From Perkinsus chesapeaki ATCC PRA-425 (Eukaryota > Protista > Perkinsozoa): a stretch of 64,000 bases of DNA. A program made the position numbers and the translations under genes. Location: positions 2,794 through 66,793 of the forward strand of contig JAAPAO010000131.1 of the NCBI GenBank assembly GCA_013115145.1. The letters are read 5' to 3'. Below, piece after piece: positions 1-64,000 of this stretch (its first letter is position 1; each line of letters starts with the position of its first letter). Below the pieces are notes generated by a model that saw only the letters and a program-made list of their open reading frames with translations, did no database searches and was not told the DNA's origin.

Positions 1-2735
1 GGTCGATGACTGGGTCGAAGAGCTCCTTGAAGACCTCGTAACATTCTTCATCACCCGCAACCATTCCGACCGTTTTGATCATTGGATGTCCCTTATTATC
101 CATACCGGTCTTGATACATTTCGCGAGGCCAACTCCATTTGGTGTCTTCTTATCCTTCAAGTTAGCATAGATCTCTGGATTGGCTTTGAGGACATCAGCC
201 ATAACACTGTGGTGTTCAGACAGATCAGGCATCTCAGCCGGACATTCATCATGTGGGAATCCTGGGAATTCGTCGTCGCCTAATCCAGGCATGCTGGAGT
301 AGTCTGCGTGTGCTGGCGTGGAACTCGAGCCGCCTCCAACAAGAGCTTCAAACGCAGCCGCGTCTTCTTTTTGTAGAGCTTGCTCCATCTGGACGATCTT
401 CGAGCATCCCGATATCATAATGTTGACAAGCTCAACTTCAGACTTGCCGATCCTATCACTGTTTGAAATATCCCAGATACCACCAACACTTGCACTATCC
501 ACACCAGCACCGCCGCGAGCTTGCAAATGGAGAGATTTGCAGATGTCTTTGAAATCAGGCCTGGCCGACAGCAGAGGGACCTTCACCATAACTGATGCTC
601 GGAGACCTGTGCCAAGGTTACTCGGACAAGTCAGGACATAACCAAGATGATCATTATGCATGAAGTCGTAGCCTTCCTGTTTCACCACTTCTTGGACCTT
701 GTTCACTGCCTCGCAGAAGCGAGTGAAGACAGCCTTGATATCAGCACCCTTCTGCATAGATATTATTCGCATGTGGTCCTCCTCATTAACCCATACGAGG
801 AAGTTCTTCTGCTCGTTAGCGAATATGCCACGAGCATCGGGCCAGTGTCGGCCCATGCCAGAGGACAACAGCAACGTCGAGTCTGGCTCCTGGAACAAGA
901 AGTGATCTTCGCGCATCTGATGTTCTTCCGCGGCTGTCATTCCGCCAGGTTTCTCGGGATAGCTGTCGGATCCGGCAAGTGGATAATAATCTCCGGCAAG
1001 TTCACCACCTAGTGCCTTAAGTGCCTTTGTGAGGACTCTCTCAACCTCTCGCCTCTCCTCCTTTGTGCACGAAGGAGGAAGTCTAATGCCCCGGACGCTC
1101 CTGCCAGTGCGAACTCTGGTAGAAATTACGAACTCACCAGATGGGTCAATCGGGGTGTCGAGGAGTTTGGTGTAATCCAAGTCGGTTGGATGCTTGGCAT
1201 CTGGTGGGTACCCGCCATGTCGTTGATCGATGACCGGGTCGAAGAGCTCCTTGAAGACTTCATAACTTTCTTCATCACCAGCGACCATCCCGACCGTCTT
1301 GATCATTGGATGCCCCTTATTGTCCATACCGGTCTTGATGCACTTCGCGAGGCTCACTCCATTGGGCGTCTTCTTATCTTTCAGGTTCTCATAGACTTCG
1401 GGGTGAGCTTTCAGGACGTCGGCCATAACACTGTGATGTTCCGACAGATCAGGTATTCCAGCTGGGCATTCGTCATAAGGGAACCCTGGGAATTCGTCAT
1501 CTCCAAGACCAGGCATACTGGAGTAATCCATAGTAGTCGGAGCAGCAGCGCTACCACTGCTTCCCCTAAGGGATTCGAAAGCGGCCAGATCACCACTCTC
1601 CAAAGCTTGCTCCATCTGGACTATCTTCGAGCATCCCGATATCATGATGTTGACAAGTTCAACTTCGGACTTGCCGATCCTATCACTGTTTGAAATATCC
1701 CAGATACCACCAACACTTGCACTATCCACACCAGCACCGCCGCGAGCTTGCAAATGGAGAGATTTGCAGATGTCTTTAAAATCAGGCCTGGCCGACAGCA
1801 GAGGGACCTTTACCATAACTGATGCTCGGAGACCTGTGCCAAGGTTACTCGGACAAGTCAGGACATAACCAAGATGATCATTATGCATGAAGTCGTAGCC
1901 TTCCTGTTTCACCACTTCTTGGACCTTGTTCACTGCCTCACAGAAGCGAGTGAAGACAGCCTTGATATCAGCACCCTTCTGCATAGATATTATTCGCATG
2001 TGGTCCTCCTCATTAACCCATACGAGGAAGTTCTTCTGCTCGTTAGCGAATATGCCACGAGCATCGGGCCAGTGCCGGCCCATGCCAGAGGACAACAGCA
2101 ACGTCGAGTCTGGCTCCTGGAACAAGAAGTGATCTTCGCGCATCTGATGTTCTTCCGCCGCTGTCATTCCGCCAGGTTTCTCGGGATAGCTCTCGGATCC
2201 TGCAAGTGGATAATAATCTCCGGCGAGTTCACCAGTCAATGCCTTTAGAGCCTTGGTGAGTACTCGCTCTACTTCGCGCCTCTCATCCTTCGTGCATGAA
2301 GGAGGAAGTCGAATGCCTCTAACACTCCTTCCTGTCCTAACTCTGGTGGATATGACATACTTCTCAGTTGGATCAATTGCAGTGTCAAGGAGTTTGCTGT
2401 AATCCAAATCAGTCGGATGTTTGGCATCTGGTGGGTATCCACCGTGACGCTGGTCGATGACTGGGTCGAAGAGCTCCTTGAAGACCTCGTAACATTCTTC
2501 ATCACCCGCAACCATCCCGACTGTTTTGATCATTGGATGTCCCTTATTATCCATACCGGTCTTGATACATTTCGCGAGGCCAACTCCATTTGGTGTCTTC
2601 TTATCCTTCAAGTTAGCATAGATCTCTGGATTGGATTTGAGGACATCAGCCATAACACTGTGGTGATCAGACAGACCAGGCATCTCACCCGGGCATTCAT
2701 CATGTGGGAATCCTGGGAATTCGTCGTCGCCTAAT
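1..2735 (-). repeat. Tandem kinase-domain repeat, period 1227/1224 nt
   Basis: 383-1020 is near-identical to 1610-2247 (offset 1227). 1-284 is near-identical to 2452-2735 (offset 2451). Confidence 0.95.
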
Positions 2736-3987
2736 CCGGGCTGTGACGTGTATGCTGTTTCTTCTGCGGGGGTTGCCTCCTTCGCAGCGGAAGGTGCTTC
2801 CGCTGTGGGTTCGCTCTTAGATGGTTCATCTTGTGTACGACTAGCAGATGAGGTATCTAGAAAATCGCGTGCTGTTCAGTTCTTTTACTGTTATTGGCCA
2901 TGTATCAAGAAGTGCGTACTTACTCCTCTTTTGGATATACTCTGCCATGAATGACAGAGGATCCGCAGGACGGTCCGTGAGGAGCTGCTGTACCATCCCC
3001 TGTAAGAGCAGTTGGACTTGAAAATCGTCAAGGTACTTCTTAGCGTTTAAAGCTGCCTGATGTCGCGTTTGGCGTTGGGATTTCCTGATGACAGATGTCT
3101 GGTCTCGATTAACAGTCAGGGGTGTGACAAAATAGTGCCATGGCGGAGTTTATCTCCGTCGCTCGATGACGTCGAGCAGTAAATTACCGATGTCAGGGTT
3201 TATAGGCCAAAACGGAGCGCAAATCTATAAAATTGTCAAAGCCGGGAACGGTACCGTTCCTGACCCACTTCAATTCATTTCCGCCGTCCGTCGACGGCGT
3301 CCTCTACCAATTGACTCGATTCGGCATCACTTATGCCGTAACAGGATAGCACAAGTAACCAGTGAGGAGACTGAGTTTCGACAAGGTAAGAATATGGCGA
3401 TAAAGCAAGTCACCACAATGAGGCTCCTCGGTGTAATTTTATCTATCCACACCGAACGAGCAAGCTGTGGCTGGGCAAAATCACGCGAAGACGCATTTCT
3501 CACTTTTGTTTGACTTGAGGATCTGTATGCTTGAACGTAAGAGATATCTCGATGCTCGGTCCACCGTCTGGGTTCTCCATGGCGATGGATTCCGACTGCT
3601 CGCCAAGGTCTTTGAAATGGTGGAGCGATACTTGTCGACTGCCGACCTGAAGCAGTCGAGCTATCCATACGCAGCATTGTGATCAAATAAGCGAATGCGC
3701 TTGGAATCCCCTGTGAGCATCGATGAAGGAGCAAAAGGCATGGAGGGATAAGGGGCTGTCTTGGAGAGAAAACGAGAAGGCTCCTACCTGAGTGAACAGG
3801 TCGACCTTGCAAGATTCCTGAGAGTCGGAGGGGAATCGGAAAGGCTCGTTCAAGCGCAGCGGAGCTTGGCGTCTGGTCTCTCCAACTCGGATAGACAGAT
3901 AGGCTTTTTCTGAGATAAAGACTGTTTACGATGCAAGGCAGTGGTCTTACCTGGGACATTAGAGGCATCGGTGACGGTGATATCCAT
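1..3987 (-). CDS. Multi-domain creatine-kinase-type phosphagen kinase with N-terminal C2-like and Dpy-30/RIIa-like modules; 3' end beyond window
   Basis: Phase-compatible exons 3987-3951, 3909-3788, 3646-3504, 3084-2924 and 2856-<1 (GT-AG introns). The last exon is one stop-free frame with domain 1, domain 2 and the start of domain 3. Motifs [45 protein letters not shown]. Inter-domain linkers were read in frame. Confidence 0.95.
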
Positions 3988-4542
3988 GGCTGCTGTCCAG
4001 TGGTGCTACCTGGGAAAGTAGGTGGACAAGCAAGTGGACGAAAGCGTGTTCGAAAGAACTGAAAGAAAGGCAACAATCACGAAAAGCAGTGAATGAATTT
4101 GGGCGGTAAGCAAGATGTCATAGAGAGGGAAGAGAAAGAGGATGTACGACTACTGGAAGGCACCAAAGGAGATTTCCGGAGACTTCATTTGAATTCTGCG
4201 CTGATTACGCGCACGCCATTGTAATCGATTTGACGGAGTAGAACAACACAGTTCGCAATGACGTCGAGCAGTATGACGAATGGTTAGTGACCCGCACTAT
4301 GGTAGAGTGAGTGCCTTATAGCACTAATAACACCCGGGCATCTTGTTACCTATCTTACAGTGGCATTGGAACAGCTTAGACCCCAAAAGCTTTGGATTTA
4401 CAATTGCTGCCGTGTTACATGTCACTATGCCATTGTCACTGTGGTGAGCGGTACCTGGAGAAAGGTTATTTTCAATGGGATTCACGGAGGGATGGAAGGG
4501 GCTTCTTGCACTGTAAATGTGGCTTAGAACTTTTTTACTGTA

Positions 4543-7444
4543 ATGGCTAGCAGCGTCCCCGCAATGAACGGATTCGGGGACTCGGCCTTCAGCTACGATC
4601 CAGCTGCCGCACCACAACTACCCCCTACAGGATCACAACAACAGCAACAACCAGCAACTCAATCTCCATTCCATACCGCTTCTCCGCCAACTCAGAAGGA
4701 TGGTACCGCAAATGTAATACTGTGGGCGTCGATACCGAAAATAAATTTTCCTCGTCTTCGTTGGTGACAGGCTCTCGGTTTTGGAGCGCCTGGCAGTGCT
4801 GCCATTCCCGCTGTGTCTGGCAGTGGTGCGGCCTCCGCTGCTCCGGGCAGTGAGAGGGTGAATGATAGCATCTATATTGATTTTGATATTCTCGGGGATG
4901 GCAAAACAGACCCAAATGAGTAGGAAGACTGCGTTGGGGACACTTGAAGAATCCCTCGCTTGCAGGTTGATGAAAACGCTCAAGGAGCAGCTGTCGAATC
5001 CCGAAGCACCTATACGTAGGAACGCCTCTGTCTGGGCTTGTGGGGACATTAGTATTGGTAGATAACGGAATGTTTGGGGTGTTCGCGGACAAAGCTCAGC
5101 TGGAGGATGCTCCCGCTGCTTCCACCAAGGCCGCTGCGCCGGCTGGAAGTGTGACCGGCAACGGTAGTGAGCAATGTGCGGCGATGACGGATCATTATTT
5201 AACCATAGATAATACTGGAGCGAATGACCAGCTTGCGTTGGAGCGTCATTTGGCTGAGCTAGAACTGAACGATGCCAAGGCCCAGCTCGAGGATCTAAAG
5301 AAGCAGTTGTCCGATTCGGGTAGGTGATGACATGCTCTATGTACCGTACCGCTCACGATCAGTATCGGCGCATCAGTCCTCTCTGACGCAGCTGGCAGAT
5401 GCCAGGAATAAACTGGACGATTCAATGGGCCAAGTGGCCAAGCTCGAGGTGCTGTCGGTTCATCGCTGGGAGGATGCTTACACTGTTTTTAGGGTGAACT
5501 TAACAGGGTTAAATCACAGAATAAGACACTTACAACTGACCTTAGTAACGCTAAGGATATGTGGATGAAAGTAGTGCCTAGTGGGACGGGGCATGGGAAC
5601 GAACGACTGCTGCTGTCAGGAATCGAGCCGTGCCTCGAAGCTCCAGGACGAGCTGAACACCAGGGACGATCAAATAGCGGAAGACTCGCGGAGAATGGCG
5701 GAGATGTCGGCAACCAATGAGGTACTGCGGCGGTGGTGGTCTCGACCGGGCCACATGTGGTGGGCAGGCGCTGCAACGTGAAAACGCCCAACTGAAGAAG
5801 CTCTTCGAAGGCTCAGAGCAGGAGGTGGCAGCCCGAGCGAGGGCGGCTGAGAATAGTTTTGGACAGCAAAACGAAAGGTGCTCGACCCGTGGGGGAATTC
5901 ATACCGACTTTTTCTTTGTTAGCTATTTTGGTGGCGCGCGAACAGTACCATCAACATCTAGAGTTCCAGCGGCGATGGCGTCGAGCCTCGGAGAGATGGT
6001 GGCTCCACCTCAGACTGATGGGTACATGAGACCGCCTACCACCGCAACAACCACTGCATTCACTCCAACGCCTACAGCTCGACTAGGTCAGGGGGATATG
6101 GATGTCGCATGTGATTTGGGTACTTCAGGTGGCACCAGCGGCTCCCCGATGAAGACCACTACCTTCCAGCCTCCCACTACGGGTACTGTCGGTGGCGGTG
6201 CTCTCCTTCCACACAATGTTGGATCACCTGCGACTGTCGAGCGATTCCGGGCTCTTATTGGCGCTCAGGAAGGGGTGCTGTATGAGGATGATATACTACA
6301 GGTGATGATGCCATACCCCCGGGAGATCTGAGGGAAGTTTGGTATTCAGATTGGAGTACAATCCTCCTACACGTGCGGTATGGGTGAAGGGCAGGTCTCC
6401 TTGTACTTCGGCAACAAGAGTAAGAAGCATCGCTGTGCAACCGCTCGGTAGGGCGCCTCAGGTTCCGGAGCATTGGACGGCTTCGCGGTAGAGCTAATCT
6501 CGGGGGATGATATCACCCTCACTGCGGAGGAAGCGGTCCCGACGGCTATAAGGGCGAAACAGCAGGTAATGGTGTAGCTAGAGGTGTCAGTGAACTTCCT
6601 AGCTTATTGTGTAGATACGTCTGTCAATGAAGGTTGTCTGTACTAAACCAACCCAGCAGATTCCTATGATGAGTGTGAGTCATTCTCATGGCTGCTGGCA
6701 TCGTCCACATTACAATCAAATCAGATGCGATTCCTTCTGTTCGATAACACCCCGCGGACCCTATCGCTTCGGTTGCCCATTCTCCTATCCAAGTTTATGA
6801 CCCCTGTGGACATCCCTAATGCCGGTGATTTCTTCAGCCTCTGGCGACATCACACGTGAAGAAGCACCTTAGGCAACCAATCTCCTCAGCATCCTTCAGA
6901 TACCATCTTTCGGAGCAATCAGCTGTAGTAAGCATCACAGCTTCCTTCGGCTGCAGGGATAGTCTTCTGGCCTTGGCCCGATCCGCCACGTTGGGAGGGG
7001 TAATAGTTCGGCGCGAGGAGGGTTAGGTGGCAAACTTTTTTGTGAAGGTGTTGAAGCTCCATTCCCAGTTGGATGCGAATCCTAACAACCTAGTTTTATG
7101 CGGCAAGTTCCCAGCAGATAGTCCAGAGGGAATACAGTGCTTCACTCTTCCCAATGCAACAGTAGGCCTCAGTGGGGATGATGAAGGTTATGGCTGCCTT
7201 CAGGTCCTAGTGCGGATCGAGGTCGGTACTGGCCCCCAGCATAGCGGCAAGGCCAGAGTTGCGGTAACAGTACCTTAAAAAATCTGAGTCGCCGATACCT
7301 GTTTCCCTTCAGGTCCGGTCGTCCGAGCCCGTTGTTGCGCTGGCTGTAAGAGACGACCTTCTGCTAGCGTTTGCCGAACTACCCGCTGATGCAGAGCCAA
7401 GCGACCCCAACTTTGAGTCTGGTGCCACGGCGGACAGTCGATAG
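4543..7444 (+). CDS. Coiled-coil protein with C-terminal AP-2 alpha-adaptin appendage (ear) domain, no adaptin trunk
   Basis: Multi-exon. Low-complexity N-terminus, then a coiled coil (LAELELNDAKAQLEDLKKQL; LQDELNTRDDQIAEDSRR). Ear motifs: RFRALIGAQEGVLYEDDILQ|IGVQSSY...GQVSLYFGNK and platform end GYGCL..VRIEVGTG...ARVA|VRSSEPVVALAVRDDL. TAG at 7442-7444. Confidence 0.8.
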
Positions 7445-7738
7445 GCTACTGTTGCTGCTTCCGGTGGTGATGAGTACTATGCAGGTAGTGGCTCGACCCC
7501 TGCCGTTGCCGACCGTTGTTTCTACTCTGTTCGATTACTAGTGATACCAACATTACCTCTGAGGAGCCCATTCATTGCTTTAATGCCGATCGGAATGGTT
7601 CTAGTGAAAGCGTCGTTATAACTGCTACCGTCCCTTCCACAAATTTCCGTGTAAGATCGTCTTGGGCATTCGTCCAGCTTCTCCATTAATATCTCACTTT
7701 TGTTGCGTTGTCCAGTCTGTCTACGGTTCCCTATAGTA

Positions 7739-9104
7739 ATGCAACAAGGACTGCCGTTTAGCGGGCGCGCTCTCACGGCTGTCGGCGCTTCGAGGAGACT
7801 ATCGGCATGTTGCGCCAAGCAGGTGTCGAAGGCAGTCAGTGATAAGTTCGGCAGACGGCACACGTACCTCAGGCTGTCATTAACTGACAAGTGTAATCTG
7901 CGGTGCCAGTACTGTATGCCGCCCGCCGTCTACGGTAGTGAGCCGGAGGAAATCAGGTAACAACGAGAAGAGCTTCTTCTCCCTCTTCTGAAGAGGGTTG
8001 ACGAAGGAAAAGGTTCTGGATGTCAGGCCACCGCCATCGGAGTATCTTACTGCGGATGAGATAGTCTCCTTGGCATCTACTTTTGTTAACGACTTGGGCA
8101 TCACTAAAATACGTTTGACGGGAGGCGAGCCCACGGTAATATGAAGGCCTTAGCCACCTCTGATTGAGGGAAATGTCGGTATGGATGAAATGGCTACAAC
8201 GGGAACCCCACACTGTGGAATTCAGTAGACCGCAACTTCCTCGACGGAAAAGCCCAGCTCGCTATTTAGTTGCGTTAACTAGTAATCTTCCAAAGCTCAG
8301 ATACGATCGGATTTTCCTCGCATCGTCGAAGGTATCGCCGAGAGTTGTCGGCCTCACTTAGACCAGTTTGGCATTACCACCAACGGCGTCCTGCTCGCCC
8401 GTCATCTGCCGGTGATGCGGTCGGCAGGCCTGCTCCATGTGAACGTATCTTTGGATACATTAGTGTCGGCGAAGTTCCCGATGATATCCAACAGACCCGA
8501 AGCCTATTGGGAGAGAGCTCGGCGGTTGATAGACACTTTGCGGAGAGATGAAGACTTCCGTCTGAAAGTGAACTGTGTGGTCATGCGCGGCGTTAACGAC
8601 GACGAGCTGTTGGACTTTGTTGAGCTCACGAGGGAGGAAAATCTCAACTTGCGGTTCATCGAGTACATGCCCTTTTCCGGCAACAACTGGGGCTCCGGCA
8701 AGTTGATGCTATCCAAGCTTGAAATCCTGAATCGAATTCAGGATGCTGTTGGTGCTGATCGGCTCAGTGCAGTAGAGGAGGTCCATCCTAATTCTACAGT
8801 CGGTAAAGAGTACCGTGTTGAGGGATATAAGGGTACCTTCGGCGTTATCAGCTCCATGACGGACAAGTTCTGCGGCGGCTGCAATCGCCTGCGAGTCTCG
8901 GCGGATGGTTCCCTTTATAATTGCTTATTCTCATCTTCTGACTCTGGTTTGTCATTAAGAGATGCCCTAAGGGCAGGCAAGCCTCTCCGGCCCATCCTAG
9001 AGGAGTCTCTGTCCAATAAGGCCTGGGCTTTGGGAGGCCGAGCCGATATGCACGAGTTGGGCAGCAGCTCGAAGGAACTACGGAATATGATGAGCATTGG
9101 TGGT

Positions 9105-9107
<3 letters not shown>
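7739..9107 (+). CDS. moaA: GTP 3',8-cyclase (molybdenum cofactor biosynthesis protein A, MOCS1A/CNX2)
   Basis: [27 protein letters not shown] (radical SAM CxxxCxxC), [34 protein letters not shown] (Cx2Cx13C), C-terminal MMSIGG. Arg/Ser/Ala-rich N-terminus resembles a mitochondrial presequence. Confidence 0.95.

Positions 9108-9170
<63 letters not shown>
9105..9170 (+). repeat. (TGA)22 microsatellite starting at the moaA stop codon
   Basis: Perfect TGA x22 read directly from 9105-9170. Confidence 0.97.
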
Positions 9171-9172
<2 letters not shown>

Positions 9173-9423
9173 TCAAGTGTCTATTTGTCAATATAGTTTT
9201 TAACCTACTCAAACGTTCCTCTATTCGTTCGGCTCGGCTGCGGCTGCGGCTGCTGTCGGGTTATTATTGATCACTTGAGATGTAGCGCTGTCAATTAACT
9301 AAGTAGGGTCAATGCCACAACCGAGGCTCGGTTGTGGCAAGGATCTATGCGTGGCGTTTTGGCAAACTAGAGTTGAGGTTGTTATAATAACAGAGCCTCC
9401 GATACAGTGTGCGCTGCTGCTGT

Positions 9424-12400
9424 ATGTTTACCGATGTTACTGGACAAAGTGCGAATATAGAGGACATCGAGGTCGAGGATCCAGTTGTATTGAGTGTAGA
9501 CGATGATCCTGTGAACCAAATGGTCATACGTAGGCATGAGAGCACCCTCAACCTAGAGCTGGGGTGCTACTGCTGCTGCTGCATTCAGATTCCCTCCTCA
9601 CGGCAGCTGGATACCAAGTAGATCAGGCTATGGACGGCTTCGAATGCCTAGAGTTGGCGCCCGAACCATACCATCTCTGCGATAAACGTTTCGGCAGATA
9701 CTTGGCGAACAACAAGCTACCAAATCTCATCCTGTTGGATGCAGTGATGCCCGGAATGAGCGGGTCGGTGTTTTGCCACTTACAAGCAAGATGCTGATCC
9801 AGATACGATGTAGCTCGCAAACTCCGGGAAGACTATCCCCCACGGTTGCCAATAATGATGATAAGTGCGAAATCGAGTACAGATGACGTGGTCAAGGGCC
9901 TGGGTGTTACGTGAGGAACCTACACCCGCATGTCTATGTCCAAGCCGAGAATCAGGTGTAATGATTACCTTTCAAAGCCTTTTGTGAAGGAAGAGGTTTT
10001 GGCACGCATAGAGACACAGGTAGATCAAACCACTACCAACTTGCCGAAACACCGTCACGTATAGCAGTACGTCGCGATAGAACAATGGGTGAATCCAACA
10101 GATTAACGTGCTCCTCGCTTAGAATACCGGAATCCGGTTGTCTGTTCTACCTCATGTGTCAAACTTCTATGATAAAGGGCACACTTGTGCGCCTTGGCTG
10201 CAGCACTGAACGTTTTATCAACAACCACAATCTCAGGTAAAGCTAAATGCCTACATTGATCGAATACAGCAGAACGCATACGATACTGCGATGCTCGAGT
10301 TCCTTCTTGGGGATGAGCTCATGAACAAGTGCGATGCCGGGCCCGCGAGCTCCCATCACCGCCGGTGACTCGCCGGCACTCCGTACAGGTTCGTGAAGTG
10401 TATCGATGAAAATGGCTCTATCGATTTCGAGAAGGTCGGACAGGAAACCGCAGCTGACCTGTAGCATGCGAAATCAAGTGGTGCTCTTTCCTTCTGCACA
10501 GATGTCGCCAAGGAGGAGGAGGTGCTACTATATTGATGATGAAGACCGCTGAGGATATTGAGAACATGGAGGATCTGAAGTGCTTCTCAAACGCATGTGT
10601 AAAGAGTAGCAACATGAGAAGAGTGACGATGGTATGCAGATCGTCTTTGAGAAGCTACTAACAGAAGCAACTGACAGGCAGGGGGGCCCGGCTCTCCGAC
10701 TAATCCATGCCAACCAGCACTTGTGCGCCCTCGTTCATGGAAGCGCCAATCATGCGGCGGGTAAGTGAATGACTATTTCAAATACAATTACATAACTGTA
10801 TCGTCAAGGGCTGTCAGTAAATAGTGTCTACTAGCACCACTCTACTTTGGTAAAGTTCCGGCGTTCGGGAGTCAATTCAGTGGATACTAGGAAATGGTGC
10901 TTGATCCAGAGCGTCCGTTTTCATTCTCTAGAACGTCCTTGACACTTCATTAGCACTTTCTTGGTATATTCAGATGCTATTTTATTCGCAAAAAGCTATC
11001 TGGAAGCCCTAAGGGCACTTCCAAGCATGGCACGGGTCAGAGTTAAGCTCGTAGTTCACACAGCCTCTGAGAAAAGCACTGGCGCCGGTGATCCGCTGAT
11101 CATTGGGGTGGTTGGGGAGTCAATGCCGAGGTCTGTCACAGTGGGCACAGCAATGTCCAACGCTGGCTATTCGTTCAGGCTATTCGTGGTCAGTAGTGCA
11201 CTGAGGTTGGCTCAGTTCATACTTGATGAAGTGCCGATGGCAAACGTCCAAAGGGACAGTTGCGTGCTTGTTACAGACGCCTGTGTGAATGCCCTTGCAG
11301 AGGAGGTGGGCAATGATAGCAAATGATAGCCACTTCAAACTTATCCATCAGCATCTGTCACAGTGTACTTTGGTAGAGCACGCAGAAGTACGCAAGATGG
11401 GGGACTTCCAGAATAACACGAGAACCGGAGAGCCAGTAAGGGTTGCTCATCCCAGCCGAGTTGGAAGCCTCATCAGGTGCATGTTTTTGCTATGGCTAGA
11501 TCGACTATGTCAGAGCCATCGACATCGAGTAAGTGCACCACAAGAACATAGCGTATGGGTTTGCCGGCCAGGGTACTCTTCCGTACAGCAGCAGCATATG
11601 ATGGCACAGAGCACCCTAGGTGAACATGACGAAGAGATAAGAAATCTGAGAGCTCAAGTCAGAGCAGCAGCCACCCGGGAAGCATGAATGGTACTGTACA
11701 TCTCAGGTAAAAGAACTCACCGAGAACTACAATGAGAAGATGGCCAGAGCGGAGGAGGCAGCGCGAGCCCCTGCACTAGCAGGGGCTCCACCACCAGCTA
11801 CTTGGTGCACTGCAGATGGTGAGGCGCAGCTCCTACGGTAGGGCCAGCTTGGCACGAAGGAACCATTCTCATCGCTAAGGCTGTTTGAGAAGCAAACCGT
11901 CACTAAAAGCCAAAGCAGTGGCTCACGGACGGACCTGCGAGAGGCAAGATTCCCTCTCTTGGCAGTAGCCAGGCTGATAAAACGCAACTCAGGCATTCAA
12001 AAGGAAGCGGACCGCCTCCTTGTCAGATGCTATAAGGTTTTTGAGATCAGAAATGATACGAGCGCTAGGTGAAGATGAATTACTGAGACGCTCTGGATAG
12101 GAGTATCTGTTTCAGATGGAGGAGATACACGAGGAGTTAAGGAGGCCACTGACCTACTAACAATGGAGGCGAGCTAGTTCGATAAGCTTCATTGACACAT
12201 TCTTGCAGATGACATCTATACTAGCGGAAACAGATAGAGCAGAAGGCGAGAGCAGGAGCAAGCAAGAGGAAGGTAAGACAGAGAAATCTGGGTCTGGAAT
12301 AATTAGTTTGAGGACATCACAATAGTATTGTGATGAGTGGTCGGATGGCGATTGTCACAATACCGTCCATCATCGTCCGACCACTCGTACATTCGAATGT

Positions 12401-13204
12401 TGGAGATATCGCCTGAAATTTGGAATGCATAGGTTCTCATTTTCGCGAGTAGCGTATAGCCGTCTTCACGTGACGGGTCCCGCATGTGGCAGATTCATCT
12501 AGCGATGGCGGCATCGGGCAAGAGAGCGGATCTCCTACGGGGCGCCGCGATCGATGGGAGCGTGAGAGGCTGGAGCAGGACGAGCAAGAATGCACGAAAC
12601 TGAGGTGCGTTGCTGTTGCATTGTCGACCTATCGGATGCAGGCGTCGACTGAGAGCTCTGAAGTTGGCTCAAGATGTACGCTAGTCGAGGCCCCTTAATC
12701 AAGTCAGAAATGATTAAGTCCCCTTAATCATTTTCAGAAGCGTGATGATGAGAAGTACAGTAACACCAGAGCTACCAGCCCATCAATAGAAGGCGACCAG
12801 AGCTACGAGGTGTTCAATACCGCATGTTGATATCTGTCAGAAGAGTTTCAGTTACTGAGACTAGCGGCCGCTCGAAGAGAGAACGAATTCCTCCAACGCA
12901 ATCTTCAGGATGCGCTGGATGAGAAAGTCCGGTAACGTGTCAAGTATTTTTCTTCCGTGGCCGAATTCAGGCGTCTTGGGAAGATCTGGCCAGAAGAATG
13001 GCTGAGGATTCCCCATCTGCCGTAAGGGACCGAACTTCGACGGCTATCGTTGAAACCCTCACTCGTATCGAGGAAACAGAAGCTGACATTCAACTGTAAG
13101 CATCACGGCTGCCGATTTTTGATTTCCTCCATCTGGTCAGGCTACGATACAAACTTTTAAAGATGCAGGACGGCTACGACATCCCAGATGATAGTGATAT
13201 CTAA
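9424..13204 (+). CDS. Response-regulator receiver (REC) + degenerate class III nucleotide cyclase + coiled-coil protein
   Basis: Spliced REC: VLSVDDDPVNQ...LILLDAVMPGMSGYDV...IMMISAK...NDYLSKPF. Cyclase-like: NHAADAILFA...KLVVHT...IIGVVGESMPR. Joining to the coiled-coil exons (11580-13204, ending ...DGYDIPDDSDI*) and the start codon are less certain. Confidence 0.75.
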
Positions 13205-13361
13205 GCGAAATAAAACTGAGTTTTCTATCTCGACACTTCTTGCGCTATGAGTAGTAACCTACTAACCGTCAGCCACTAATATAAGTTATAAGTGACCCGA
13301 GTGTCGGACAAGTGCTTTTACAGGCAGACTGTACGCAACAACTTCCATTAACATCAACACT

Positions 13362-15165
13362 TCAATCAAACATGTCATGCAACCATTTGGCGCGTCCAGT
13401 GGCAAAGTCATCGAATCCACCTGAATGGAGAGTTCACTTTCTGTGAATATAACTGGGTTACGTGATGCCCGTCTGACTGTGGGGCTTTGCAGAACAATTG
13501 CGGCTATTCGAGGCCCCGGAGGGAGGCTAGAGCTTCGGCCATTCTGGTAAAGTGGAGGGTTCGGGAGCGTGATCTCTCGCCTTGACCTCGGTCTGAGATG
13601 AAGCCATTCGGTCGAGAATAACGAAATCTTATAGTCATAATATCCATCAGGGGGTCATTCTCACTGAAAAATGCTCAGCGCAAAATCAATGGAAGTTTTG
13701 TTATGAAATGTTCCTAGACCAACAGGAAACGCCTAATGCATTTTTACTGGAAGCATTTGACGCTCCTCTATGACAGATTGATACTAACAGCCGCAGTCAA
13801 CTGCTGCTGCAAACAAACTCACCCTTCTATGCCGTTGTTTGTGCCAACCTCTCTATTGTATCCAAAGGGGTGGAAATGGCAGCGAAATGCTCCCGTAAGA
13901 GGCCTGTGTCGACCGCCTCCGAAAGTGAACTGGGCAGCTTGTCCGGGCATGTAATGTCAGGGGAAATATAGCACAGTGCTATTAGCACTAGTAGGAATAT
14001 CCACTACCTAGATCTGCTTAACCATTTAAGATATAACCGCCACTATAAGATTAACAACATTAACAGGCTGATAGGATAGCAGTGAAAATGAAATGTTACC
14101 AGTAGACGACAGCAAGTAGTTGACAAAGATAACACAGAGTACTTTAACGATACATTCAACTCATCACCGACGCCGAAATCCGAATAGTCTTGCTCGGGCT
14201 ACTAAATTGTTGCTCGACTCTGATCGTGGCCATGAGAGACATCGTTAATCCAAGAGCTAATGAAAAAGTTGTTTTGCCACCCTGGTTGATGAGGCGCCAA
14301 TCTCATGTACTGCGGGTCGATGTGCGATACATCCATATACGCTTGCTCTTTCATGGACAAATGTGAAGGCCCTTCTGAGGTAGTTTCGCTCCACTCAAAG
14401 CGCTGCTTTGATCGCTTCTTCTTTTTCTGAGCCTTCCGAGGCGTGCTGTTGTAGCCGTTTGGCAGCCCTGAAGCCATTGGCGTCGTCGTAGAGTTATTGG
14501 AGGCCGGTCCGCCCAGCCCTAGCGAACCGACGAGCTCACCGTCGCCGAACGCAACCTGACAAAATGAGTATATGTGCACACAGTCACGATAATTTAGCCA
14601 ATTTTTTGAACGCGAAATATCATCTGTGTCTTACACAAGGCTCCTTGACCGAGTAGTTAGCAAAGAGTTTAAGCTCGTATTTGTTCCGTATCCATCGCTC
14701 AAGGTGCCGCGATGTGTCCGGATCCAGCCGATCACCTCCGTTACCCGCAGGGAACTGAGTGCCGTCTGGTTTGTGTATGTGTGGTGGGACATTATACCTG
14801 AGTAACTAACTGATCAACTTGCCGTCTGTAGGGGGAGACCTACTCGTAATAATCATTGGCCACTTTGTTGCCGATTGCATCGGCCAATGCTATCCATTCT
14901 GGCTTCCACTTGTCTATGGTAGCCGACTGAACAAATGTTATATGTGTGCCTATTCCACGGTGGATGCCGGCACAGTTTGTGCCTGAAGCCGAAAGCTGTT
15001 GCCAAGGGGCCGTTCGTGACCCAGTGGAAAGTTACAAATAAAAACTCCGAGGTTGACTGAGGCCCATCGAGGATTAGGAGCGTTGCAGTCGGCGCAGACT
15101 GAGTTCTCGGGCCTGGCAAGTATTTCATCTAGATGGGGGTTTAGTGGGGCCACTGGAGTGCCCAT
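13362..15165 (-). CDS. ArfGAP domain protein
   Basis: [27 protein letters not shown]|[16 protein letters not shown] zinc finger, [20 protein letters not shown]. The 3' exons and end are approximate. Confidence 0.85.
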
Positions 15166-15827
15166 AGAAGTAGTATGGTAAATAATAATAACAACTGATA
15201 TACAAATGAACACTACTGACCAACGACAACAAAAGAAGGACGAGTGTGGCTCGTGAAACTGAAGTTACGGCGACGACCTTGTCAAAGGAACGACACTAGT
15301 ATATAGCTAAAACAACAATTGCCTCATTCGAAGCTGCTACTCCGCATGCCTCCTTCTACTATATTCCCCCGAGGTAGCGGACAACGGCTACAACGCCGTC
15401 GCCTGGACAGACTACTATACTGGGAAAGTGAACAGATGAATGAGACATTGACACCAGAACGGTCGGGCCCAAAACAGTCGAGCCGGGGTTGAATGCCTGC
15501 CTAACTCCAAATACAGATAATGACCGGGAGTGCCGACGTAGTGCTGGGATACGTCACGACCTTGAATACAACCTAGTGATACGAAGGTACTCGTAGATAG
15601 TTCGACCATTGGCAACTGGGCCCTAGAATGCGGGGAGCCATAGCTCTTGGTGATATACAAAGGGAGAGTTGCTTGCAATAGTACAGGAAATAGAGGTAAG
15701 GAGCAGCAACAACGATTGTGCAAGAGAAGGAGCACGGAAAGATAAAATTGGCATTTGGTCGTTCTTGTTTTTCTTCTTGGTGAGTAGATCGCCACCGTTA
15801 GAGTATATAGGTCCATCACAACTAGTC

Positions 15828-16718
15828 TTATATCATAAAGAGAAGTTGAGCAACATATACCACAATAAGGGAGCCTATAATATCCTGGAAACAGGTCTCA
15901 CCCGGCCCAGCACAGGCAGCGGGATCCAACTTAAATACAAACTGCACCAAGAGAGGGGACATCATACCAAATAGCCCACCGATGTTAGCGGTTAAGAATA
16001 AAACAACAGCAACAACGAAACCAAACCACATATCTTCACCAGATATAGGTCCATGAAGCTTCCATGGACAGAGACCAAGACCGGTGGTCAACATTATGAC
16101 AACCGAAAGGAAAAGAGAAGTGACGAAGTTAGCCTTAAGTTCGCCCCAGACTTCGTGACGCCAGGTCTTCTTGGTCACAATGCCCATGGCGAGCCAGCGG
16201 CTCATATTGCTGCTGTTCTGCAGTGAAAAATTGCCAGCCACGGCAGTGACAACTGCACGTAGGCCCATGAATAGGTCAGCGCGGTCCTCACCAATGAGAT
16301 TTCCCAGTTCACTAGAGCCTTGGGTATACAACAAAGACGGAATGAGTTCCAACAACAGAGTCACAAGAAGTGGCGTGAATCTCATCCAGTTTTTACGCAA
16401 AAATGTAGCGTGCTCATAGGGAAGGCTGGGAGCACTCTCTTCATCTGGAGCCACACCATTTCCGTCGTCATCATCATCACCAGCAGCGTCACTAAAGACT
16501 TCATCGGGCGGCGGCAACACCACATCGGCTTTGTCAGGGCTTGAAGGCTTATTAGAGTTAAACTCCTCAGTAACCGCGGTAGAGAGACTGCTGTTACTAT
16601 TATTACGGACGTCAAAAGCCTGTAGTGGTGTACCGTCGGGAGGAATGTCGGCAATAGGGCGGTTAGGAATGGTATGGTCATCAGAGTAGGAGAAGGAGCT
16701 CGCGTTAATAGCACACAT
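15828..16718 (-). CDS. MgtE/SLC41-family Mg2+ transporter (membrane domain only)
   Basis: Intronless 296-aa ORF with AVAGNFSLQNS..SRWLAMG and KLDPAACAGPGETCFQDIIG, including the conserved TM5 Asp. About five hydrophobic segments. Confidence 0.85.
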   Translation of the reverse strand: MCAINASSFSYSDDHTIPNRPIADIPPDGTPLQAFDVRNNSNSSLSTAVTEEFNSNKPSSPDKADVVLPPPDEVFSDAAGDDDDDGNGVAPDEESAPSLPYEHATFLRKNWMRFTPLLVTLLLELIPSLLYTQGSSELGNLIGEDRADLFMGLRAVVTAVAGNFSLQNSSNMSRWLAMGIVTKKTWRHEVWGELKANFVTSLFLSVVIMLTTGLGLCPWKLHGPISGEDMWFGFVVAVVLFLTANIGGLFGMMSPLLVQFVFKLDPAACAGPGETCFQDIIGSLIVVYVAQLLFMI

Positions 16719-16879
16719 GTTTATGGCATTACAGTAGGAGGAAGAAGTTCGAGTTTACGAAACCAGAGCTGACAAAAAATAACAATTCGTATCACCACTC
16801 GGAGGAGAGGAACGCAACGAAAGATTGGTGATGCGGAAGCCTGATCATGGTCATCATGGCATGCATAACAACTGAGGGT

Positions 16880-18598
16880 TTAATTAGGGCAGCCGCCGCC
16901 GCCGTACTGCTGCTGGTGCTGCTGCTGGTGGTGTTGTTGTTGCTCGTCCTTGTACATTTGCACATTCCTCAGCCAGAGCCTGGTCTTCATGTATGCAGCG
17001 TAGGCCTCTAAACGCTCCTTCTGTTTATCCTTCATTTCCGGCGGTACCAACGACTCCAGCGGTTCCATGAGCTCTTCGTCCAGCTGCGTGCATGCCGTGA
17101 TGGGGGAAAGCAACTTTACTGACTGCCACACCGGCGACGGTATCCTTGGCAGCCTGCCTAGTGACACTACTCCATCTGTCGTGAAAGCCGCTGGAGAGGC
17201 GGCGCCCGGCATCCGACTGACCGAAGGATGCACTCGAAGCGGGCCAATAAACGGGGCCGCTCCGGGCGAATTGTGGGGAAGTCCTTCGGTGTAGGCTACG
17301 ATCTCATCCACGCGCCTCTTGCCAGTCTTATCGAGATAAATGAATTGACCCGGGGTCTTCGGTGGGGTTATCTCCCCATCCTCCCACAGCACACCTACGC
17401 CGCCGATCAGCTCCTCCTCAGCCTCCTTTGCTGCTGGTTTGATGGAATTACGTCTCTCTGCTGTCTGCTGCTGCTGAGGCGGCTGTAGTGGAGGCGGCTG
17501 CAGTGGAGGCGGCTGTAGCGGCTGATGGGGCGGCCCAAACGGCAGGGGAGGTGCCGCGGGCGGCAACTGTGCATATCCAGGCGGAGCTCGATCAAACGAG
17601 GATGGTGGAAGCGAGGGCGAGAGCTGGAACTGGGAGCCAGCGGCCTGTACGAAGGGAGGGGCATTTGAGTTCAGCGGCCGACTCGGAGGAACAGGTCTCC
17701 ATTGTGTTGGCATCGGTGGTGATGCTACCGGAGGAGGCAAACCTTGCCCGGCCACCGTCATACCATGCCTGATGTAGGGGGAGTACTGGGACCTGTTATT
17801 ATTGTGGTGATGATGGTGGCCGCCGTGATGGTCCATTGGTGGACGGTAACTTCTATGATACTCCGACATGGCTCGCCTAGCCGCCGCGGCAGCTGCCTGG
17901 TCATTGCTCATCATCCTATCGATGCCCGTTTCCCACGGTGGACGATGTCCACTATTCTGGCCATAGGTCAGCCCTGGCGTTGGCATCATTGGGCTGTACT
18001 GTATGGGGTGGTGATGGTTCTGTTGTTGATGGGCGAACGGGTTGATGCCAGGTGGCATGGTGTACCCGCTGGTGGCGTGCCCAGAATAGGCTGCTGGCTT
18101 AGGTGGAGTGAAGCTGCTCATTGATGGAGGGGTGTCCCATGGTTTCCTATGTCCTGTAAAGGTAGCTGGCGGGGAGGGTGGCGGCGGTGGCAGCCGCAAG
18201 TGGAAGTAACTTGGTCGTATAGTCATCACCTCCGGTAGTGCAAATGGCTCGGGCAAAGGCGATAGTCCGTACAGCTTACCCTGGCCAACTTCAGGGAAGG
18301 CCACGAGCTCCGCCGGCTGGGGCCTGCGAGCCTTCTTCTCGTCGTACTCTAACTTAGGATCCACCCAGTTGGGGTCAGCTTCCCGCCCTGGGTACCGCTT
18401 CAAGTGGAACACCGCGTTATGGCGCTGCTGCATATGCCAGAAACCATCGAATTTCCTAGCGTGAAATGGTATGAATTCAGGAGCCATGTGGTCAAATGGT
18501 GACGGCTTCATCCGTGCCACTTGCAATGGTGTCATCCCCGATGAAGGGGTAGAGGCTGGCGATATCTCCGGTGGAGATTCGCCCGGCAAGGGGGGCAA
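16880..18598 (-). CDS. Pro/Gln/His-rich protein with two PAM2-like motifs
   Basis: 572-aa uninterrupted ORF with FDHMAPEFIP and LNSNAPPFV. May have extra 5' exons up to ~19000. Confidence 0.7.
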   Translation of the reverse strand: MPPLPGESPPEISPASTPSSGMTPLQVARMKPSPFDHMAPEFIPFHARKFDGFWHMQQRHNAVFHLKRYPGREADPNWVDPKLEYDEKKARRPQPAELVAFPEVGQGKLYGLSPLPEPFALPEVMTIRPSYFHLRLPPPPPSPPATFTGHRKPWDTPPSMSSFTPPKPAAYSGHATSGYTMPPGINPFAHQQQNHHHPIQYSPMMPTPGLTYGQNSGHRPPWETGIDRMMSNDQAAAAAARRAMSEYHRSYRPPMDHHGGHHHHHNNNRSQYSPYIRHGMTVAGQGLPPPVASPPMPTQWRPVPPSRPLNSNAPPFVQAAGSQFQLSPSLPPSSFDRAPPGYAQLPPAAPPLPFGPPHQPLQPPPLQPPPLQPPQQQQTAERRNSIKPAAKEAEEELIGGVGVLWEDGEITPPKTPGQFIYLDKTGKRRVDEIVAYTEGLPHNSPGAAPFIGPLRVHPSVSRMPGAASPAAFTTDGVVSLGRLPRIPSPVWQSVKLLSPITACTQLDEELMEPLESLVPPEMKDKQKERLEAYAAYMKTRLWLRNVQMYKDEQQQHHQQQHQQQYGGGGCPN

Positions 18599-19346
18599 CT
18601 GTAGGGAACAAGCTGAAGCCTAGGCAGATGGAAGCCGCGCTCACCCCAGTAGCCGATCTCCCTTCAGCTTCTCCGGCCACCGGCGTCTGATTAGTGAATA
18701 ACTTAAGCTAGTCCCCACTACCTGTTCTATTACCGGCACGAAGGTAAGGCCTTTGCAAAGGGATATCGGTATACGATCCCCCACGGGCCGACTTGGATCA
18801 AATACGGGAGAGTCCTCCGAGAGCAGGGCCGGTAGCTTCCCTCCTATGCTTTCCCGGAGCTTGAGCTCGCCTGGCGTGCAGGTGAAAGATACGTCATCTG
18901 TAACCGACACTGTACTTTGGCGAAGAGGCAGCCGTTACTACCGCTATCTACTATAGAAGCGTCGCTGCAATCGGACATGTCCCCATGATTTGTAGACTCG
19001 TGAGAGAGCTGCATTACGAAAGAACTCAACTGACGCATCCCAGGTCCCCCATCGAATGTACGCAACTCCAGCAATGAAGAACTGCAGAGAGGCAATAATC
19101 TTTAATAGTACCTCATTAATACTAGTCTAATGGGAAGCACTGTGGCTACCACTGAGGTTCATAGCTTTAATAACAATAATATGAAACGGAATCATTATAG
19201 TATACCTGACCACGTATTATCGGGAGGCAGCTTCAGGATTCTCGGACGGTTCAGAAGAGGAAGAGGAGCTCGTGCGTTTACGAGACAACCTGTGAGGGAG
19301 GAGGAGGAGCCCAGAAATAACTAGCGGGGACGACCGAGCTTAGTTG

Positions 19347-20838
19347 CTACTCCTGAATAGTGATGGTCCTTCCGTCAGGTCGAGGATCCATCATAAGGTA
19401 GCGCACGAACGCTTTGACTCGACGGTAATATTGGTCCCGATACCTGAAACACTTCACACAGTCATCACCGGGACTAGAACCCACGACCCAAGGATGCATG
19501 GCTCCGTATTAAACCAATTACCGTATTTCGATGTCGTTATGTGTGGCACCTTTGACCCACCACGGCGGAAATAACGCTTCCGGGCAACCAAGCCGCGCTT
19601 CGTCGCCAGTAACAGCCTCTGCCAGCTGCATCCCATGCTCGCACGGTACCTTAGTAACGTACGCTTTCCATCCGAACTCCCCGGTGTCCGATTACCTCTT
19701 CGTCGTCAGTCCCATGGATAATGAAAACCGGTGGCGGTACGCGAGCTGTCCTTCGACGTGGCGACGCCTCCGCGAAATAATCGGATAATTTTTCTACATT
19801 ACGATAAAGATCGAACCTGACACACCTGTCATCCAAAGATTCTTCAGAGGTTGATACACGTACCATGGTGTTCGACGAGGTCTATCATATGACTTATAAA
19901 CTCTTAAACCGCTAGCTATTGCACTATGCAAGATAAGCCCTCCAACAGGAACCTAGAGCGAGAATGGTGGCCCGGTAGAAGGCCGGTGAACTTACTTTGG
20001 TGTAGAGGTCAACTGCTGGGCCAGAACCGATGGATTGGCCGTAGAGGATAATGTTACTGGCCGGGATACCCAGTGATGTTACTGCAAAATCATACCTGGA
20101 GACGCATATTATCGGCAGGATTTGACGGAAATATGGTATTATTACACTCTTCTAATTGTACTATACGTGTTAGACTCACTTGGTTTACCACCGTTCAAGC
20201 CATACCTGGGAGCCTGGAATCTTCACGGTGCGAAAAAGCAAATATCTTACCCCGGATAGTCGTACGAAATGAGGTCAACTTTGAGGCGGCGCGCTAGATA
20301 ACAGTGGGAGATCCAACTGTACCCTATGTCTAAGAGTTGAGAGAAATATGGTATGAAAAAATGCCCCTCCTATTACCAGTCGAATTGCCGTGGGAAAATA
20401 TAATAGTCCATCGATCGGGATTCTCCACTGGCGACGAGTGCTTAAAATGAAACCCGTTTATATCACCAGGGAAGAGGATATGTTCACACGACAGCTTATC
20501 ATCGCAGTAATAGGACAGGACGTCCGGTACCTGAATATCTTTAGGTCAGCTTGATGCCCTTGATTAGTAACCCTCTACTACCCTTATCGAAAGCCTTTGT
20601 CTTTCGTCCCGAAGCATAATAACAAGTCTGGTGGGCCCATAGGGATCGTTGCTCTTTTTCCATCGCCTTTTCTTGCATTTCAACGGGGCACCTAGCACTG
20701 CATAAACCAACCATAACAGCCTTGAATCGCATTACCCTCGTTTGGTGCTATGACGCCATAACCGCTCGGCCGCGGTGGATAGAAGGTCAAAGGGCGGACC
20801 TGAGAGTGTAAAAAATTGCGGTAGTGGAAATTAACCAT
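19347..20838 (-). CDS. ABHD17-like alpha/beta hydrolase (putative depalmitoylase)
   Basis: LTFYPP, LISYDYPG, NIILYGQSIGSGP (nucleophile), FIIHGTDDEEV (Asp), GATHNDIE (His). Start is approximate. Confidence 0.85.
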
Positions 20839-21082
20839 GGCCTACCACACAGTCACGACAACCACAGATAGATATGCACCCGAAGCAGCATATTAGAGAC
20901 ATGCACCTCGAAAGCACTTCTGCAATTCTAGTGTTGGTGACAGAAATTATACATAATCGTTCGCACACTTATAATCGTGAGTGAATTATTTACACCTATA
21001 TAATCGTCCGTCATGAATTTCCGCTCATACGGTGTCTCCAGCCCTTTTTCTGGCATAATTTTACTGTCCTTCTATCGAGACC

Positions 21083-24000
21083 ATGTTTACGCCTGAGATG
21101 ATGCAAGCGGCCCAAAATATGATGGCCAATATGACGCCGGAACAAATGGCTCAAATGACCGAAATGGCTAAAAATATGGATCCTAATGTAGCGCCGGCGG
21201 GCCACGAGTTAACCTAAAAAGAATCTTTTAGATGATGCGGAACATGATGGGTGGGCAAGGTATGCCACCAGGCGGAATATCTCGTGACCAAATAGACCAG
21301 GTTGGTGGTCGGTCAAGCTCGATCGTTGCTCTAGGAATCTTATTTAGGCAACAGAGCAAATGCGGAATATGACACCAGAGCAGATGAGGGATGCTATGGG
21401 CCAAGCTCAGAGTCAGCAGGCTAATCAGATGCAGTAATGAGATAGTATGGGGTTTGGGAGGGGATAGTGTAGTTTAAGGTATTATGTGAATGCAACTAAT
21501 ACGTTGAAAGCCGAAGGTAATGCCCTGGTAAAGGAGCAGAAATACAACGAGGCACTTGAAAAGTAAGATGCTATAGTCTAATGGTGGGGTGGTTAGCTCC
21601 GTATCTCATGGTTGTGGGTTCAATTCTGCCTGGGGGTACTTTATCACTAGATACGCTCGTGGTATCGAGAACGTGAAGTCGTACAGCACCCCATCGGTTT
21701 TAACCCTTCAAAAGGCCCTTTACTCTAATGCCGCTCTCTGCTGTCTCAAACTAGAAAAGTAACACCAATCTTATTATTGCCACCATAGATTCCTACTACA
21801 GGTTCCAGGAATGCCGGGATTACTGTGACCATGTGCTAGAGCAGGATCCAAAGGCAGTGAAGGCTCTCTATCGCAGAGGTGCTTCCCATAGTCCCGCTCC
21901 TGCTGCAGGGTTGTGATTACCCCGATTTCAGGAATAGCTTATAGAGAGCTTGAGGAGACAGATAAGGCCTATCTGGATCTATCGGCAGCCGCCCGACTGT
22001 CCCCCAACGATGAGGTGTTAGTAAATGACTTTATGGAGTTCAAGAGCAGTCTACCCGAAGATTATATAGTCCCGAGTGAGGAGAGCATTTCTGATGAAGT
22101 AAGAGCGGTTCAATTTGGCTGACATGCGTTTACACTACTAGATGGTGAGTAATACGTGTGCACTGGACGGTGCAAGGTATAATATTCCGCACAATTCAAT
22201 GCCTTACCTGGCTTCGGTGCATTATATCTTTTTTATCCTTTCCGTTGACATAGTCACTGTAACCAAACGCTATTAGGAAAATACTTAGTTAGTTATACTT
22301 AGTTATATTAGTTATACTAATATTAGGAAAGTTTCTTCAGGAGACCGTCGGTGATAAGGCCTCTCCATCCAATGGCAGCGGCTCGGCTTCTACCACACCT
22401 GGCTCCTCCACTGCTGGCAGCATTGATCCTAGTTTGCAGCGAGAGATGTCGGCTAAGTTGGCATCTGATCCTGAGATGGTGAAAAAGATGCAGGATATGA
22501 TGAAAGATATGTCCCCTGAAGAGGTATCCTTCATGGTGAGGTCCAATGCCAGAAAAGATTCTTTCTAGTTTGATGAGCTCCGTCGAGTCCAGATGAGCGG
22601 TTCAGCTCCTGGGGAATCGGCAGCTGCCAGGAAGTTTGCGGAGAGGCTTCGCAACGAAGACCCTGCATTTGTGCAGAAGATGAAGGATATGGTTGACTCC
22701 CTACCGCAGGATCAGGTAGTACTGGGCGGATAGTAAGGGGACCATGGCCTCAATGCTGCATCGTTTTTGATATTCTCAACTCGCAAATTGAGATCCGAAT
22801 CAGCTTTCTCTACCTGTCTGTAAATGTGCACTATGCAGACTCTGCATAAGCCAGCTCCGTCCAAGCCTTTAAAAGCCGAGTCCGAGTTCATTGCAGAGTT
22901 ACCTTATATAATAATTAATAATGAAATGAATGACATAGACTCGTTTTTGATATCTTTTCTCCCTGCAAGATTCAATATATGTCGTTCAGGTTGACCAAAT
23001 CCGAAAGGCAGCTGCAGGTGGCAGCGCAAGCTCGGCCTCCGCCTCGACTGCAGGTCGGCCAGGAATGCCACCAACTGGAGCTGCCGGGCTGGCTGAGGCA
23101 TCCAGGATGATGAAGGAGAACCCGGATGTTATGAACCAGGTTTGGCAGTTGCTTCTGGGAGGCTTGGATGCTCATCGATCAGATGAGCGATATGATGGCA
23201 GGCATGTCAGATGACCAATTCGAAAGTATGCTTCGAATGTCGGGGATGAGCGCCAGTGCACAGGTAGGCCCGAGTTGGGGAACGAGTGGTAGGTTTTGGG
23301 TAGGATACGGCGGCTATGAGGGAGATGATGCGGAATAAGGATATGATGAAGGCAATGGGAGACATGATGAAGAACATGTCACCGGATCAGCTTAATGCTA
23401 TGTCGGAGGCTGCGGTAATGAGGGAGATCTGGATGGGTCTATCGTGGGTGTCATTCGGATCAAGGATACTGCGACTGGCAGCTGAGTTGCCTGACTTCTT
23501 TCTACAGATGTTCTAGTTTGAAATGGTTCTTGCCATCCATGAGGGCCTTATGGTGAGGCTTCCACGTTCCGTGATGTCAATCGTCTTTACTATTTACTTT
23601 CTGTTCTCCTTCCCGCATATCGTATTGAAGCCGGTCGACGTACAAGTTTTACGTGTAAGTAGACTTGGTTACACATTCCTATCTGAAATCAGATATGGCG
23701 CTGGAAATATCTTCTAAACTTGGTACGCGACCTTTGTCAGCGTGGTAGGGGTGATGAATATCTCGATAGGGATAGCGGACGTCGAGCTAGTTCCTTTTCT
23801 ATCGAATTCTCCTATCCAGTTTTCGAATGATCTGAACATATGGTGTAAAACAGCTAACTTCTTGGTGCCTCAGAAACCCGCCAAAGCATCTTCGTCCGCC
23901 TCATCATCATCTGCTAACCCGGCTGGTGAGGAAGAAGCCCCAGCAGACATGCCCAAGATGCCAGAACATCCCGGCGATATGTTTAAAGATCCTAAAATGT

Positions 24001-24478
24001 TAAAGTCGATGGAGGCTATGATTAACTCCATGCCGGATGACGTCTTGGAGAATCTTATTGCTCAGCAAGCTGGTACCACCCGAAAGCGTATCTTGGAGGT
24101 TGAATGGTATCTTAGGTTCACAAGCGGGCCCTGACGGCGCTCCGTCATCGCTTCCCAAATGGGTTACTGGTCGACGCATCAAGTTCTTCCTGAGAATCAT
24201 CATGAAATTGGCGCGGCTCGTCATATTTATCAGAGTAATATCCATACCCACCGGGCTTAGCTTATGTGGACCTTTTAGAATCTTTTCGCTGCGATGTTCT
24301 CGAGGAGAGGCAAGTACATAATGGCACTGCTGGTGCTTCTTTTTGCTATCTACCAGCAGTACTTCAGCGGGAGCGGTAAAGTGGAGGACGCCCCAGCAGA
24401 CCCCTCCGCCTAAGGAAGCATTCACCCTTGAACAATTGCTGTGCCATCTGGGCCGCCGCTACTGCCATTGCTGTGTGA
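21083..24478 (+). CDS. OEP61/TPR7-like protein: Met-rich STI1-like repeats + TPR clamp + C-terminal hydrophobic tail
   Basis: MFTPEMMQAAQNMMANMTPEQ; TPRs LKAEGNALVK, LYSNAALCCLK, PKAVKALYRR, AYLDLSAAARLSP; repeats DPEMVKKMQDMMK and FKDPKMLKSME. The 3' end is uncertain. Confidence 0.8.
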
Positions 24479-24614
24479 TAGGTGACAGATATTTGAAAAG
24501 AAACATTACTACCAATTTGATAGGAGGTCTGAGTGGTGTTCGGGCTAGGGTAGTTGATCGGGCAGGGATTTAACTTTCCCTTGTGTTTCTCTTTAATGCC
24601 CCTTATATCCAATC

Positions 24615-27600
24615 ATGTACAGTAAAGATGATTCTTCCTTCGGTAATGAGGAATCATGCCTGATTGGTCGATCAAGTCGGAGGTCACAAGAGGTAGTAAG
24701 GGGTGGGTAGTGGGGTAAATAACCGGGAAAGACCTTGGAAGGATGCATAATGCTCTTGAAGGAGGACACAGTGCCATGTCCCGTGTTTGCCCCCAATGCT
24801 TTTATCACTTTTTGAAGTCGTATGGACCTATAATATATATTCCCACTATTTTCTTTATTATTCTTCCTTTTTTGTCTGTTAGCACTTTATATTTCCGTAT
24901 TGACCATGCATTTCTTATTTCCTAGGCCACGAAGCACTCGCCGAGGAGGACCAAGGGACGCCTGTCCCTTTCACCGCGACGGCCATCGGCTGAGCCCACT
25001 AAGATTGGCTCGAATGATGGGGGAGACCGATCGGTACTGGAGTGGTTCCGACAGCTTAGGGCCACATTTGGGTAGGAATCTTTGTCGGGATCTTCGCCGT
25101 GAGGTTAACCTTCAGGAATAAGATTCTCATCTGGATAGTAGTTTCGCAGCATCTTGCGAAAGGCTTGGTCCTCTTCTATATGTTCAGTACTATGGACTAC
25201 CTTCTTCGGTAAGCCCCATCACCCCCCTGCTGGATCAGCTCTTCCTGATAGGTCCTACTGGGTCAGCGGTCCGAGACTTCAGATCCTCTCTGGTATCGCT
25301 TTCATGCCATGGGTGATGAAGCCTATGTAAGACCATCGCTGGTCATACCGACACTTTGTTATTAGTTTCGGAGTTCTCTCCGACATGTGTCCTATAATGG
25401 GCTATCACAAACAACCGTACATCCTTATGGCCACACTGCTGGGCATAGGGGCCTTCGCCCTGTTGTGTGCCAATCCTGTTACCGATGCTCAAGGCAAATA
25501 CCTTCCCTTGGAGGAACGAAGGTTGTCGCTGTCATCGGTAGGCATGATGACTTGGTCCAATGGTCATGCTGTGGGTCCCTGTATAGGTCGTGCTGGCTCT
25601 GTTCACTTGCATGCTCTTCGTAACAGTTCAGAATCTTCTCACCGAGGCTAGGTCACGGGTCAACCTTAGATTCCTCGTGCTTAGATGGCGGGCAGATACT
25701 CTGATTTGTTGCGTAATCAACCCGACGGTGCTGCGCGGATGGTCACCTTCATCCTCTTTGGCAAAAACGGATTCGAGCTCATTGCGGCGGCCACCGTTGG
25801 TGCTATCATTACGAGGTGAACGTGCCCCACTGCATAGCCTCCTCGTAGAGCACTGTGTAGGTATGGCCCCCATGGGCCGTTCTTTCCTTGCCTTATCCCG
25901 GCAGCCATGTTCCTACCGCTTATCGCCTTCAACTTCCTGGGAGAGAGGAAAGTTAGTAAGTTGTGAAGGGCTCAGCGACTTCTTATAGAATGCTTGTAGC
26001 TCGGGAGGACGTAGCGGAGAGCTATGCATCACTGAGACGGCAAGGCTACGGCGAGCTGGTGATGCTGGCGTGTGTGATGCTAGCATGCAGCTCGATTACT
26101 AATGGTATAGGTTTTAAGGAGTAGGACTTGATGGGCTTCTGGAAGGAGGGGACAGTCTTTTGTGTTCAGAGGCCATGTATTGGCTGCGGCGTACACTGGT
26201 TTTATATCCACAATGCTTCTGGTGGTCTTATTCGGTGTCACCCTTACACCGGTCATTGCCAAGTTCACAGTGTACTCCATTATACAGGTAGATTCATACC
26301 GCTCCTTCCTCTCATCATCATACCTATTAGGCATCTCTAGCGGTGTCTATAGAAGGAGGCGCTTTCTATTTCTTCACCGATACAGCTGAACAGTTCCCCG
26401 GTGGTCCCAACTTCTCCCCTGTCTACTACACCACAGTAAGCCCCCCTCCCCTCCGCAGCTTACCCAGCCAGCCCCCTCAGGTCCTCGGCGTGGTCTCCAA
26501 TGCTTTCTCCATACTGGGGGTGGTGGTCTATTGGCTCTACATGCGTGATTGGACCTTCCGAAGCCTCCTTACGCTGGCTAATGCTCTCCACATGACTGTC
26601 GCACTGTTACAGGTAACCATTTTCACTGTTGGAAATGTCAGCTTGGAATCCTTTTCACCGAGCCCCGAACTTCCCATAGAAAATACACTCTTCACTCGTG
26701 CAAGATATGGAAAAAATCCGGAAAATTTTCGGAAATTTTCCAAAGAAAAAACTTCCTTCACCAACGCATGCATGTTGCCTCTCAGACGTTCGTATTTCTC
26801 CGCTGGAACCTTGCCATGGGCATCTCCGACAAGCTCTTCGTCCTAGGTGGCACTGCCATGCTGGAGGTGTGTCTGGCGGATGCCAATCTACTCGGCAGGC
26901 AGTTTGAGAGTTTAGGTCACTCGACAGTGGATGTGGATGCCCTCCCTCATCCTCACCTCGAAGCTCTGCCCTGCCGGTATGGAGTCCACTATGTTCGCGC
27001 TCCTCGCTGGCTGTGCTAGTGCTGGTTATACCATGGTAAGGGCCGGCTATAGACGGCAGTGAGGGGTAGAATGGATGTGTTAGGCTAAGTACATTGGGGC
27101 GTTCGTGCTACATGAGCTCAACATACGCCCTGTTGGAGCTGTTAATGAAGGCCACCAATTCGATAAGTAATCGTCGCCGCCGCTGCATCTCAGGATCGCG
27201 AGACTAGTAGAAGCCTGTACCTTACTCTTGCGAAAGATATACCTTACAGCTACGTGACAACTAATTTTTTCAGCATTCTTATTATCCCTAAAAGTAGTTG
27301 TTGCTCTTTCTTTAGCCTGTGGAAGGCTGCACTGCTCTCGGCAACCTGCCCTTTGGTCACTCTATTCCTCCTCCCCATGTGCATCCCCAATGCGCGCCAA
27401 TCAGAAGACCACTTGTCATTGACGCCAGGCGACAGCGTGGTAATGCTACTACTATATAGGCTTTGCAATATGCTCCTACTAGGTGAAGGGGTCGCTATGG
27501 AGAAGGCTGAGAGGCCATAATGATAACCTGGATGTTGATACCGACAACTCCGACACCGGCTCCACCACCGAGTCCAGCGACACCGTCAAGGGTAGCGGTG

Positions 27601-27638
27601 GTTTGCTAGGTCAAACCGGTACTGGTTGCTACTGTTGA
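24615..27638 (+). CDS. Folate/biopterin transporter (BT1/FBT family, MFS)
   Basis: IAFMPWVMKP, LSDMCPIMGYHKQPY, FYFFTDTAEQFPGGPNFS, RWNLAMGISDKLF, SKLCPAGMESTMFALLAG. Confidence 0.9.
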
Positions 27639-27769
27639 CAGGTTCATAGCCTATTTAAAGGCTTTTGCGTTTATATTATTAAGGACAAGGATGCTTCATG
27701 AAAGCATTTGGCTTTACCAGTTGTCGTTGATGTTATAATAATGTCACTTGTTGAATTAAGTGCATAAAA

Positions 27770-27790
27770 GGGGGGTTGCCGGGGATCGAA
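27770..27790 (-). tRNA. Probable 3' end of a tRNA gene (T-loop, acceptor stem, Pol III terminator) truncated by the gap; isotype unknown
   Basis: The minus strand reads TTCGATCCCCGGCAACCCCCC followed by TTTT. Only 21 nt are visible. Confidence 0.4.
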
Positions 27791-27889
27791 NNNNNNNNNN
27801 NNNNNNNNNNNNNNNNNNNNNNNNNNNNNNNNNNNNNNNNNNNNNNNNNNNNNNNNNNNNNNNNNNNNNNNNNNNNNNNNNNNNNNNNN
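27791..27889. other. Assembly gap (99 N)
   Basis: Run of N. Confidence 1.
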
Positions 27890-30800
27890 CAGTGATGTCG
27901 ATCCTAACTGGTTTCTAGAGTTCCATGACGTCCACGTTGGTGCCCCGAGCTATCGAGGTGTACTTCAACATGTACAGACAACACCTATGATGTGTAGGAT
28001 CCGAGACATGACGGTAAGATATGCTAACTCTTGGCATCTGTGGCGGTGGACGTGGGAGACACTGCTCCTTCCATGCGTGATAGAGTCTAGTGCCATCTGT
28101 CGTTGAATTGCCGAAAGATATCTTGGCTCAAAAAGTCGAGTTATGTGAGTGGGGTGTGTCCCTTCTCATCATGCTCCCATGAATTTCAGAAATTTGCTCG
28201 AAATGGCGTGGCAAATATATTCGCTCAACTCCCTCTATCACATAGCTTAGTCAGTTCTCGGGTTTTCTTCCGCACTCTAGCCGTACCAAATCATACCCGC
28301 ATCACAGCTTGGCATTTCTTCAAGAGCTTCTGCTTCCGCAGCAGCGCCCTGTCTTCATAGTGTAACATCGTTATGCACACACCACTTCCCGAAAGAGTGC
28401 CCGTATACAAAGTATTTTTGTCATCACTGCTGCATGTCATCGAAATTCTCCTCAGTACGCCAGTGATATCCTGGTTGATATATCATACGTTCGCGGCCGG
28501 GAAGTAGTACGTAAAAACGGGGTGTGTATCGGTCGATTGCCGGTCATGCTTCGATCGAAGCTTTGCCGCCTGCATGATGCCACTACAGAGCAAATGGAAA
28601 GGATGCAGGAATGCCCGTAGGACCGACCTAGGCATTTTTTCTGACACCTCTAGCTGTCCCATTCAGCCACGATCCCGGTGGATATTTCATCATTAAGGGG
28701 ACGGAGAAGGTGTTGCTGATGCAAGAACAGTTGAGCAACAATCGTATAATTGTGGAGACAGACTCGAAGAAAATGATACAGGCTGTGGTTACCAGTTCAA
28801 CTGCTGATAACAAATCTCGTAAGACGCAAGCTCCACGCGCCACGAAATTGCATGTTCGATCAGGTACTGTGGTGTGTTTTAAATCGGACCTCAGCGGCCT
28901 TTACGTGAAGCATTCTGCGTTTACTGAGCTCATACCAGCAGTGATCATGCTGAGGGCAATGGGGATGGAATCCGATCAGGAAATCGTAAGTATATCATGG
29001 AAAAATGAAACATATTATACGAAGACTTTTCACACACTAGTAAGGATTTCAGTGTGCCCCTGGGAGAGTGTGATTTTTGTATCACCTCCTGAGCAAACTC
29101 GGTGGCCGGTAAGGTCTTGAGAGCGGCATGCAGCACATTGCGATGATCTCTGTGGCTTGCTTAATTTACCCCATATTTTATCTAGATTGGCTCCGCTGCT
29201 GCTAGTGAGCTCTTTAGGTTCAAATGGTTGGTACCGAGAAGTGTCACGTGGATGGTATGATCCTGAGTCTGCAAGATGCCCACGCTACAGGCGTATTCAG
29301 CCAGCAGCAGGCTCTGGAGTATCTTGGTAACAAACTGAAGATACGAAGTAGGTCGATAGGATCCCCTTGCGAATGTTTATCAACCCGCTCACAGGCTCCG
29401 CTGGAAGCACACCGGGTGGAGCTGATGCCACCGAAAGGAAGATGGGAGAGGCACTTGAGGTTTTGGTAGGCTTGAGAATATCGCTTGAATTCGTGCACAC
29501 GTTCTCACCAGGTCCGCCAAGTTCTGTCGCATATTTCTGTGTATGCTGATGGCAGCTTCAGCTCGGCCTTTGACCAGGATAAGGGCGGAGCTAGTAAGCC
29601 GTTGGACTTCAGTGGAAAATGCCGCTTTCTCTGTTTAATGATGCGACGGGTAGGTTGATAGGCGTATCTTTGCGCACTGTGAAGGTTTTGTTTATCAGGC
29701 ATTGGATGCTCGTAGCGATTCTACCCTGCTCGATGACCGTGATTACTACGGCAATAAGCGTCTGGAGCTAGCTGGCCAGTTGATTGCACTCCTGTTCGAA
29801 GATCTCTTTAAAAGCATGAACACTGAGATCAAGAAGTCTGTCGACATGCGGCTCACTAAATACTTCCAGCAGGTGAGAAGATCGGCACGTCGTATGAGAG
29901 CTTAGAAGTCCACTGAACTCATTTGTTAAGAAATGAACGTTCGCTATTATTTCGTTCGGCTTCGGTGAGGGGCAACTGTGCGTTTGATCCCAATTGATAC
30001 TATTTTTATATCCATTCTTTCGTATCTTTCTCATCAGGCATCGTCAGCCTCAGCCCGTGCTGGAAGGTCGGTGGTCGGCCCTGATAGTGGCTATCCTGAC
30101 GTGTTGCGTGACATTGACTCTGAGAGAATCACCAGAGGAATGAACAGAGCCATTAGCTCGGGCAATTGGAACATCAAACGTTTCCGTATCGACCGATCAG
30201 GAGTCAGTCAGGTGAGTCCTCCTGGCGGCAGTTCAGCTACCTGCTATACTCTGTACTACACGCGTACGTGTCGCTATATCCATTCGGGGATTCGTTGGCC
30301 ATTTCGGTTGGTCAAACATTCTGTTTAATTGATTAATGTTAATAATGCGGGATATAGATATGCAGTCGTATTGTATTATCTCAAAGATTCACTGCAGTTC
30401 CCCAGTGTTCCCGATTCTCTCACACTGTTCAAGCTCGTGTGACTCTCTTCAGGTGCTTTCCCGTTTCTCCTTCATTGCCGCTCTGGGCGCCATGACCCGT
30501 GTCAAGTACGATGGCCAACTTCCCATGAAGTATCCCCATTTTTCAGATCTCAATTCGAGAAGTCCCGAAAGCTTGCCGGTCCCCGTGCACTACAACCTTC
30601 ACAGTGGGGAATGCTGTGCCCGTCTGATACTCCTGAAGGAGAGCAATGCGGTTTGATTAAAGCATTGTCTTTGCTAGCACACGTCACCACACCTGATGAA
30701 GAGGGGCCTATTAGACGCCTTTGCTACTCACTGGGTAGGTCAACGGTTATTGTAGTGGATATGGCTGGGGCAAGATTTTTTCGCTTGCCTCATTTGTTGT

Positions 30801-33800
30801 GAAACGGTCGATCGATTTCACGATCTCCTTATTTGCTGTCATAAGATTGCCAACGTATAATCTGCGAAGGCTTCAAACCGAAATGCTGAGTATTCGCGCC
30901 GAAACTACTGTTTTAGCGGTTTGCATAACAAACTGGAACATCAAGTGTGCCAAATTGGTAAGATTATTTTGTCCTCATTTACGGATGAAATTTCATATAT
31001 TGATATTTCGTAAGACCATGATCTCCGCAGCTCGCCCGGTGTAACTGAATAGTTCCTCTCTATTCAGGCGTTGAAGATGCTGCCGGTCTGACGGGCGAGG
31101 AGCTCCACTCTACCGGCACGATCACAGTGTTCCTCAACGGTGCCCTCCTCGGTGTCCATCGACGGCCACAGACGTTCATGAGCGATATGAGGGCACTTCG
31201 CCGAAGAGGGAAAATAGGAGAGTTCGTTTCTATTTATGAGCATGAGGCTCAAAGGGCCATCATTATTGCGACGGATGGTGGGCGATTGTGCCGACCGCTG
31301 ATTGTTGTTAAGAAGGGCAGGCCTATGCTAGTGCCAGAGGTGCATTTAAGGAAGCTCAAGTCGGGTGAATTGAGGTAGGCGCTTTCAATAGGATCAGATC
31401 TACTTAGAGCGGGAAGGGAAATAGGTTCTTTGAATCCAGCAAATCATCAATGCCTTCATGGTGTTTACTCGGATCAACCGCAGCTGAGCCGATTTCAACC
31501 GGCTAAGTTGATTCTTATTCTCGTGCACATTCAGTCTCCATCTCTATCGTGAGTGGCCTCCTCAGGTTCACCGATTTCCTTCGACTGGGTATAATAGAAT
31601 GGGTTGATGTTAACGAGGAGAATAACTCTTACATTGCAATCAACCCCGAGGATGTTGTCATGGAAACGACCCATTTAGAGGTAACCTGCCAGGAACCGAA
31701 GGTTAGGGTTGTGCTGTAACGTTCCACTTCCGCAGATCGAACCATTGACGCTTCTCGGTGCCGTGGCCGGCCTGGTGCCGTATCCTCATCACAACCAGTC
31801 GCCTCGTAACACTTATCAATGCGCTATGGGAAAGCAGGCGATGGGGAACATCGCTTGCAATCAGGTGAGGCTTGAGCGAAGTCATTCCTATTCGAATAGG
31901 CGTCATCTTACTGAAGGTTCTTTTTTGCTGCATTTTCTGTACTAGAGCGAAACTTAGTTCGCTGTGTGGTACAGAATTCCTCAGACTGAGCCATGAAGCT
32001 CCGTGACATATTTCTTCAATATGAAATTTACGCACATCTGTTTAGTTCGAGCAACAGCTATGTAACTAATAATAAAGTCTGTCCTGGTGTTGTTATACTT
32101 GCGCGAGAAATCCCTTCTATCAGCGCCCTTTGTGATGGTATCTTTCCTTTTCCTCTTCAGCACCTCCGTACCGATACCCAGCTGCTTCTGTTAACCTACC
32201 CCCAACAACCGATGTGCAAAACCCGGACCATCGATCTTATCGGATATGATAACTTGCCTGCTGGCCACAATGCTAGTGTAGCAGTTATGAGTTACTCTGG
32301 GTAAGTTCACCCACCATTTGCCCGCCTGCCATCTGGCCCGTCCCAGATACGATATCGAAGATGCGCTCATCATGAACAAGGCGTCCATCGATCGTGGTTT
32401 CGGCCGTTGCTGCGTCACTCGGAAATATGTAAGTTCGCCATTCTTCCACTCTGCCTCTTCACCATCTTGTCAGGCGACCCCCCTAGCCCGATCAGCGATT
32501 GGATCTAGTGAAGAGCTTCGGGCACCTCCTGTTATCGGCGGTGGAGGGAAGGGCGGTGGTCGCCATCAGCGTCAAGGAGGATTCGTTGGTCGGGCTAAGA
32601 AGTAAGCTTGTTTTTGTCCGCCCTTTTGGTAGGCGAAGCTCAAGTTAGGCTCTCCAGCCGAGTTCACTATTCCTTTGCTTAGAACTAGGAAGCACCAAAA
32701 CTGAACGGCATTTCTATTTTTTTTACTCGGCTAGCTTGTCATTCGCAATTATGTGACCGTGTTCCGAACTGTTCATCAGGTATGCTATTATCGATGAAGA
32801 TGGTCTGCCATTCGCCGGTGAGCAAGTAATCGACGGCGGCGTCCTGATTAATAAAGTGTCCCCCATGAGCGATGCTGCTACTGGCCAAGTTACACACTGG
32901 CGGGATACACCGATATCGTAGAGGAAATGTTCAACCTTGCTTGGTTGATCGCTCCGATTATTAGATACAAGAATCCTGTGCCATCGTATGTTGATAGAGT
33001 TATTGCCACAGAAAACGAGGATCAAGCTAAGATATTCAAGTGCATCACCAGACAAACCAGACGGCCCGAGCTCGGTGATAAATTCTCCAGGTAAGCGGAG
33101 CGAAGCACGCCTCATTTGCACCAGTTCTTGATTCATCATTAGTCGACATGGCCAGAAGGGTGTTATCGGTCTCATTGTTAACCAAGAAGATATGCCCTTC
33201 GGTGAGAAGGGGTGGTGCCCCGACCTTATCATGAACCCTCATGGTTTCCCAAGTCGAATGACAGTCGGAAAGCTACTCGTAAGTTCCCCGTTGAAAGTTC
33301 AGCTAAATGTCGATTCTTGATTCAGGAATGCGTATCGGGTAAGGCTGGTGTTCTTGACGGTGAGCGATCCTATGGCACTGCGTTCGGTGGCACCACAAAG
33401 AAGCATATGACGGAGTCCTTAATTCGCCACGGTTTCCATCCGAGTGCCAAGGAGTACATCACATCTGGTGTCACCGGAGAGGCTCTCGAATGCTACATAT
33501 TCGTCGGTCCCATTTACTACCAAAAACTGAAGCATATGGTGGGCACTGTATGCCTCATGCTCATACGGACATTTTATCTGATCAGGTTATGGATAAGATT
33601 CATGCTCGATCGACTGGTCCAGTTAACCAACTAACCCGACAGCCCACTGAGGGGCGCGCTAAGGATGGCGGTCTTCGTCTTGGAGAGATGGAAAGAGATT
33701 GCTTGGTGAGATTCGTTACGCATTGTAAAACTGATAGTATGAAGAGTGCATACAGTACACAATTCACTTATTGATGGGTCCAGCATAGTAATAAGACCCA

Positions 33801-34147
33801 TATATAAACATGACATATGGGAACAATGGATATGCTAGTAAAGTGCAGTTCTCCAACGGTATCTTTCAGGTTGCATATGGTGCCTCCAACCTGCTGCTCG
33901 AGCGTCTTATGCTTTCCAGTGATGTCTTCACCGCTTCGGTTTGTCGACGTTGTGGCCTTCTATCGTACCAAAATGGAACTTGCAAGTAAGTAGTTCGCTG
34001 TAGCTCTCCCATCCAGCGTCGTACTTCAGATTATGTGGTACCAGCGAGAACATCGTCGACATCCGAATGCCATACGCCTGTAAGCTGTTGTTCCAAGAGC
34101 TGCAGGCTATGAACGTATGTCCGAGACTAAAAGTTGAATCGAGATGA
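27890..34147 (+). CDS. RPC2: RNA polymerase III second-largest subunit (5' end in gap)
   Basis: [115 protein letters not shown]. These are Pol III-type rather than RPB2-type variants. Confidence 0.96.
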
Positions 34148-34399
34148 TGATTACTATTACGGACAATTTCACCAACGTTGTTTCTACTGTATAACACAGA
34201 GGTTGTGTGAAAGATACAAAATAGGTCAACTTTTGGACACTCTTGTACGTTGGGAAATGGGTTTAAAGCAATGGCAAGGAAGTTTTCCGGTGAAGTTCAG
34301 CCAGTGGCTGACAGCCCCTCTTGCTGAGTAAGGATGCGCCAATAATAGACTTAAAAACTAAACAGTATAAAATAACAAGTAACTAATACACATAAACAT

Positions 34400-37300
34400 C
34401 TAAACATGTAAATGGCCGAAGTTAAATCTACTTGGCTGGTCTACCACCAAAGCATAGCCAAGCTCGCCAGTCCGTAGCCTTTGCTCGGACATACTGAAAG
34501 AACGCAATCCAGCAGCAGCAGCATTGTGCAATACCGTAGCCAGGCTTACAGGGGCGGGTTGGTCATGAACGACCTGAACTTCAGTAGTCTTAACAATGCC
34601 ATGAGGGAGCCATGGGTCAGTGTCTTTAGGAAGGCTTAGGTCCACTGGGGCGCCGTTCGCAGGAGCCTGGCGAGCGTAATGGACTGTAGATGTAGGGGTG
34701 ATGAGCTTACCGAGATGCCGCACTTCTTAGCTCTTTTCTCTGGAGGGAGCTCATGGAACTTGTGGAAGATTTCCCTCATAACCTCAACACGTCCCTCTAG
34801 CTGTTCCAAAGACCAAGTACCTGAGGGGAGAGCCCGTCGAATCGATGAAGCTGGAGACTTCCAACTTACAGACAGACTTGTAGTTCTTAGTGCCCGGCTT
34901 CTCCAGCCTAGACATTCTAACGTTGACGATGTCCTCCGCGTTGAAGTCGGAATGCTGTCCCTCGGCCTGGACATGGTCCACAAAAATCTCAATTGTGTAC
35001 TTGTACCTGCCGATATTATTCGGAGAGAAAAACCCTTCCGAAAGCTTACGGTCGAACAGGATAGAGATCCTGTGATATCTCATTGGCCTCATCAACCAGC
35101 GGCCACAGCTTCTTCAGTGCATAGTCGACGACCGCCTTGTACTGCTTACTGCCGCTTCCCCATCTGCCAGTATGATCAGCGCCGCTGTAGCAATAGCAGA
35201 ATACCTCTCCTTTGCCTTGGTGAGATAGAACTCGAGTTCAGCTGGGACCTGGCCGTCCAGCTGGGCCATGGCCTGCTCGAAACTCATGTCCTTATCCTCT
35301 TTATGGTTGGGGAAGTGTATTCGCACCATAATGGCTTTACCCAGGAGGATGTTATCGAGGTGATGCCTGCCACAAGTGCCATGATCCTTCCACTTTGGCG
35401 CCTAGCCTACAGTTTCTCTTTGTCTCCTGCCTTAAGCCGTCTGCCATTAAGCTGTACCGAGCCTTTCTCTGACATCATTTGAATCCCAACCTTGCCCTCC
35501 TCTGGGCACACAAACTTGCACAAGGGCTCATCATTAGGAATTCCTAGACCGCGCACCACCACCTGTCAGCACCAGAGTCAGCAGTACCGATGGCTTTGCC
35601 GCTGGCTTACCGCGCATTTGTGCTTATGGCTTCCGACTAAGAACTCGTGATGGCCATGAAGTGACCAGGCAAGGCTGCCACTCAGAAGGGGATCGGAAGA
35701 CACGTTAAGAAGGAAGGGATGCTTCCTGTCCACTACGTCCTGACAAGAATGCGATAATTTCCTGGCGCGCAGTAATCGTTCCCCCTCACTCCATGCTTGA
35801 TCCCCTTCTGTTTAAGATATGACTCCCTGTCCTTTGCCATTTGCTTGTTCTTTTTGAGTTGGTCATGGAAATCCGTTTGCATCAGCGATATCTCGTGCTT
35901 ATGTGCCTCCAGTTCAGCCTAGCCAGGCAAATCTTCCAGCAGCACACCCCTCGAACCTCCTCTCACCTTCAATTTCTTGATCTCCTCATTCTGCTCCTTT
36001 TCCTTTGCTATCCTGTCGGGGTCGTCCACTCCCTTAGCAGCAAGCTGCTTCTTCAGTGCCTCCATGGCTTTCTTCATAGCATCCACATTTCCAGCCTGAA
36101 CGGGACAGCCACACAGAGCACTGCCAAGAGCCGCTCTTACCGCCGCCTGGTTCTGGACAGCCGAGGTCTGGACCTTCTTAACGGAGGTGGCGAATCTCAG
36201 AGTCGAGACGGTCTCAAAGATTTCGGAGCCAGAAGGCGAAATAGCAGCGATCTGATAACCATTGATGAGATGCTGGTGTTACTTTGTGAGGCTACCATAA
36301 AAGTTTTGCTGTTGCCAGAAAGCGAGTCCTTAAGAAGGAAAGTGAGCTTGGAGTTACGGAAGGGTACATGGCCCTTACCTTTACCTTCAGACAGCGTAGC
36401 TATCACCTACAACATCAATAAGTAATTAAAATGCAAGGTGCCAGGTTCGAACCTGGGCGAGAGTCGAAAGAGACTTGTTGATGGCGATTCCCTCCTTAAG
36501 TCGACTGCCTTCTGAATGTGTCTTCGCCTGTCTCTCACTACCAGCAAGATCGACAAGGTTGATTCTGAGGCACTAAATGATAAAGTAATATATCATATAA
36601 TAGCCCACCTTGAATGAAGGTCTCCAGTGCCATCAGCACTTACACGTTGGACCCTTAATGTGAAGACAGCATGCGAGCGGGAGGATACAGCGTTCATATT
36701 GGTGGCCCCAACGGCTCTATAAAATACAGTCGGATATAGAGAGCAGGAAGAAACGATCTCACCTCTGGGCTGTACCGTAGTCAAGAAGGCCTTTCACATC
36801 TTTCAATGATTCTACAGCTGCCTCGACAGCTCCGGAGATTATCACACCTTGGCCGGCTTGATCGTAAAGGGACAGACCCTCCTCTAAATTGGCAGGGGTA
36901 TCTTAGGTTGAAGGTTACATAACATACCATTGGTATCTTCGTCTCCAGCTGCTAGAAGATCTCGAATCTTTTCATTATATATTTCAAGGTAAGATACCCA
37001 TACGTGAGTTTGAGGGTACTTTGGATCTGCATGCTCCACCTTGGCGAACAAGGCCTTGGTTAGCCTTGGTATCATACCTGATACCACACTTCTTCTTTAT
37101 CGCAGCAGCACTAATATGCTTACCAGGATCTCCCGAGCCTCCAAGCATACTGTAACTCTTTCCACTGCCTGTCTGACCATAGGCGAACAGACACCCATTG
37201 TAGCCATCCATGGAGTTATCCAGTATAGCCTTGCCGATATCATCATAAAGCTGAACGGAAAGCATTCAACGTAATGTGGCAGTTTATTACCGTAGAGTTG

Positions 37301-37592
37301 TTGGCTCGACTGCTGGCCGATTCAGTACTATCATAAGCGTAGTCATAGAAGAATGTCTTCCCGGCAGCTGGTGCCTTCCCTGTAGACTTCTCGTTCTCCT
37401 TGGGTATTTCCCCAATAACTTGACCTATAATAACACGTCTCTTTAAGCGTCTCTTCATCCCCTTTTGTTCCCTTTACATGCGTTGCCTTCTATAAGAATA
37501 CTCTGTTTTGCCCCCAATGCCTTCTCCCTATCATTGAATGGCCTCATACGTATGGCCACTTTAATATTATCATCTTTCTTGGCTCCTCCCAT
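34400..37592 (-). CDS. Kinesin-3 family motor with coiled coil and FHA-like domain
   Basis: [89 protein letters not shown]-like end ...[18 protein letters not shown]. Confidence 0.92.
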
Positions 37593-38012
37593 GTTCCGGA
37601 GTTCAGTAATGTAGAGTGCTAATAGACAGGCGGCGGCGGCAGTGCGGCCGTCTCTAATCTTGCTACTCTTACGTTTCCTTAATGTTTCTCGCACCTCCTC
37701 CGAAATATGTTTCCCGCGTCTCCTCTACGATATTGTGACAGCGCGTATGAACGATTCAGGTGTTCAGAGGTGGTGTATGCATGTTATTCATTCTAGCAAT
37801 ACCTGTCACTTCCGAGGCTCACTGACTTGACACCAAATTCGGCAGCTGCTTAGGTCCGTCTTGGATGAGGCTAGATTTGTCGAACTCTCCACCGGTTTCT
37901 TTCGAGCCATAGAGCGTTCTGCTACACAATACACAAGAATGGGCGACTCATTCGTCCTCGGACGTGAGAGACTAACTCAGAACTGCCACTAACAGTTGTT
38001 ATACCTTTTATC

Positions 38013-38887
38013 ATGCTGCTGCATATATGTAAGGTTATCCTAATCTATTTAATTACACTGGAAGGGGTGACAGCTTTACAATCGAATAGAAAACGTAAAA
38101 GTTCAAGCCCATCCGGCGATGATGCTCCCGGCAATAAGCGCCCCAATAGCGGCGCTCTCGCTTGGAGGGAACTAAAACGAGCAAACGGTGATGAGGATGA
38201 TGATGAAATGGCGTGGTCTGATTCCACCAGCAATCCGGGGTCACCTGCTATGTCGGATGAGCCGGAGCTTGACCGAGGCCCGTCAGGTGGCGTATCGTCA
38301 CAAGGAAAGACGAAGCACGCAGTGTTCCAGGTAATCCGCTTTGGGCTGAAGTGGATTTTCCTATTTTTGTAGGATGGCTACCGTATTACATTACTGCCAA
38401 CTTCTGAGTGCGACATTTTCCGTGATCAAGGCTTCAGCTGGAGTTACCACGTCGCTGGTGGGTACGTGACAACCACAGACATATTATGCCAGGACGGAGG
38501 GAAAACGTATACGAACACTTTGTAAGCCTCAGAACAGCCTACTTCGGTGGCTCTGTTGAAATGCGAGCTTGAAGCATATGTTTCAGTAATCGAAGAAGCC
38601 AAAAAGCTACTGAGGTGACGTACGATGGAGTGATCGCACCGCAAGCTGCAGTTAAGCACATCAGAGACCCACTTGCAGAATCTAAGATCCCGGCAAAGAA
38701 CCCGGAAAATAGTGGAGACTGTTTGGATGCTGCGAATGCCGTGAAAAACTTCTTAATGAGTGGCAAAGGCCAAGGAGGCTTCTACGACTTTTTTGAGACG
38801 CTGTGTTCGTTTTATAAAATGAATGTGTTCGACAAGATAGAAGAGTCAGATAAGGTGGACATCTCAGAGTTGAAGATACGTGTCTAA
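38013..38887 (+). CDS. Hypothetical secreted protein, paralog A (signal peptide + basic NLS-like patch)
   Basis: Three phase-compatible exons. MLLHICKVILIYLITLEGVTA-LQSNRKRK. Homologous to 39662-40518 with the same intron positions. Confidence 0.7.
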
Positions 38888-39172
38888 CTCATGACGATAC
38901 TCTATTATTTGTTGATGTTATAACCATTTGCCATTGCGTTGTAGAGTATATACGGTCATCTATGCGACAAAACATCGACGAACTGCTCGTCCACTAGTTT
39001 ATAAACGTGTACAGAACCACATTTTGAGAATGTAACACGGAGATGCTGACGTTGGTGCTTATCGAGTTGATCGGCGTATAGAAGCTGTCGGATAGACAAC
39101 AAGAGTTGTACACTTGAGTCAAGTGACTTGACCTTGAATCGGTACGACGTCTAGAGCGCCGTATGTGCATTA

Positions 39173-39254
39173 GCCCCCAATGCCTTGTCCCTATCATTGC
39201 ACGACCCTACATATGGCCAATTTAATATTATCATCTTTCTTGCCTCCCCCAATG
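39173..39254 (-). pseudogene. Decayed copy of kinesin exon 1
   Basis: Aligns to 37510-37593 (gcccccaatgcctt...ttaatattatcatctttcttg). The ATG is lost and the frame is broken. Confidence 0.85.
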
Positions 39255-39661
39255 ATATGAAGCGATCGACACTGACAAGTGATACTGCCTCTACTATTCG
39301 TCTCTTACATTTTCTCCATGTTGCACATTTCCGTCGGCACCTTGTTGGCCTCGTCTCCCTCCAAGAAAGCCTCTCAATGGACCAGAGTATTCCGAAAACG
39401 ATTTAGGGATGATACGAAAGCTTTGAAGTGCTCCCTCCGTTTTATTCTTCCTGGTGAAACGGATCGTGCGAGATTTTTACTCGTCAAGCGCCCCATGGCA
39501 GATCCCAACATGGCTAGGTCAGTTTGGAGACTAGACTCGTGGAACTTGCCGACATTTGGCCCGCAGCCCTAGAGAGCTCTGTTATACAATAAGTAGTTCA
39601 ATCGTGCCCGAAGTTGAGTCGGAAGTTTGTCACTAACAGTTTTTACACGTATTATTGTATC

Positions 39662-40518
39662 ATGCTGCTGCGCATCTGTAAGGTTATCCTAATATGTAAC
39701 ATTACACTGGGAAGGGTGACAGCTTTACAATCGAATAGAAAACGCAAGAGGCTAAACCAGCACAACGATGAGCCTAGGAGTAAAATCGCTTGGAGGGAAT
39801 CAAAACAAGCAGACAGTGATGATGATGAAATGGAGTGGTCTCGCAATCCAGGGTCATCGGCATTTTCCGATTACCAGGACCTCCCTGAGCCCCATCTTTC
39901 CAGTGGTTCATCTCCGGGTGGCAAGGTGAGTTCCTACCTCTGCTCAATGTCCCGCGTTATATCTGGATGATTTATCCCTTATAGGAGGGTTATCAGCCTC
40001 GATTCTTATCATATGTTGGCGAGTGCGAGATCGAAATGGATGAATTAAAATGGAATTATTACGTGATGGAAGGAGGCTACGTAGCGACCACCGATACAAC
40101 TTGCAACTACGACGACATATACTCCATCACCTTGTAAGTTACTCAGTGTACTCACCCACACTTTGTGAATTACCATCTCCCCACTTATTGGCTTTATCGC
40201 GTTCGTTTCAGTGAGAAGGACAACCAGCAAACGGAGTTTGCAATGGAGGGGTTAATGATGGTCCCAGAGGCCGTACTGCGAAAGTTGAAGGATCCACTCG
40301 CCGAATTGAAGGTGCTGGCAACAGTGCCAGTCGCAAGCGACTCTGAGGGATGCCAGACCGTCGCCGACTCCGTTAAAGACTTCATCTTAGCTAAGAGTGA
40401 ATCCAACGCCAGGACCTTCAGTGATTTTATTAAAGTGTTTTGTTCGTTTTATCGAGAAAGTATATTCGAGAAGGTAAATCGTTCAGATATGATCGACATT
40501 ACAAAGTTGACCATCTAA
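39662..40518 (+). CDS. Hypothetical secreted protein, paralog B
   Basis: MLLRICKVILICNITLGRVTA-LQSNRKRKR. Shares AWRE.K, DDDEM.WS, GGYV.TTD..C, DPLAE, CSFY and SD..DI with paralog A. Confidence 0.7.
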
Positions 40519-41295
40519 GCTAGTTTAGCTCATGACAGTCATTGCTGTTGATGTTACAAGCTCTATAGCAGCAGCCTTGTGTGGTTAGTGATTCTTTCGG
40601 CCGCCGGGGGGTACTTACAGCCAAACTGCGCTGTAGTGTAACGTAAGTTCACCGAACTAATTTACCGTAGTCGGAAATACACCTATCACCGGAAAGTTCG
40701 ATAATATAACCCCTCGTCCCGGAAGTCTCTAATCTGCTCAAAGAGCTAGTAGCCTAGTTAGTTCGATTGTCCACAGCCTCCTATTGGTTGCGGAGTGGGA
40801 CCCTCCAACATGTTTCGCGGACTGGCTTATTTCGTGAACTTGAACTACGTGAGTGTTGTTCCTCGAATATGGTCATGGAAGACATACTGCGATAATTGTA
40901 TGGGATGGGAAACGGGAAGGATCTTCCCGGAAGATCGACCCACCACGGTAAAATACCAAGGACAAGTCATTGCCAAGGTCTGGTCATGAAACGACGACCA
41001 GGCATTGGCCTTCCACACAAAACCGTCTTCTCTGTGATTTCCCGGCCTAGATTGTTACCATCTTCGCCAAGAGTGGGCATAAAGCTTTTGTGTTCATCAC
41101 TATTATCTGAGGTTGCCCTGGTCTAAAGTTCAATCGTCTATTCACTGATGTCTGTGACCTTCCTCTCCACTAGACAACACAAGAGGTCTCGTCCTGGGAA
41201 ATGAACGTTGTAATGGTAGTGTTGTCATCACCGTGGATAAACAGTAGATACACAGAAAACAGGACAGTTGTAGCGATCTGCTGCCTCACTCCCAT

Positions 41296-44200
41296 TTATC
41301 GTCTCCTGCGGCCACCCTTCGACTTCCCTCCCTTTCCTGGCTTATCGTCGACGACCTCCTCGTGCTTGAACTGTATCACAGCAGCAGCAGAATCATCATC
41401 ATCATCGTCATCAGAGTCGACTTGCACTTTTTTCCCTGCCCGACCGCGGCCCTTATTCTTCTTGGCGAATCTGAACAGCGAATGGGAGCCCGCGAATCTT
41501 ATCGAGCCGCTCACTGAGCAAGGAAGGCATCCTCGTCCTCCGAGTCAGACTCATCAGAGTCATCGTCCGAACCCGATTCTGGTGGTGGAGTAGGCGACCT
41601 ACGGCCCTTGTTCTTCTTTTGTTTGGCGAACCTATTAGGGACCAAGTGAGCCCAAGGCATGCCAAGGGTCTTACTGTGCTAAGAAGGCATCTTCATCATC
41701 ATCACTTTCATCCTCATCATCATCATCGCTATCAGACTCCTCTACGACAGGCTGGCGAGATTTACCACCGGCAAACCTAGGACATCATCGTCCGACCATT
41801 CATCCGACGACATCAAGCCTTACATTGCCAAGTCGAGATCGCTATCATCATCATCGTCTGCTTCCTCCTCCTCTTCTTCCTCCACCACTTCCACCTGAAG
41901 TCAGTAGTAACTGCAAATGTTCATCCATATGTTGTCATACCGGCTTCTCCTCCTTCTCCTTCCGTTTGCTCTTCTTCTCCTTTTTATCCTTCTTCTCCTT
42001 CTTTCTCCGTTTCTCCTCCTCATCATCATCATTGCCTTCCTTATCCTTCTTAGATTTCTTCTTCTTATCCTTCTTATCCTTTTTCTCCTTCCCTTCCTTA
42101 TCCTTATGATGATGGTGATGATGATGCTTATGTTTCGTCTCCTCGCCATTCTCCGTCAACGAGTCCAAGGACTACAGCCAAAGTCGCTGTGGAGTCTATG
42201 ATACTAGTCTACCTCCTCAGCGATCGACTCCACATCCTTTGATCGGCTCTTCTTCTTCCCACTAGGGGCCTCGGCAACAACTGCCGGAGCGGCGGCGACC
42301 ACAGCAGCAGCAGCAGCTTCCTAAGAATAACACTTTTCCACAGAACGCACCTTAAATTTGTGAGTGGTGATTCCGCTAGTAAATATGGATGTAACTGGCA
42401 GCAGTTCCCATATGGGAGGACTACTGTGACTCTAGAGAGAGTCTCAAGGTGTTTATGGAAGTTAGAGCTGCTGGTCCGAGTGACCGGAGGAGAGCCAGGT
42501 GAAGGACTAAGACGTCGAGATTGATGACGCTCCACTTGGAGACGACACTGCCTGGGAGCTGGCTCCCCAGCCTGTCTCTTAACTGCTATGCTTTCATACT
42601 TGGTACAGTCGGTAGTATGCCAGACGGTGTGGGCTATTGCGCAGCGTTGTCAGTCGGCGAATGATGCGTGAAGTGGAATGTGACTTTATGGGTACATGTA
42701 GTACGATTCCTAGTACGATTAGCATACCTCCTTTTCCTTTTGCTCCTGCAGTCTCTTCCTCTTAGCTTCCTCTTTCCTCTTCTTCCTCGCCTCATCCATC
42801 ATAGCAGCCACTCCCAACTTAGCCTTTTTTCCATTCTTAGGACCGGTAAGCTCCAACTTCGCCGGTTGGGAAGCAGCAGCAGCCTGCTCCTCCTTCCGTT
42901 GTGCCTCAGCTGCCACATGCGCGCTTTCGACCCTCTTCCGTCCGAGTCTAGCTGCATGACGCTCCATCTTAGACTTCCTATTCGCCTCCATCTGCTGCTC
43001 GACCCTCCTCTCCCGCTCCTCGACCTCAGCCATAACCCTATTGCGGTACTTATCGAAGTTGCCGTTGAACTTCCAAACCGTGCCGTCGGAGCAGATCCAC
43101 ATCTCGCAATCGAGGCTCTTGATAAGCCTGGCGTCATGGGACACTACCACAACACCGCCGTCCTGACAAAAATCCATCTTCCTGGCTCTTCATTCCCCTA
43201 TTACGTATTCCTCCAGACTGTCAATAAGAGCCTCAACAGTTTCAATATCAAGATGGTTAGTAGGCTCATCAAGAATAAGCAGATGAGGTGCTCTCAGGCC
43301 CAGCAGGGCAAAAGCCACACGGGCCTTCTGACCACCGGACAAGTTGCCGATATGCTTAACGTGCGACTCGGAGGGAAGACCGTACCGTCCCAAAATCTGA
43401 CGGGCTTTCTCCGGCGTCTTGACTTGTGCCGGGCCAGGTAGGGTTCGGCCAACCTGCAGTATTTGCTCAACAGGTGTGAGAGCTAGATCAAGTTTCTCCT
43501 CGAAGTGCTGGGAGAAGAGCTCGACCCTCAAGCCGTGGTTGGCCATTATCTCTCCCTCAGTCGGCTCCAACTCAGATGTGAGCAGCTTTAGGAATGTCGA
43601 CTTGCCCGAACCGTTCGCACCAACAACGGCGATTCTCGAAGTGCAGTCGACACCGAACTCTACGTGGTTGAGGATATAAGGAGGCTTGCCAGAGTAGGAG
43701 AAGGAGACGTCCCGAAGGCCCAGACCTCCCAGGCGGTCGTCCTGGCCTTGGCCCTTGAGATTGAATTTAACCTTGTACTCTACAGGCTTCGTAATGTGAG
43801 CGTTCTTCTTCATAAGGGCCTCACGGTCAGCCTTGCTCTTGCAGTTCTTCAATTGCCTCTGGAGCAGGTCCCACTCCTTGCTCTGCTTTGCCACCTGCTG
43901 CTCGTGCATGCGTTGGAAGTCAGTATAGCCTCCACGATATCTGAACCGGCTCTCATACTAACGACCCAGGTTCGAACCCCACACCCTATTATTACTGCAT
44001 AAGCTTCTTATTCTCTACCGATATGATATCAGTACAAACGCTATCAAGGAAGTCAGCATCGTGACTCACCACCAGCACCGTATAGGGGTACTGCTCGGCA
44101 AGGTAATGGTCCAACCTAGGCAAGCCATACAGACACCGCCCCCCCACAGAAGTCCCTACCAGAGGACTGCATCCAGATCCAAATGGTTAGTAGGCTCATC

Positions 44201-46112
44201 CAGCATTAACAACTTAGGCTGCATAAATAACGCTCTAGCAAGGGACACACGCATCCTCCAGCCTCCAGAGAACTGTCGCACGGGCTTCTCTTGGTCCCTT
44301 ATCAACAGCACATCACTATTATAATAACAACAGCACTCCCTCATTACTCTGGTGTGAATCCAAGGCCTGCCAAGATCTTCCTAACCTTGGCCTCCTGTTT
44401 GTCAGCTTCCCTCGCCGAGAGACTTCTGATGACCTCCTCGAGCCTATCCTGCAACTTCATAATATTTTCGGTATCAGCAGCCTTCTCCTCGTCATCTGCA
44501 GCTTCGTCTAATTGCTTCATTATATCATCTTCCTCCTTCAGTAGCTTCACCGTAGTAGCATCAGCACTAAGAACCGCATCGATGACCTTGGAATCGGTGG
44601 CCTTGGCCTCCTGCTCGACCAGGAAGACATCCCAGGAGTCGGACACCGGTATAGCTCCATGCTGAATGTGCTTCAACAGAGTTGTTTTACCATAGCCGTT
44701 CGGGCCCAACAGACCGTACCTATATCGATAAGTTGAGGCAAAGTGTCAGATGCGAGGATCGAACCTGTGCCCTTGGACTATCCTAAAGCTGGCATCGACA
44801 AAAAGCTGCTGTTTGGGTGCAGAGATTGACAGACCCTCCACTGTGAGGGCATTATCGTCACATTTAATGCCGCCCTCAGGGACCGACATAGAGTATGCCT
44901 CCAGACCAGTTGGTGGGACGTATCTGCAGACCAATAGACCTCTAATCACATATGATACATCTAAAATTCGAACTAGGCTAATATAGACAGCAGCCGAGTC
45001 AACGGTGAAGTGGGAACAGTTGTTCATGTCATTGTAATGGGCAAATCAATTAAAAAAGTTATATTAAAATCCGCTGCTGTCCTAGAATCGGGTTTACGAA
45101 AACACGATTACGATTTCAGAACTAGCCCATCGAGTTCCGGTATGGTATCCTACCCTGCCCGAATATTCTCCACACGTTTCTTTTCCTTTTCCTCTTGTTC
45201 AGCCACCAGTGCAGCAGTATCCGTAGCTTGCTTCTTTATTTGAGACAACAACAGCCTAGTAACCATAGTACTGGTGAAGTCAGGTCGGATAAATATAAGG
45301 CGTCCAGCCGTGCCTGAGACACACCATTCAGAGCCCCTACCGCGGCCATGTGCTCGCACCTAGTTTAACATCAACGTAGGGAAGCTCATCATGGACGTCC
45401 TCCAGCTTCGGCACTTGGACTTCGGCATAATTAACCAGGCGGACATGACTGATGCTAGCATCTCCTGTGTACGAGACTACGTCATCAAAGGCGTATCTTA
45501 GGTTGAAGCGCTGATGCCAAAATTTCCCTCCGAAGGCCATTACGCGTCGAATTTGAGCTTCTTAGGCTTCTCTCCCTCTTGGCTAGGCAGTACCTCATCG
45601 AACTTAACGGCCGATTCTTCCTCCTCATCAGGGTCATAGACCAACGTGATGATCTACAGTGACGTCAGAGCCTCCATGGCTCCAGCCCACCAGCTACCTG
45701 TGCCGTTAGTTTCAATCGGAGAGTGACGGCCTTAGTGGACTGCGGGCATTGGACGAAACCAAAGCCCATTGTGGATCGGAAGTCCCCCATATTAGTAAAC
45801 ACACAGTCGGAGTCCTTGCCAAAGACTTTGGTACCTCCAGTGGGTCTAACCTTATTGACCTAAGATACGTCACTCCCCAGCCAGCCAGCAGCCCCGCCCT
45901 ATTACAAAGGTAGCTCCTTGACCATCTATAATCTCCACCCTCTCTCCCAGTGCTTGGATGACATCTCTTCGATTCAGCATGTTACCAGCTCCATCCATTA
46001 CATAGTCGTTAGGGAAGGCGTCCTCGTCCATAGCAGCAGCCCTTCGTTCCTCTGGAGTCTGCTTCTTACTAGCAGCAGCAGCGGCCTTCTTTGCTTTGGC
46101 AGCTTTACCCAT
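41296..46112 (-). CDS. ABC-F ATPase with novel N-terminal domain and long charged C-terminal tail
   Basis: NBD1 GPNGYGKTT / [16 protein letters not shown] / LDEPTNHLD; NBD2 GANGSGKST / LSGGQKAR / LDEPTNHLD; no TM segments. The core (46112-42728) is firm. Joining to the tail exons (42320-41296) via the GTATG donor at 42727 is inferred. Confidence 0.85.
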
Positions 46113-46637
46113 TATATAGTCCTTGTCGTTTTGATGATGACAGACAAGCTACCATTCAGCGATGCTGCCCCACTACAACTCAACAACATAATGAAACCGT
46201 CCAGAGCAATGGCTAAGGCCCAAGTGATAATATAAACTAACATAGGAGTAAAAAGCATCTTATACGAGGCCAGCCACTTTAGGTTCTATCGGTTTATTGT
46301 TGCACAGTAACCTCAATTAACGCCACGGCCCGAGGACCACAGGTGACGCAAGGTAACAAAATGAGAGTACCGTTCTGACTCAGGGCGGCAATCAAGGCTG
46401 TAATTATGCCATTTCCATGCAGCCCAGATCCACGCCGGCAACCCATACGTGTAAGACTAAATACTGTCAACCACCGGTTCTCATATGGGACACTTCCCTT
46501 CATCTACAGCTCTAGAAAATATTTTTGTGAAAAATGCGGAACGTAAGTCGCTTCGCTCCGCTAACAGCGCAGAATTGTCCCCGCTTACGTCTTGGGTCGC
46601 TGCGCTTCCCAAGACCTCTTTATCAGCCAATTACTAA

Positions 46638-48730
46638 ATGGACAGTCTTCTCTTCTATTATGGTGGTGATAGCCACTCTTTCTATTGTCCCAGCTGCTCT
46701 GCTGTATCCGGGACCGCTTGCCCTGGCCACAGATCAACCTCGCCCAGACGGCGTGGTGCAGTACCGAAGGAGAACACCTTCGGCGAGGTGCTATATTTGA
46801 ACCCTCTTTTCTCCTACCATCTTCCCTTATAGGCCGTTATGATGTACCAAAGAGGAGCTGGCCCTATATCGGCCAATGGAGCCGGTGTACGACGGAGCTA
46901 TATGACCTTTGCCACACAGAGCCACAACACCAAACCTACTATTAACGAAGCCGCCTCTGGAACAAGGTAACCTTGCTTCTATTTGAATACTCGTTATCCT
47001 CTGTCAGAGTCCATCGACCGACCTTCTTCGATGACTGTCGATCGTGCAGCCCTTCTGGGCGCTCTGGCTCTTCGACCAGCCTTGGGGCTTACGCCGTCTT
47101 CCATAGCACCATACGAAATTTTGGTAGATCCGCCTTATCCCAATCGACCTCTAAATGAATCTTTCTCAGCGCCGGTGACCACCACCCGAAGAAGACCGTC
47201 CAGAAGCTCTTCCCGGCCTAGGTGAGATCCACCGTATCACATACGGGCAACCTCAACTTCAGGAGCTCTGCGACCGCTAGTGCCACCGCCCGTCATCGCT
47301 CTCGATCAGCGAGTAGGAATAGAGGGGCCAGTAAAAGGGCGCAGTCTAGTGAGGGGAGGGGGCCATGGTTCCCCAATACTGCCCTCCCTACCACTTCACT
47401 GTGGCCTACAAACGTTGTCCCTGACATGACTAAGAGCAAGGAGCCCGAGGCTAAGGAGCCGGAGACCGTAAGGGTGCCGTTGGACATTAGAAAAGATGAT
47501 AGCAAATTCAAAACTCATACGGCTGAGAAAGGTAGTAGAGAGACTTGAGTGTCTGAGGAGACGACTCATTCAGCAACCTCGGCTGGAGAAGTGATACGGG
47601 AATCTCCGAAGGAGGTCGACTACCACTCTCAGCGGTGCCCTTCGCGTCATCAACCAACTAAGGGAGAGCGCTTCAATAGGCTTCATCGGTTCCTATTCAA
47701 GACGCATTTTCGATGCATAATAGCAGGCCTACTGGACAATGTAGTAGCTGTTATAGGGTATTTAGGAAGGCATCATTCAGGATATGCTGTCCCATGAGGA
47801 GCAGGTGTCGTTATTACTACTATTAGAGCGAGAGGAGGACGCTCGACGGCTGGCCGCTATTGAACGGGCTTATACAGCTTACGTCCATAATGAGGTATTA
47901 TAGTGGGAGGAAGGAGGGTATGCAGTGTGCCTCAGAGGGCCGAGGAATTCGCGGAGGCCCTTCGGCAGGCGGTGGCATCGGCTTGAGCTGCATGATTTAC
48001 CGATTGTTGCCGGACAGACCTGTTTTGTTTCGAAGCTAGTACACTCACGTGACCCTTCAGCCATTACTTTATGCTTTTGGCCATACTGAGGTGGCCATTC
48101 CTTCTATTGGTCTGGTATCCCTCTACAGAGGCAGTACGACTGTCTTTCGATTCCGGGCAGATGGTGCCGGAAAACGGGGACATGCTTGAGGATGGTTCGC
48201 CACAGGTAAGAGCGGTGGTTCCCTAGGCTGCTGTTGGCGATTGTGTGGGTGTAGCGTGGAGGACTCTTAGAGACTCGGAGAGACTTTGATGATGAGGGGG
48301 ATGATGAAGACGAGGGAGAGGAGGAGGTCGTGAACGACCTGCCTTTTGCAGCTAGCATTCTAGGTAGTACTGCGGGCTCGGGGGACTTGTGATTGGGCGG
48401 CTTCAGGGGTGGCCCGTCCAGCTCTTAGCCATACGGATTGGGACACAGGCATTATCAAAGGTATTAATATGGAGATGTTAATAAGGGAAGGATTTACTGT
48501 AAGTAGATTCAACAGCTTCCGCGACATCGCTGGCTGACGAGCCGGAGATATCTGAGGAGCCGGTCAAGAAGCAGGCATCACTAGTCGAGAAGAGACAAAG
48601 TAGTAAAGCCTTAAGCGAAGGTCTCAGAGCGTCTGACAGGACTGACACCATCCACTTTGACGGATCCGGCAGCCGTGGCTCTGAAGGAAGTGGTTTCGTG
48701 GGTGAGATGATCTTAAAGTGTGCCCAATAA
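46638..48730 (+). CDS. Hypothetical Ser/Arg-rich multi-exon protein
   Basis: Several phase-compatible GT-AG junctions (e.g. ENTFGE|AVMMYQ) but no recognisable domain. May extend to 49372. Confidence 0.4.
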
Positions 48731-49438
48731 AGTACCCTTCTTTTCAGTGTTCTAATATATGGTTCATTTGCTTCGCTTCGCTCGGGGCTTATTTTATATA
48801 TGATAAACTTGTCGATCAGCATAAACGAGCCAAGGCTCTTCTGGTTCCCAATGAAGGTGGGGAGGGGCTCGGAGGTGCAACTAACGTACCCGTAATATGT
48901 ACGCTGCTAAGAGGTGGAGTGAGAGAGAGGGAGCGGTATTTTTGAACTCAGTGTACCGTACTTTCTCGAAGATTTGAGTGACTATCGGCGGTCACGGACA
49001 TCTAGCGAGCGTGCATCTTGGGCCAAGAAAAGATACGGCGTGGCACTGTTTTCTTTTTCAGGCTGTCTGATACCTACTCCACCATTGCTGGTATCGGTGG
49101 TCGGAAGTGAATCTAGTACAACCCCACTCGAAACATTTCGAGCAAGTCCGTGGAGGGCATCACAGGTCAGTTTAGGAGAGACAAGTTGGAACGGATCAAC
49201 CTCAAGTGCAGCAGCGCTGGATGACTGCCTGCGAAGAGTAGTGGAACTCTCTAAGGCAACCGTTGTACAGAATTCCCCTTTGCAGCTGCAGGTGCCAACC
49301 ACACTAGGGGACCATGCGGAGCACTACCTCCTCAGTCCTCGCTCGGATGGCTCGTCTTATACTAGTGCATGAAGCAAGCGGCCAAAGGCATTGTCGTGAT
49401 ATGGTTGTTGTTGTTGTTGCGTTGATTCCAGTGATAAT

Positions 49439-52136
49439 ATGTCATCCCAGTTGATGGGTATTGACCTTCCACTCTGCCATCGGTCATTGAGGAGCTCCAC
49501 TTCTTCCTCTACCGACTATGGTGCGATTGGCTTGATTGTTATACTATATGGATTGTTCTCGTACTTCCTATTGTTGTTCTGGGCGGCGACAAGGCCCACT
49601 ATGAGGCTGAGGACATATCAGATGATAGGCCATTCACTGAGCATGTTCGTAGGTGTCCTGATATATCAAACTGTCGATGAGATTGCCAATGAGATATTCG
49701 CATCGTTAACAGGTAGGAATTCCATACCATATTTCCGTCAAATCATCTCCCTATCAGCTGAGCTCATCGTTAGTATAATTGTGTTCTTGCTTTGGACTAC
49801 CTGTTGGGTCCTATTAATAAGCTCTGCCTATGCCAAGCCCCTTAAACAACAGGTAGGTGTGCTATTACTATCAGAGGGCAGGCCATTCGAGGACACGTTA
49901 CTATAAAGGAGGTCTTTCAAGTGCATTGTTCATCTTCCCTATATTTCATCATTCAGTCTTCTGGTAACATATATTCTACTCCTCAATAGGAGTAGTGTAC
50001 TCAGAAAACCAGCATTTTAACCGGTGCTGGAAAGTGATAGTACAGTAGTACTGTACTATCACTTTCGCAGGCTGGATTGGAAAAGTAACTATTAGTACAT
50101 TTAATCCCAAGTCAGCCTGCTACTACGATCAACCGTGCTTTCGTATACAATTCGTATCTGTAATGTATTTATTACTGCTCACTATGCGCTGGAAATACCT
50201 ATTTCCTTCAGGGGGACTCATTACCACAATTCTAACTCCTGTGTACTCCTCTGTAGGGTTGCCAAGTGATCGGCGGTCACATAACAGGATTCGCCTGTAT
50301 CAACGTTATGAGCCACATCCAAAGCGATGAGTTCTTCTCCCAATCTCGAGGGTATGCTGTTCTATTCTTGGTCCTATCCTTCCTGGTTCTCGTTGTCTTC
50401 TACATTCTGAGGTACCCCAAAAAATCCGCTTCGCTCCGCCTAATTTTTCCCTACTGTAGTTTCTTCCTCACCGAGAGCCTCTATATAATGATAGTAAATG
50501 GTGTTCGCAAGCTGGTGTGGAAGATCCGACGGAAAAGGAATCCCGAGATTGATGCGGACCAGAGGCCGACCCTCGAGACCTTCCTTCATCGTCTGTGGTG
50601 TCCCCCTGCCCACGCCGAGGGGGCTATACTCAATTTCATGGTGCATGTTGTAGCAAGTAAGTCTGCCAACCGATGGGGTTCAGCAAACTCGTACGTGGGG
50701 CATTTACCCCAGAATTGGAAGACACCGTTCTAACGTGGGAGCATTCGAGAGAATTCAGCCTTAATCTTTCATTCGTACGTACAAAATCTCATTCTAAGAT
50801 GACCTTGGTTAAGTAAGCCTGACAGAGTTTTTCTAATAATGATACAGCTCTAGCTCGTGGGAACAGCTTCGTGATTAAGGTACCCAATCCTACCTTACCG
50901 TACAAGCATGTGCCTATATGATATATAAGGTCTATCCAGGAGCATCTTTAATGCCACCTCAGCGAGGGCCGTTTGGTGTCTGGATGATGGGTTGCTGGGT
51001 AGTAGGGTACTGTAGAACGATCCATAGACACTAATCTGGCTTAGGCGGTGTTCTTCCTTCTACTTGTTTTATTGATTAACCTTATCACCATGTACCCCAA
51101 GGCAAGGTACTTTATAACACATGGTAAATGGTGGGCTGATATGTACTTTGATGGCGTGCACAAGTAAGCAGCTCGGGCTCCGACCAAACAACCAGCCACC
51201 ACCGTGGATTCCTCATTTCCTCCCTAGGACTCGTGAAATACCTAGAACGGGCTATTCTACCACTCTCTGTGGTGCCCATCAGGTCGCGACATCATCACGG
51301 CGATTCACGCCATGCGTAGTGCTACCGTTTTATAGGATTCACTGGCAGTGTTATAACAAACGTTGCACTTTCGCTTATATAGGTTGCTGAAGAAAGCACT
51401 GGAAATTGTGGACACTTTTAACACCTTGAGCATTTTGAATCATACCTTAGAGTATATATAATGTTATTATGCATCTTTTACGCAATCATCGGCAATCTGG
51501 TGGGGAAATGGTAGGGCTCGCCGAGGTAGGGTGCGTGGCCTATCAATACTGTTTGGTTCAGGTACCTCCATCTAAGTCTGGCATGGTCATCACTGCTCTT
51601 CACCTACTGGATACTTGCCGTATTCTACCCTTCTGGCACACCACAGACGATGTGGGCTATAACGAACTCAATCCTCTACTCCCTCATGTCCATACCGCTC
51701 CTGGCATTGCTCACCTTTACGGAAAGGAAGTAACAACTGGCTTCTGCCAATCGCACGGGGATTCCCTCCTCGTAGGTTCCACATTCCCAAGGAGATCGTC
51801 CAAGGTTTTATATGGGCGTTGTCTCTGGTTGTGGGTTACTCGTGGAAGCTTGTCTTCACCGATGTCCAAGACAGTGTCCTAACGTCGAGCACTTGGTAAG
51901 ATATCGTCTAACTTTTCTGGAATTGCCTTTTTAGGTTCATACGTATCTTAACGGCAATAATGCTGTTCTGTTTAATGATACCTATATATTTCCATCTTAT
52001 TTTACCAAGAATGAATCCTAATCTCATTTACCACGACGATGAGGTCCAGGTCACCGACGACGACCTGGTCTACCTGTCAAAGAGGGCCTCCACTGCCGAC
52101 TCAGCGGCCATAGGACCGCATAACGATGCCGAATAA
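49439..52136 (+). CDS. Hypothetical multi-pass membrane protein
   Basis: Many hydrophobic exons (GLIVILYGLFSYFLLLFW; SLSMFVGVLIY; GHITGFACIN; GFIWALSLVVGYSW; ILTAIMLFCLMIPIYFHLILP). TAA at 52134-52136. Confidence 0.65.
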
Positions 52137-52341
52137 ACTCGATACCATTGCTATCAAAGCTGGATATTTTTGTCTTAATATGTTACCAGTTCGTGGCGAC
52201 CATTCCCCTCAGTTTCACCCGTTTGCGAGTTGGTAGCAGCGAGTCGCCACCGACATTTCCCATTGATTTGCGCAGTTGTCAATACGTACAGGAAACTACT
52301 ATTAGGAACAGGCAACATTATCGCTATAGACAGTATGAGAA

Positions 52342-52963
52342 TCATTTCTGTTTCTTGGGGTCCTGAGGCATGTACTCGTCGGTGTCGACGACCAAAGTGA
52401 CCGGTCCGTCGTTATTCAGAGAAACGTCTGCGCAAACGGTCAAGTCAATTACACATTCGTGGCTCCGCTTACCCATATGAGCTCCAAAGATTCCAGTCTG
52501 GACAGCAGTATCACCCTTCGAGCCTGGATATTCTGCCCGACACCGTTTCACGAATTCATCGTACATGGGTTCCGCGTCGACAGGGCCCATGGCGAGCCTG
52601 TAGTCGGGCTTGTTACCCTGAAATGATACTCCTACCAGAAAGATTCTCCAGAGGTTACCTTGCGTAAAAGGCCGAAGAGCGTGAATTGCGATATGACGAG
52701 GACTTGGAAGTCCTTGTCGGTCACCGAAGCCCGCCAAGCAGTGCCCTTTTCGTCGTCCCATAAGCGAACCTTCATGCACTTGCGTACGCAATAGTCTAGC
52801 TCCGCCCTAAGGAATGTCGTGGGATTGTTTAAGGTCAGCAATTTTACATGGTATCGGTCTCCTTTATGCCGACTAAGAGAACTAGGCCTTTGCCTATTTT
52901 ACCAACGATGCTGTTTTCAACGGTAACGCTGGCTTCTGTGACTCGCTGTATGACAACCCTCAT
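52342..52963 (-). CDS. DTD1: D-aminoacyl-tRNA deacylase
   Basis: [44 protein letters not shown] (Gly-Pro motif). Confidence 0.95.
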
Positions 52964-53277
52964 AGGAAAAATCCTACACATGAATTTCGATTTCCAAAGA
53001 ACCAGTTACGGTTGCACCCCAATACGAGCTCTCGCAGAGCTAATTTTTATGATCCTCAGAGATGGTCCACTCAACAATGAAGAAACACGGATCGAGTAAA
53101 AGGTGGAATAGCATATCGTTTATATGGCATTATAGAGTCTTGATGTTAATCCGATACTTAACCCAACAAAGGTAATCGAAACGCACATAAATTCGCCGAA
53201 CACAGCGGGCAGTGACGGATCATGAATACCAAGTTGCCAGTGGTGGCTACAATAATAATAACAACAACTCAAAATCT

Positions 53278-53686
53278 TTACGAGGATTCCTCCATGGCTT
53301 CAAGCTCGGCCTTCTCTCGTTCATACCGTTTCTTGTCATCCTCGCTCAGCTTCACATAGTGGGCTTTTTCGTCATCGGACAGCTGGCAGGGAAAATAGGA
53401 ACTAACGGTCAAAATGGTGGACTTACACTTTTCCATTTTTCTCCTAGTTTTTTGGATATTTCAGGCAGTTGCTTATTAGCAAGACCAAACTCTAACTTTA
53501 TCTTCTCCCGATTCTCCTGGGCGAACATAAAGTATCTAAGGTTGAAGCACGCATGATACACCAAACCTTGGATGGTGTCTCCTACGGCGTGAGAGCTCTT
53601 TTAATCTTCGGTTTCCCATCATCCTTCTTTACTCTTTTCTTCCTCTCCTTGCGAACCTTCGTAACATCCTTCTTTGGCTCCGTCAT
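53278..53686 (-). CDS. Single HMG-box protein (NHP6/HMGB-like)
   Basis: Basic N-terminus, PKIKRALTP|..FAQENREKIK...EISKKLGEKWKS, YVKLSEDDKKRYEREKA. Confidence 0.9.
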
Positions 53687-53887
53687 TCAACTCGAAATAC
53701 TCGACCTTATCCACAGCAGATCATCTCTGCTATGCTTCAATTCTGCGGCCGCCCAGGTTGTATAACGCAGGGCGAGCGATATTTGCGATTGTGACGGCCG
53801 CCGCCTGCGAGGCCTGGCGGACTCCACTGCACTCTCGTTGTTGTAGTTATTCCTTTATTATTATACGGCATTGGTAAGCCCTATCCG

Positions 53888-55782
53888 ATGCCTCACGATA
53901 ATGGGGACCAACGGCGAGGCAATGCAAGCGCCGCTACGTATAAGGTATAGAGGGAACTCTTGATGAACTAACGCTGCTGTTCTCAGGCTCAAAGAGTAAT
54001 TGGGTCCGGTGCATTTGGTGTAGTATACGAAGCTAAAGTACAGGAGACTGGGGAGACTGTTGCAATAAAGAAAGTGTAGGGTGATTAGGAAGACATCGGT
54101 AGAGTACTTAGTAACGCAATGTGGTAGAGATGGATGATATTATATAGTGAAGAGTTAGTAGGACCATTAATGGTTAGTTACGCTGTACTGGGAATGTAGG
54201 AACAAATAATGTATATTGAAGGAATCAGTATAAATAATACGGCTATTTTCACATGTTGAAAATAATGCATTACTTTATTATTAACATACATGATTTTTGG
54301 ATGGGGCCAGATAATGGTAAACGAATGGCGCATAGATTGGGTCCAAAGGATGGAACTCATCGTAGTAACACCACGCGGCACTTACCTGTCTAGTGGGGAT
54401 TGTACACCGGAATGAAGGGAGAGCGAGGGGACACATAGAGCGGCATAACGTACTGTCCCACCAGCAACGCCTTCGCTGTTTCCTCAGTATATATTCTAAT
54501 GCCTCACTAGTACCGCTTGTTGCCTTTTAGTTAGTAATTACCTTAATCAGCACAGTAGTTGGATGATTGAGCCACGAGGCTTCCCGTCAATCTATTTGTA
54601 GGTTCCAAGACAAGCGTTTTAAGAACAGAGAATTGCCGACATTGAAAGAATTAAAGCATCCTAATATTGTAGCTCTAAAGCATGCTTTTCATACTGCCGG
54701 TGATACCCCTAATGACCTGTAGGGAATGGTAACGGTCCGACTGCTGTTGCATCGCCGTAATAGGTACCTCAACCTCGTTATGGAATATGTGCCGGATAAT
54801 CTTTCACAAGTGATGAAGTAGTAGAGGGGGTTGGGGGCTGGCTGATTCTGCGGAAATGTGGTATAATTATTCTATCAGATATTATACTAAAGTTAAGGAA
54901 TATATGCCATCCCAACTTGTGAAGTTATATGCGTATCAAATTCTGCGCGCAGTCGGATACGTCAATGCAAAAGGGATTGCCCACCGCGACATTAAGCCGC
55001 AGAATATACTGGTCTGTCCGTCAACTCATACCATTAAGTTATGCGACTTTGGCTCGGCCAAGAGATTATCAGCCAACGAAGATAACGTCGCTTATATATG
55101 CAGTCGATTTTATCGAGCTCCAGAGCTCATTTTCGGTGCGACGGGTTACACTTCTAAGGTACTAATAGAGGCTGACATTTTACAGCGCGCCACGAAATTG
55201 GCTCAGGTTGATGTCTGGTCTACTGGGTGTGTTATCGCCGAGATGTGCCTCGGGTCACCGCTGTTCCCGGGGGAATCTGGGGTTGATCAACTTGTTGAGA
55301 TAATAAAAGTATTGGGAACGCCGACGGCAGAGCAGGTTAGATACCAACATTTACAGTGAGTGTTGTCGTGTTACAGCTGCTGCTGCTGTTAGGTTGCTGC
55401 TATGAACCCGAAGTATAAGGATTTCGATCTGAAGGCCTTCCCATCTATAAAGCCTATGGGATGGGCGAATGCCCTTCGAGGACGGCCGCAGGCTGACAGC
55501 CATTTCGAGGCGCTACTGAGGGCATTATTGAAATTCGAGCCCCAAAACCGTGTGTCACCAATATTGGCATTGTGCTTGGACTACTTCGACCAGCTACGGA
55601 CTCAGACCGACCTCGGTAAGGAAATCGGGTCGGCTGGTGGGCTACCTAAGGATCTCTTCAAATTCACACGAGAGGAGCTAGCTGAAGTTGGCGATCCGAG
55701 GCGACTGGCCCCGCGTAGAGCCCTCCCCCGCGCCCCCCAAGTCCATGATGCTGTGAATGATAATAAGGTGGTTATGACATAA
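53888..55782 (+). CDS. GSK3: Glycogen synthase kinase 3 / shaggy-like kinase
   Basis: [15 protein letters not shown]|[66 protein letters not shown]. Confidence 0.95.
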
Positions 55783-56104
55783 TGGTGACTAATACCTTTA
55801 ACTGCTGCTGCGGCTGCTCACCACTATAACATATTATCATCTGGTTATTTCTGTATATTGCTGGTGTTGCTGCCGTTGGGCGCCATTGGCATGTTTATAA
55901 TGGTAGTAATAGTAGCATTTTGGCGACAATGACAATTACAAAGATTATCGACCCAGTATAATCATCCTCTATAGTGTATTCTTTATATCAACATGATTAT
56001 CATCAGCAACACCCCCAGTAAGCCATCTTTCAGCCATCTCCCTTCGCCATCGCTACCATTATTAATATATCCATTCATATTGCTATTGTGTTCTAAGTTG
56101 GAGG

Positions 56105-57456
56105 ATGATAAAGCCCCAGCCTCAGTTCCCCATGGCAGGCCACACCTCTGCTGCTGCTGCTCGACAATCCCGCACTACGAATATCACCGACATAAGTCCA
56201 TCATCTAATAGCACTGATTTAGACATTTCTTCCTCTGGAGACAGAGCGTCCGGTGATGGTCCTATCATCACATCATCTAGCTAATCTATCTTTCATTCAG
56301 ATGACGAAACAGCACCTCTGCCTCCAGAGGTGAAGCCCCGCACCAGTCGGTCCTCCCCTCGAACCGGTGAGAATCTTCGCCCAACCCACCTGCAGTTCCT
56401 TCCTAGTCTTGGCTGCAACACTACATCTTGTGAACCCGTTGGCAAAGCGCCGTAGTCTGGCTGATGTTCGGTACTGCCTTGGGTTTCAACTGCAGTGAGC
56501 CCTAATAGGTTCACCAAGGCGGAGGTATATAATCTTTACGTTACTTGCTGGACTGGTCTGGTATCTCTGTATGGTATGTGTTTCTTCACCGATAAGGAAG
56601 GCTGCCAAACTGTGTCGGAGATAGGCAACTACTCCTATGTGCTTCAATTTCCTGGCTCGAGATGGATCTACTTCCCTTAGCTCTTCACCATCGGTATGAC
56701 TATAACAGCTGCAGGGCAGTCGGTGCTGTGGCCTACCCTGTCTGTATATCTTGCCCAGCGGACACCAAGGTCAACTTCACTCTTATTTGTAAGCCACTAT
56801 ATGGTCCCTCTTGGTGCTGGGCATTAACGTGCTGCTTTTAAGGCTCGTAGTGTCACTTTTATGATAACACTTCGCAAGCCTTTTCGCTAGTCTGGAATCT
56901 GCCGTTTGTTCATTCGAAAAGGGCCACCTTTCCCGGCAGCCATCGTATCCCTGTTTAGGTTCGTGCTGGCCTCCTCCTGGGTTACTTCAACGCTGTCTGC
57001 CTCGCCTGTGTTGCTCTAATACCCCTCCATTACGCCAATGCACTGCACACGTTCTTCGCCCAAACGTTCTTTGTCGCAGATTGCGCCACTTGTCTGTGTT
57101 ACACCGTGGCAGCTTCTCGAATTGACCTTCTCCCCCGAGGCGCTCTTTCCACTGTACCGCCCAGCTTGCCGCAGCGTTGCAGTCGTTACTCTTGCTCAGA
57201 TCGTTTTCCTAGGCCTAGGGTCGGCCTTGTTGTTGATAAGCTATATGCTAGTATACAACTTCATACCAGGAATTCGCATCGACTGGCCCTACTGTGTAGC
57301 TCTGCCAGCTCGACCGGCCGGTTCCAGCTGCCGGCTCTTCAGGTCTACACAGGCGCCGAATTCGTCAGCGCCGGCCTCTGCCTTGTGTATCCGCTTTGTT
57401 ACGGGCCTGCAATCCGAGAAGCAGCGCGGACTGGAATTGACCATGCCAGACTGTAG
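56105..57456 (+). CDS. Frag1/DRAM/Sfk1-family membrane protein, paralog 1
   Basis: RSLADVR|F, GCQTVSEIG, VYLAQRTPR, LHTFFAQTFF, IDLLPRGAL, WPYC|VYTGAEF. Intron positions match paralog 2. Confidence 0.7.
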
Positions 57457-57612
57457 GGCTTTCGGAGGGAATGTCTCACTGTTGTGTGTCAGATATTACA
57501 ATGATTGATCGACAAGCATGAATGAAGACTAGCATGCCTTTCTCTCCCCAAAAAGTATTGAGTTCCCCGGCGGTGCCCATTTACATTAGTCCTGTTACTG
57601 TCACTGAGTTTT

Positions 57613-59139
57613 ATGGATTCAAACGTGCCACCTGTCAAGTCCAGTCCTGACGCATCTGCTGATGCTGCTGCCGCCACTGATCCAGCGGGCAAAGCTGATC
57701 GGTCTCTAGGTAAGACTTATGTAACAAACGGGGAGATTACCTGTTGTTGAGTAGACGATATTAATCCTTCCTGGACTGACCAACAGAATCGTGGTGCTGG
57801 CTTCGGTGATGACTTTTCGCCGGACTCATTTACTTTCAGCGAATTCGGTGGAGATGCGGAACTAGAAGGCATGCCGGGTGCCGGGTGTACGAAGAATCAC
57901 TCTTCGTTCCGATTACTGTGTTCCCTTCAGATAGCGTGGACCCCTTCAAAAGCGCCAATCGGCATCCTAATGCGCCCAGAAATAGTAGGCTAGTCCGAAG
58001 GCTTCCCTCTTCGATCTCGTATCTTTCTCAGTGTTTAAGGCTATGGTGCAGCTTTTAAGTCCATGCAGGAAACAACGTAGCTTGGCCGATGTCAGGTCTG
58101 ACTGCTGTGAGAGTGTTATTAACGACGTTATTTGAGAGCAGGTTCAACTTGGTAGAGGTTGCCATCATGTACAGTGCGAGCTTAATAGGCTTAGTCTCCC
58201 TAATAGGGGCACTTGTCTTCAGCGACATCAAGGGATGTGACACAATATCAGCCATAGCAGCTGAATCCAAAGTAACACTGCGGAGTTACTTCGGACATCG
58301 AACTGTTCCGAGCGCGGAAATACAAATGCCACTTTTGAATGGGGGTTGTGGTAAAGCTAGTTATACCCGTATATAGTCTATTATAATGCAAACCGCCGCC
58401 GCCATTCGATTGTCTATCGTTCTCGATGCTCTTTAGGTCTTCAGAGTAGGCATAGCGATCGCGGCGCTCGGTCTCGCACCGGGATGGGGATTCATAGCAG
58501 TCTATCTTGCTCAGAGATCCCCGCGATCATTAAGCAAGCTGACGGTAGGCTACTGTCTTCGAACAGTCCTCGTAACTTTCACCTTCAGATAAGAGTGGCA
58601 CTCTGGCTTGGCTTGATCAGTGCTATCTGCCTCTTCGGGGTAGCCGTTGTGCCTGTCAGCTACTGGAATGAGCTGCATTATTTGTTTGCACAATTATCCT
58701 TCTTGTGTGGTTGCCTCACATGCCTCCTCTTTTCTATTTCTGCCACCAAGGTTGATCTCCTCCCGAAATCTGCTCTCATCACCGTAAGTTCATCTCTTCC
58801 TTCCACAGTGTTACTAGCCTTGCTCCCCTCAGTTGATCCTTCTAACCGGTGCCACTATTGTCTTGCTCTTGAGTTATCTCCTCGCGAACGGCTACGTGCC
58901 AGGTGTCTCTCTCAAATGGCCCTTCTGCGTAAGCTTCTAATCCCGTATTACTATTGTACTATTATTCCCCTCAGGTGTACACTAATGTTCAGTTCTTCAC
59001 CGTGGCCATGGCATTTTTGTTCCCTATGTGCTTCGGACCGGCAATTAACCATGCCATTCACACGGTTGATTTCGCTCGAATGTAAGTAGACTTTTCTTCC
59101 TTACCCGCTCATTCGTGTTGCAGGTATTACTATGATTGA
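57613..59139 (+). CDS. Frag1/DRAM/Sfk1-family membrane protein, paralog 2
   Basis: RSLADVR|F, GCDTISAIA, VYLAQRSPR, LHYLFAQLSF, VDLLPKSAL, WPFC|VYTNVQF. Phase-compatible N-terminal exons from ATG 57613. Confidence 0.72.
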
Positions 59140-59620
59140 TTCACAACACATCTCAGAGGGCCTGCTTGTGTCCTTTACAAGTTACCATTTCTAGTTGTAT
59201 AAAATGCCTCAATGCCTCTATCAAGTCTTTCGTTCCGAGTCAAACTAAGTGATAATTGTGCACTTGTTAATTGACTACGAGACCTGGTGTTATTCGGTGT
59301 CAGAAAAGTCAAGTAGAAGCTCCTTCCATCGAGGCAGGAATTATTATTAGAGCGAATCGCCCTCACGGTAGTCGTCAATACACCGTGAAAAAATGACAAG
59401 CAATGTCCATGAGACAAGAGCTTAAGTGGGATCCAAGTATTGTGAAAATGACCTTTAATCAAGAAGGTATGATACAATAAGAAAGTCATTATTCGTATCA
59501 ATGCGCACACTCATTCCGCAGAGTGGGCTATGACATAGTGGATGACAAGGTTCAACGGTGCAGTCGACAACAGGTTCGATAAGACTATTTAACAAAATTC
59601 AAGTGTATGGTGCTTTAACA

Positions 59621-62600
59621 TCATTGCTGTTTAACAATCTTTAAAGGATGAGCTTCTGTATTCAGAACATACTCATCCAAGTTCAACACATGCCGTGGCG
59701 CCAAGGTCAAGTAGAGGTACTTCAATGTTTCCGCTGTGAAGAAGGATTCTTGCTCGTTCTTCGTCTTGGCCGGTATCTCGTTAATATTATAAACCTATTT
59801 CAAAGCATTTACCTCCGAAGACACCCAAAAGGTCTTACAGCGGAATACCCGTACTCAACTTTCGCGTGCTTGTTAAGCGCAGACATCATCTCGTGAGCCC
59901 ATACGCGATACTTGGGATCACCTGGGACAGGAAAATATCCAAGCTGTTCGAGTGATGAATTGCTACCAGTGAAATAATGCATGTAAAAAATACTCTCTAT
60001 GACTTCTGGTCTAAGAATGTAATGTGCATCAGCCGTTTTATAGTGCCTATTAAAATACTATATAAATGACAGTACGGAGAGGGACAGATCACAGATCCTC
60101 TCCCTTGGCTGCATGCATGTTGAATTCGGCGACTTCCGGCCCCAAGCCCGTTTTTGAGCGAGCGTACCTGAACCACGATATTCAACGAAGGCTAGGATGA
60201 GGTAGCGGTACATCTGATGGCATGTTTCTGTAATGTCACGCGCCCATTTCTCCCATCGAGGATCGACACGCTCTCGCGGTAGGGTGCGGGCTCCAAGCAT
60301 AAGATTGCCGCCAATAAAGCAAGTAAGATGCTCCATACGATATCTCGGGCTGTTGAGCAAGTACAAGGCAGTGGTGAGCCGTCACGAGTCTTACCTTCCC
60401 GAGCGGAGCTCTCCGACAAAAGTGAGGCCAGCGTCCGTGGTGAATATCATTTTCTCGACTTCGGTCATGGTCTTTACCCAATAATCGAGGTGCCTACCAA
60501 TCACAATCTCCCTTCGTATGCCCCCACTTCAACCTCCTTTCTACTTCTCCTCGGTTTTATTGCTTTGTAGCCAAACCTTCAGCAGGTACTCAAAATAAGA
60601 GTCACCCATCGCCCCAAGCGAAATTACCGAACCTAGATGAGCGCTATGACTCGAACATTGAGGAGGCATCTCACCAGTGAACATGGGCCGGTCGGAGGCA
60701 AGCTCATACGGGACTAAGCCCTGGCTGCCGGCCGCCTTGAATATGAAGTCTTGGCACTTGTCGGCTGCCTCGGCATACTTATGGTCTCCTGTTTGTTCCG
60801 TAAGATACCGGAACTCTAGTTGGATAGTTCCAACCTTACAAGGACACAGATTGGGAGAACGTCATAAAGAGATCATAAAGTTGAGAATCTCAGCTTGAGA
60901 TCCATTTCCGAATCTCTCAGCATTAAAAAGTGCTGATACGATCCGGCATAGTAAACACAGCGTTCTATAGAGATAGCCCATGAGAGCTTACTTCAGCAAG
61001 GATGAAGCCAGACATCCACCCATTGCCAGAGCTATGCCCTGTACCGAGATCAATACGAGGATGAGGGCACCCGGCTGACTGGCTGAAGCCCTGAGGAGAA
61101 ACCCCGATACGAACGTGGCAAGATTGCGGTGAGGTTACGGTCATCATATGGTCAGCGGCTTCTCGCGCTTTGTCTAGAAAGACTTGCCGCCCACTGAGGC
61201 TGTGCGCGGAGAGCAGTCCGCCCAAGACGCGAATTGTTATTTCGAAAAATGAATGTAGTCCACGAGGAGTGTCGAATTCCAGATTATTCCTGAGAGATTG
61301 ATAAATAAAACTCCTTATGAATGCAGACGTACTTGATCCATTCCGTGGCCTCATCGAACTCTTCCTCGAGGCCCATGATCTTCAGTGTTGACAGCGAGTC
61401 TAGCATCGTCACAGCAGCGTTGCACCATCGCCTAGGAGCCGAGTCCTCCCTGTCGGCAATAGATTCTTACCTTCCCGGCCTGCCCGTTTCGGGAGCTATC
61501 TCATCTTCACCCCAGGCAGCCTTCTTGTACCCCTTCCACACATGCCTCATTGCTTCCCTTACCTCCTCTGCCCATTCAACCTGTAAGACAGTGGAGTATC
61601 TTAGAAGCGTGTTTAGTGTACGCTTCGAGCCTCAGACTCGGCTAACTCGGCCTCAGTGAAGTTCTCCAGCCACTCCGGTGGATATTTGCCGGAGGCTTTG
61701 CCGTCTCTCTTCACCTTGTCGGTGATGACCTATATAGTGACTTATCATTTTCAATTGTATGTACTACCCGCTCAAGGAACTTCTCCGAAGGCCCTCGACT
61801 GAGCCTTCCCTTGGCAACTTCGGCCATCTTAGGGGTATCTTTCTCAACTTGGTATGGCGGAAGCGACCTGTCATCCATAGGCTCCCTTGTATTTAGGTTA
61901 TAATATTTCTAGCATTTCGCCAGCCCACAGAGATTGAGCTAGCCTTGACATAACAGGCACCCACCGAAGAACACCGTGGGACTCACAAAGAAGGGATTCG
62001 GACATATGAGGCGTGAGTCTACTGCTAGCGGGCATCCTAAAGTGAACCGAAAGGCGCTCACCTATCAGTCGGCTCCCCTTTGAGGCTGTTATGATGATGC
62101 TGCTTCGGCAGTTCCTAAAATTCGGCTTTAGAGATGCCATATGATTCCCTTACCGTAGTGGAGGGGGCCTCAGCGACCGGCTGAATAACACTATCATGAT
62201 CATCCGTTTCAGACAAGCTTGCAAAAACACCAGCAAGTACCGCACTGTAAAAGATTCCCCTATCCGTCACAGTAATGCAACCCTTACTCCTGCGAATCTT
62301 TCGTGGTTACACTAGGCCTCTGACCACGCAATAGTTGTTGAAGCTCCCTTTGGGAAAGAATCTGAATTAGCCGCTCCGCTCGCCCCCTCCCAGCCAGTTC
62401 TTTTATTACCGATACCCTCCGCTCGGGAATGGAGTCTAGTAGAGTCAACGTTGTTAACGTTGAAACCATCAACAATATTATCACAAATGCTGAACATCCA
62501 GATAACGCCAGATACATCAACCAGGGCCGGCTTACCAAGTAAAAGATTCTTCTGGCCCGAGCTACGTGACGTGACGTCTTCAACAGAAGAGAACTTATTT

Positions 62601-62656
62601 TGAATTTGCCGACGTTTCTGGCCCTTTATCGCCTCCACATCAGCTACTAATGCCAT
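59621..62656 (-). CDS. MNS1: Class I alpha-1,2-mannosidase (GH47), type II membrane protein
   Basis: [17 protein letters not shown]; [74 protein letters not shown]. Confidence 0.92.
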
Positions 62657-62747
62657 TGTAAAGGTAATAACTAAGACTACTTTGAGCAATTAATAACGCA
62701 GTATCCTCTTTAATAACATCAGCAACACCAACAGCAATTATCCTCAA

Positions 62748-63283
62748 TTACATGAATGAATAGATCTTATCACAAATCGCATCATGCAAGGCTTTAAACG
62801 CGTTCCCTTTCTTCCCACCGGTGGTGACATACGCAAGATAGAGCATCTCTGTTGCGTACAGGCACTTCTTGCCTTTAGGCTGATCTTTGATATCGGTCAT
62901 CCCGTCTTTCAAGAGGTCAGCCACGTTAGTCGGGTGGCCTGCTTCCCCCGGTTTCTCGTATGTTAACACACCACCACGCAGTCTGGCAAATGCCCGTCCA
63001 TAATAGTAGCTTGCTCTGACTCACCCCATGAACTTGTCATCATCGCAAATGATCCTCGTGAGAGTAGCTTTGCCATTCTCCAAGCCGAAGGTAATCGGCT
63101 TGAGCGGTGTGATACTATTATTATACTTGATCACGCAGATGAAGGTTTCGACACCAGGCGAGGTTGCCTCACCTTCATGTTCTACAACATCACAAGCCCT
63201 CTGAGCAAGGAGACGGGATGACAGATCTCAATTGTTGCAATTACGACTAAGTCGTGAATCTCGCATAGGGCACTAGTGACCAT
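62748..63283 (-). CDS. Hypothetical small protein, possibly secreted
   Basis: Phase-compatible exons (...DDDKFMG|LRGGVLTYEKPG...DKIYSFM*). The upstream signal-peptide-like stretch is out of frame with the nearest ATG (63329). Confidence 0.4.
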
Positions 63284-64000
63284 AGAAAAAGATAGAATAA
63301 TGACGAAGGTCAAATTTTCCCCAAAACATTTACATTTTTACTACATCTTTAGGAAAATATAATGGACATTGATCGCCGATATGTCTATACGATTATTCGT
63401 TTTGCAGGGCCATCCCAGTTTGTCCCCTCAAACTCCAAGGCAGCGAATTAAGGACGGAAGAGCTCCACAGTTCAACTAGGGACCCATCTACCATTAAAGA
63501 GATGTATGCTTTGTGGGTCGGAAAGCGTTACCAGCGTGAAGTTATGATAGAAATCTTTGAAGGTTACGTACCCAAGTTCCCCTATAGAAAGATTTCCAGT
63601 GATCTCAACTAGTAAAGAAGCCTAATAAATGTTCCATTATTACTTGTATATAAGACTGAAGCCCTCCATTCCTAGTAACATCATGTGGCTTGGCCAGAAG
63701 CCTAGCTTGAGCTGAGGGTAGCAACAAGGTAACAATAACATAAATGAACAACATATTGGCGATTAGACTGATTGAAGGTAAGAAGGGATAAAACTACAAC
63801 TGAAATACGCGACAAGTAAGAATGCCATCAACCCGTAGCTAGGTGTTTCGAAGATTGGTAATAAGATTGTACTACCGTTCAATAATGAATCTATATCTAA
63901 ATAGCGTGCCCCGACAAAAACGTCCACAAATTAAATGGGTAAAAACGTCACATCCTCCAACTTCTACACTCCACTGCTTTCACCTCATTGACGGTACCTT

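What the first reader, a model, noticed from the sequence alone, without database searches (positions are those of the whole stretch)
1..3987. Polyprotein creatine kinase (at least 3 domains) with a C2-like and a Dpy-30/RIIa-like docking module: candidate anchored phosphagen shuttle
Seen: four small exons encode [39 protein letters not shown]...[10 protein letters not shown] (C2-like beta pattern) and [44 protein letters not shown] (Dpy-30/RIIa-like LL..RP.DP..F.A.Y). These splice in frame to a linker and at least 3 contiguous kinase domains. Known: sea-urchin sperm flagellar CK is a contiguous trimer anchored by myristoylation, and D/D domains dock enzymes on AKAP-like axonemal scaffolds. Inference: a convergent flagellar phosphocreatine shuttle in zoospores using a different anchor. 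The ORF track misses it because the frame has no stop inside the window.
Basis: partly seen in the sequence, partly recalled or inferred. Interest (0 to 1): 0.78.

Follow-up and report, generated by a model that had tools for sequence, protein, structure and literature searches.

The report
Docked multi-domain creatine kinase of Perkinsus
A Perkinsus (oyster-parasite genus) gene strings at least five creatine-kinase units behind a small C2-like plus Dpy-30 docking cassette, which dinoflagellates also attach to adenylate kinase and other enzymes, so it is probably a tethered ATP-regenerating enzyme, though its location is untested.

Summary
It lies on the minus strand. Four small GT..AG exons (3987-2924) splice in frame into one long exon (2856 to 1 and beyond).

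- **Docking cassette.** Exon 4 is a Dpy-30 motif (Pfam 30.2 bits, cut-off 22). Exons 1-3 have no Pfam match but model as an eight-stranded C2-type sandwich (Z about 10.5 to solved C2 domains).
- **Kinase array.** The window holds two full creatine-kinase-type domains and the start of a third. The whole contig holds four full domains and half of a fifth, as an A-B-A-B-A repeat. Every complete domain keeps the catalytic and creatine-pocket motifs.
- **Support from reads.** Contigs from two studies carry both junction types. One also carries a likely true stop (...AAFEALLPQSS*).
- **Relatives.** The architecture recurs in P. marinus (annotated as two genes), Amoebophrya and dinoflagellate transcripts.
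- **A portable cassette.** The C2-like/Dpy-30 pair has 555 representative hits. It also heads adenylate kinase, protein kinases and EF-hand proteins. Its closest solved relatives are axonemal docking proteins.

Flagellar anchoring is plausible but not shown: no RNA or localisation data were found. Creatine kinases of Perkinsus are already published, so this is a new variant of a known kind. Overlapping windows of this scan noted the same stretch.

The parts
3951..3987 (-). Exon 1: start codon and [12 protein letters not shown] plus the first base of a split codon. It forms the first strand of the C2-like domain.
   Evidence: The start matches that of P. marinus and of 17 homologues. The donor is GTAAGA.
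3788..3909 (-). Exon 2: (E)[40 protein letters not shown], the core of the C2-like beta sandwich. It holds the invariant S18, R20, G22, F38 and F51.
3504..3646 (-). Exon 3: [11 protein letters not shown]...HTDPQVKQ(K), the last strands of the C2-like domain (to about residue 92) and a short basic linker.
2924..3084 (-). Exon 4: the Dpy-30-type dimerisation/docking motif ([53 protein letters not shown]). It is predicted as three helices, residues 108-159.
   Evidence: Pfam PF05186 scores 30.2 bits against a cut-off of 22. pLDDT is 88-97. The best solved relative by sequence is FAP385, E 4e-8.
2741..2856 (-). Start of exon 5: a low-complexity Ser/Thr/Pro/Ala/Glu linker of about 40 residues between the cassette and the first kinase domain.
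   Evidence: Its only Pfam match is a spurious sub-threshold Borrelia_orfD hit.
1514..2740 (-). Creatine-kinase domain 1 (type A), complete, with all catalytic motifs.
   Evidence: It scores 437 bits to human mitochondrial creatine kinase 1qk1.
290..1513 (-). Creatine-kinase domain 2 (type B), complete. It is 88% identical in DNA to type A.
1..289 (-). First 96 codons of creatine-kinase domain 3 (type A). The frame continues 2793 bases beyond the window through domains 3 and 4 and half of domain 5, to the contig end.
   Evidence: The B-to-A junction contig (window 257-406) is exact in runs of two studies.

Best explanation
This is one five-exon gene of a Perkinsus species, assembly GCA_013115145.1.

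Shown:
- It encodes an N-terminal cassette followed by a flexible linker and a head-to-tail array of catalytically intact creatine-kinase-type phosphagen kinase domains.
- The cassette is a compact C2-type beta sandwich of about 95 residues, followed directly by a three-helix Dpy-30 motif.
- Five domain starts are assembled, in the order A-B-A-B-A, which implies roughly 2200 residues.

Inferred mechanism:
- The Dpy-30 motif forms a homodimeric four-helix bundle. Its groove clamps an amphipathic helix of a scaffold protein, as in radial-spoke and central-pair docking of AK7, AK8 and NME5.
- The neighbouring C2-like domain adds a second contact, to membrane or microtubule.
- A dimer would therefore fix about ten kinase active sites at one address. 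There they would regenerate ATP from phosphocreatine next to an ATP consumer.
- The most likely address is the axoneme of the biflagellate zoospore.

The cassette is a portable address tag. Dinoflagellates put the same pair in front of 1-4 kinase domains, adenylate kinase, protein kinases and EF-hand arrays.
For: Gene structure:
- GT..AG introns, joins in frame, and each exon matches the gene call P0006.
- P. marinus has the same five-exon layout.
- The same cassette plus three kinase domains occurs in Amoebophrya P0001 and in Polykrikos kofoidii Trinity transcripts with 2, 3 and 4 domains.

Kinase identity:
- Pfam E-values of 3e-133 and 1e-78.
- 430-437 bits per domain to true creatine kinases, against 365 for lombricine kinase, 340 for glycocyamine kinase and about 255 for arginine kinases.
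- No deletion in the guanidino-specificity region.
- GHPMIKTVG and RGGAGVD keep the Ile69 and Val325/Asp326 positions.
- CPSNLGT, NEEDH and RVRTGRS are present in all four complete domains.

The array is real:
- The 2451-nt two-domain units differ at 38 sites, seen as 26 synonymous and 9 non-synonymous codon differences.
- The B-to-A junction is exact in contigs of two studies.
- Both A-to-B junction variants are present, each at about the word depth of the single-copy flank.
- A loose end reads ...AAFE|ALLPQSS*, like the P. marinus end ...AAFEAQLPTSD*.

Cassette:
- The AlphaFold2 model has pLDDT 83.5.
- All 50 top matches are C2 domains, with Z 8.8-10.7 and rmsd 2.3-3 A over 90-99 residues.
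- The ESM Atlas structure search also lists C2, NT-C2 and SPATA6.
- Dpy-30 scores above the Pfam cut-off.

Portability:
- 555 representative proteins match the beta domain.
- Nearly all listed hits long enough to include the region have a Dpy-30-like motif about 105-160 residues in.
- Partners are adenylate kinase, protein kinases and EF-hands.

Axonemal flavour:
- The best solved relatives are FAP385, AK8, DPY30, PKA RI-alpha, AK7 and NME5.
- A creatine kinase is up-regulated in Amoebophrya dinospores.
Against: - There is no expression or localisation evidence for this gene in Perkinsus. No RNA run held it.
- Dpy-30 domains also act outside cilia, in COMPASS and at the Golgi.
- The C2-like domain lacks a conserved aspartate cluster, so its ligand is unknown.
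- Cultured Perkinsus are non-flagellate trophozoites. Creatine kinases were characterised from P. marinus (Fraga, Ellington and Suzuki 2022, PMID 35598705, seen only as a citation), so a non-flagellar role is possible.
- The domain count rests on a short-read-fragmented repeat at a contig end, and the P. marinus assembly shows only two domains.
- Word depth of contigs is not a sound copy-number measure. The tool itself warns of this.
Confidence: 0.55

Rival explanations
1. The protein is the same, but the cassette sends it to a non-flagellar site. Candidates are the cortical alveoli or plasma membrane (through the C2-like domain) or the apical complex. There it would buffer ATP in trophozoites or during zoosporulation.
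For: C2 domains usually bind membranes, and the top fold matches are cPLA2, dysferlin, Munc13 and E-Syt. Creatine kinases were studied in cultured, non-flagellate P. marinus, judging from the paper title cited. Some cassette partners (MORN, SH3, ankyrin, ubiquitin) are not specifically axonemal.
Against: No conserved calcium-binding aspartates. The docking motif's best solved relatives are axonemal proteins. C2-type domains also sit on centriolar and ciliary microtubules: CEP120 C2A at Z 9.4 and a ciliary-tip central-pair protein at Z 10.2.
Confidence: 0.25
2. The cassette is not an address. The Dpy-30 motif only dimerises an otherwise monomeric kinase chain, and the enzyme is a soluble cytosolic ATP buffer.
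For: The published title calls P. marinus creatine kinases monomeric. Dpy-30 and RIIa domains are obligate dimerisers (established knowledge).
Against: The same cassette heads unrelated enzymes such as adenylate kinase, protein kinases and EF-hand arrays. That fits an address tag better than a kinase-specific oligomerisation need. The dimer groove of this domain class binds an amphipathic helix of a partner in the well-studied cases.
Confidence: 0.13
3. Artefact reading: the N-terminal exons are a separate small gene, as annotated in P. marinus, and/or the array beyond two or three domains is an assembly duplication of alleles.
For: The P. marinus annotation splits the locus into a 101-aa and an 878-aa gene and shows two domains followed by a stop. 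The array lies at a contig end, and short-read contigs break inside it.
Against: Splicing is in frame with canonical sites. Contiguous cassette-kinase transcripts exist in Polykrikos, and a gene model in Amoebophrya. The P. marinus 878-aa model begins inside the Dpy-30 motif (MATYIDKR), so it is truncated. The B-to-A junction cannot exist in a two-domain gene, yet it is exact in two studies. Two A-to-B variants each sit at about flank depth. The repeat units differ mostly at synonymous sites.
Confidence: 0.05

Closest known systems
Sea-urchin and other metazoan flagellar creatine kinase (contiguous three-domain, N-myristoylated)
   Same: Several complete creatine-kinase domains on one chain. 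About 50% identity. The presumed role is a fixed terminus of a phosphocreatine shuttle.
   Different: The anchor differs: the metazoan proteins start MGCxxS, while this one starts MDITV with a C2-like/Dpy-30 cassette. Its domains form a separate clade from the metazoan repeats, so the arrays arose independently. It has five or more domains, not three.
Axonemal nucleotide-handling enzymes docked by Dpy-30/RIIa-type domains (AK7, AK8, NME5; also radial-spoke FAP385)
   Same: An ATP-homeostasis enzyme fused to a Dpy-30-type docking helix pair. These are the closest solved sequences to the motif, with E from 4e-8 to 0.03.
   Different: The enzyme here is creatine kinase, the motif is N-terminal, and it is always preceded by a C2-like domain. 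Docking in Perkinsus is untested.
Perkinsus marinus creatine kinases (Fraga, Ellington and Suzuki 2022, Comp Biochem Physiol B 262:110758)
   Same: Same genus and the same enzyme family. The P. marinus orthologue P0003 is 92% identical.
   Different: I could not read the paper. The public P. marinus model lacks the cassette because the locus is split into two gene calls, and it shows two domains. Whether the paper noticed the cassette is unknown to me.
C2 domains (cPLA2, dysferlin C2A, Munc13 C2B, CEP120 C2A)
   Same: Eight-stranded beta sandwich, Z 9.4-10.7, rmsd 2.3-3 A over 90-99 residues.
   Different: No Pfam C2 match. It is about 95 residues long rather than 120-135, with short loops. 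The calcium-binding aspartate set is not conserved.

Membership tests
Phosphagen (ATP:guanidino) kinase | N-terminal helical domain (PF02807) plus C-terminal catalytic domain (PF00217) | tested here: met
   PF00217 at 441.8 bits in two stretches, PF02807 at 260 bits in three stretches.
Phosphagen (ATP:guanidino) kinase | Catalytic motifs: reactive Cys (CPSNLGT), NEEDH, and the phosphate-binding arginines (RVRTGRS, R after NEEDH, GLRA) | tested here: met
   all are present in each of the four complete domains. The partial fifth domain keeps those it reaches.
Creatine kinase (as opposed to arginine, glycocyamine, lombricine or taurocyamine kinase) | Full-length guanidino-specificity region, and the Ile69 and Val325 pocket residues | tested here: met
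   gap-free alignment to human uMtCK over [25 protein letters not shown], with rggagvd against rgtggvd. Per-domain score is 430-437 bits to creatine kinases, against 340-365 to glycocyamine and lombricine kinases.
Creatine kinase | Measured activity with creatine | not testable with these tools
   Only the title of Fraga et al. 2022 was seen, as a citation. The paper is not held.
Dpy-30 motif (PF05186) | Profile match above Pfam's gathering score | tested here: met
   30.2 bits against a cut-off of 22, over profile positions 2-39 of 42.
Dpy-30 motif (PF05186) | Helical hairpin with an extra N-terminal helix, forming a homodimer that binds an amphipathic helix | tested here: inconclusive
   Three helices are predicted with pLDDT 88-97. 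Dimerisation and partner binding cannot be tested here.
RIIa (PF02197) | Profile match above the gathering score | tested here: not met
   21.2 bits against a cut-off of 22.4, so just under.
C2 domain | Eight-stranded antiparallel beta sandwich of C2 topology | tested here: met
   all top matches are C2 domains, with Z up to 10.7.
C2 domain | Sequence-profile membership (PF00168 or relatives) | tested here: not met
   exons 2 and 3, searched separately, match no Pfam family. The joined sequence was not searched.
C2 domain | Cluster of about five Asp/Asn in the top loops that binds calcium | tested here: not met
   only D/E13 and E52 are conserved in the candidate top loops. The conserved charges are mostly basic (R20, R25, R26, K/R31, K53).
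Metazoan flagellar creatine kinase | N-terminal myristoylation signal (MGxxxS/T) | tested here: not met
   The protein starts MDITVTD. Metazoan and some protist multi-domain forms start MGC.
Metazoan flagellar creatine kinase | Domains orthologous to the metazoan D1-D3 repeats | tested here: not met
   the metazoan-type clade (SH-aLRT 99) and the alveolate/protist clade (95) are separate, and the Perkinsus domains cluster together (99).

The most novel reading that the evidence does not exclude
The C2-like/Dpy-30 pair is an undescribed, lineage-wide (perkinsids, Syndiniales, core dinoflagellates) address cassette. It would recruit a whole ATP-buffering and signalling set to one site on the flagellar apparatus: creatine kinase arrays, adenylate kinase, protein kinases and EF-hand proteins. 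In Perkinsus the kinase array has grown by recent unit duplication into a dimeric hub with about ten active sites, among the largest contiguous phosphagen kinases known.
Probability: 0.35. Interest if true: 0.72.

Novelty: new variant of a known kind. Interest (0 to 1): 0.6.

Why it matters
- Phosphocreatine shuttles with anchored multi-domain kinases were worked out in animal sperm. A separately evolved version in the sister lineage of dinoflagellates, using a docking cassette instead of a lipid anchor, would show that tethering ATP regeneration beside motors is a recurrent solution.
- The work also defines a portable C2-like/Dpy-30 cassette with hundreds of members. This gives a testable targeting signal in organisms where P. 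marinus transfection tools exist (PMC9678886).
- It corrects public gene models. The P. marinus locus is split in two, and this genome's own call splices out every catalytic domain.

Tried and rejected
- **RNA support.** The run search found no RNA holder. The two small runs guessed to be RNA gave nothing on the gene and only one spliced contig on the neighbouring gene. Exon joins therefore rest on splice signals, on conservation and on relatives' transcripts.
- **The key paper.** Fraga et al. 2022 is not held. Four further literature searches found no description of a creatine kinase with a Dpy-30 or C2 module.
- **Word search restricted to residues 1-160.** It returned only the query and one MMETSP transcript. 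Two cluster look-ups named only Polykrikos kofoidii and an unnamed dinoflagellate (Dinoflagellata sp. MGD) and no other taxon.
- **Pfam on exons 2 and 3.** No match.
- **Rejected as spurious.** The sub-threshold Borrelia_orfD hit on the linker, and the PKD/cadherin-bearing weak hits in the representative search, which are generic bacterial beta sandwiches.
- **Rejected gene model.** The internal splicing of P0006 removes every catalytic domain. The genomic frame is open for 1889 codons and is 92% identical to P. marinus protein throughout.
- **Copy number from depth.** I used it only as a consistency check, because the tool warns against it.
- **Joined model.** Exons were searched singly by reference, and the stored gene call P0006 served for the cassette.
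Full report
**Where and what.** The feature lies on the minus strand. Translating the reverse complement of window 1-4100 shows one frame open from about 2870 down to base 1. The ORF listing does not list the frame because it runs off the window.

I placed the splice sites by eye and then checked them. The exons are 3987-3951, 3909-3788, 3646-3504, 3084-2924 and 2856 onward. The introns are 41, 141, 419 and 67 nt, each GT..AG, and the joins keep the frame. The genome's own gene call is P0006, from contig JAAPAO010000131.1 of assembly GCA_013115145.1. It uses exactly these four joins, and each exon's translation sits at residues 1, 14, 54, 102 and 156 of P0006. The stored protein P0006 stood in for the cassette.

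**Organism.** The best named relative is a Perkinsus marinus 'creatine kinase, putative', at 92% identity. Another note of this scan calls the genome P. chesapeaki. I did not verify the species.

**The kinase array.** Pfam finds three N-terminal and two catalytic phosphagen-kinase domains in the 951 in-window codons. The contig extends 2793 bases beyond the window start. On it the frame stays open for 1889 codons to the very end of the contig, with five domain starts and four complete domains.

The DNA is a higher-order tandem repeat of 2451 nt, made of one A-type and one B-type domain. A and B are about 88% identical, and successive units are about 98.5% identical. Units 1 and 2 differ at 38 sites, seen as 26 synonymous and 9 non-synonymous codon differences. 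All complete domains keep [34 protein letters not shown] and RGGAGVD.

Against solved structures each domain scores 430-437 bits to true creatine kinases. That is clearly above lombricine kinase (365), glycocyamine kinase (340) and arginine kinases (about 255). The alignment to human mitochondrial creatine kinase has no gap in the guanidino-specificity region and keeps the Ile69 and Val325/Asp326 positions. The only indel is a 10-residue insertion, GSxSYPEKPG. Creatine is therefore the most likely substrate. A 2022 paper on P. marinus creatine kinases exists, but I saw only its citation.

**Is the array real?** Only assembled contigs of public runs were available, so depth is a weak measure. 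Four observations still bear on the question.
- In runs of two different studies the unique contig begins at 2708, and the array breaks into short contigs.
- The B-to-A linker junction (257-406) is exact in both studies. That junction cannot exist in a two-domain gene.
- The A-to-B junction (1445-1566) occurs as two variants. They differ at exactly the six positions that separate A1-B2 from A3-B4 on the contig. Each variant has about the word depth of the single-copy flank.
- One contig leaves the array at 1574 and reads ...[15 protein letters not shown]|ALLPQSS-stop. This closely resembles the P. marinus end ...AAFEAQLPTSD-stop and probably marks the true C-terminus.

Together this fits A-B-A-B-A, a protein of roughly 2200 residues, but only long reads can settle the count. 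The P. marinus assembly shows two domains.

**The N-terminal cassette.** Exon 4 matches Pfam Dpy-30 above the cut-off (30.2 against 22 bits), while RIIa falls just below its cut-off. Exons 2 and 3 have no Pfam match.

An alignment of 18 homologous N-termini (A1) gave an AlphaFold2 model with mean pLDDT 83.5. It has eight strands in residues 2-92 and three helices in residues 108-159. Foldseek and the second-look aligner return only C2 domains. Z is 8.8-10.7 and rmsd 2.3-3 A over 90-99 residues. Hits include cPLA2, dysferlin, Munc13, centriolar CEP120 C2A and a ciliary-tip central-pair protein. The ESM Atlas structure search agrees.

The domain is short, and no conserved aspartate cluster is seen. 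The conserved charges are mainly basic. 'C2-like' is therefore right as a fold, but calcium-dependent lipid binding is not implied.

**The cassette is portable.** A profile of the beta domain alone was searched against 1.84 billion representative proteins. It found 555 hits at E of 0.001 or better. In nearly all listed hits that are long enough to include it, a Dpy-30-like motif follows about 105-160 residues in. Downstream partners are:
- one, two, three or four creatine-kinase domains;
- adenylate kinase (P0182);
- protein kinases (P0154, P0186);
- an EF-hand array (P0211);
- MORN, SH3, ankyrin, GYF or ubiquitin domains;
- often nothing recognisable.

Named sources are Amoebophrya, Polykrikos kofoidii transcripts and an unnamed dinoflagellate. 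Because several of these are transcript assemblies, the fusion of cassette and kinase is shown at RNA level in relatives. P. marinus has the same five exons, but its annotation splits them into a 101-aa gene and an 878-aa gene that starts inside the Dpy-30 motif.

**Relation to animal flagellar creatine kinase.** In a tree of 88 single domains, the metazoan-type repeats and the alveolate/protist repeats form separate clades (SH-aLRT 99 and 95). The Perkinsus domains cluster together, and so do the three Amoebophrya domains. Core dinoflagellates show position-specific groups. The arrays therefore arose, or were homogenised, independently. Animal forms, and some protist forms, begin MGCxxS, a myristoylation signal. 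This protein begins MDITV. 'Convergent, with a different anchor' is a fair description.

**How it probably works.** What is shown: the architecture, intact catalytic motifs, a Dpy-30 motif, a C2 fold and cassette portability.

What is inferred from established knowledge of Dpy-30/RIIa domains: the motif dimerises and binds an amphipathic helix of a scaffold. This would fix a dimer with about ten active sites at one place.

The axoneme is the favoured address for three reasons.
- The motif's closest solved relatives are axonemal docking proteins and docked nucleotide enzymes: FAP385, AK8, AK7 and NME5.
- The same cassette carries adenylate kinase.
- A creatine kinase rises in swimming Amoebophrya dinospores.

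No data place this protein in Perkinsus flagella. A cortical or membrane address, or plain dimerisation of a soluble enzyme, remain open.

**Novelty.** Each of the following is already known: creatine kinases in Perkinsus, contiguous multi-domain flagellar kinases, and Dpy-30-docked nucleotide enzymes. New, as far as my searches reach, are their combination, the C2-like/Dpy-30 cassette as a recurring unit, and an array of five or more domains. I rate it a new variant of a known kind. Overlapping windows of this scan noted the same stretch.

Noticed in passing
window 4300-12900 (L001 1-9445): Gene order next to the kinase gene matches P. marinus: an Alpha_adaptinC2 protein, then a Radical_SAM/Mob_synth_C (MoaA-like) protein. 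In this genome the two are called as one 1073-aa product. In P. marinus they are two genes, so one annotation is probably wrong.
   Followed up: no
window 5568-5619: A contig from a small run of the same species label (guessed to be RNA, 90-95% alike) skips 49 bases here. A GTAGTG...TGTCAG intron fits within two bases. This looks like a spliced transcript of the neighbouring plus-strand gene.
   Followed up: partly
P0121 (2422 aa), P0159, P0194, P0198, P0242 (relatives, not in the window): Some dinoflagellate-type proteins carry two to four copies of the C2-like/Dpy-30 cassette on one chain with no other recognisable domain. They could be scaffolds or multivalent adaptors.
   Followed up: no
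P0092 (Rhodelphis marinus, 1246 aa) and P0004/P0071/P0080 (relatives): Other unusual phosphagen-kinase architectures turned up. One fuses MORN repeats, adenylate kinase and two kinase domains. Others are four- and five-domain chains, including one from the krill Meganyctiphanes norvegica.
   Followed up: no
window 1514-2740 and 290-1513: Both domain types carry a 10-residue insertion (GS[ED]SYPEKPG) relative to vertebrate creatine kinases, between YYPL and the MTxxE helix. Its structural role is unknown.
   Followed up: no
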